64,000 nt of DNA from Eledone cirrhosa (lineage: Eukaryota): the NCBI GenBank assembly GCA_964016885.1, contig CAXHJY010000503.1:29290-93289 (forward strand), given 5' to 3'. Positions 1 to 64,000 of the stretch are shown in pieces. How positions within the stretch are numbered: position 1 is the stretch's first letter; every line of letters starts with the position of its first letter. Position numbers and translations under genes: made by a program. The notes beneath the pieces were generated by a model. The model was not told the origin of the DNA. It ran no database searches and was given only the letters and a program-made list of their open reading frames with translations.

Positions 1-32
1 ATTACATTTATATTATATATTACTGATATTCA

Positions 33-243
33 GGGCGGTGGATTAGCAGTATCAGTAGAGCGTCAGACACCATGCTTTGCAGCATAAAGTTATGACCCTT
101 TACGTTCTGAGTTCAAATCCGGCCGAGGTTAGCTTTGCCTTTCATCCTTACGAGGTTGATAAAATAAAGTACCAGTAACGCACTGGGGTCGATTTAATCG
201 ACTTTCCCTTCCCCATAATTGATGGCCTTGTGCCTAAATCAGA
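33..243 (+). mobile_element. tRNA-derived SINE, major family
   Basis: Head GGCGGTGGATT(G/A)GCAGTATC..GAGTTCAAATCC (B-box), central GCCTTTCATCCTTACG(A/G)GGT(C/T)GATAAAATAAAGTACCAG, tail GGCCTTGTGCC. About 30 copies in the window. Confidence 0.85.
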
Positions 244-841
244 TTACGTTATGTTGCCACTCCGACTTTCGCAGATTGCCGTGATCAGTGCAATTCGTGA
301 ATCGCAGAGTAGCAACAGTAATATTATAAATATATTATAGCCTTTACTTTGCCATTGACCCTTTTTCCTTGTGTTTATAAGCTCAAACGTATGGATGCAT
401 AGGTACCAACACACTCAAATATCTATATATCTATATGTTGCATACGTTTCCCTATATAAATACATACACATTCCTTATGCGTTTGTGTGTATATATACAT
501 ATGTGTGTATGTGTGTGTGTGCGTCTGCGTGTGAGTATCTGTGTGAGTATCTGTGTGTGTGTGTCTGTTTGCGTGTTTATTTACAAATAGAACCCCAATC
601 ATCATATATCTTTAAACGAAACCTGACACTGCAGATTTTCCCTCCATTTTCATTTTCTCTCCGGAAAAAAGAAACAAAAGTGGAGAAAATATCGATTACT
701 TTCTTACTGAGATAAAAAAAAAAAAATTCTTAAAATCTCAGGTATACTTCACTTTAGTCTTTCTTTTCTTTTCGAACAATTCTTTTATATGACTATAAAT
801 CCTATAATTCTTTCTAATCCAGTGTATCATTCATTGTTTAG

Positions 842-879
<38 letters not shown>

Positions 880-1489
880 AAACAACAACAACAACAACAA
901 CAACAATAATAAATAATGATAATAATAATAATAATCATGATAATAATAGTAATAATAATAAAAATGATTAAAAAAAAAAATGAAAATGGAAGAAAGCAGA
1001 CGACCGACGTTTATCGAAACGTTTCAATTGACTTGGATATATCGGCTGGGAACCGAACAGATTTTACCTTTCCCAAAATATAATTTCCAGTAATGTACTT
1101 GCATTGCGAAGGAGATCTAATGATCTATACGTCTGAAAATCTATATAGAGCTTTGTAACAAGAGATATTAAGCTTTCTGTCTATCGCTCTCTAGATTACA
1201 AATAGAAGACGCCAAAACAACGATAATCTAGAGCTAAATTAAATACAGTTCATATTTTTGTTGTCTTGCATTCCCAGGGTCCAGAAAATTGGTAAATTTT
1301 TCTTAGCCGATATATATATATATAAATACTTGCATGCATGCATATATACATACATATATACATATATATACATACATACACACACATACATACATACATA
1401 TGTACATACGTATGTTAAACATACTTATTTACGTATGTATGTACACACAGACACAGACACACACACACAGACCCGCATATATATATATA

Positions 1490-1590
1490 CAGGGTTACGC
1501 CCCAAAATGTATACACACTTCAACCGCATTCTGATAAATATTGCCTGTACAGGTAATCAAAGTGTGTATACATTTGGTTGGGACACCCTG
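1490..1590. mobile_element. Tc1/mariner-type MITE
   Basis: TIRs CAGGGT..AAATGTATACACACTT at both ends, flanked by TA. Confidence 0.75.
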
Positions 1591-1606
1591 TATATATACA
1601 TATATA

Positions 1607-1660
<54 letters not shown>

Positions 1661-1664
<4 letters not shown>

Positions 1665-1862
1665 AAAAGGTATGACTCCGACGGCAGAGCTCAAGCCGTG
1701 GCGACGGCTATTTCTGGGTTATTTGGGTCCAGAAATAGCCGTCGAAACGGCTTGAGCTCTGCCGTCGGGGTCATACCTTTTCCTATTACCCACTCTACTA
1801 CCCTAAGTATTGGGTACTCTGGTGCGTTATGGTCCACCTGGTTCCTTACCACAATTCATTCG

Positions 1863-1864
<2 letters not shown>
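1661..1864 (+). mobile_element. Fold-back element family B (hammerhead 3' half) in (TA)n
   Basis: Hairpin at 1661-1785. GAAA CGGC-TTGAGCTCT-GCCG TC GGGGTC at 1744-1772 fits stem III plus a GUC triplet. The tail TATTACCCACTCTACTACC..GGTTCCTTACCACA runs into (TA)n. Confidence 0.7.
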
Positions 1865-1908
<44 letters not shown>

Positions 1909-2909
1909 ATATACATACATTTTAGTAAGTAAGTTAATTTTTATAATTTTCTTATTTTACGTCTTTCATATAATTGTTCTGCATCCCCTTGCATTGAACC
2001 ACAAAGTTACTAAGACAAAACCTATATATTTGCTAGCGTAGGTATGCATCTGTATATATATGTTGGTAGATATACTAATTCTTTATAATTATCTCCAAAT
2101 TATTTTGTTGAGCAAACATTTGCCAAAACTGCTACTATAGTTCATAGTAATAGTTCGGCTACTGTCTTCTTAACACCCCACTCCTCACTGATTAACCTCG
2201 ATGTCACGTGATTGATTCTTTTGAATTTGCCACCGACCAAGTAGGCAGGGATTTTTTCAATGTCTTGGAATTTAGTCCACGCTTGCTTTTTTCCATCCAC
2301 TGAATTGTTTTGTATAAGTTCCCTGTGTCCACGCATCGCCTGGGAACTTAGCTGAGAATAGACTCCCTGATGACGAAAGGCCTTCTCCATGCGTTCCATT
2401 CGGAAACCATGTTTATTCTCTTTCAGAAACTAATTAGTTGGAGTCAAATTTTAGTAAGTAAGTTAATTTTTATAATTTTCTTATTTTACGTCTTTCATAT
2501 ACATACATATATATATTCATATATACATACCTGCGCATATATATGCATTAATACACATACACACAGGGGGCATGGGAAGAGTCCTTAGGAGGTCGCATAG
2601 AATACCTTGCGGTATATGGTTTGGAACTCTGTGAACTATGATCAAGTCACGCGGAGATCAATTTTATCTTTAATTCTACAGCGGCCAAGAAATAAAATAC
2701 CAATCACATATTGGTTGATTCTGTATACTCCCAGAGTCGGCTACGTTCTACACAGAAGAGGGCACGTAGTACATCTCTCTGCAGAAATGGATAACCTTTC
2801 AGCTATGTACCACAGTATTCTTATATTAAAAAAATTGATATGCTACTTGAAATGTCCAAGAACGGACTAATGTGCAGCACAACCTGGAATGGAAATAAAG
2901 ATACAAAGA

Positions 2910-2967
<58 letters not shown>

Positions 2968-2973
<6 letters not shown>

Positions 2974-3085
2974 TTGGTTCCTTTACCGGTTTCGCAGTTC
3001 TTCTGCTTTTCAAAAGTAGAGTTGAGATGGAGGGTCTGTGGTTTTTCTCACATCAGAAGAACTGCGAAACCGGTAAAGGAACCAA

Positions 3086-3092
<7 letters not shown>
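2968..3092. mobile_element. Fold-back hammerhead element family C in (TA)n
   Basis: Inverted arms (TTTATTTGGTTCCTTTACCGGTTTCGCAGTTCTTCTG and its reverse complement at 3054-3090) between long (TA)n tracts. Confidence 0.7.
2981..3016 (-). ncRNA. Minimal hammerhead ribozyme with U3-A8 core variant (family C)
   Basis: Minus strand reads CTT TTGAAAA GCAG-AAGAA-CTGC GAAA CCGG TA AAG: stem I CTT/AAG, 4-bp stem II, palindromic stem III ACCGGT, GUA triplet. Confidence 0.7.
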
Positions 3093-3173
<81 letters not shown>

Positions 3174-3249
3174 CAGAGATGTGCATATATTTATGTATGT
3201 ATGTATATTTTTATATGTATATATATATGTGTGTGTGTGTGTGTATTTC

Positions 3250-3445
3250 CTTTTCTCACTAGTCAGTTCTTTCGTTGCTACAGATCACGCGGCTAAATTA
3301 CCGGTCGCTATTTACAATTTGCTGAGCCCTTTTAAACTGTATGTTATTACTCTGGCGTCTATACCTTGTCGAGTGCTTGGCTCCACTACTGAAGGCATTC
3401 GTTGGCTTGGCTGCTGATCGAACTTCGAATATGCTGTACTATTGT
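3250..3445. repeat. Diverged microsatellite-flanked repeat
   Basis: Colinear, diverged similarity to ~43510-43705 (TTTCGTTGCT..GCGGCTA..TATTACTCTGG..GAGTGCT..GCTTGGC..ATGCTGTACTA). Confidence 0.55.
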
Positions 3446-3448
3446 ATA

Positions 3449-3493
<45 letters not shown>

Positions 3494-4805
3494 GTAGAAC
3501 ACTGGAAGGTAATATCCGTAGTAGTAGAGTACTCAGTCCATGGGACGAGTTAGGTAGAAGTGGTAACACATATATATATATAGAGTGCTGCTGTTAATTA
3601 AATCTAGCCTGTCAAGTCTGCACTACACACACACACACACACACACACATGCGCGCGCGCGCACACACACACACACACACTGATGTCCAGATTCCATAAC
3701 CAGATGACAGTCTTGCTTTCTCACAACATTGCGAGAGGCAGACGTTATACTTCTTACATAAAGATCTAGTATATACTTTCATAACCTAGGACTTAAGATA
3801 ACAGTAGAACAGTAGACATTAACTTAAACAAGGCATATTTCCTAGATGTAATATTTGACTTTTCACAAACCCTTCCACAAACTGAACGAAAAACGTGGAT
3901 ATATGAATGAAAAATTCTGCGATACCTTTAGTTTTTGAAAACCTTATTATCAATATTACCGCAGAATTTCTAATCTATACTCTTCTAAAATCATATTTGC
4001 TAAGCCAATACGGCTCTAGATCGTACCGCCAAAGACAAGATTTACCTCACCTCTCCTATCCACTACCAAAAGACCCAAGAACATGCCCCAAAAATACATT
4101 TTGTTCTTCTTTCTCCTTTTCTATTAAAATTAAGGCTTTAAAAAGTAAGCTATTCCCAGGCATTTTCAACTGATATAGTAAAATCTTCACTAGACGTCCT
4201 GTTAACATCAGCCTTTTTTTATGTCCATAACATAGTATCTTTTATAACATCTTACTCTTTTTAAAAGAAAACCCAGGTTATTCATGCAGAAAGCAGGCAG
4301 AATGCTTATTAGATCAGGCACAAAATATTGAATCGTATACTAGGCCGAAATCACATCAGATATGTCTAACCAAACAATAGGTTGGTTTATACGTTAAATA
4401 TTTGATTGGCTGAAGGAAACTTTAAACAGCGGTAGCACACCCATGTGTCATTTCTCAAACAGGCTGATATAAGAACCTTCATTGTTTTATTGAGACTCGT
4501 AAGGCATCCGAAGACAGGAAAATAGAGTGCTCTTAAAAACCCTGAAGTCAGCATTAACGAATCCAGAAGATGCAGCCTTTGCACCAATGAAAATTTCAAA
4601 AGTAATGCCTATCTTCGGTGCTGGAGCTTCGATATCTGTATGTCCAGTTGCATGAACAATTGATTATACAGTTAAGTATACCTATCTAGAGATACAGAAA
4701 AACACGTACACTAAATATGAACTTAGTCAATCTGTCCGTTGTTACACAATTGAATCAGATACTACACTATTTTACAATTGACTATAAAGGGATGTAATCT
4801 ATATC

Positions 4806-5140
4806 AGTGGCGGCGAATTGGCAGAGTCGTTAGAACGTCAGATTGCGGTATTCGTCCCAGCTCTCTGCTCTCTGAGTTCAAATCCCGCCGAGGTCAACTT
4901 TGCCTTTCAGCCTTTCGACGTCGATAAAAAAAAGTACCAGTCTAGTACTGGGTAGATTCTTCCTTTATATCTCTTTCTCATTTCATCTCTCTCACTTTCT
5001 ATCTTTTTCTGGAAGAAATCTGCTGTACTCAGGCCGGGAGAGGAGATGGGCTCCGCCATGCTTAAAAATGCCCTAGAAATGCCATATGCCAATACGACAT
5101 CCCTACGACTCCCTCGGGAGTTACAGTACCATGCCATGTC
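4806..5140 (+). mobile_element. SINE with extended 3' segment shared with 19628-19945
   Basis: SINE head and core followed by GATTCTTCCT..TCAGGCC..GATGGGCTCCGC..CTTAAAA, also seen at 19790-19945. Confidence 0.65.
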
Positions 5141-5706
5141 AATCTCTATAATATATAATCTATATATTTATATAGTCTAATAAATTGATAAGCTAATGGA
5201 ATTGGTCACTCATTAGTGGATGTATCAAAGGGCGATGTATTGTATTATTTTATAGATAAGGGCAATAGAACAAAGTTCATTGTTTGGTTGTGGAAAACAT
5301 GAAATCAACTTTGTGAAATATCGAACCACCTGTGAAATACGACGATGTGCTTGAAACTCTATAACACTTGATTTATGAATTGAAAACCAATCGGGACAGT
5401 TTTTTTAAGTAGCAATTATATGCTGGTCTTGAGTTAACAAGAAGACGTTCCCGGCGTTACCATCCGTCATTTTGAATGTCTACAACTATAGTTTCCAATG
5501 TAGCTTTCTTTGTTTTAAGACGTTGTAATCTTATTTGAAGGTATTTGGCTGCTATTTCTAGAAAGTACAGGGACAGTGTAATATATTACTTTTATGTGCA
5601 TCATGTACACTACACATACATGTATATTCCTGTAACCCATACATAAGTAATATGTATTTAGCACTTATAATTAAGATAACATTTCATATCTAACATGTGC
5701 CTATTA

Positions 5707-5886
5707 TTGGCAGTATCGGTAGAGGGTTGGACGCCATGCTTTCCAGCATAGTTACGTCCCTTTACGATCTGAGTTCAAATCCCGCCGAGGTTAACTTTGC
5801 CTTTCATCCTTACGGGGTCGATAAAATAAAGTACCAGTAATTTACTGGATAATTACTGGCCTTGTGCCAAAAATGGAAATAATTAT
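5707..5886 (+). mobile_element. tRNA-derived SINE, major family
   Basis: Matches the family consensus. Confidence 0.8.
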
Positions 5887-6311
5887 TACCATCTTTGTAT
5901 GAGCCGAAATGTATGCACAAATCACACAAATGTAATAGGAAAGTGTGAAAAATTTATTACACAAATAAAATTAGATGCTGTAATTTCCATTTATTGTATT
6001 TTTCATCAGAAAAATCCTTGTGGTTCCTATACTATTATTAAGTGATATACTATTATTAAGTGATATAAGTGGGTAATTGCTGGCCTTGCGCGAAAAGTAG
6101 AAACAATTATTGAGTGATATATTAGATAAGATAATATATTTTGATAACATTTGAACTTACGAAGCATTGGGAAATTTGAAATTTGAAAATATCTCGCGAG
6201 AGATGCGTGGTTCGTTTCTCCGCAGACGTCTCTGTCCCCTTTTTTTCTGTCTGCATGGGTACTTTACTCGATTTACTCAACTATGATTTATAGTTAGCAA
6301 CTTTTATTATA

Positions 6312-6492
6312 GTCGGTGGATTAGCAGTATCGGTAGAGTGTCGGACACCATGCTTTGACGCATAGAGTTACGGCCCTTGCCATTCTGAGTTCAAATCCCG
6401 CCGAGGTTAACTTTGCCTTTCATCCTTACGGGATCGATAAAATAATGTACTGGGTAATTGCTGGCATTGTGCCAAAAGTAGAAACAATTATT
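6312..6492 (+). mobile_element. tRNA-derived SINE, major family
   Basis: Matches the family consensus. Confidence 0.8.
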
Positions 6493-6721
6493 ATAGTTAT
6501 CTGCATTTTGGTGACAATATTTTCAAGTAAGTTGTTAGTTTTGTTCGAGCAAACGCAACACATAATCGTTAATTTCGCAGTATGCATTTCATATATTTAT
6601 GATGCGTTCAGCGCGAGTTTGGTGTAACAAGAACAAGTATTAAATATCAGGGTCGATAAAATAAAGTAAATCCATCGATCGATTCCTGGGGTCGATTTTA
6701 TTGACTAACTCCGTCCCCGAA

Positions 6722-7230
6722 ATATCTGGCCTTGTACCTACGTTTGAAATTATTACACAAAATCAGATTTGGAATTACACAACCGTCCAACCCATGCTAA
6801 CGTGGAAGATGGACGTTAAACGATGATAATGATGATGATGATAATAATGATGATGATGATGATGGATCAATTTTACATTAAAACATTTCTGGTCTTGTAC
6901 CTACGTTTGAAATTACTACACAAAATGAGATTTGAAATTACACAAGTATGGATCAATTTTACATTAAAACATTTCTGGCCTTGTACCTACGTTTGAAATT
7001 ACTACACAAAATCAGATTTGATATTACACAAGTATGGATCAATTTTACATTAAAATATTTCTGGTCTTGTACATTCGTTTGAAATTATTACACAAAATGA
7101 GATTTAGAAATTCAGAAACAGGGATCAACTTCACGTTGAAATATGTTTACTCTTGTTCCTATTTTTGAAATTACAACACAAAATTAGATCTAGAACTACA
7201 CAAGCAGAGATCAACCGCACGTTAAAATAT
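6722..7230 (+). repeat. ~86-bp minisatellite beginning with a SINE tail
   Basis: The unit ATTTCTGG(C/T)CTTGTACCTACGTTTGAAATTA..CACAAAAT.AGATTTG..GGATCAATTTTACATTAAAA starts at ~6722, 6885, 6971, 7057 and 7143. Confidence 0.8.
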
Positions 7231-7279
7231 CACTGTCACATAGTGATAAATAAATGCTTTGCTAGAGATTTCGAAAGTA

Positions 7280-7643
7280 CCGTATTTGCTGACCTATTGG
7301 ATGCACTTTCGTATAAGACGCACCCTGGTTTTACAAGGACATTTTGAGGGAAAAAAAGAATCTCAGTAGATTTCTTTATAAATTTATTAAAAATGATTCC
7401 ATTGTTTTTTCAGAAACTCTTATATAAGTTCGACATCATTGTACTTATATAAATTGTATTGTAATACAATTTATATAAACCGCATCAGCAATACAATAGG
7501 AATACAAACTAATTTTTTTTCAACCCATGATTGTCCTCACTCTCCGTCGACCTCCCATCAGTAATAAGAGCGTATTGGACACTCGGAGGATTTTAAAATG
7601 TTTTTTGAGAAAAAAAGTGCGTCCAATAGGCCGGCCAATACGG
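7280..7643. mobile_element. Tc1/mariner (pogo-like) MITE
   Basis: TA|CCGTATTTGCTGACCTATTGGATGCAC ... GTGCGTCCAATAGGCCGGCCAATACGG|TA imperfect TIRs. Confidence 0.7.
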
Positions 7644-7781
7644 TAATTTAGAAGTGTAGATAAAGAAATATAAATGGATGCTTCTAAAACTCGCAAATAG
7701 TTCCACAGAAACATTAAATCAACAACAAATATATCATAATGTAATGATTTCCTCCTGAAACGTACTTCTTTCAGAGTGCCG

Positions 7782-8109
7782 TACTCTCGGGTTCCAAATA
7801 ATAGGAGGTGGTGGAATAAGCGGGAGGGCTGTTGGAATAATCGGTAATTTTTCAACGTTGATCCCCTTGATATTTTTAGAAACCAGAATTAGTCGTTTAG
7901 TTTACATATTGAGACCCTAACCGATCCCATTTATTTTATAATGTATGGGATTTCTAGTAATGTACCTTCTTGTCATGTATGTTTTTTAATGTCTAAAGAA
8001 AATTAAATTTGGCAGGTGATAGAATAGCTAAATTGGATAAGCGTATGGAGGGTCTGAAAAATTAATAAGGAGGTGGTGGGGGGCGTCGATTATTCGAGAC
8101 CCGAGAATA
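7782..8109. mobile_element. MITE family with TACTCTCGGGT..AATAAT TIRs
   Basis: TIRs plus a shared internal CCAGAATTAGTCGTTTAGTTTACATATTGAGAC; three copies in the window. Confidence 0.75.
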
Positions 8110-8962
8110 AGTTCCAATATCTCTGTTGTAGCTTCTAAAACAGCTGCCACATGTGCTTATATACTCACAAATGTATTGAATAAACAAAGCCAGCACAGAC
8201 CGATGCGAATTTGATAGTTCTCTCCCTTTAACTGCCAGTATTAGCTAATATTCATGTCGTGGCTATTCTTATTAGTGTTCATACTATTTTTATTTAGCAT
8301 TATTTTCATCGAGGTTAACTTTGCTTTTCATCCATACGGGGTCGATAAAATAAAGTACCAGTAATGCACTTAGGATAATTGCTGGCCTTGTGCCAAAAGT
8401 AGAAACAATTATTTTCATTGAATATGGATATTCTATGTACTTTAACCCGTTTGATATCAAACTTCCTGAAACCGCACTTGGTTCTACGATATAAAACTGA
8501 ATTCATATTTCTAAAAACCTTCAATCATTGGTGAAAAAGTAAAGCAAAAGATCGTTAAATTGACGAAGAGGGAGGAGGAGGGGGAGAATAATAATAATAA
8601 TAAGAAGAAGAAGAACAACAACAACAATAGCAACATCAACGATGGCGACAACAAATATATCTTGTTAGTAAATTGGTTGGTGCAATGTATAAAATGCCCA
8701 GATCGATAAATTAGTACCAGTGATTGGGTCGCTAATTCTATATCGTTCCTCTCGTTTTTTCTCTCTTCTCTCTCGTTTCTTTATCCCCTCCTCTCTCTTC
8801 CTCTCACTCTCCTGCTTGCCTTTCTTCCTCTCTTTCTCGCTCTCCTCTCTCCTCGTTCACTTGCTCATCCCTCTTTCGCCGTTTCCTTTCTCTATTCTTC
8901 CTAGCTCTAGCTCTCGTCACTTTCTTCCTTCCTTCCTTTGTTTCTTTGTTTCTTTCTTCTTT

Positions 8963-8994
<32 letters not shown>

Positions 8995-9631
8995 TTATAT
9001 TTCTTTCTTTCCTTCTTTCTTTCTATTTTTGTCTCTCTATTCCATCTATCTCTTGTTCACTTCTGCCCCCTCTCTATTTCTCTCTCTATTTCTTCTATCT
9101 CTTGCTCTCCTCATCCTCTTTCTTTTTCTCTATCTCTCTCTCTCTATCGCTCTCCCTTTGTCTCTGTCTCTCTCTCTATCTCCCTCTCTCTTTTTCACAC
9201 ACACTCCACCCTCTCTCAATCGGTTATGTTATGGCATGAAGAAGGTCGGTCATGGCTGGCCACTCACAACATCATTTTCTCCAGAAATATACAAGAGATA
9301 GTGTTGGGGAAACGCCATCTCATCTCACTGTTGAAGCACAGTCACATTCGACGATGAGTGTTCAGTTATTTGATCAATATCCTGCTCGTGAAATTAACGT
9401 GTAAGTAGCTAAGCATTCAACAGACATGTATCTACTTAACATAATTCTCAGTGAGATTCAATGTGTCACAGTGTGGAACATGGCTGACCCTTTGAAATAG
9501 AGATACAACTCATATTTGCCAGCTAGATGGACTGGAGCAACGTGAAATAAAGTGTTTTGCTCAATGACACGGCAAGCTGCCGTTAAATCGAACTCACAAT
9601 TTTACAGTTGTGAGCACAGATAATCTAACCA

Positions 9632-9917
<286 letters not shown>

Positions 9918-9930
9918 TTTATTATGGCTA

Positions 9931-10080
9931 AATAGTGAATCTTGTTTACTTTGGAGTTTCGTTTCGCCTGTTTATCACAAAGACATCAGAGAAGAACTCA
10001 CTATTTAGGCCGTAATGAAATGAACTCTACTTCGACATTAAGTACTCTTTTCTCTCAGTGGTCAACCGCATACGGATATA
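9931..10080. mobile_element. Family E copy with degenerate hammerhead
   Basis: Same AATAGTGAATCTTGT..TTTCGCCTGTTTATCACA..CATCAG arm and same 3' tail; the ribozyme core has indels. Confidence 0.65.
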
Positions 10081-10671
10081 TATATATTTATATGTATGCG
10101 TGTGCGTGTCTAATACCTGCGTCTGTAACTCCTTAAAATTTACGCATACAAACACACATCAAATTTATTTCCTATTTCAGTCATGTTGTTTCAATAAGAA
10201 GTTCGCTTCCCAATCACACGATCCTGGTTTCTAACCCTATACTTGTCCTTGTAAATAGTTATTTCCCCAAAGTTACTTATATTAAACCGGCATGCCATTT
10301 GTATATACGAGCGTATACGTTGACCATTTATCTAATTCTTCTTCGTCCACTTATTCCTGAGAGGGTCGTGGGGGCAGAGTCCTCAAACACTTCTTCCAGC
10401 GGGTCCTGTCAGAAGCAACCGTCTCCAACTGATCCGGCTGGATCCACAAACGTGAATTTATCTAATTATATCCTCGAAATAAATTATCAAAATATCATTT
10501 TGATCTTTAATCACTTCCACATACCAGTATTTAACATAAACTGTGAGGTTCTCTTATGTAAACACTTAATTTATAGAAAGGTTCAAATATGCAGTAATCC
10601 TGGTATATATGGTATACCAATCCTCGACTCCTACAACTAAATACATTCAACGATATAACCGTCACTATTGT

Positions 10672-10857
10672 GGTTGGCAGTATCGGTAGCGGGTCGGACG
10701 CCATGCTTTTCAGCATAGAGTTACGGCCCTTAATGGTCTGAGTTCAAATCCTGCCGAGGTTAACTTTGCCTTTCATCCTTACGGGGTCGATAAAATAAAG
10801 TACCAGTAATACACTGGGATAATTGCTGGCCTTGTGCCAAAAGCAGAAACAATTATT
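10672..10857 (+). mobile_element. tRNA-derived SINE, major family
   Basis: Matches the family consensus. Confidence 0.8.
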
Positions 10858-11215
10858 GGGTTACTGGCCCGTTTTTTTAAAATAAGAAATGCTTGATAAA
10901 TGTTTACCTATGTTGCTGAGAGAGTTAATGAAAAGTTTTCTAGAAATAGTAACCAAATCTTCCTCAAATTACGTGCTTCTGCCCAAGAGAAGTACACATT
11001 GGATGCCCTGCGCCTGGGAAAAAGACATATTGGTCTCAGCAGAATACCTTGTTTCATAGGTTTGGTCTCTAAGAACTCAACAACATATATGATGATAACA
11101 CTAGTAGATGGAACCCATTTACTCTAGAGAGCTTAAGCTATTTCTGAGCAAAGTGATTTGGTTATAAACATACAGCCTCGATCATCTAAGTCAAGTCAAC
11201 TTATGAAGTGAATAT

Positions 11216-11258
11216 GCTTCGCTGAAGAGATCTACTATGATCGAAACATGTTCGCAGC
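11216..11258 (+). ncRNA. Minimal type I hammerhead ribozyme
   Basis: GCTTCG CTGAAGA GATC-TACTAT-GATC GAAA CATG TT CGCAGC: stem I 5 of 6 pairs, perfect 4-bp stem II, palindromic stem III ACATGT, GUU triplet. Confidence 0.7.
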
Positions 11259-11709
11259 TTTCACCATTTTGGCTTCTAGTTAAGGTCTATTTCTACTGTC
11301 TTAAAAAATTTGAATCGGTCAATGAGAATTATCTTGCTTGCTTATTACTTTCACCGAAAAAGCCCTAAAGGGAGTTTCGGTCATAAAATTGCGACGATAG
11401 TCTCGATTAATTGGAGTTCTTTTCCCCGCGCACCATATTCCGACAGCGACACACAATTTGTATGTATGTAGCACTTCCATGAGGCATTTTCGTTCTAATC
11501 GTCTCTCTCTCTCTCACACACACACACGCACACAAATATATATATATATAAAGAAGTACGCTAGCAGCTGAAGTGTACGATAAAGTTATGTCCGTGTACA
11601 TACAGAGAGTGTGACCAAGGCTGCATCAATGTGTTATAAATATACACAAACTTAATATGTAGGCATGTGTACAATCCAGAAAATAAAATTTTCCTGTAAA
11701 TTAAAAAGC

Positions 11710-11774
11710 ATGATAAACACCTTTAATCGACTATCGGACCTAATTGGGCCCTCATCAGAATGTGTGCTTATCAT
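11710..11774 (-). ncRNA. Hammerhead ribozyme remnant (GAAA>GATA)
   Basis: Minus strand reads ATGATAAGCACACATT CTGATGA GGGCC-CAATTA-GGTCC GATA GTCGAT TA AAGGTGTTTATCAT, with an extended stem I and one core mutation. Confidence 0.65.
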
Positions 11775-12351
11775 CCAATCAACCACATGGAACATGTATT
11801 TCGTGGGCTTATATAACCATTCGTTCTAAGTATTAATCTGAAATGGATATACTAATTTGTATATAATTAGTGCTGGTGTTGGTAATTAATTTAGCAGCCG
11901 AAGTGTACGATAAAGATATCTGCATACATAGAATGTGTAACCGAGACTGTCCCAATGTGTATATATTCTTCTGCAGCCAATTCCGTCTCCAAGCAGATTT
12001 CATATCATGTTTACTAATGCGCAGCCATACACCGTGGCTGATACCTCTTGGTCAACTACAATGCTGAACAGGTGTAATTGCCGCGCATGCAGTGCATCTT
12101 TCAACTTCCATCTTTTTGACCGAGCTACAATTCGATGTCAAACAAAAACTCAAGTTAAGCGCTTGACATTTGGATTGTTGTAATTCTACCACAAGACATT
12201 GTGGCTGGCAGAAAATAATCTCTCGCATTCTATAAAAGGTTGATAAAGGATATGATCGACGATGGTCTAGGAACGATTCTCTTTTTTCTTTACTACTTTC
12301 AGGCTGGCGATAATGTTATCACTTGCTGGCTGGAAATATATATATATATAT

Positions 12352-12732
<381 letters not shown>

Positions 12733-14073
12733 ATATACATATATATCTATTTTCTTTTCTTTTTTTCTATATGTTATCACTTACTGGTCTATCCAGCTAT
12801 CCGGCGAGTCAAACTTGAAGATTCATCTGCCGCCTTCTTTTGTCAAAGAAGTGTGAGTAGCCTTCCTCTGTCTGGTGACAATGCCAAACAAAGTTGCATG
12901 ATGAACATGGTTAGAAGGTTTGAAGACAGGTATTTCCCTCTAAGGTCAAGAAGTCATCAACTTCTTCGAGTGAAGGCTGAACCGGATGTGATGTCCGATA
13001 GTAAAATTCATGAAAGTTGAGTGAGAACAGAGATTCACGTGGCTAAATGAATCTACTTTAACTATGCACTGTAGAATGGCGGTAAGTAACGGGAACCAAG
13101 CAGAGTAATCCGAAGTTGTATGTGGCTGCCTTATCTTTTATTTTGTTACATTGTAGATTTATATTTTTTATTGTTTTCGATTTCTTAACAAATTTAATAC
13201 CAACCCTTCGGAAAGTACATTAGTTTTATTATACAAAACTGTCCATTTAAAATGTTCGTACATAATATTAAAATCTTCCATCAGATTGTATCCAATAATC
13301 TTTTGTTAAGACATCAGCTTACTAATGGAAGTTAATTATTTTATTATTTCTAAAATAAATTGAAACAGACAGTGTATTTCATTAGAAATACGTTAGCACA
13401 AGCGTTAATATATCTTTACTGTTTTACTGAATGTAAATATACACTGTTTCTAATTCTTACACGAACATTTTATTTTATTATCTGTAATACATAAACATAT
13501 TATGTCAACTATATTTTACAAAATGAAGTTATACTCTGGTACTTGTTTTCCTTTGTATTTCGCATCTTGTACTGTCTTCGACCCTTATGGCCAATAAAAC
13601 AAATCGTTATTATTATAATTATAATCATATAACTAGCACAGTTAACCTTTCAACCAGGACTTATGTCTATCGGTCGTAGTTAACACCGTTAGTTCGCGTC
13701 ATTCTACTGGCCACACCCACCTACTACTCAGGCACACTGCTTAGCACCTATCACGGCTAACCTGTTCGTACCCGTTCTGTTGTATTCTATTCTTCCCTCT
13801 ACCCAGTGTGCGATGAGGAGAGGGCGGGCAGAGAGAGAGAGAGACAACCCGTCAATTGGCTGTTAAGAGTCTACAAGTACCAGCGGGTTGCATTAGTGGT
13901 TGCACCTATGTTTCCTTATATTAATGTGTATGTATGTATATATGTATGTATGTACGTATGCATGTATGTATTCATGAATATATATATTATGATGTCTACC
14001 TGTTATTATTCATTCTTTATATATATATATATATATTTGTGTGTGTGTGAGAGTGTGTATGTGTGTATGTATG

Positions 14074-14135
<62 letters not shown>

Positions 14136-14137
14136 CA

Positions 14138-14183
<46 letters not shown>

Positions 14184-14307
14184 AAGTTAACGAGGTATCG
14201 TGGGTTGGGTATCAATTGTAATTAAAATCGAGTGACGTAGCATTTTACGAACACCGGTTTTTAGACACACCAGACTAATGAAACGTTTGATAATACTTTG
14301 TTATTCT

Positions 14308-14370
<63 letters not shown>

Positions 14371-14457
14371 ATACTCTACTATCTCAACTATCGTGTATTC
14401 TGTTGAATAAAAGTCTTAGTTTAAAACTGGTTCAATCCTTTTATATATATATATATA

Positions 14458-14647
14458 TAGGAAAATGTATGACCCCGACGGCAGAGCTCAAGCCGTTTCG
14501 ACGGCCACTTCTGTCCAGAAATAGCCGTCGAAACGGCTTGAGCTCTGCCGTCGGGGTCATACATTTTCCTATTACCCACTCTACTACCCTAAGTATTGAG
14601 TACTCTGGTGCGTTATGGTCCATCTGGTTCCTTACCACAACTCCTTC

Positions 14648-14651
<4 letters not shown>
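14458..14651 (+). mobile_element. Family B fold-back copy
   Basis: Near-identical to 1661-1864 with a different inversion centre; (TA)n flanks. Confidence 0.7.
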
Positions 14652-14709
<58 letters not shown>

Positions 14710-14866
14710 GTGAGCGTACCAAACACAGAAAATGATTGCAATAACAGTCTATCACTATAAGTAATAGTTGAGCAACTTGTACAAAATAACTTTTGGGACG
14801 GGAAAACGTGAACAGAAGCGCCCACAGAATATCAATTAGTTATTCGATTAATCCCGATGCTTCGTA

Positions 14867-14956
<90 letters not shown>

Positions 14957-15189
14957 GAGGGGAGACGGGCTGGAATGTTCATAGGCTGACTATGAAGGAT
15001 TGATGCAAGAGCTGTCAAATCTTATATGTATTAATTTCAACTCTTATTAATAACTGCATTGTTTCTTTCCAGAGACAATGTTGAAAAATACACCGTCTTT
15101 GGTTATTCCATGAGGGTAACCTAGTCAGCCAAATACAGTGAAAGCGTGATTTTTAGAATACAGCAGCAACCAACAATTCTGTAAATAGA

Positions 15190-15478
15190 ATTAAAGGTTT
15201 TCTCTGTATTTCGCCTACAGAAAATATTCTAACAAGGCATATGAATCCACAAAACGGAAACAGCGGACATCTGCACGTATAGGAATGGAACCCACACCTC
15301 TTATTGTCCGGAAAAGGTTGGTGTAATCGGACTAGTACACTGATCCGGACATTAAGTGGTGTGGGTTCGATACCCATACGTGCTGATGCCGATTATTTTC
15401 CGTTACGGGGTGGGGGGGGGGGGGTCATATGTCCTGTTAGACTATTTTTCGTAGTCAAAATACGGTGAAAGTTTCTAT
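15190..15478. mobile_element. Diverged fold-back of a tRNA-like SINE head
   Basis: A-box-like TGGTGTAATCGG (~15319) and B-box GGTTCGATACC (~15365). The arm at ~15343-15478 has a diverged inverted copy at ~15190-15310. Confidence 0.5.
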
Positions 15479-15815
15479 ATATACGTTGAAGATAATTCTT
15501 TTCCTTTTTCCTGTATGTTGTAGCCTAATAGTGTTTTCTAATCTAGACCCGACGGGGGCGGGGGATTTGTGACGAGGAGAGAGATTTTTCCGATCCCTGT
15601 GTTGGTACTTTATTATATCGACCCTGGAAGGATGAAAGGCAAAGTTGACCTCGGCAGGATTAGAACTTAGAATGTGAAGAGCAGGAACAAATGCTGCAAA
15701 GCATTATATTCGACACTACAACGATTCTGTCAATTCAAAGCCCTAAGCCTTAACATAGTAATACATTTTGTATTTGTTCTCCTCGTTTGTCTTTTGTTAT
15801 TAATCTTGCAAGTGT

Positions 15816-15930
<115 letters not shown>

Positions 15931-16070
15931 TCTGTGCTTCTGAGACCGAGGAGACCACTAATCATGTGAATACTCAATACATGGGGAGATGTAGAGTGGG
16001 TATAGAGATATGTAAAATCCCGATCTCGACGCCAAGCGGTTTCGACACTTGTGTGTTCAGTAGAATTTTA

Positions 16071-16168
<98 letters not shown>

Positions 16169-16200
16169 TTTAATGTATAATAAACAATACAGTATAATTA

Positions 16201-16268
16201 CCTCATTACCAGAGGTTTCCCGAATAAGACGAATACAAGAAACGTCCGCATTCGTTCGTCAGACAAGG
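16201..16268 (-). ncRNA. Type I hammerhead ribozyme, inverted identical copy
   Basis: Exact reverse complement of 16303-16370. Confidence 0.85.
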
Positions 16269-16302
16269 AGATTTTTCAAATATTTCACTATGTTTTAAAT
16301 TC

Positions 16303-16370
16303 CCTTGTCTGACGAACGAATGCGGACGTTTCTTGTATTCGTCTTATTCGGGAAACCTCTGGTAATGAGG
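16303..16370 (+). ncRNA. Type I hammerhead ribozyme (complete fold)
   Basis: Stem I CCTTGT/ATGAGG; core CTGACGA; stem II CGAAT..GACG/CGTC..ATTCG; GAAA; stem III ACC-TCT-GGT; cleavage triplet GUA (cut after 16364). Confidence 0.85.
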
Positions 16371-16471
16371 TAATTATACTGTATTGTTTATTATACATTA
16401 AATATTTAGCTCTGTAACTTACATAGAGCACTCTTCATTACACTAACTTTTTCAATTTTCAACGGAAACTT

Positions 16472-16515
<44 letters not shown>

Positions 16516-16520
<5 letters not shown>

Positions 16521-16668
16521 TGTTACTCTGGTGTTTCGTATGTTTATCACAAGATCATCAGACAAGAACAAGAGTTCTTGTCTGATGATTCTTAATAAAA
16601 TGAATATTAAAACTCTATTTCGGTATTGAGTACTCTTTTCTCTCACCCATCAACCGCTTGCGGATATA
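16516..16668. mobile_element. Fold-back hammerhead element family E between (TA)n tracts
   Basis: The shared tail TTCGGTATTGAGTACTCTTTTCTCT..CAACCGC..GGATATA and the inverted hammerhead part recur at ~9931, ~34422 and ~37531. Confidence 0.7.
16518..16567 (-). ncRNA. Type I hammerhead ribozyme (family E)
   Basis: Minus strand reads TCTTGT CTGATGA TCTTGT-GATAA-ACATAC GAAA CAC-CA-GAG TA ACAAGA, with a perfect 6-bp stem I. Sibling copies restore stem II (C[C/T]TGT/ACAGG) and stem III (CTC/GAG). Confidence 0.75.
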
Positions 16669-16972
16669 TATATATATATATATACATGTGTGTGTGTGTA
16701 TGTGTGTCTGTGCCTATGTCTGTTATGTTTACTGATTGTATGTCCACCAGTTAGCGGTTCGTCAATAAGAGATCGATAAAATAAGCACTAGGTTCGAAAA
16801 CATACGTGTTGATCACCATAGATGGAGGAAATCCATTGACAGGGGTGCCCTGACATAACTGCAGTCCAATGACTGAAACAAATGAAATAATTCAAGCGTG
16901 ATACTAATAAAACTTTATGTCGTTGTATCTCTGTTTCAACTGACATTTCTTGGACTATAATATATATATAAG

Positions 16973-17297
16973 AAAGAGGGTGTGGTAAGATACCAGGTGG
17001 ACCATAACGCATCAGAGTACTCGATAGAAAGGGGAGTAGAGTGGGTAATAGGAAAGGAGTCAGTTCGGATCTAGCTGTCGAAACGGTCGGAGCTCAGCCG
17101 TCGGATCCTGACTCCTTTTCATATATATATAGGAACAAGTAGGACCCCGACGGCTGAGCTCAAGCCGTTTCGACGGCTAATTCTGGACTCGTCCAGAATT
17201 AGCCGTCGAAACGGTTTGAGCTCAAATGTTTTAAATCTACTACTTGAGTACTTTGTTGCGTTATGGTCCATCTGGTTCCTTACCACATTTCCTTCGT

Positions 17298-17320
<23 letters not shown>
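16973..17320. mobile_element. Two adjacent family B fold-back copies
   Basis: 16973-17120 (tail on -) and 17130-17320 (tail on +), separated by a short (TA)n. Confidence 0.65.
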
Positions 17321-17339
<19 letters not shown>

Positions 17340-17421
17340 TCAGGCTGGATTCAGTTTGAACTGTTTAGACCATTACTCAACAGCGATTCTTTGCTTAAAC
17401 TTTAATCTGTTATTTTAATAA

Positions 17422-17491
<70 letters not shown>

Positions 17492-17493
<2 letters not shown>

Positions 17494-17659
17494 ATTCTAC
17501 TTTTAAAAAGCAGAAGAACTGCGAAACCGGTAAAGGAACCAAATAAATATATTTAAAAAAAAAAAGTTTCCAATTGCATTTTCGATTTAATCTTTTTTCC
17601 TTATACTTTCACTCGTGTAGGACACCTCGTTTTTTTTTCATTTTGTAAAAAAACCTCAC

Positions 17660-17668
<9 letters not shown>
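17492..17668 (+). mobile_element. Family C copy (hammerhead with G5>A, plus tail)
   Basis: CTT TTAAAAA GCAGAAGAACTGC GAAACCGGTA AAGG, followed by AATAAA and a tail ending in (TA)n. Confidence 0.65.
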
Positions 17669-17745
<77 letters not shown>

Positions 17746-17861
17746 AAGAGGGTGTAGTAAGATACCAGGTGGACTATAACGTACCAGAGTACTCAATACT
17801 TAAGGTAGTAGACGCACACACACACACATACAGAGAAATACACACGCACATATATATATAT

Positions 17862-17906
<45 letters not shown>

Positions 17907-18617
17907 TTCTCTGTATGCATGCATGTGAGTGAGTGTCTGTGTGTGTTTATTATTTTTTTTTTCTGTGTTTTTGTTTGACAACTACATACATCTCTTGACT
18001 ATTAAATGAAGTCAGCTGTAACGCCCACCACAAGACCACACCCATATTTTCCCCCACCCACAACTAAGGTTCGACTTTTACAACCTGAAAGCCTCACCTG
18101 TTTCTCTTAGTCTTCAGTTTTGTTTTTAAAAAAAGAAAAATTTCTCTTCTTTCTTCTCTTTCTTTTGTTCCTTTTTTGCTTTTCTTTTCCTTTTTTTTTT
18201 GTTTTTCTTTTTCTGAAGGTGAAGTTGTCGCTGTTTTCATCGCTATCATCATCACCTTCATCACCATTATTTATCATCATTATCAACACCACTACCAACC
18301 ACCACCATCATCATCATTACCACCACCACCACCACCACCACCATCATCATCATTATCATCATCAACAACACCACCACCACCACCATTACCATGATGATGA
18401 TCATCAAATTCATCATCATCATCGTCGTCGTCGTCTTCGTCAACAACATCATCATCAGCATGATCATCATTGTCGTCTTCGTCATCATCATCACCATCAC
18501 CATCATTATCATCGTCGTTGTCGTTGTCATCATCGTCGTCATCAGCATCACCATAATTGTTACTATTAAAGTTATTATCGTCATGTATCGATATAATCAG
18601 CCGTTTCCCTTTCCTCT

Positions 18618-19010
18618 AAATCCCACCCAAGTTAACTTTGCCTTTCATCCTTACGGGGTCGATAAAATAAAGTACCAGTAATGTACTGGTATTTGCTGGC
18701 CTTGTGCCAAAAAGTAGAAACAATTAAAACCATTACTATATGTTTTCTTGTTGATGTCGTTGCTTCTATTCTTTTTCTTGCTATATAATTGACCTTCCCC
18801 TACCCAAAATTACTGACCTTGCGTCTAATGCAGAATCGGTAGAGGGTCGGACACCATGCTTTGCAGCATAGAGTTACGGCCCTTTACGGTCTGAGTTCAA
18901 ATCCCACTGAGGTTAACTTTGTCTTTCATCCTTACAGGGTCGATAAAATAAAGTACCAGTAATGTACTGGGATAATTGCTGGCCTTGTGCCAAAAGTAGA
19001 AACAATTATT
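18618..19010 (+). mobile_element. Two major-family SINE copies
   Basis: A 5'-truncated copy at ~18618-18725 and a copy at ~18830-19010. Confidence 0.75.
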
Positions 19011-19627
19011 TGTTTACATAAATTTGTTGATGGGTGGACTTGATCAAGGCTAACTTGTGGGTTAAACAACCATAATTCTTGCAGAAGAATATCTTAACTT
19101 TTAAAGATATACTAATGGAACTTGCTTGCTATTGTTGCCTCGGATCAACCCTGATAGAAGAGACATATAATCAAAGGCGTTCCAGTGACCATCCAGCCAT
19201 TTTGTATTTCTATGACAACAGTGTCCAATATCTTTCCTTTCTTTTTAAACGGTTGTAGGTCAAGCGATGACCTAAAGCGGTATTTGGGAACCTATATAAT
19301 TAATATTTGTTTGTTTTTGTTTTTACTTTTCATAAGGCGGTCGGTTGATTAGCAGAATAGTTTGAAGGATATTTGTTCCGGCTTTTTGCGCTCTGAGTTT
19401 AATTTGTACGAAGGTCAGTCAACAGAATTAGCAACGCTGCGCTATGAATGGGTCGTGGAGAAACGTTTCTAAGGGTGAATATCTTGGCTAGAATCCATTT
19501 TCATAGGAAGCGTACTATAAAACCCATCCTTATGATATTTCTATGATTTTGAAATTGTTTTGAAAATAATCAAGAATTTGGTTGGTTATAATAAGCTATG
19601 TACCCTTCTGTGTTTAAGCTGGTATAA

Positions 19628-20185
19628 GGTGGTGGATTAACAGATCGTTAGAGTCGTTAGAACGTCAGATAGAATGCTTTATGGTATTCGTTCCGGCTCT
19701 CTGCTCTCTGAGTTCAAATCCCGCCGAGGTTAACTTTGCCTTTCATCCTTTCGAGGTCGATAAAAAAGTACCAGTCGAGTACTGGGGTCGATTCTTCCTC
19801 TATATCTCTTTCTCATTTTCTCTCTCACTTCCTATCTTTCTGTATTCAGGCCTGGACAGGGATGGGCTCCGCAAGGCTTAAAATGCCCAAGAAACACCGT
19901 ATATCAATACGGTTCCCCCACGACTCTATCAGGAGTTACGGAACGATACATACATAAGGTGGTGGGTTGACAGATTCGTTAGAGCGTTTGACAAAATGTT
20001 TTGTGGCATTTAGTTACGGCTCTTTGTGTTCTGAGTTCAAATCTCTCTAACTCTAAGATCAACTTTGACTTTCTTCCTTCTGAGGTCTATAAAATAAAGT
20101 ATCAGTAAAGTACTGGAGTCGATATAATCGTCTTTCCTACCCACCACAAATTTCTGGCCTTGTGCCTAAATTAGAAATCATTATT
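19628..20185 (+). mobile_element. Two older SINE copies in tandem
   Basis: Heads AAGGTGGTGG..CAGAT(T)CGTTAGAG at ~19628 and ~19957, with the family core. Confidence 0.7.
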
Positions 20186-20467
20186 AAGTTGATGTTTGGA
20201 ACATAGCTTAACAAATGTTCTTATATAAAATTGTGGTAGGAAGATTTTTGAGAAATATAAACAGTTTAATATTATAAAACCAGATGCTATTTCATGTAGT
20301 TTGGTATCGAAAGGGATAATGTGAAATGAGACTGCCCGTCACACCAATCACTATGTAAGGGTCACAAGCAAATACAGTTGATAAGTTGGTATCAACTTAT
20401 CAGTGTAGTTTGGTCACAAGTTGAACAGGCTGGTAATTAGAAAATACAAGACCTAATGTTTGGTCAC

Positions 20468-20807
20468 TAAAGGTTCTCAAAGTTTTTGGGACGCCGCCCC
20501 GCTCATAGCTACGTAATACCCTCAGCGCCCACAGCCCCTGTTTCCAGAGAAACCTACCTACAAGCAAATTGTAAATGATATATAATAAATAAAATCGTTA
20601 ATGTATATATAATAAATAATATAATATATACTATGTATAAATATTATATATTTTTTATTTTACTATATCTATATATATTATGTATCATTTGATATTTAAT
20701 ATACTTTTATATCATCTCTAGGGCACACCCACCACCTCCTTATCCCAGCGACCGCTGGACCTTCGCAATGCCCCCCGGGGTGGTAGTCCCCATTTTGAGA
20801 CCCTCTG
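20468..20807. mobile_element. Possible hAT-type MITE
   Basis: AAGGTTCTCAAA ... TTTGAGACCCTCTG imperfect TIRs with GC-rich subtermini; no clear 8-bp TSD. Confidence 0.45.
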
Positions 20808-21207
20808 ATTTATAGGTCTGGCCGATCAGGGATGATCTGGAGCTCATCAACAACAACACAACAATAACAACAACAACAGCTACTACAGCGATTAAGAGCC
20901 AAGAAGAGAACCTCAAGCAAGTCTCTTTACCTGCTAGAAAGAGCAGTCAGACCTTTTTTGAAATCACACCACATCATATAAGAGAAAGAGTGACACATGT
21001 AGTCGTGTATGTAAGTATGGACTTGTAACTTTTGATGGAGCCGGAGGGGTATCGTTGAGACATACTTTAAACTTGGTAGAGCCCATACCATCTTCAGGTC
21101 TGAACATGAACAAAGCTGAGAGTTCTAGAGAAAGGGAGATTCATTGACTGAGCTAGACACTGGCCAGTGAACGCTGCATTTATACCAGCGATCTTCGTTA
21201 CTTTTGT

Positions 21208-21258
<51 letters not shown>

Positions 21259-21322
21259 AAGGTATATATATAATAAAGGTATATATATATATATATATAT
21301 AATAAAGGTATATATATATAAT

Positions 21323-21395
<73 letters not shown>

Positions 21396-21718
21396 TATAT
21401 ATATATAATAAGGGTTGACGGACCCAGCATATTTATCAATGCCAGTACCAGTTGTATCTCAGCGCACTCCATGGGCAATGTAAGATACATTCCCAGAGTA
21501 TACACAAAGTTATTTGCTTCAACACAAGACACGTAAATGGGTGCCTATAAGGTTCCCGGACTCTAGTTTCTGCCGCACTAATACAGCAGTAAGGTGTACT
21601 GCACCATCTGTTTGCATATATTATGCAACAATGCACTATATATATATACATGAGAAAGAGAAAGAGGGCATAACTTTATTCACCTAAACATTTACTCTTG
21701 TACCCTTGTTATATATAT

Positions 21719-21898
21719 GTTAGTCCCGGGTCCAATCGGGTGTAACCACAGTAAGGTAATCAATACATAGTAGAGTATATACAAGATTTAATATAGAAAT
21801 GGCTTCTACAGGATTAGAACTATTTCATTCGATGGAAATCACCATCATGATTTCTTTCGAATGAAACAGTTCTAGTCCTATTTCTATATTAAATCTTA
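21719..21898 (-). mobile_element. Diverged family A fold-back
   Basis: Diverged tail and inverted arms at ~21783-21897. The stem II TTC/GAA pair is kept with different loops (CATC, TTTC). Confidence 0.65.
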
Positions 21899-21912
21899 TA
21901 TATATATAAGAC

Positions 21913-22018
21913 AAACCACAAACCCTCCATCTCAATTTTACTTTTGAAAAGAATAAGAACTGTGAAACCGGTAAAGGCAGTAACTAACTATTCTTAAAAA
22001 GACTCCAGTTGCATTTCC
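21913..22018 (+). mobile_element. Degenerate family C copy
   Basis: AAACCACAAACCCTCCATCTCAA..CTTTTGAAAA..CTGTGAAACCGGTAAAGG and GACTCCAGTTGCATTT. Confidence 0.55.
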
Positions 22019-22066
22019 TCTTTTTTTCCTCTTTTTTTCCTCTTTTTTTCCTCTTTTTTTCCTCCT

Positions 22067-22134
<68 letters not shown>

Positions 22135-22143
22135 TGTATGTGC

Positions 22144-22183
<40 letters not shown>

Positions 22184-23745
22184 GCGATAGCGGCACTCCG
22201 TCGGTTACGACGATGAGTGTTCCAATTGATACGATCAACAGAACAGCATGCTCGTGAAATTAACGTGAAAATGGCTGAAGATTCCACAAACACAGGTACC
22301 CATAACGTATTCTGGGGGAGATTCAGAGAAGGTGACAAGGTACATCTCATTTTAGCCTGCTGAATTTACAGAAAAATGAGAAAACTCATCGCTAGAGCAG
22401 CCGTTAAAGCAGCCAAATGCTGTCAATGACACCAATAGGCAAAAATACCTCAGAGGACAGAGACCAGCGGCCAGTGATCAACAGAGAGAGAGACAATCCA
22501 TGCGGTGGGTGACAGGCAGATGAAATATAGAAATGACTGAAAGAGTAGGCGGACAAGAAGAAGTGTGTTGGCGCATAGAAGTGACTGGAAGAAATAAATA
22601 AAGAAAGGCTATATATATACATATATATTATAGTTGAAACAGAAAACAAAAAAACAAAACAACAACGAGGAAGCGAAGAGTCAGTACAAAATGTTAATAT
22701 ATATATCAAGTGAAAACAATGGGACGGAACAAAGGAACAAATACACACAACCGACGATACAAACACATAAATTCGATCTTTAGCCATCTATTCTGGGTTG
22801 ACTTTCGGCAGTAAGGTTCGTAGCCAACATATAATCTAGAAATTTGCTGCAATGACCAGTCAAACTAAACTAGTGACTGCCAGAAAAATAAGAGACAAGA
22901 CGAGATGGCAGCGACCAAGCAAAATAGGTAGGTACCTGCATGAAAACTAAGAAACAATATGAACGACGCGACCAAATATACATGTACGAAAATGGCGTAT
23001 AATCGTTAGATTACACACGATAACACGGTAGAAAAGTCGAAGTCATACCTTGGTAATAAAACACAGACACTAACATACACACATACGCAACTACAGTAAG
23101 TGTTACTTGATTAATACATCGAAACAGAATTGATCGTTAAACCAGATAACACAGAAACAAAACACAGGAAAGAACGCTGTAGGAATGAAACCGGCCTTTA
23201 TAACCTCGATGAAGAGATGCGTGCTACTCCTAGGGCAGACACGTGTGGAAATATTGGGCCTATCCATGCAAGTAATTGTCGGCCGCTGAACGTTTTTACG
23301 GAGTTTGCGTTTTCTTTTAATTTTCTTTTCGTTCCTCTACACATGAAATGTGCGTATATGAAAATATATATTCCTTTACCCTTTCTTAAATCAGTGCTCT
23401 CTTTAACACTATATAACTATAGTGGTGGAGCCTGAAGAAAATTATTAATCGTTTTTTTTTTTGTTTTAGTCAAATGCTTTTAAATATTTTCATACATTTA
23501 ATTATTTATTGTTATTGATATTATCGGTTGCTTTGTAACATAGAGTTATGGCCCTTTACGTTCTGAGTTCAAATTCCACCGTGACGAGCTTTACGGGGTT
23601 CGAAAAATAAAGTACCAGTAACACACAGGGGTCGGTTTAATTGATTCCCCTTTCCTTCAAAATGACGGCCCTGTGCCAAATGTAGAAGCAATTATTTCTA
23701 TATACATACTCCCAAACTTACCCCTCCAAATGACGGTAACACTAT

Positions 23746-24010
23746 AGTAAAATATATATTTAACAGTAAACACAGCGATTCCTTTGTAACGCCCAACATA
23801 TCTTTTTTGAAGTAAATATCGGATTTATAATATATTTGAAAAGACACGTGCTTTTTCTAAAAGAAATGAATTATTTTCTGTTCCTTCCTCTTCTCACTCT
23901 CTATTTCTATTTCCTCTTTTATTTTTCATATCTTCTGATGAAAGACTAGTGTTCGAAACGTAAACACTCTTTTTCTGCTACATCAAGCGTTAAACTAGTG
24001 TATTTCTTCG

Positions 24011-24068
<58 letters not shown>

Positions 24069-24156
24069 CTATCTATCTATCTATCTCTATATATATATAT
24101 ATATGGGTAAATCTCCGGGTAACAAGATCCGGTGGTGGAGAGAGAGATGTAAGTGG

Positions 24157-24241
<85 letters not shown>

Positions 24242-24695
24242 AATATAAATTAGCGAGAATCGTATTTTGGCTTTGGAAATTAGCGAAAAACAACTTCCGA
24301 GATGTGTGGCAAGCGCTCAATAATTCTAACGAACCAGAGCTACAACATACGTTAAAAGGCCAAACACACTGAGACGATGGTTAAACCATTATCCGCACAG
24401 CCATATATATATATTCAAAACAACGAACAGCGGAGGACACGTTTCGCACCTTTCCGACAGAACACTCCCCCCCTCCCCGGAAAAACCCCAGTTGATGGAT
24501 GTGAATCCGAAATATACAGGGACAATTAAATCTCTCCCAAGGTAACTCTATCTCGTGTTGTTATTTTTATTTTTATCCTTTACGCTCTTTCCTTCATTCC
24601 TCTACACGCTACAGTCTTATACACGCCACGCATCTCAACGTACACCCACTTACATCTCTCTCTCCACCACCGGATCTTGTTACCCGGAGATTTAC

Positions 24696-24757
<62 letters not shown>

Positions 24758-25074
24758 GTGTGTGTGTGTGTATGTGTGTGTGTGTGTGTGTGTAATGAAG
24801 AAATACACTAGTTTAACGCTTGATGTAGCAGGAAAAGAGTGTTTACGTTTCGAACACTAGTCTTTCATCAGAAGATATGGAAAATAAAAGAGGAAATAGA
24901 AATAGAGAGTGAGAAGAGGAAGGAACAGAAAATAATTCATTTCTTTTAGAAAAAGCACGTGTCTTTTCAAATATATTATAAATCCGATATTTACTTAAAA
25001 TTAAAAAAAGATATTTTGGGCGTTACAAAGGAATCGTATAAAACGGTGTGTTTACTGTTAAATATATATTTTAC
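23746..25074. repeat. ~400-bp inverted duplication carrying minimal hammerhead-like motifs
   Basis: ~23746-24161 is the reverse complement of ~24641-25074. It contains TCTT CTGATGA AAGAC-TAGT-GTTC GAAA CG TA AACA at 23931-23966 (+) and 24840-24875 (-). Confidence 0.75.
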
Positions 25075-25194
25075 ATATATATATATATAGGAACGAGTAG
25101 GACCTCACTCGTTCCTATTACCCACTCTACTACCTTAAGTATTGAGTACTTTGGTGCGTTATGGTCCACCTGGTTCCTTACCACATTTCTTCCG

Positions 25195-25232
<38 letters not shown>

Positions 25233-25429
25233 TGTATATATATGTAATATAATTCAATATGATAAAGAGAGATAAACACAGATATATACATATTTGTGTT
25301 CAAAATTATAAGAACACATATAGGTATATATATGTTTATCTATCTTTATTATATTGAATTATATTACACGGCCCGGGAAATTGTTTCCTTGAGCTATTTT
25401 AATTGAGTTTCTAACTCAATATATACTTT

Positions 25430-25468
<39 letters not shown>

Positions 25469-25927
25469 TGGATCTAGCAACTCATAATATTATATTATAA
25501 CATTAAATCATAACATTTTTTAACACTACAAGTGAAGTCATTCTTTTCCTTTTTTTCAAATATACCTAACTGTACCAAGGATCTCACACATTTTCCAATA
25601 TATGTATATATATGTATGTGTATGCATATACCTATAAATATATATATGTGTGTGTGTATAATATGTATATTTACTCTTTTACCTGCTCCAGCCATCCAGC
25701 TAAGGCCATGCTGGGGCACCGCCCTTGTTGCTACATATTTTATCTCCAGCTTGTATTGGTTGGCCACTGGTGCTAGAGGTAATTCGTTGCTGCTGCCCTT
25801 ATCTATATCTATCTAGTAACATATGAATGAAGAGGGACTGCACATATCCTTTGTATGTGTGAATTATAACATTACTTATCCATTTATTTATTCATTTATT
25901 TGTTTATTTAATTATCTATATTATCTA

Positions 25928-26254
25928 CAATTGTTTCTACTTTAGGCACAAGGCCAGCAATTACCCAGTGCATTACTGGTACTTTATTTTATCGACCCCG
26001 TAAGGATGAAAGGCAAAGTTAACCCTGGCGGGATTTGAACTCAGATCGTAAAGGGACGTAACTATGCTGGAAAGCATGGCGTCCGACCCTCTACCGATAC
26101 TGCCAATCCACCTACATTTAAATAATGATACTAGTAATTAACATATATTGTGAAAATATAGCACAATTGGAAAATCTTTATAAATTGCCCCTCTCCTTTG
26201 TCCCTGTCTTTGTATTGTCCCCTACATGTCGGCCCTTGTGGCTAATAAATGAAA

Positions 26255-26286
<32 letters not shown>

Positions 26287-26920
26287 GGTCATATGGCGGT
26301 GGATTGGCAGCATCGGTAGAGCGTCGGACACCATGCTTTGCAGCATACAGTTATGGTCCTTTACGTTCTGAGTTCAAATCCCGCCGAGGTTAACTTTGCC
26401 TTTCATTCTTACTGGGTCGATAAAATAAAGTACCAGTAACGTACTGGGTTCGATTTAATCGACTTTCCCCTCTCCAAAAATTGCTGGCATTGTGCCTATA
26501 CAAGAAATAATAATTATTATTATTGACCATAGGGCGGTGGATTGACCGAATCTGTGGGGCGTCGAACAAAATGCTTTGTGGGATTTGTTTGCGGCCTTTT
26601 CCCTGATGAATTCAAATCCGGTCAAGTTCAACCTTGTCTTATAATTTTTCAGTATCGATAAAGTGAAATACCAGTCAAATACTGTGGTGATATCGACGAT
26701 TTTCCTCGCTCCACAAATTGCTGGCCTTGTGCCTAAATTAGAAACCTCGGCGGGATTTGAACGGTCTGAGTTCAAATCTCACCGAGGTTAACTTAGCCTT
26801 TCATCCTTACGGGGTCGATAAAATAAAGTACCAGTAATGTACTGGGGTCGATTTAATCCCCCCCCCCCCCACCGCCAAAAAAAAACATTGCTGGCCTTGT
26901 GCCTATAGTAGAAACAGTTA
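25928..26920. mobile_element. SINE cluster (one - copy, three + copies)
   Basis: 25928-26113 (-), 26295-26515 (+), 26532-26745 (+, diverged), 26760-26920 (+). Confidence 0.8.
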
Positions 26921-27002
26921 TTACACTGTGGTATTGAGTTTCGTCCGGTCGTTGAAGCCGATTAAATTTTGCGTAGCTCTGAAATAAAGGTTCAAGCTAC
27001 TG

Positions 27003-27045
<43 letters not shown>

Positions 27046-27789
27046 CACTTCTTTTCAGCGTGTGGTGTCTTTGTGCCTGATTCATTACTCTCGCTATTGC
27101 AGCGGTGAAGGTGTACGAAACGTCTTCACGGTAAATGTTTACATACAATAGACAGGTAGACAATATAGGGTCAAGAGTTTTTGGCCTGTCTGTGTAAGGC
27201 GTGTGGGTGGGGATGAGGGGAAGGGCATAGCTTCTCCACCCTAACACCCACACACACATACACACACACACACACAGACACACATTCACACACACACACA
27301 AACACTCACGTTTGCATGCACGGTGGTGTATCGGTAAAATCTAGACTAGACAAGGCCGTTACCGAATCGTTGTGGTTGTTGTTTAACCCCAGGTCAGCCA
27401 TGGACGAATAGAGATATGATCTAACTAAAGCATTCCAGCCTTGACGATCTCGTGAATGCAAATTACATACATACACATTTATACACACACACACACACTT
27501 ACACTCAAACACACTTACACACACATTTACATACACATTTACACACACACATATTTACACAAACGCACATTTACACACACACACATTTACACACACACAT
27601 TTACACACAGACATTTACACACACTTTTACACACGTACACACAGCTTTCATTCACACATTTACACACACGTACACACAGCTTTCACCTACGTACACTGAA
27701 ACACAACTCCTACACAAACCATCCATCTTTTGCTCTTTCTTACACAGCTCACCTCAAATCGTCTCACATTCTACTGCTGCTGCTGCTGT

Positions 27790-27851
<62 letters not shown>

Positions 27852-27865
27852 TAACAACAACAACA

Positions 27866-27899
<34 letters not shown>

Positions 27900-27937
27900 T
27901 AACAACAACTACTACTACTACAACAACAACAACAACA

Positions 27938-27984
<47 letters not shown>

Positions 27985-28295
27985 AGGAGAACTACCGCAA
28001 CCTTCTACACAACCGATCGAACATTTTCCGTTACATTTACACATGTTTTACACGTATGAACGGCGCCATGTGTTGTGTTCAGCAGTGGAGACGTGATAGG
28101 AGAGAACAATCCCATCACGGATCACCGAGGTGGAACAAACCTGTTACCTCTATACGGTGTTAATGTGTGTGTGTTTGTGTATGTGTGTATGTGTATGTAT
28201 GTGTGTGTGTGTTTGTGTGGGTATCTGTATGTATGCTTATGTATGTATGTATGAATCTACGTGTATATATATATATATAACGTGTGTATATACGA

Positions 28296-28327
<32 letters not shown>

Positions 28328-28330
<3 letters not shown>

Positions 28331-28538
28331 GGCGTGTGGCTGAGTGGTTAGAGAATTGGATTCGCAATCGTAAGGTTGTGAGTTCGATTCCTGGACCAGG
28401 CGATGCGTTATGTCCTTGAGCAAGACACTTTATTTCACGTTGCTCCTTCTACGACCGATAGATAGTATTAGCAATTGGAAAGACCAACGGAAACATTGTT
28501 CCCTCGGTCCGATTCGACGAAAGTCGATCGTCTTCCTA
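28328..28538 (+). mobile_element. Second tRNA-derived SINE family inserted in (TA)n
   Basis: A-box TGGCTGAGTGG, B-box GTTCGATTCC, central GTCCTTGAGCAAGACACTTTA and a terminal GAC-GAAA-GTC hairpin. Second copy at 48201. Confidence 0.8.
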
Positions 28539-28973
28539 TATATATATATATGCTTATGTATTTATTTGTGTATGTATGGTGTATGTATTATGTATGTATA
28601 TATGTATGTATGTTGTATGTATGTATGCTGTACATATGCATGTATGTATATATGTATGTAGGTTTGTATGTATGTAGGTATTTGTATTACTATATCACTA
28701 TAAACACATAATATTTCTGCACTGCGTTTGTGCACTGTATTAGTTCGTGTCTGTGTGTTTGAGTTGGTGTGTGCGGTTTGTAAGTGACGGAAGTTGTGAT
28801 ATCTCATCGGATGGAGAGTACTTTGAAGAGCCATATTTGTCATATATTGTCTCACAGTGTTGTTATCTGAGGATTCCTCTATGGGCACACGTGCCTGTGT
28901 GATATCCAGAGCCTTAATCCAAAGATGCGCAAATTTAAAAATATGTTCTACAAAATTCACAAGGAAAACACTA

Positions 28974-29333
28974 TACTCTCAGGTCTCAAATAATGGGGGC
29001 GGGGGATAAGTGCAAAGGAGTGGGTCGATTATTAATATTTCTAGGTTGTCTCCGTTGATTTTTTAAAAAAAGCCAGAATTAGTCGTTTAGTTTACATATT
29101 GAGACCCCAACTATTTATTTTATAACGTATGGGATTTTTAATAATCTACTTTTTTTTGTCTTGTATAATGGTTTCTAATATATAAAGGGATGCTACCACT
29201 TAAAATAGATTTTCGCCGGAGATAGATTAGCACAATTTAATAAGCAGGGGTCGGGTGGATAAGAGCGAATGGTTGGGGTAATCTGAAAAATGAATTAGCT
29301 GGGGTAGAGGACGATTATTTGAGACCCGAAGTA
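28974..29333. mobile_element. MITE, same family as 7782
   Basis: TIRs and shared internal sequence. Confidence 0.75.
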
Positions 29334-30170
29334 AGTGAATTCCATCCATAGCATATATTCAATCTAAGACTACATTGTCCAATGTCAGGGGTTGTAAACC
29401 CATTCCGATCGGAACAACATTTTGCTCATATTCAAATTTGAAAATACGAACTGTCAAAATCTCTAAAACCCTATTAAATATATATATATGACAAAAATCA
29501 GTAATCAACCACAATAATGGTTTTTGATTTAGGGGAGGGGAAAGTCGATTAAATTCACCCCAATCCTTTATTTGTACATTATTTTATCGACTCTGTAAGG
29601 ATGAAAGAATCAACCATAATAATACGCCACATGTGTTTGTAAATATCTGTCTGCAATTCTACACCCACATTGCTACAATAAGAAGTTCGCTTTTAAATCA
29701 TAAAATTCTAGGTTCTAACCCTAATTTTGTCTCTGTAAATAGTTATTTCTCCAAAGCTACTCATACATTTAATCCCGTATGACATTTGTGTATATATACT
29801 GAACATTATCTTTTGTTTTCAAATGTTTCCATCATTGTATAACTTCTGTTTATAAAATATAGTTGACATAATATGTTTATGTACAACAGATAAAATAAAA
29901 TTGCTTTTTCTTTCATGCCTTATAGAATAATTTCCTAAATTTTTGATTTTAAATTATGTAAATTATATCCTAGAAATAGAATTTTAAAAACATTATTTTT
30001 TATCCATAATTACTTCTTTGTGTCAGTAAACAACATAAACTCGAGGTTTCTCGTAATTTATCAAAACGCAAATTTCCTTGTTTGTGCCATTGTTCATATA
30101 TCTACTGGTGTAGATAGCATACCAATCCTGGACTGCAAAATTAATACAGTCAATGCTATTGCCATCATTA

Positions 30171-30352
30171 TTGGCAGTATCGGTAGAGGGTCGGACGCCA
30201 TGCTTTGACGCATAGAGTTACGGCCCTTGCCATTCTGAGTTCAAATCCCGCCGAGGTTAACTTTGCTTTCATCCTTACGGGATCGATAAAATAAAGTACC
30301 AGTAATGTACTGAGTAATTGCTGGCCTTGTGCCAAAAGTAGAAACAATTATT
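30171..30352 (+). mobile_element. tRNA-derived SINE, major family
   Basis: Matches the family consensus. Confidence 0.8.
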
Positions 30353-30519
30353 AATGACAGACAGACAGACACACACACACACATATATATATAAATCGGG
30401 ATGGATGCCGTAAGGAACCGGTTAGACCATTACGATATTTGGGGTAGTAGAGTATGTTTATGAAATTGATTCAGGACCCCGACAGTTGAGCTCTTGCCGT
30501 TTCAACAGCTAGTTCCAGA

Positions 30520-30558
<39 letters not shown>

Positions 30559-30585
30559 GTATTTCTCTCTGCATATATATATATA

Positions 30586-30648
30586 TACTCTGCTATGTAT
30601 TGAGTACCTTACTTACTGTGGTTACCTCCGTTTAAACCCCGAATAACT

Positions 30649-30650
<2 letters not shown>
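30586..30650 (+). mobile_element. Family A tail fragment (opposite orientation)
   Basis: Reverse complement of the 12357 tail, flanked by (TA)n. Confidence 0.65.
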
Positions 30651-30682
<32 letters not shown>

Positions 30683-30707
30683 GTTTATATATATATATCT
30701 GCATATG

Positions 30708-30806
<99 letters not shown>

Positions 30807-31455
30807 ATTGTTGTAGTTTGCTTGAAGCATTGTGGAACAGGAAATACAAATATAACTAGGAAATACGTTTAATTATTTGGAAGCCCGACAATGCGTGTAA
30901 GATTATAATTGTCAAGGTAATAAGAATTAGAGAAAAAGGGGTCATTACCACGGTTGGAACATGTTATAGCACCGATGTGTTATAAACTCTGACTGAAAAG
31001 AATACAGTGTAATGATGATATATTAGTTTAAAGCTTGAAATAGCTGGAAAGCGTGTTAACGTTTCGGAAGCTAGACGTTCACTGGAAAAATGAATGAGAA
31101 AAGAGAGAATGTTTAGCAGAGAGTATACAGACACACACATACATAGGTGCATACATACATAATATATACATACGTAGATACATACCTAGATCATACATAC
31201 ATCCATGCATATATATTTATATATGTATATATATAGCTTAAAGCTATCTCTGTTATTGTATTAAATATATATATATATATATATACATATATATATGCAT
31301 GTACGCTTATATATATGTATATGCATGTATGTTTATATATATATACATATATATATATATATGCATGTACGCTTATATAAATATATGTATATGCATGTAT
31401 ATTATATATATATATATATATATAATATATGTATGTATATATATGTATATATTTA

Positions 31456-31518
<63 letters not shown>

Positions 31519-31582
31519 ATACATTTAGCAGGTCGAGCAAAAGTGCCGGGACATTCTTGATTACGATGATAATGCTATTACT

Positions 31583-31798
31583 AATTGTTTCTAATTTTGG
31601 TACAAGGCCAGCAATTTGAAGGGAAGGCGAAAGTCGATTAAATCGAACCAGTACGTTACTGGTACTTTATTTCTCGAAATTGTAAGGATGAAAGGTAAAA
31701 TTAACCTCTACAGGATTTGAACTCAGAACGTAAAGGGCCGTAACTATATGTCATAAAGCATATTGTCTGACGTTCTACCGATACTGCCAATCAACCGA
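31583..31798 (-). mobile_element. tRNA-derived SINE, major family
   Basis: Reverse-complement match. Confidence 0.75.
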
Positions 31799-32158
31799 TA
31801 ATTTCTTTTATTTGGCAAAAGAGCATCGGATGAAGGAGACATTACAAAGAAAAATTACAATATGAAGGTGTTGTGCAGAGAACTGAGAAAAAGGTGTAAC
31901 AAGTATGTGTAATATTCAGATTAGGCAGTGGTTTCTAATTCAGGCACAGGGTCAACAATTTTTGAAAGAAGGGACAAGTCAATATTATCTACTACAGTAC
32001 GTGAGTAATACTTATTTTATCGGAACCCGGAAGAATGAAAGATAAAGTTTGAGCTTGTCATAAAGAAAAGGTCCGTAACTAAATAATAACACAAGGCATT
32101 TTGTTGAAAGCTATAATGATTCTACTTTCAGTTCGTTTTTAATGATGACGACGGTGTA

Positions 32159-32377
32159 GAAGAAGAAGAAGAAGAAGAAGAAGAAGAAGAAGAAGAAGAA
32201 GAAGAAGAAGAAGAAGAAGAAGAAGAAGAAGAAGAAGAAGAAGAAGAAGAAGAAGAAGAAGAAGAAGAAGAAGAAGAAGAAGAAGAAGAAGAAGAAGAAG
32301 AAGAAGAAGAAGAAGAAGAAGAAGAAGAAGAAGAAGAAGAAGAAGAAGAAGAAGAAGAAGAAGAAGAAGAAGAAGAA
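32159..32377. repeat. Pure (GAA)n microsatellite
   Basis: About 73 uninterrupted units. Confidence 0.95.
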
Positions 32378-32570
32378 TGAAAGCCGAAGCGATTGATTGG
32401 CTGATAAAAGCTAGTTGAGGTTGAGCGCACGCGAAACAAGGCTAAAGTAACGGCGTCGATTGGTCGCGCCTGCTGATTGGCACGCGCTGCTTCAATCGAC
32501 TCCCCCTTCTGCGTCAGCAAACCTCTTAGATAAGGTGGTTTATAATGGCTGATCTCGGAAGAGGAATTGC
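32378..32570. promoter_or_regulatory. CpG-rich promoter/enhancer-like island with three inverted CCAAT boxes
   Basis: ATTGG at 32396, 32459 and 32476, GATA motifs, TTTATAA at 32539 and many CpGs in unique-looking sequence about 7 kb upstream of the Ptf1a ATG. Confidence 0.4.
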
Positions 32571-32887
32571 AGACAGCTTTAATAACCAAGTTGGGATTAA
32601 AAACAGGCTGTATATCTATATATCCCGACGGAAATCGCGGACCAAGTTGTTTTTACCTACCACAAACATTACACAGCTGCGGCGAAGAAACGAGACATTA
32701 TTATATTAAATTAACTGAAAGAAAAATTAATTTAAAAAAAAATAATAATTTAAAAATAATATTTTAAAAACAATAATTTAAAAACAAAACCAAAACAAAA
32801 AAGCTAAAAATACATAACAGGAAGAAGTAAAAAAATATGTCGGATACCAAATTCAAGGTATGAAAAACTTTTTATAAATAATAATAA

Positions 32888-33380
32888 TAATTGTTTCTGA
32901 TTTAGGCACAATGCCAGCAATTTGAAGGGCAGGGCCAGTTGATTATATCGACACCAGTACTTGACTGGTACTTTATTTTGTCTCTCCCGGAAAGATGAAT
33001 TGCAAAGTTGACCTTGGTGGGATTTGAACTCAGAAAATAAAGAGAATACTACGAAAGATTTTATCGGTGCTATAATAATTGTTTCTACTTTTGGCACAAG
33101 GCCAGCAATTATCCCAGTGTATTACTGGTACTTTATTTTATCGACCCTGTAAGGATAAAAGGCAAAGTTAACCTCGATAATAATAATTCTTTTTAGCACT
33201 AGAACAAGCCCAGCAACTTGAGAGAAAGGCAAATCATACGACTCCAGTATTTAAATGGTACTTCACATTATCGAGTACGGAATGACAAAAGACAAAGTTG
33301 ACCTGAGAACGTAAAGAGCCGAAACAAATACTGCTAAGCATTTGTCTGACGCTCTACCAATTCCTCTCACCCTCAGGCGA
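32888..33380 (-). mobile_element. Three tandem minus-strand SINE copies
   Basis: Repeated GGCACAA(G/T)GCCAGCAA..TGGTACTTTATTTT units at ~32890, ~33075 and ~33190. Confidence 0.7.
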
Positions 33381-33896
33381 TATAATAATGATAATTATTT
33401 TTTACGTCGGCACCAGGCTAGGAATTTGAGTAGAAGAGACAGTAGATTATATAACTAAGTCTATCCGTCCATCAGAATGGTTTGATTGCCAGATTCTAAG
33501 AGATTTCGGTTTTAGTTATGGCACTTTATATTCTGAGTTCATATTCCAACTAAATCCTCATTGCGTTTCCATTCCTCTAGTTCCGGCAATATAAGTTCCA
33601 ACATCACTCTAATGTTGGGATACATATAATCAATTGTTCCATTCTCTTTAAATTAATGGCCTTGTACTTATGTAAGAATGTACTTATGTAAGAAATTATT
33701 ATTATTGATATAATTATTTTATTATTGTTATTGATGTTTTTCGTTTAAATGTGTATTATAATACATTATGTACTTTTTGATTTCATTTATTCCAAAAAAC
33801 AAAACTAAACAAAAAAAACAACAAAAAAATGATAATATCAACTAATTCCTATTTACGCAAAAAATCTGAGAAACTTGTGATTATGTGAGAAACGAT

Positions 33897-34232
33897 TTGG
33901 CAGTATTGCCAGAGGGTCGGACATGCTTAGCAGCATATAGTTACGGCCCTTTACGTTCTGAGTTCAAATCCCGTCGAGGTGAGCTCTGCCTTTCATCTTT
34001 ACGGGGTCGATAAAATAAAGCACCAGTTACGCACAGGGGTAGATTTAATCGATTTTCCACTCCCCCAAAATCGTAGGCCTTGTGACAAAATCAGAAACCA
34101 TTATTTGCCATTCTGAGTCCAAATCCCGCCGAGGTTAACTTTGCCTTTCATCCTTATGGGGTCGATAAAATAAAGTACCAGTAATACACTGGGGTAATTG
34201 CTGGCCTTGTGCCAAAAGTAGAAACAATTATT
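33897..34232 (+). mobile_element. Two tandem major-family SINEs
   Basis: Copies at ~33897-34100 and ~34105-34232. Confidence 0.75.
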
Positions 34233-34421
34233 AACATCATTGTCATCGTCGTAATCATCATCATCATCATCATCATTATCAATACTATTATTTTCACTTT
34301 TCCTCTTCTCCAGAAAACTAAACATTCAACGCATACAACCCACAATTTAACGTATGCATGTGTAGATTTATACATATATACATATATATATATATATGTA
34401 AATAGTGAATATATATATATA

Positions 34422-34540
34422 AATAGTGAATCTTGTTATTCTGGAGATTCGTCTGTTTATCACAGGTTCTTGTGATAAACAGGCGAAATTCCAGAGTAAC
34501 AAGACTCACTATTAAGCCTTAATAACATGAATAATAAACA
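34422..34540. mobile_element. Family E fold-back (hammerhead 3' halves, head-to-head)
   Basis: Inverted arms at 34422-34466 and 34469-34513. The + arm reads TCTTGTGATAAACAGGC GAAA TTCCAGAG TA ACAAGA; the CTGATGA core is absent. Confidence 0.7.
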
Positions 34541-34607
34541 TGCGTATGTTCCTTGCAATCTTGCTACCTGAAAATACGTATGTATATACACTTACACAGC
34601 TATGTCA

Positions 34608-35297
<690 letters not shown>

Positions 35298-35919
35298 AGT
35301 AATAATAATACATTTGAAGACTAAAATCCAAAGAGGGCTCGATAAGGATAAATATAAATATATAACTAATCAATACGTTTTAGACTTATGTACGCATACA
35401 TAGACACACACACACACACTTATTTATATTTACATATGTGTGTTTATTGTATATATATGTATGGATGCAAATATTTCTACGCAGTCATGCGATAATAACT
35501 ATTTATGAGATCCAAATTAATTTCATTCTCCTCTCTCTCTCTGTTTTCCTCCTCCTGATTCTCCTCCTCATTAGCATTACTACAAACATCATCATCATCG
35601 ACCTTATATTCACTCATATTACATCTATAACATATTGTAACAAATTCATTTATTAGTAAACATTTGAGTAATGAACCCATAGATCCGTTCAACAATAATA
35701 ACAACTTGTACACCACCACCACCACCACCACCACAACAACAACAACCAAAATTAGCAGCAACAATAACAACAACAATAATATTACGTAGTATCTATACAT
35801 TGTATCATTTTTGCATAAACATGCATGAATCATATAATAGAATTAAAAATAGGAAATGCAGATAAATTTATATGCATATATATATGCATATAAATTTATC
35901 TGCATATCCTATTTTTAAT

Positions 35920-35979
<60 letters not shown>

Positions 35980-35984
35980 TATAA

Positions 35985-36030
<46 letters not shown>

Positions 36031-36400
36031 GCATATATGTGAGTGTGTGGTGCGGCGTGCATGTATGTGTGTGTGTATGTATGTATATATTTATGTATGT
36101 GTGTATTTATTTATGTATGTATGTATGAATGTAATATGATTCATACACACGAAAATGCATCACAATAAATTAGCTGTTTATATATAGAGAGCATTTTTTC
36201 TTTCCGATATCTTTGCTATAAATACATAAATCTTATTAACATATAACCCTTAGAAAGAACTCTTTCTTTTTCTCCTCGCAGTTTGGCAGAGACATTCTTT
36301 GCAAATGTTAACACAATTAGAATATATAGTTTCTACTAATACGTATTCAGTGGTCATTTTAATTTGGTCTCATTTAATCTTGTGATAGGAAAGAGCAAGA

Positions 36401-36501
<101 letters not shown>

Positions 36502-36625
36502 CAGAAACATTAAAATATATAATCGCTTTAATTTGTATAATATGCCATACTTTCAGTTGATTTCCATTCCAAATATGCTTTTTCTCCCTTAATCTCCCTT
36601 CTCTTTCACACATATATATATGTAT

Positions 36626-37017
36626 ATTGGATACCATCAGGGTTGTAGGTGTTATATCAGAGTTTTCCTTCTCCTAGAATTCTGCCTGATGGTATCCAAT
36701 GATGTTGACTTGTTCTTCTTTTTGGTAAATATCATCTTGGTTAAGAGAGTGGGACTGGCTTTGTGCAGTGCCTTTGCTCACTATAAAAGCTTCACGGCAC
36801 AGGCATTGCTTTATATCTGGAGATCTCTCTGCACTTGTCGTCACATGGTACCATTGGCCCAGCACTATGTGTCAATAATTGTCACAAGTGTAGTGTTTGT
36901 ACCAGAGTTTTCAAGTCGCTGGCTGGACTAAAAAGTCACACTTGTTCAGCGCATCGGTAAGGCTCCTCCTACATGGATATAGAGTAGTAGCCGTACTCGA
37001 AAACGAGTTGGCAGCCA

Positions 37018-37021
<4 letters not shown>
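36626..37021 (+). mobile_element. 5'-inverted, truncated copy of the 46030 element
   Basis: 36626-36687 is the reverse complement of ~46254-46315; the remainder is colinear. Confidence 0.65.
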
Positions 37022-37058
<37 letters not shown>

Positions 37059-37162
37059 TGGTGTATCTCCGATGGATGCGGGGTAGTGACGAAAGTTATT
37101 TTATGAGGCGAATGTAACAGTTCTAGTTTTGGAGAAGCCATTTCCTGAGTTATATATATATA

Positions 37163-37242
37163 ATGGCAGCGATAATGAGGGACAGAGACCGCTGGAGAGA
37201 ACTCGCGTCCATGGATCTCGGGAATTTTACCCGCCTTAGATA
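37163..37242. repeat. (TA)n-embedded dispersed repeat
   Basis: ATGGCAGCGATAATGAGGGACAGAGACCGCTGG..CCCGCCTTAGATA is also found at 47682-47759. Confidence 0.7.
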
Positions 37243-37475
37243 GATAGATATATATATATATTAATATATATATATATATAGATAAATCTACCAAATTCTG
37301 AAGACAGCATATATATGTGTAGGTATGTATATTCCTTCTGATAGTTTGTAAAAATTTTACATAGATCTATATGATATGCATACCAACACTAACATATATA
37401 TCCTAGAAACGATCGTAAAATGATGAATTTTTTAATATAAGGAACTGTTTCTTTGTTTATTCATTATTTTTATTA

Positions 37476-37515
<40 letters not shown>

Positions 37516-37524
37516 TATATCAAG

Positions 37525-37880
37525 GCTAAATTGTGAGTCTTGTTACTCTTGAGTTTCGCCTGTCTATCTGGCAAGAACAAGATGGTACTGTGATAATGAG
37601 GTGTAACTCCAGTGTAACAGGAATCACTAATTAGCCTTAATATAATTGTTTCTACTTTTGGCACAAGGCCAGCAATTACCGAGTATATTACTGGCACTTT
37701 ATTTTATCGACCCCGTAAGGATGAAGGGCAAAGTTAACCTCGACGGGATTTGAACTGAGACCGTAAAGGGACGTAACTATGCTAGAAAGCATGACGTCCA
37801 ACCCTCTACCGATGCTACCAAAATATAATGAATATTAAAAGACTACTTCGGTATTGAGTACTCTTTTCTCTTGGCCGTCA
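37525..37880. mobile_element. Family E copy interrupted by a SINE
   Basis: Minus strand ACAGGC GAAA CTC-AA-GAG TA ACAAGA at ~37538-37563. The tail is split by a minus-strand SINE (~37643-37820) and resumes at ~37826. Confidence 0.6.
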
Positions 37881-37903
37881 ACCACATATGGATATATATA
37901 CTG

Positions 37904-37966
<63 letters not shown>

Positions 37967-38505
37967 ATGTGTGTGTGTGTGTATGTATGTATTATGTATG
38001 TATGCAAACAAACACACACACAGAGACACACGTGTATTTATAACATGTATGGCCAGATAGATTGCTCATTCCCTGGATCGTAGTAGTTTAACTAGTAGAA
38101 ATAAGTTGCTTATAGCTTTACTAATCCAACAAATAACCATTCGTCTGCCATAACGCTATCAACAACACACTACGATATCATCAAAAACAACATACAGATC
38201 CTGATCGTATGTTTGTTTATATTATATTTTTATATCTACTGTTGAACACAAATATTCCTTCCTCATCCTCCTAGTCTCCCTTGTCCATCGTTCTGCTTAC
38301 AATCATTGTCACCATCACCATTAACAGAAATATCATCAGTATTTGTAATACAATCATTATTATCCTTAGTCATCGTTACAACTCCTCCACCTCATTCAGT
38401 GAAAGGAATTCTGCTAGCTGCTTGCTCTTTCGTTGTTCGTCACTTCCTCGTCGCAAATATTTATTGCTTGCTTCCATTTTGTAGCCTAAAGAAACCACCA
38501 TCACC

Positions 38506-38560
<55 letters not shown>

Positions 38561-39494
38561 CCACCATTATTATTATTATTATTAATTATTATTGTTATCA
38601 TTAAATTGGTTTTGTAATTGTGTATTTTTATTCAATCTTATTGTAACCCCCCCCCCTGTTCCTGTCGTTGTATTGTCCTCTATATGTCGGCCCTTGTGGC
38701 CAATAAATGAAATCATTATTATTAACGCCTTTGCTCTAGCAAATGTTATACCAACACTAAACCAAAATAGCGAGCTATAGCCAATGGCCAAAGGTCCTTT
38801 GGGTTATTCCGTCTCCTTCAACTTTCTAACGCCTAACTTAGAATCCTTGCTGTTCCTAACAGGGCTGTTTTCTGCAACAATCCAGCCCTGGAATCTAACC
38901 TTTTACTAATTGCTTCCAGAGCGCCTACCCCAATAGGTACCACTTCTGCGTGTCTGATTCTCCATAGTTTCCTGATTATTATTTTTATTATTATTTGATT
39001 CTGTTGCTTTCGTTTCCATGTATTTATATATATTTATTTATTTTTTCCTTCCCCAAGGGCGAAAACGAAGAACACTAACAACAAAAACGCAATCGATACT
39101 AATAACAATGACAATAATAGTAATAACAACAATAACAACGGTGAATAAATAACAGTATAAAAACCAACAGCAACGTTTGGTAAAATCAACAAGTAATGTA
39201 ATATACCTGGCTACATCTCCAGTTGTCACTACCAATAATACCTCTTTCATTAACTTTGGCTACTATCATTATCATACCCATCACCCCTATCACCATCATC
39301 ACCATCATCAGTAGCAGCAACAGGACGAAAAGCAAGACAAAATAATAATAACTACAAAAGCAAAAGTTAGTCAGAAAAGAAAAAGAAAAAAAGGAAAACA
39401 ACACAACCCGGAAACAACATTAAAAAAACAGAGCAATAAGTAAATAACCAACACTGCACATATACTCATACTCACATACAAACACTTACATATT

Positions 39495-39558
39495 CTTACA
39501 CATATAATTTCCATCTAAATCCGCCCCCACCACATCCAGCACGCTGGCGCTTCTCCTG
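39495..39558 (+). promoter_or_regulatory. Possible proximal promoter / 5' UTR of Ptf1a
   Basis: TATAA at ~39503 and a GC-box-like CCGCCCC at 39521-39527 lie just upstream of the ATG. Motif evidence only. Confidence 0.3.
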
Positions 39559-40003
39559 ATGGAAAATCTAGACTTTGGACATTCGCAACACTTCTTAACT
39601 GATTTTGCCATTTCGGCCTATTCGCCAGTCGATGACATGACCTACGTGACGTCATCTTCGTCATCGCCATCGCCGAGCAGTGGCGATGCGGATTCGACGA
39701 GTCTGGTGAAACAGCGGCGCCGGAAGAGGCGGTGTCCGCAGCAACAGATTCAGCAGCGACAAGCGGCTAACCTTCGCGAGCGGAAGAGGATGCAGAGCAT
39801 CAACGAAGCGTTTGAGGGTCTACGTGCGCACATCCCGACGTTACCGTACGAGAAGCGCCTGTCCAAAGTCGACACGCTTCGTCTAGCTATTGGCTATATC
39901 AGCTTCCTCACGGAACTCGTCGAGTCTGATGTCCAGACCAAAGAGAACATCAACCGCTCGGTAGGGGAGCAACCCAAAAAGGTGATCATTCACTGTCATC
40001 GAG
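39559..40003 (+). CDS. Ptf1a: Ptf1a (Fer1-type) bHLH transcription factor, coding exon 1 (partial gene)
   Basis: The translation contains [56 protein letters not shown], near-identical to the PTF1A bHLH. It is followed by [10 protein letters not shown] and a strong donor AG|GTAAGT at 40003/40004 (phase 1), matching the intron position after KVIICHR-G in vertebrate PTF1A. The region is locally GC/CpG-rich. ORF-track sequence beyond 40003 is intron read-through. Confidence 0.95.
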
Positions 40004-40214
40004 GTAAGTTATCATCGTTTGTTTTTTGTTTTCTTTGTTAAATTATTTAATCATTTAATATTCTTTGTTTTCTACAGTTTCCCTTTGCTCTTTGAGAAAT
40101 GTATGAACGACACATAATCCCATTCTCTTTGAAGACAAAAAAAAAAAATGACCCAATTTCCTATTTCTTATTCCAAACCCCAAACCTGAGGTATTGTGTC
40201 TATATTGACTATCT

Positions 40215-40780
40215 ATTTAGGCACAAGGACTGAAAATTTTGGGGAACAGTATATTTGATTACAATCAACCCCTGTACTTGATTGTTACTTCTTTATTTCA
40301 TTGATCTTGGAAGGATGAAAGACACAGTTGATCTCTGAATCTAAAGAGCCAGAACAAATATTATTTCTACTTTTGGCACAAGGCCAGAAAATATCCCAGT
40401 GCATTACTGGTACTTTATTTTATCGACTCCGTAAGGATGAAAGGCAAAGTTAACCTCGGAGGATTTGAAATCAGACCGTAAAGGGGCGTAACTCTATGCT
40501 GCAAAGCATGGTGTCCGACCTTCTACCGATACTGCCAATCCAAATATTGCAATGTCATTTTATCCGACGCTCTACTAATTATGCCAATTCATCACCTCTT
40601 CCATTATTGAATATTGATTTCTAATTTTGGCACAAGACCAGCAAATTTAAGGGAAGAGTAAAGTTGATTAAGATCAACCATTGTACTTGACTGGGACTTT
40701 ATTTTATTGACCTCGACAGGACTTGAACTCAGATTATAAATAACCAGAACAAATTCGACACTCTGCCAATTCTGATAATC
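40215..40780 (-). mobile_element. Nested minus-strand SINEs in the Ptf1a intron
   Basis: A young copy at ~40362-40541, flanked by a CAAATATT direct repeat, sits inside an older copy. Another diverged copy lies at ~40615-40780. Confidence 0.7.
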
Positions 40781-41311
40781 CACCTCTCTGATATGTGTCA
40801 ATATTGAAACATCTTTAAATGATCAAATGTTTTTGTTTATTCCTGCGTTGTTTTGTAACAGTTTTGCATATATAAATGGGCTGTGTTAACAATAATAAAG
40901 AAAATAATTGTGTTTGAGGATTGGCAGAAAGGTTTGAGCGGGGCTCTTAATGATTTCACATCAACTCCTGTCGAGTTCACCTTTGTTTCCATCATTCCAG
41001 GTTCAGTAAAATAGTTTCTGATTTAGGCACAAGGCCAGCAATTTTTTGGGGGGTAGCGGGGAACAGGTTCGATAAAATAAGTACCAGTCATGTGATGGTG
41101 TTGAGATAATCGACTGCAAATATTCCTTCAAAATATATAAAAATATTCTGACCTTGCGGGTTATTTTGGAAACAGTTTAAGGCGGAAGATTAGCAAGATG
41201 GCTCGAGCGCTGCAAATTTCGAATCTCAACTTAGTTTTACTTAACTCTTCATTTTGCCAAGACTCGTAAATAATGTATCCCGGTGTCATACAGTTGGTTC
41301 AGTTAACTACA

Positions 41312-41467
<156 letters not shown>

Positions 41468-41604
41468 TACATTTTTGGGATTGTGTTAATATAAGTGATT
41501 ATTGTTGGTATCCTTCCGAGGTCTAAAATGTAAAGTACCAGTTAAGTACTGGAACTTTCCCTTCCAGCCGCAAACTGCTGGTCTTGTGCCAAATTAGAAA
41601 ACAT

Positions 41605-41972
41605 TGGATTGGCACTATCGGTAGAGGGTCGGACGCCATGCTTTGAAGCATAGAGTTACCTCCCTTTATGATCCGAGTTCAAATCTCGCCGAGGTTAACT
41701 TTGCCTTTCATCCTTACAGGGTTGATAAAATAAAGTACCAGTCATACACTGGAATAATTGTTGGCCTTGTGCCAAATGTAAAAACAATTATTATAGGCAG
41801 TTTCGGTAGGGGGTCGGACGCCATGCTTTACAACATAGAGTTACGGCTCTTTACGGTCTGGTTTCAAATCCCGCCTATGTTAACTTGCCATTTAATCCTT
41901 ACGGGGTCGATAAAATAAAACACCAGAAAACACAGGGATAATTGTTGGCCTTGTGCCAAAAGTAGAAACAAT
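41605..41972 (+). mobile_element. Two tandem major-family SINEs
   Basis: Copies at 41605-41792 and 41794-41972. Confidence 0.8.
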
Positions 41973-42621
41973 CCTCAATGATTTTTTTTATTGCTGACCG
42001 GAATCCATTATAGAACGAAATAGTTTAGGAAAAATGAACATGAAGATTCACATTTCATTAACCCTTCTCTAAGACAAATGTTGATAATCTAATTCTATTT
42101 CAGATACCCTGATAGTGTCTCTAAAATAAGGTGATTATTCGTTTCTGGTCAGCCGTCAAACGATCACTTCCAACCTGTCTCAGAGATACAGATAAAAAGG
42201 GTAAAAAAAGCAGCCTTTGTTCTTCGGACAAGGCAATTAACAAACAAAAGAAAAAGAAAGAAGGAAAGAAAAGAATAAAAAAGAAGTTAATGTGTAAATG
42301 TCTGTACAAGTTTAATACATGATTTTACTGGAATTACGCAGTTTGATCTCTGGATGGCATAAAGCTAGATAATGTACAATGAAAAGACAAGACATTCCAG
42401 GAATTTAGTCTGGTTTGGCATTATATATGCGTCGCCATGGCATACATACGTCATTAGGACACTGCGTGTATATATATATATATATATATAAAGTGTGTGT
42501 ATGTGTGTATATATATAAATGTTATGTTTGTGTGTATGTGCATATATATATATACATATACATACTCTTCTACCTGTTCCAGCCATCCGGCTGAGGTAAT
42601 GCCGGGGAAACTCTTACAATT

Positions 42622-42665
<44 letters not shown>

Positions 42666-43114
42666 CTCTTCTCTCTCCTAACTTTACTCTTTCCTTGGTG
42701 AAAGTCTAACGTTCGATACGCAGGGACATTCTTTTTCCTTTTTCCACAACCGTGAAATTAACGAGAAATTAGGTAATTGTGTTTAAAGACAAAACTAAAA
42801 CTGGAATATATAAGAGAACTCAACATTCCAAAGACACATAATTTCTACCATAGGCACAAAGTCATAAATATTGGAACATAAGCATAATGGATTACATCGA
42901 CCCCAGATGAAGGGAGGACAGGCTATGTTCATTCTGGCAAGATTTATACAAAGTATGTAGGGACTTAACCATAGGCCACAAGGTATTTTCTACGCCACTC
43001 TACTTGGGTATCAATGCAATACCTTACAATGTATTATATTGGAATTATAACAATATCGACATCAGTGATAAATAATTTAACTGTATTTCAAAGCATTAGA
43101 ATAATGACTTAAGA

Positions 43115-43505
<391 letters not shown>

Positions 43506-43737
43506 AAATCTTTTCCTGGGTCCTGTATTTTCGTTGCTCTAGTGGTGCGGCTAGACTGCCGACCGCTATATCTGATTTGCTAAGCTGTCTGAACGTAATG
43601 CTATTACTCTGGGGTCTTTCCTCATCTGAGTGCTCAAGCTACAGACCGATTATGCATATACGCTAGCTTGGCCGTATTCTAAAGCTTCGTCAATGCTGTA
43701 CTAAAATGTATATATATATATTATATATATATATATA

Positions 43738-43890
43738 AAGGGTGTGGTAAGATACCAGGTAGACCATGACGTGTAGCAGAGTACTCAATACTTAGGGTAG
43801 TAGAGTAGGTAATAGGAAAAGAGTCAGGACCACGACGGCTGAGCTCTGTCCAGTTCGGATCAAGCTTAGTTGTCGGGGTCCTGATTCTTT
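43738..43890 (-). mobile_element. Family B copy
   Basis: Tail on the minus strand plus a degenerate fold-back. Further fragments occur at ~17745-17810, ~25088-25197 and ~30395-30522. Confidence 0.6.
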
Positions 43891-43988
43891 ATATATTATA
43901 ATTATTGATACTCTGTTCCAGAGCAGCCAGTGCTCATGTCAGCATATAGAAAGAGAGATTTATTTAATTATGTCTCATATAAAATAAT

Positions 43989-44172
43989 TGTTTCTACTTT
44001 TGGCACAAGGCCAGCAATTACCCAGTGCATTACTGGTACTTTATTTTATCGACGCCGAAAGGATGAAAGGCAAAGTCAACTTCGGCGGGATTTGAAGTCA
44101 GATCGTAAAGGGACGTAACTATGCCGGAAAGCATGGCGTCCAACCCTCTACCGATACTGCCAATCCACCGCC
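43989..44172 (-). mobile_element. Full-length SINE with 20-bp target-site duplication
   Basis: TATGTCTCATATAAAATAAT occurs at 43969-43988 and 44173-44192. Confidence 0.85.
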
Positions 44173-44431
44173 TATGTCTCATATAAAATAATACAACCAA
44201 TTTTCCACGGAATAGTTAGCACCCCAAACACTTAACTGGGATTATACTTAGGTATATCCTAATGTTTGTTGAGTGAGATGGAGTTGGTCAGAGTATCGCT
44301 TAAAGCTTTCTCTGTTAATGTATTAAATATATATATATATATATATGTATAATAATAATAATAATAATAAGAAGAAGAAGATCCTGTTAAGGGTGAAAGC
44401 AGCGATTCTTTGCTTAAACTTTAATCTGTTA

Positions 44432-44489
<58 letters not shown>

Positions 44490-44736
44490 ATGTGTGTGCG
44501 TCATAATTATGAAGTTGTTAGTTCGATTTCCTCTTGCTCCAGTTCACTCAGCTGCAGAAATGTGTTGCGATGTTTCTGGTGCCAAGCTATATCGGCCTTT
44601 GCCTTTCCCTTGGATAACATTGGTGGCGTGGAGAGGGGAAACTGGTATGCATGGGCGACAACAACAACAAAACACCTTGCATGGGCTTGTACCTCAGAGC
44701 AAAACTTACTTGATGTAATCCCATGGTCATTACCTT

Positions 44737-44844
<108 letters not shown>

Positions 44845-45755
44845 GTGTGTGTGTGTGTATTTATCCGCGGATATGAAATGATTCATACCTCTATGAATTA
44901 GTATTATCTATGTTGAGTGCTAAATGTGGATTACACAAGTATTAATTATTTTTCTTGGTATAAATAAATCCCACCTGGATTTTTTAACTTTTTGAACAAG
45001 GAAAATTATATATATATATATCGGTATGTACTCAAATATGTATGTAATCGAATACAAGATGTAGAATAAATGAAGAAGAAATATTACCGATTAATTCTAA
45101 TAATCAATCTATTATCTATTTTCAAATATTTTTCATGTTTTTTATGTCGTTAACCTAGCATTATATTTTATCGGCTGCACTGGTCGTCTGCCAACAGAAG
45201 TTGCCATGTTGGGCTGAGTTTGACATCCACATTCAAGACACGCCAACCTCTAAAATCCCAAACGGGGAATACCATGAAAAACTTGCACCAAATCGGGGAG
45301 AAATGAGGCAAAATGGGGAGATTTTACAAAATGAAAGCTATACACATTTTCACGAGAGAAATCATCTTTCACCCACCTCAAAGTGAGTGAGAGATCTCCC
45401 GTCGGATGAGGAGAGATGACATGTCTGACATGCTCATGTCTGTCGCAATGAAAATATCTATCGATATATTTGTTGCTAAAAAGAATGTCAGAAACTGAAT
45501 AATACAAGAAATATTGTGGTCGCAATCTGTTGACTCATACATAGGTAACAAAACAAACACAAACACATACAGACATACATAGTATTTACGGAGTTAATTT
45601 TGTTTAAATACCAATGAAAGAGTCTTGTGTATATGTTAGAAACCGACTCTCTCTATTGGTGAAAATTTATCAAATAATAAATCAAGAACATACATACGAA
45701 CGTACATACATATATACATACATACGCGCAAACACACGTACCACACACAAATATG

Positions 45756-45808
<53 letters not shown>

Positions 45809-45900
45809 CGTTATTCCGGGTTGAATCGGAGGTAACCACAGTAAGTAAGGTACTCAATACATAGCAGAGTATAACAGTTTTAATAATATTAAAACTATAT
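45809..45900 (-). mobile_element. Family A tail fragment
   Basis: Near-identical to 12357-12434, next to (TA)n. Confidence 0.65.
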
Positions 45901-46029
45901 ATTATATATATATTTACATCCACATTTGTATGTATACATATATATGTGTGTGTGTGTTATATACGTCTATAAATATTGTGAACCAGTTTAAATATTGTAT
46001 GTACGTACGTATGTATCTATATGAATGTC

Positions 46030-46637
46030 AGGTCACCAGTTGGTGCTACTGGTAACATGTATCCCAGTACAACCTGTCTCATGGTCGGGTCGTTGGCGAC
46101 TAAACTGGCAACCCCACCAAGGTTTCCTGGTGAGGAGGGTGACTTTGGACATCCTGCAGGACTAAAAACAAAACCTGTCAAAGCGCAAAGGAGCTCTTAA
46201 GAGTCAATAGCCATCCAAAATCACTGGGAGAGATGACCCCTTAGCCTTTGTCAAGGCAGAATTCTAGGAGAAGGAAAACTCTGATATAACACCTGCAACC
46301 CTGATGGTATCCAATGATGTTGACTTGTTCTTCTTTTTGGTAAATATCATCTTGGTTAAGAGAGTGGGACTGGCTTTGTGCAGTGCCTTTGCTCACTATA
46401 AAAGCTTCACAGCACAGGCATTGCTTTATATCTGGAGATCTCTCTGCACTTGTCATCACATGGTACCATGGGCCCTGCACTATGTGTCAATAATGGTCAC
46501 AAGTGTAGTCTTTGTACCAGAGTTTTCAAGTCGCTGACTGGACTAAAAAGTCACATTCGTTCAGCGCATCGGTAGGGGTTCTCCTACATGGATATAAAGT
46601 AGTGGCCGTACTCGAAAACGAGTTGGCAGCCACCATA
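46030..46637 (+). mobile_element. Non-autonomous retroelement (possibly RTE-related), longer copy
   Basis: 46300-46637 is highly similar to 36686-37021. It ends with a CTCG-AAAA-CGAG hairpin and GCAGCCACCA next to TA-rich sequence. Confidence 0.6.
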
Positions 46638-46688
46638 TGAATAAATATTTATATATATATATTCATGCATGTGTATATATATATATTT

Positions 46689-46723
<35 letters not shown>

Positions 46724-46969
46724 GACGTATGCATAAATACATATATACATATTTACATGCAAATATGCATTCGTGCATATATATATATGCCTCTATATAT
46801 GTATATTTATATATATATTACATATATATATATATATGTATAAATTGATATATATATATATGTATGTATAAATTTATATGTATATCTGGATGCATGTATG
46901 TATGTGGTGTTTACTTAAATATGTGGTGTTACTTAAATATATAAAGAAAACAGGGATCATGTGCGCTTG

Positions 46970-47051
<82 letters not shown>

Positions 47052-47603
47052 CATATATATATATGATTCATATAAAATTGTTTGGTTTAATAAACCATAA
47101 GCGAGAGCAACTTTCTAGATAAGAAATAAGATTTCGCTTCAACCATAGCTTTATACAATATGTATAGAATTACAAGGAATATTGTTAAACAATACATTCA
47201 ATTCTGTTGAATATTGTGTGCATACATACATCATATATGATACTCAACCATATCACATTGCAGAATGTGATAACCGCATATCAAGTCATATAGTTTGCCA
47301 GTTGAACGTTACAATGTTTTGGTTATAACCATTTAACAAAGGAAAACATATTTATAAATACTTATACCTTTATTGTCCCATATAACAAACAGTTCATAGC
47401 AAAATGGATTTCACCAATACTATGTGATATGTATTAGAAATATTTATCGTGAGTTGACACATGTATACACACACACACTCACACACCCCCCTATATATAT
47501 ATATATGATATATATATATATGATATATATATATATGATATATATATATGATATATATATATGATATATATATGATATATATATGATATGATATATATGT
47601 ATA

Positions 47604-47652
<49 letters not shown>

Positions 47653-48200
47653 TATATATATGATTATATATATATATAATCATGGCAGCGATAATGAGGG
47701 ACAGAGACCGCTGGAGAGAACTCGTCCATAGATCTCGGGAATTTTACCCGCCTTAGATATATATATATATATATAGATATATATATATATATCTATATAT
47801 ATATATATGATATATATATATGATATATATATATATATGATATATATATATGATATATATATATATGATATATATATATATATATGATATATATATATGA
47901 TATATATATATGATATATATATATGATATATATATATGATATATATATATATATATATATATGATATATATATATATATATATATGATATATATATAGTA
48001 ATAATAATAAAAGAATACACCGATTCTTTGCTTAAACTTTAATCTGTTATTTTAATAAATATGATATATATATATATGATATATATATATATATATATGA
48101 TAATATATATATATCATATATATCATAAATATATGATATATATGATATATATATATCATATATATCATACATATATGATATATATATGTATGATATATGT

Positions 48201-48420
48201 GAAGGCGTGTGGCTGAGTGGTTAGAGAATTGGGTTCGCAATCTTGAGGTTGTGTGTTCGATTCCTGGACCGGGCGATGCGTTATGTCCTTGAGCAAGACA
48301 CTTTATTTCACGTTGCTTCTTCTACCTGGAGTTGCGACGGATAGATAGTATTAGCAATTGGAAAGACCAACGGAAACATTGTTTCCTCGGTCCGATTTGA
48401 CGAAAGTCGATCGTTCCTTT
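48201..48420 (+). mobile_element. Second SINE family copy
   Basis: Highly similar to 28328-28538. Confidence 0.8.
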
Positions 48421-48612
48421 ATATATATGATATATATATATATATACACACACATATATGATATGATATATATAAATATTGAACCGTCAAGTAGGAAATT
48501 TGAAGAAATTTGTTAAAAAAACAACAAATCTCTACAAATTTCATACTCATAAATATATTATATATATATACGGGGTAACAGATTATTGTTATAGGTAGTC
48601 CACTTAAGTGTA

Positions 48613-48639
<27 letters not shown>

Positions 48640-48646
<7 letters not shown>

Positions 48647-48995
48647 GTGAGGTTTTCTTTTACAAAATGAAAAATAACCTAGGTGTCCTACACGAGTGAA
48701 AGTATAAGGAAAAAAGATGAAATTGAAAATGCAACTGGAGTCTTATTTTTAATAAAATATATATATGTATTTGGTTCCTTTACCGGTTTCGCAGTTCTTC
48801 TGCTTTTCAATAGTAGAGTTGAGATGAAGGGTCTGTGGTTTTTCTCACATCTGGGAGAAAAACCACAAACCCTTCATCTCAACTCTACTATTGAAAAGCA
48901 GAAGAACTGCGAAACCGGTAAAGGAACCAAATAAATATATATATTTTATTAAAAATAAGACTCCAGTTGCATTTTCGATTTCATCTTTTTTCCTT

Positions 48996-48998
<3 letters not shown>
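48640..48998. mobile_element. Family C long fold-back with two hammerheads
   Basis: Inverted arms of ~145 bp (~48703-48847 and ~48855-48998). The + hammerhead is at 48888-48923 and the - hammerhead at ~48778-48813. The tail matches 17541-17668. Confidence 0.75.
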
Positions 48999-49726
<728 letters not shown>

Positions 49727-49729
<3 letters not shown>

Positions 49730-50440
49730 GGAGGGTCATATTTGTGTAATAATATTGCCAGAATTAATAACAGAACACACTCACTGTTTGGTTGGTTTTC
49801 GCTTCTGTGTCTTTTATATCGGTTAATTTAATTTATTCGGTCCTCAATGTTACCGTTGACTGACCAACGGTCAAAAATACAGATACAATATAGACACAAA
49901 CACATATATATAGTCTAACAAAGTTCTTTCGTTGCACATCTGCAACATCGTCAGTGGTGCTATTATGTTTCCTCCCGTTGTACTGTATGCCTACGCCATC
50001 TTTATTTAGTCTGTTTATTTATTTATTTGTTTATTTTTATTTTTTTTTTGTCTTCTCTGCGCATGCGTTTGCGTGTGTGTATAGTGTTTAATGTGTGCTC
50101 GTGTTTGGGTGACTGTGTATTGGTTATTGTATTCTAACTTAGTTTACTAGTGTGTGTTTATATGCGTTTGTTGTTATTGTGCTTGTGTATGTATTTATTT
50201 ATTTATTTATACTTCTCTTAGGTCAGTATTGTTTGTTTGGGTGTTGTTATTCCATTCATTTTTTTTCTGTTTAGCCTTGGCCTTCTAAGTTCTATTTCGC
50301 TGGCCTCTCTGATTTGCCTATCTGTTATTAATTCTGGCAATATTATTACACAAATATGACCCTCCCCAAATATAACAATATTTGTTTCGACACACGATTT
50401 CATATCAAAAACCTCGCCAAACTAATTCATCGCCGTTTTA

Positions 50441-50445
<5 letters not shown>
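49727..50445. mobile_element. Penelope-like non-autonomous element with inverted terminal copy
   Basis: Perfect 48-bp inverted repeat at 49727-49774 / 50321-50368, an internal hammerhead motif and (TA)n on both sides. A related tail fragment lies at ~53603-53625. Confidence 0.6.
49917..49959 (-). ncRNA. Hammerhead ribozyme remnant
   Basis: Minus strand reads CACCA CTGACGA T GTTGCA-GATG-TGCAAC GAAA G-AA-C TT TGTT: intact core, 6-bp stem II, decayed stem I. Confidence 0.6.
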
Positions 50446-50500
<55 letters not shown>

Positions 50501-50659
50501 AAATCGGACTAAAATGTTTTGTTTTCCGTGGTAGAATAAAATAATATACACACAATATAGCTAAGGGAAAATAGAGACTGTTCTGCGTACATACACATAC
50601 GGCAGAACCTTGCGTAATGTAATGAACTGATAAGCACAATATGGTTCTCCTGCAATTAA

Positions 50660-51019
50660 TACTTTCGTGTTCCAAATAATTCGGAGGTGGGAATAAACGG
50701 GGGGTTTGGAAAATCGGTAATTTTTTCTAGTTTGTCTCTGTTGATTTTTTTAATACACCAGAATTAGTCGTTTAGTTTACATATTGAGACTCCAACCCAT
50801 CGTATTTATTTTAAATTATATGTGATTTTTAGTAATGTACTTTTTTTCTCATGCATAATGTTTTTTTAATGTATATATAAAATTAGTTGTCCCAGGAATG
50901 CTACCTCTTACAATAAAATTTCGCCGGAACTAGATTAGCAAAATTTACTAAGTGGGGGTGGGAGAAAAATCTGAAAAACTAATAATCGTTGGGACGCGAT
51001 TATGAGAAACCCGAGAGTA
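50660..51019. mobile_element. MITE, same family as 7782
   Basis: TIRs and shared internal sequence. Confidence 0.75.
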
Positions 51020-52045
51020 GATAAAAATTACCCATAGGTAAAATCTAAAAAAAAAAAAGGAAAAATTGTAAGGGACATAACTCATAAGGGTTCAACCGAG
51101 CGAAAGTTTTGAAAAATGACGATGATTAATATTCGAAAGGCTGTATTCCTCGACCCCGGAGTCATGTTCATGTTCCATCTTGTGCTTCGTTTTCTTTCTT
51201 TTTTTTTCTTTTTTTTTTTCGTTGCAGCCTCTTTTATGCGCCTATCTCTAACGGGTATAGTGTGGTCCACGTTAACATCGTTGTGTTCATGGTTCCTCAA
51301 CCCATCGTGATTAATGCTAGCTTCCCTTCAAACATTGCTATTCTCATTGGTGCCGTAATCCCTGAGGTATGGTATTTATGGTGCGATCTTTTGTCCCTGT
51401 ATTTGAGTGCCGCTTTTTTATATTTCGTCCTGCACGTTGCGTTTTGTGGTTCGAACAGTTATTTGGACTTCTTACATTTCGCGCCATGAGTTTAATTCCC
51501 ACACTTCCATGGTGAAGTTGTGGTTCACCCGATGCGTTTCCTATTTCCTCTGTCTAATTGCAGTTCTATTACCGCTTGTTTTTGTTGTTGTTTTGCGGAT
51601 TGATGCGTTTACCACTAATATCTAATCTGTTGATATGTATCCGAGTCCTTCATACTACTGAGTGTCCTCAAGTCTATTGTTATCTGTACTACCCATCTTG
51701 AGGTTATAACTAATTTTATCTCTATGCGCTGATCTAACTAAAACTATGTTATAACAGTCTGTGTTATCATTGAAAATCTCTTGATTTACCAAACTTCTAG
51801 ATGCTCTGATATATACCAACAGACATATTAACATCAACCACAATGATACTGAAATAATTCATGCCGCTAGGAAGGATAACGCAGATTATTATAACACATA
51901 TTTAGCTAGAGAAGCACGTAGAGGTAAATTAGTTACAAAGCCAAGGTAAATAGATACAGTACATATAACAATAGACTAGAGGACAAACCAATATTACGAA
52001 GGGCTAGGACAAATATCAATAGAGTAGATATTAGTGGTGAACATT

Positions 52046-52234
52046 GGTGGATTGGCAGTATCGGTAGAGGGTCGGACGCCATGCTTTGACGTATAGAGTT
52101 ACGGCCCTTGCCATTCTGAGTTCACATCCCGCCGAGGTTAACTTTGCCTTTCATCCTTACGGGGTCGATAACATAAAGTACCAGTAATGCACTGGGTAAT
52201 TGCTGGCCTTGTGCCAAAAGTAGAAACAATTATT
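52046..52234 (+). mobile_element. tRNA-derived SINE, major family
   Basis: Matches the family consensus. Confidence 0.8.
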
Positions 52235-53113
52235 CATTTAAGAAATTTCTCATATATAAACACACAAATAATCGTACAGAAATATGGAGTAGAAATGGAG
52301 TCCCTAACCAGACCTTCCAGGTTCGCGATCTTGCCCTGCCGTTCGATTAATTATATATATAAATTCTTACATTTAGTCCTTTCTTTTGCAAAACTTTAGA
52401 GCGTAATTTGAGAAAGATTTAGGTTGCTAAGTTAAGCAACTCAAGTAATCCTGCAAAGGCAATTCGTCGGCTCGTATAAGTAGCATTTGTTGTTGTTTTT
52501 CCTAGCCCTGTGCCAACTCTGAGGAGACAAACGAACGATCAATAGGCGAACTCTACATGATCACCTAACCCTTTTCTCGTGTATTGCATTTCTATGTCTA
52601 AATTATCTTTTTTTATTATTGAAGTATGGTATTTTAGAGGATATTTAACGACTATTTCAAGCAGATCGAGCGATCATGTAGATGCTTCCTCTTTGTCTCA
52701 TGTATAACATTATCCAGGATTGTAAGGTATGATTTAAGTGAGAACTGGATGTAAACACTACAAGTTTTAGTGACCACGGAAAAGCTCCTCCGTGGTCCCT
52801 TGTAAGCAGCAGTAATTATCTGCTGTTGATTTTGATTCAGTTGACTACATCCCTCAGCGATATATTAGTCACGCCCACTCTAAATCTGTCTTGTGAAAGG
52901 AAATAATAACTGTGATTATTTTTTTCATACCGACATTCTTCAAAGTTGATGAATTGTCAATTAAAAGACCAGTCCTGTGATAAACAGATATTTAAATTAT
53001 TTAATTTTTTATAATTAATTATATAAATAATGGAAATTCAAGTGGGGAATGGGTAAAGAAGGGCAGATCTGGCTGTATAGGAATGGACTATAAATGCCAT
53101 AAATGAGAAAAAA

Positions 53114-53159
<46 letters not shown>

Positions 53160-53476
53160 AAGGATGGTATGGTAAGAAAAGAATATTTTCTCAATAGAAT
53201 CTAGCATGGGTAGGATATCATTTTTCAATTAAAAGACACTGTCTTATAATGTTTAATTCCCGGTATACTTCGAATGCGTTTCTTAAATCTAAGATGGATT
53301 CGTTCATTTTAAAATTAAATATATATAGTTTATTAATTAAACATTTATTTAATTATTTATTCAAAGTGGTCAAAAATTCAGCAGACTATATCATGGGCGT
53401 AATGGAATGTCCCTGACATTTGCGTAGAGAAAGAATAACACACACACACACACGTGTGTGTGCGCATAGTGTATAT

Positions 53477-53546
<70 letters not shown>

Positions 53547-53618
53547 ATATATATATATGTATATGTATATATATGTATATATATATAACGGCGATCAATT
53601 AAGACCCTCCCCAAGTAT

Positions 53619-53659
<41 letters not shown>

Positions 53660-53713
53660 TGTATGTATATATATATGTATATGTATTTATAGATGTATAT
53701 ATATATGTATATG

Positions 53714-53760
<47 letters not shown>

Positions 53761-54969
53761 ATGTATATATATATATACTATGCACGCACGCACGCACTTG
53801 CACACACACACACACACGCATATATATATATATATATCCGTATGAGAAAATACAAGGGTCCAGTGACAACTACATTATGCTAACTTTGGTAAGGGAATAA
53901 TATATTACTCCCTACAAAGCTTTCGCTCTCTCTCTCTCTCACAGTGTTGATTAACAAATCAGTGGTCAACTGTTGCTATCTATCTATCTATCTAATAAAG
54001 AAATATATCTATCTACCTGTGACAAATAAAGAAATATATCTATCTACCTGCCTGTGTGTCTGACAGATGTAGCTAAATTGGTCAACAATATGAAACAACT
54101 AAGCATAAAATCCCAATAGTTGTCCTAAGTTTTTATAACCTAGGAGCTCAGGATACTGGTCAGTTGAATTTGAATAACAGTCCATGCGCTGACGAAATGG
54201 ATTAATTAATCAATTTATTCAGTTTACTACATATAGCGTTGGATGGCTTGAAATGTGAAGCCCTCTCTTTTTATAAATATAAAACTTTCTCCTCGCTTTC
54301 TTTTCAAATCATCCCAAAACGATGTGTGGTGTATTGTGAATTATGTATGTATGTATGTATGTATGTATGTATGTATGTATGTATGTATGTATGTATGTAT
54401 GTATGTGTGTATGTGTGTATGCATGTATGTATGCATGCATGTATGTATGTATATATAAGTATGCACCATGCAGTATATGTATGTACGTTTATGTACGTAT
54501 ACATACATACATACATACATACATACATACATACATACATACATACATACATACATCAGTACTTGCACATACACTCACACAAGCAATAACGCTGAAACAC
54601 ACTCACACAACCCCATGCACACACATACACACACACGCACACTCACGCACGAACACCACATACACACAAGCATATACATTCATACACACACACGCACACA
54701 CGCACATACACACTACCACACACACAGTAACGCACGAACACCACATACACACAAGCACATACATGCATATACACACACACACACACACCACCACCGCACA
54801 CACACTCACGCACGTCACCACATACACACAAGCACATACACACACACACTCACACACATTTTACATGAATGCTTATATAGTTGTGTGTATATGCACACCA
54901 ATACAGTGTGTAGTTTACACAAAAGACAAATTCATAGCAACAATAACAAGTGCCTAAAGACAGTCAGAC

Positions 54970-54986
54970 CAGCTGAGATGTTCCCA
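54970..54986 (+). promoter_or_regulatory. Candidate PTF1 composite site (E-box + TC-box)
   Basis: CAGCTG-AGATG-TTCCCA: an E-box and an RBPJ/Su(H)-type TC-box about one helical turn apart, in a short unique island within the presumed Ptf1a intron. Confidence 0.35.
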
Positions 54987-55306
54987 AGTTTATATGAGGT
55001 GCGGTGGGGTGTTAGGAGTTGAGTACAGCTAGCAGCGGGAGGGAGGGGGGGACTATAGCGGGTTGACGGTGGTGGTATTAAAGAGTGATGATGATAGTGA
55101 TGATGATGATGTGGTGGTGTGGAGAATATAATGAAGAACGAAGTAGAAGAATGAAGAAGCATGAAGGGGAGGCGTGATAGAACAAAAAATAAAAATGTAG
55201 TAATGGAGGTGGTGGTGGTGGTGGTAGCGGTAGTAGTAGTGGTGGTGGGGGTGGTAGTACTAGTAGTAGTAGTAGCAGCAGCAGCAGTAGTAGTAGTAGT
55301 AGTAGC

Positions 55307-55338
<32 letters not shown>

Positions 55339-55707
55339 CAGCAGCAGTAGTAGTAGTAGTAGTAGTAGTAGTAAGAATGAAGAAATGAAATCAGGAAAAT
55401 CAATGCGTGCAAAGTGAAAACACACAAAAACACGCATACACACACGCACACACACACACACACATATATATATATACATATACACACACCCACACATACA
55501 CACATATATATATATGTATATAATACAAGCACATACATATATACACCCACAGACAGACACACACATATATATATATATATACATATTGACATAATGTAAA
55601 CTAGAAACATCAAACAAGAAAACAACAACGAAAATAAACAAAAGAAGCCATTAAAAACAGTAACTACATAACTAGATGGATATTATCGATTATTCATGTC
55701 AGGTTTT

Positions 55708-55792
<85 letters not shown>

Positions 55793-55912
55793 TAGTAGTA
55801 GTAGTTGTTGTTGTTATAGTAGTAGTAGTTGTTGTTGTTATAGTAGTAGTAGTAGTAGTTATTGTTATAGTAGTAGTAGTAGTAGTTGTTGTTATAGTAG
55901 TAGTAGTAGTAG

Positions 55913-55990
<78 letters not shown>

Positions 55991-58220
55991 GTAGTAGTAG
56001 TAGTAGTAGCAGCAGCAGTAGACGTCCAGGTGTAGTATCGTCCATTGTATCAACCCTAGCATATTACCGGTATGTCTGAATGAAAATGTAGATGCTAATA
56101 ATTATAGTTTGCAGTATAGGCCAAACCAGTAATTTTAAGGCAAGTGGATCCTAGTACTTTATTTTATCGAACCCAAATATTGAAAGGTGAAGTTGATCTC
56201 AGTGGATTTTTAACTCGGAACATAAAAAGTAACTCAATTAGTGCAAAGCAATTCTATTTGACGCTCTACTGATTCTGCCAGCCCACTATAATGAATAAGA
56301 ATGGAATGGACCTCCATCGGTTTTAACGGGAACTGGTCCAGTTACTCGTTCAATAGAACAGCTTACTCATGGAATTAACGTAATTTTCAGGGAGCTTCGG
56401 CATGAAACCTTGTGCGAAAATGTTGGCCCTTTAAATTACCGGTAGTTCATCCAATGGGCTTCCAAGTAGTTTCTGCCTACCCAGTTTCATCACAAAGCAT
56501 AGATTAACTCGGGGCTATAGTAAATGACACATACCCAAGATACCTCGCAGTTGAATCGAATCCGGTATCTAATGATTGCAAAGCGAGCTCTTTAACCACT
56601 CGACCATGCTGAGTTCACTGAAACTATATACAAACCTATCACAAAATGGGTTTAGGGGATGTGTGCTAATGTAAACATATATGTGCATGGCCGTCGACTC
56701 CTCGTACTGATGATGAGGCAATTGCCTCAGCTATCCCTTGTGATGTTCGTACGTCCACAGAACATGTATGCTATTGCAAACATCCCAAATAGTTTTGCCT
56801 GTTATATCTTGAGCTCTTACTGTCCACGTATCATGAATAAAAAGTGACGACGAGCCAAATGTCACTATTCATACCAACGTTACTGCTCATAACTCGGCAA
56901 CAGCATGTGGGTATGTCTGTGTGTCGGGTGAGGGCTTTTCACCAACTCCACCCCTTTTTTTTATCTTGTTATCAGTCATAAAGCCCAGGCAGTACTTCCA
57001 AGCACCATATATTTTCCTATCGACCTTTTCTCGATGAAAACGAGAGCAAGGTAGCACAGGATTTTATGACATACCCCTGTCAGGATTTTTTTGCGATGTG
57101 GGAAGGATGACTGTTTGCTTAAGGTTTGCAACGCTAGCAGACAATGAGTTGCTGTAGTTTCCGTGATTTAGATTTTCGCCATTTGTACTTGTTAAAATGT
57201 GGGTGTTTGTATTTAGAAAAGTGTCTGTCTGTGCAATTATCATTTTTCTTCATCACATGTTTAAATCTGTCTTGTTTTCGCACTTTCTTTTCAAAATGTT
57301 TTTCGAAAACTTTGACGGTATGTTCATTGCTACCAGTTTTGTAACTAGTACATAACTTCCGCACCTCCAGCGGAAGCCATCTTAAATCAGAATTGAGACA
57401 GAATAATCAAGGTCATGCGCAAGATTCCAGGCAGTGGGGGTGGAACCCGGGAACTTACAATTACAGAGTCACTCCTTAACCATTCGGCCATACTGCGTCC
57501 AGAAACTTACGATTAAACAAAACAAAAACATATACACGAATGAAACAAACGAACATATGAGTGAATATATGAAGGATTAAATGAACGAACGAACGAATGA
57601 ATGAACGAGTAGATAAATTGTATCAAACTAAAAATATTGGAAGAATAGATGGAAGGAAACGAAAGAAGAAAAATAGGGAGAAACAAACAAAAAGAAAAAG
57701 AAATGAATAAATGAATAATTAAATAAAAGATAAATAAAGAGGAATAATAGAGAAAGAATTAATGGAAAATAAGAAGGAAGGAAAAAACGAATTATTTTAG
57801 TTTGGAAACGTATGCAGCTGTCAGTTGTAGGTGTTCTGAGTCAGTGGTAAGATTTCTGAGAATGTTTACTGAGTAAAGATTATCTCAAGCTTTTTCCCTT
57901 GTCTCTGTACTTCACTGTTATTTCCCTGATTCCACACCAACAAACATTATTTTGACACACACACACACTTACTCACACTTACTCACACACATACATTACA
58001 CACACACACAATCACACATGCTTACACTCACACACACACACACACACACTTACTCACACACATACATTACACACACACACACAAACACACATGCTTACAC
58101 TCACACACATACACACACACACTTACTAACACACACACACACAGACACATACACACATGCATACTCATATACATATACACTCACATATACACGCATATAG
58201 ACACACATACATACATACTT

Positions 58221-58263
<43 letters not shown>

Positions 58264-58349
58264 TAAGTTATTCCGGGTTGAATCGGAGGTAACCACAGAA
58301 AGTAAGGTACTCAATACATAGCAGAGTATAAAAGTTTTAATATAGATGA

Positions 58350-58398
58350 GATTCTACAGGACTAGAACTGTTTCATTCTTTAGAAATCATCAGGAATC
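58350..58398 (-). ncRNA. Type I hammerhead ribozyme (family A)
   Basis: Minus strand reads GATTC CTGATGA TTTC-TAAA-GAAT GAAA CAG-TTCTAGTC-CTG TA GAATC: stem I 5 bp, stem II TTC/GAA, stem III ACAG/CTGT, GUA triplet. Confidence 0.8.
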
Positions 58399-58399
58399 A

Positions 58400-58448
58400 G
58401 ATTCTTGATGATTTCTAAAGAAGGAAACAGTTCTAGTCCTGTAGCATC
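58400..58448 (+). ncRNA. Hammerhead ribozyme, inverted copy with substitutions (family A)
   Basis: GATTC TTGATGA TTTC-TAAA-GAAG GAAA CAG-TTCTAGTC-CTG TA GCATC, with a C3>T core change and one stem I mismatch. Confidence 0.65.
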
Positions 58449-58453
58449 TCATC

Positions 58454-58501
<48 letters not shown>

Positions 58502-59007
58502 CACGGATACTGATTCACACATAAACACATATACACACATACAAACATACAAACACAGACATAAGAACATATATATATATATATATACACATACAGGAAG
58601 TGAGAAAGAGAGAGAGGTGGAGGAAGAGGGGGAAGAGGGAGGGAGAGAGAGTGGGAAAGAGGGAGAAAAGGGGAGAGAGAGGGACGGAGAGGTAGAAAAG
58701 GAGAGAAAGAGAGCAAAGGAGGGAGGGAGACAGAGAAATAAAGAAAGAGAAAGAGAGAGAGATAGAGAAAGAGAGAGGAAGAGGTAGGCTGAGAGAGTAA
58801 GAAAGAGAATGAGGGAGGGAGGGAGAGGGAGAGAAGGAGAAAGATAGAGAAACATAAGTGAAAACAAACGAAAGAATCCCAACACTGCTAACGCCATTAT
58901 TGACGTCAGCACTGCCGCTGCCTTTACCGTCATCACCGTCACCGCCACCAGCAGGACATATCTACAGTAATTACTAGTATCATTAGCACGACCTTACACC
59001 TTCTCCT

Positions 59008-60240
59008 CCACCACTACAACGACAACCACCACCACCACCTACAGCTACACCACCTACAGCTACACCACCACTAACACAACTACCACTACTGCCTCTACCA
59101 CCATCACACCACCACTACCAACTCCACCACTACCACCACTACCCCTATTACTACTATCACCACCACCACCACCACCAGTACCAACACCACCACCACCACC
59201 ACCACCAACGCCACCACCACTGCCACTACTACTACTCTCACCACCAGCACCAACACCGCCACTACTACCACCACCACCACCATCACCACCACCACCCCAA
59301 CCACCACCACCAACACAACCACCACCACCACCACCAACAACAACACAACCACCACCACCACCACTACCACCCCACCACCACCACCACCATCACCACCACC
59401 AAAACTACCACCACCACCCCAACCACCACCACCACCAACACCACCACCACCACCACCACCACCAACACAACCACCATCACCACCACCACCAACAACACAA
59501 CCACCACCACCACCACTACCACCCCACCACCACCACCACCACCGCCACCACCACCAACACAACCACCAGCACCACCACAACCACCAACACAACCACCAGC
59601 ACCACCACCACCACCAACACAACCACCATCACCACCACCACCAACAACACAACCACCACCACCACTACCACCCCACCACCACCACCACCACCACTACCAC
59701 CACCACCACCACCAACAACAACACAACCACCACCACCACCACTACCACCCCACCACCACCACCTCCACTACCACCCCACCACCACCACCACTACCACCAC
59801 CACCATCACCACTACCACCACCACCACTACCACCACTACCACCACTACCACCCCACCACCACCACCACCACCACCACCACCACCACCACCACCACTACCA
59901 CCCCACCACCACCACCACCACCCCACCACCACCACCACCACCACCACCCCACCACCACCACCACCACCACCACTACCACCCCACCACCACCACTACCACC
60001 CCACCACCACCACCACCAACACAACCACCACCACCACTACCACCCCACCACCACCACCACCACCACTACCACCCCACCACCACCACCACCACCACCACCA
60101 CCACCCCACCACCACCACCACCACCACCACTACCACCCACCACCACCACTACCACCCCACCACCACCACTACCACCCCACCACCACCACCACCAACACAA
60201 CCACCACCACCACCACCACCATCACAAACAACAACAACAA
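59008..60240. repeat. Degenerate (CAC)n low-complexity tract
   Basis: Direct observation. Confidence 0.95.
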
Positions 60241-60382
60241 CGAACTGTAAAATCGTAGTTACAGCTATCTTCATTCAGTATCACCAGAAATACCGAAGCT
60301 ACCATCACAACTACCATCTCGTTTATCATTTATCAACACCTATTATAACACTACCACTCAACATATATATATCTACCTTCCC

Positions 60383-64000
<3,618 letters not shown>

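What the first reader, a model, noticed from the sequence alone, without database searches (positions are those of the whole stretch)
16167..16404. Complete hammerhead duplicated as a perfect 102-bp palindrome
Seen: all core nucleotides (CUGACGA, GAAA, GUA), a 6-bp stem I with two G-U pairs, an extended stem II and a stem III with a 3-nt loop. The two arms are identical, which suggests a recent event. Inference: this is the best candidate for an active ribozyme. A transcript through both arms would form long dsRNA that masks the fold, so the palindrome may silence itself.
Basis: partly seen in the sequence, partly recalled or inferred. Interest (0 to 1): 0.75.

Follow-up and report, generated by a model that had tools for sequence, protein, structure and literature searches.

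The report
Penelope retroelement stub, mirrored hammerhead
The mirror-image ribozyme sequence is really there, but it is an ordinary footprint of a very abundant Penelope-type jumping gene (two truncated end pieces joined head to head in a TA repeat), and this copy's ribozyme is predicted to misfold rather than cut.

Summary
Confirmed: 102-bp perfect inverted repeat (16167-16268/16303-16404, 34-nt spacer) carrying a type I hammerhead motif on each strand. It is the 3' end of a repeat family with over 1,500 exact 22-mer hits; long relatives lead into a 719-aa telomerase-like RT plus C-terminal GIY-YIG frame with the Hydra-clade Penelope motifs. At least 28 other loci have the same tight palindrome; typically one arm carries a ~72-nt tail, the other not. 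The 'best active ribozyme' reading fails: pair 10.1-11.1 is A-G, stem III has 3 bp, and the hammerhead fold lies 7.7-8.9 kcal/mol above the ensemble (family median 4.9; intact-frame sisters 1.2-1.4). Identical arms do not date it: the unpaired parts carry five private changes. Hairpin masking is sound thermodynamics but a by-product. Side results: palindrome joints pile up at the 5' foot of stem I (32 of 40 arm ends) and, more weakly, at the predicted cut site in two families (21 of 72, P about 0.001-0.004); the commonest lineage has a U4C core. The scan noted such palindromes before in other genomes.

The parts
16117..16164 (.). (TA)n target microsatellite, left flank
   Evidence: family ends abut (TA)n in most loci
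16167..16268 (-). inverted, 5'-truncated copy of the element's 3' end, without tail; outer end at the family's short end (equivalent to about 16404)
16201..16268 (-). hammerhead motif of the inverted arm (core 16262-16256, predicted cut 16207|16206); outer stem I lost at the joint; predicted misfold (7.7 kcal/mol above ensemble)
16266..16268 (+). AGG shared by both copies: 3-nt microhomology at the head-to-head joint, no extra bases
   Evidence: family sequence continues upstream of 16266 in other copies (table 7, 83)
16266..16476 (+). forward 5'-truncated copy of the element's 3' end (spacer + arm + tail)
   Evidence: 95-97% identical to the 39 other scored loci; contiguous with RT-EN frame in L033
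16303..16370 (+). type I hammerhead motif: stem I 16303-08/16365-70, core 16309-15, A-G at 10.1-11.1, stem II 16317-/-16350, GAAA 16352-55, stem III 3 bp + UCU, predicted cut 16364|16365; private C16302 breaks the family's 11-bp stem I and lets UUCCC pair with GGGAA; predicted misfold (8.9 kcal/mol)
16405..16476 (+). ~72-nt tail present on one arm only; a related sequence lies just upstream of the frame in full-length sisters; four private changes here
16478..16514 (.). (TA)n target microsatellite, right flank

Best explanation
This is a 5'-truncated insertion of a Hydra-clade Penelope-like retroelement in a (TA)n repeat: two end pieces joined head to head, likely made when the element's reverse transcriptase extended both cut target ends on the element's RNA, and its hammerhead is a passenger that is predicted not to fold here. 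Shown: family membership, the RT-EN frame of long relatives, (TA)n flanks, one arm with tail and one without, AGG overlap at the joint. Inferred: the endonuclease cut both strands in (TA)n; one 3' end primed cDNA at the far end of the tail (about 16476), the other at the near site (about 16404); both cDNAs stopped early, annealed through AGG/CCT and were filled in, which makes the arms mirror copies of one RNA sequence. Any transcript across the locus meets the antisense arm first, in either direction, so a 102-bp hairpin would win; even a lone arm prefers rival helices.
For: Family: 2337 first-look candidates, 40 scored, 95-100%; exact 22-mer hits 312 + 389 + 893 for three variants. Inverted arm in 13 of 30 best loci, window included (two pairs look like segmental duplicates); 40 pattern hits = 28 loci with a tight palindrome, control 0. 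L033 joins this 3' end to RT-EN coding DNA. [quoted passage not shown] One-tail rule: 20 of 23 and 32 of 36 short palindromes. Either arm can be the longer one (L114, L116), which needs two primings on RNA rather than one cDNA copying itself. Arms share the C/T variant at 16379 in 29 of 30 loci. PMC11167929 shows a Penelope protein cutting and extending both strands from two internal RNA sites that bound the tail, and not needing hammerhead cleavage. Folding.
Against: The two-primer route is inferred from DNA footprints and from a different clade's in vitro data; PMC3846280 proposes self-priming on an antisense template instead. The rule has exceptions (3 of 23, 4 of 36). Pfam and PDB sequence searches gave nothing for the frame; GIY-YIG rests on motifs and one homologue's Pfam hit. 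Tail (72 nt) and element length (about 3.6 kb) exceed the 30-40 bp and <3 kb given for known elements. Nearest-neighbour energies ignore Mg2+, tertiary contacts and protein help, and the PAc ribozyme cuts only with protein, so 'does not fold' is a prediction. The locus's own joint was not bridged by independent reads.
Confidence: 0.85

Rival explanations
1. An active, recently duplicated ribozyme whose palindrome works as a self-silencing RNA switch.
For: Core complete; stems covary between subfamilies; hairpin -184 kcal/mol; Hydra-clade hammerheads with U-U at 10.1-11.1 are listed as canonical and U-U versions can cleave.
Against: Fold 7.7-8.9 kcal/mol above ensemble versus 1.2-1.4 in intact-frame sisters; 3-bp stem III needs a dimer and such ribozymes cut slowly; the layout recurs at dozens of loci with arbitrary spacers; nothing links it to a gene or promoter here.
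Confidence: 0.04
2. Same element, but the inversion arose by fold-back (self-priming) of one nucleic-acid strand, as proposed for rotifer Penelope, not by two target-primed events.
For: Many joints are near-symmetric and centred on self-complementary AATT; PMC3846280 argues for self-priming.
Against: The tail-less arm is often the longer one and can hold the whole frame, so it cannot be a copy of the tailed cDNA; the outer ends follow two fixed sites; zero-loop palindromes fit two annealing ends better than a hairpin.
Confidence: 0.12
3. The arms are identical because they were corrected against each other after insertion (hairpin or cruciform repair), on top of the insertion route above.
For: 0 private changes in 204 paired bases versus 5 in about 106 unpaired bases; the four identical-arm loci have spacers of 6-76 nt, none of the seven with spacers of 289 nt or more.
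Against: Three of the five changes sit within 6 nt and may be one event; the window was picked for perfection; short-spacer loci were selected by exact patterns; most short-spacer loci do differ.
Confidence: 0.25
4. Assembly artefact (inverted chimeric read).
For: No independent record bridged this joint.
Against: An artefact would not stop at the family's short end, lack the tail and abut (TA)n as sister loci do; raw reads of another sample show family copies ending at 16405 on (TA)n (85 reads).
Confidence: 0.02

Closest known systems
Hydra-clade Penelope-like elements (Craig et al. 2021, PMC8557442; seen: passages, sections 11 and 15, supplement part 2 and search hits), incl. Hydra-1_Obim and Penelope-13_HM
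   Same: RT + C-terminal GIY-YIG, RWK, DKT, CxCx5C, CxxC/CxH, (TA)n targets, 3' hammerhead, inverted 5'-truncated copy, tail at one end; unpaired opposition next to the core also in listed Hydra hammerheads (mostly U-U)
   Different: A different family from Hydra-1_Obim (other hammerhead sequence; window motifs not found in it); about 1.2-kb 3' UTR, 72-nt tail, A-G at 10.1-11.1, long bulged stem II, thousands of copies
PAc Poseidon element of Anolis (Frangieh et al. 2024, PMC11167929; seen: parts 1-2 of 4)
   Same: two RT start sites bounding a tail, AT-rich targets, both strands extended, hammerhead dispensable in vitro
   Different: other clade; hammerhead overlaps the start codon there; inverted products and joint positions were not analysed in the parts read
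Minimal/dimeric type I hammerheads of metazoan PLEs (Cervera and de la Pena 2014, PMC4209133; seen: parts 1-2 of 4)
   Same: short palindromic stem III, long stem II, opposite-strand pairs 100-700 bp apart reported, most copies solitary truncations
   Different: consensus there has an extra base then G10.1-C11.1; here N-N opposition then C-G; stem III strand ACCUCUGGU gives a dimer helix with three central mismatches (-5.1 kcal/mol)
Non-LTR retrozymes (bioRxiv 10.64898/2026.07.22.740005; seen: part 1 of 5)
   Same: type I hammerhead repeats related to PLE ends
   Different: retrozymes are head-to-tail tandems; this is head-to-head and linked to a coding element

Membership tests
Hydra-clade PLE | single frame, telomerase-like RT with C-terminal GIY-YIG | tested here: met
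   in long relatives, not in the window; homologue P0002 hits PF01541
Hydra-clade PLE | RWK, DKT, CxCx5C linker, CxxC and CxH, no CCHH in the nuclease core | tested here: met
   (L113-L115)
Hydra-clade PLE | (TA)n insertion | tested here: met
Hydra-clade PLE | hammerhead near the 3' end; inverted 5' copy; tail at one end | tested here: met
Hydra-clade PLE | generally under 3 kb | tested here: not met
   full-length sisters about 3.6 kb; a tendency in the paper, not a diagnostic
Hydra-clade PLE | placement in an RT tree with published Hydra proteins | not tested
   published proteins were only read in the supplement and compared by eye
Type I hammerhead ribozyme | core C3-A9, G12-A14, A15.1-U16.1, H17 and three stems | tested here: met
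Type I hammerhead ribozyme | paired 10.1-11.1 (usually G-C) | tested here: not met
   A-G here, C-A in sister family C; PMC3088659 rejected such hits unless activity was measured
Type I hammerhead ribozyme | active fold is accessible | tested here: not met
   prediction only: P about 6e-7, 7.7-8.9 kcal/mol above ensemble
Type I hammerhead ribozyme | self-cleavage after H17 | not testable with these tools
   needs an assay
Non-LTR retrozyme | head-to-tail tandem units each with a hammerhead | tested here: not met
   no tandem array here; head-to-head

The most novel reading that the evidence does not exclude
The head-to-head joints of these elements are a fossil map of the RNA template: they pile up at the 5' foot of hammerhead stem I and at the predicted cut site in two separate families, so Penelope hammerheads do fold and cut the RNA that is being reverse-transcribed in the germ line, with cleaved RNA giving the shortest palindromes, while the most successful lineage spread with a weakened U4C core. 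That would be genomic evidence of in vivo cleavage, which RNA-seq of a Poseidon element did not show.
Probability: 0.3. Interest if true: 0.55.

Novelty: new member of a known kind. Interest (0 to 1): 0.24.

Why it matters
The locus itself matters little: it is one of many stubs of a known retroelement clade and a poor choice for a cleavage assay. The family is useful: thousands of young copies, open 719-aa frames, and three core or fold variants (U4 well folded, U4 misfolded, U4C) make the open question of what Penelope hammerheads are for testable by counting joint positions per lineage, and offer a Hydra-clade protein for in vitro work on how inverted insertions form.

Tried and rejected
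Rfam at gathering score: 0 hits. Pfam, PDB sequence and profile searches of the frame: nothing significant; the Atlas could not read it. No RNA holder listed: says nothing on expression. Reads and contigs laid twice did not bridge this joint; read ends at AATT in the RAD run look like restriction sites and were ignored. A source copy carrying the window's tail changes: none, 1 match = itself. Cut-site excess among copies joined straight to (TA)n: not seen, about 3 of 28 loci by eye in the first 100 of 128 rows, four palindromic loci set aside. A first idea that the frame was Naiad or Neptune was dropped on motifs and domain order. Lunse et al. 2017 on dimeric PLE hammerheads is not held; seen only as cited in PMC6765202; it may bear on the 10.1-11.1 mismatch. 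PMC13282606 (passages) has no mention of hammerheads or palindromes. No paper on joints at hammerhead landmarks came up in searches; subscription papers and bioRxiv supplements were not searchable.

Full report
Observation. The inverted repeat is exact: 16167-16268 and 16303-16404, 102 bp, no mismatch, 34-nt spacer. Each arm reads, on its own strand, as a type I hammerhead: CUGACGA, GAAA, GUA, a 6-bp stem I with two G-U pairs, a bulged stem II, a 3-bp stem III with loop UCU. Position 10.1-11.1 is A-G. (TA)n lies on both sides. The window holds several other palindromic repeats in (TA)n.

Family. The forward piece 16275-16478 has 2337 first-look candidates in the 3.0-Gb genome; the 40 scored are 95-100% alike. 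Exact 22-mers give 312, 389 and 893 hits for three variants, controls 0. Copies share the 3' end and stop at different places upstream. L033 runs from this end into coding DNA with YRDD and a nuclease region. A search with that region found 149 scored matches, several with open frames near 700 aa; four of eight fetched have 719-aa frames and an 81-85% similar 3' end. Three checked carry RWK, DKT, YRDD, CxCx5C, a GIY-YIG-like core without cysteines, CxxC and CxH, the Hydra-clade diagnostics in PMC8557442 section 11. A model from 116 sequences (pLDDT 93.8) matches telomerase RTs best. Pfam and PDB sequence searches were blank. The host looks like an octopus from this similarity and from recalled repeats; that was not tested.

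The palindrome is the family's habit. 13 of the 30 best loci, the window included, have an inverted arm within 1.5 kb (L007/L025 and L023/L026 look like duplicates). A narrow exact pattern finds 28 loci with the two hammerheads within 30 nt (40 hits). The outer ends are fixed: the inverted arm usually starts at the equivalent of about 16400-16408, the other arm ends at about 16476, each on (TA)n; raw reads of another sample show the short end joined to (TA)n (85 reads). Exactly one arm has the tail in 20 of 23 short palindromes of this family (5 of 28 loci not parsed) and 32 of 36 of a sister family. Either arm can reach further inward; in L114 and L116 the tail-less arm holds the whole frame and the tailed arm is the inverted piece. 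Inverted 5' copies and a one-sided tail are described for Penelope elements, and opposite-strand hammerhead pairs in PMC4209133.

Mechanism (inferred). PMC11167929 shows a Poseidon protein cutting AT-rich DNA, extending both strands and starting at two internal RNA sites that bound the tail. Applied here: left target end primed at the short site, right end at the tail end; the two cDNAs stopped at 16303 and 16266, annealed by AGG and were filled in. Both arms share the C/T variant at 16379 in 29 of 30 loci, as expected for one source. Self-priming is the printed rival; it does not readily give a longer tail-less arm.

Is it the best ribozyme? The motif is real at family level: stem I U-G becomes C-G and stem II G-U becomes G-C in the intact-frame sister, and a distant sister has different stems around the same core, with C-A at 10.1-11.1; published Hydra hammerheads often have U-U there. 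But this copy is predicted to misfold: the hammerhead fold holds about 6e-7 of the ensemble of 16295-16380; it lies 8.9 (+ arm) and 7.7 (- arm) kcal/mol above the ensemble, against a median of 4.9 for 53 family arms (12 of 65 left out for a broken core helix), 1.2-1.4 for 5 intact-frame arms and 1.1 for 22 of 27 sister arms. Causes: C at 16323 favours a rival stem, and the private C16302 breaks the 11-bp stem I and lets UUCCC bind GGGAA. These energies omit Mg2+, tertiary contacts and protein. Short stem III hammerheads of PLEs cut poorly and as dimers; the two copies here cannot pair as a dimer in one transcript. Across both arms the hairpin is -184 kcal/mol, and the antisense arm is made first in either direction.

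Age. Identical arms occur in 4 of 27 comparable palindromes, mean about 4 differences (the sample is biased toward young copies). The window differs from the common letters at five private sites, all outside the arms, and its tail variant is unique in the genome. So it is not shown to be recent; chance plus selection for perfection, or arm-to-arm repair, remain open.

Side result: where joints fall. In the 20 fetched tight palindromes, 32 of 40 arm ends lie at 16296-16300, the 5' foot of stem I. I then tested the predicted cut site. Arm ends within -2..+1 of it: 9 of 20 (one search set), 9 of 38 (one search set; one locus shared) and 21 of 72 in the sister family (one search set, 36 of 37 matches parsed); simulated nulls that keep asymmetry, extra bases and microhomology give means 2.4-3.5, 4.1-4.5 and 9.2-11.8, P 0.0007-0.002, 0.02-0.04 and 0.001-0.004. 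Against: the sister peak is at -2, not +1, and is a hump; a second excess at +11..+13 appears in this family; copies joined straight to (TA)n show no excess (about 3 of 28 by eye); RT stalling at a folded junction would look alike; RNA-seq of PAc had no ends at its cut site. Also, the commonest lineage has a U4C core (893 hits; 17 of 23 arms beside nuclease frames), a change reported to lower activity strongly yet allow viroid infection.

Verdict. Real, explained, ordinary at this locus: a new family of a known clade. Earlier scan notes describe such palindromes, the short/long end rule and the front-edge cluster in other genomes. Interest rests on the family-wide side results.

Noticed in passing
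window 16518-16589: A second, unrelated type I hammerhead on the - strand (stem I UCUUGU/ACAAGA, core 16561-16555, damaged stem II) with a 16-bp inverted repeat centred at the 5' side of its stem I; likely another Penelope-type stub in the same (TA)n.
   Followed up: partly
genome-wide; e.g. L069, L073, L076-L078, L081-L086, L117, L118: The most numerous lineage of this family has CCGAYGA (U4C) in the core: 893 exact hits versus 389 and 312 for the U4 variants.
   Followed up: partly
L037-L066; family position 16296-16300: Strong hot spot of head-to-head joints at the AATT that forms the 5' foot of stem I, 32 of 40 arm ends.
   Followed up: yes
L125, L129, L133, L136, L143, L144; L149-L184: Palindromes whose two arms both stop at the predicted cut site, two of them perfect.
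   Followed up: yes
L113-L116 (G000 C28, C5, C1): Full-length elements with 719-aa open frames; 67588 first-look candidates for the nuclease region suggest a very large Hydra-clade expansion.
   Followed up: partly
window 1660-1786, 2913-3146, 14457-14572, 48703-48998, 58340-58458: Other palindromic repeats beside (TA)n, at least two families recurring in the window; likely inverted stubs of other elements.
   Followed up: no
window 2367-2440 (+), 11222-11246 (+), 23935-23958 (+), 24871-24848 (-), 49954-49927 (-): Further hammerhead-like cores; four of five regions queried match repeats in other loci.
   Followed up: partly
L021, L053, L056, L104, L118 and others: Several short hammerheads with U-U at 10.1-11.1 and 4-nt palindromic stem III (CTAG, GTAC) in the fetched flanks.
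   Followed up: no
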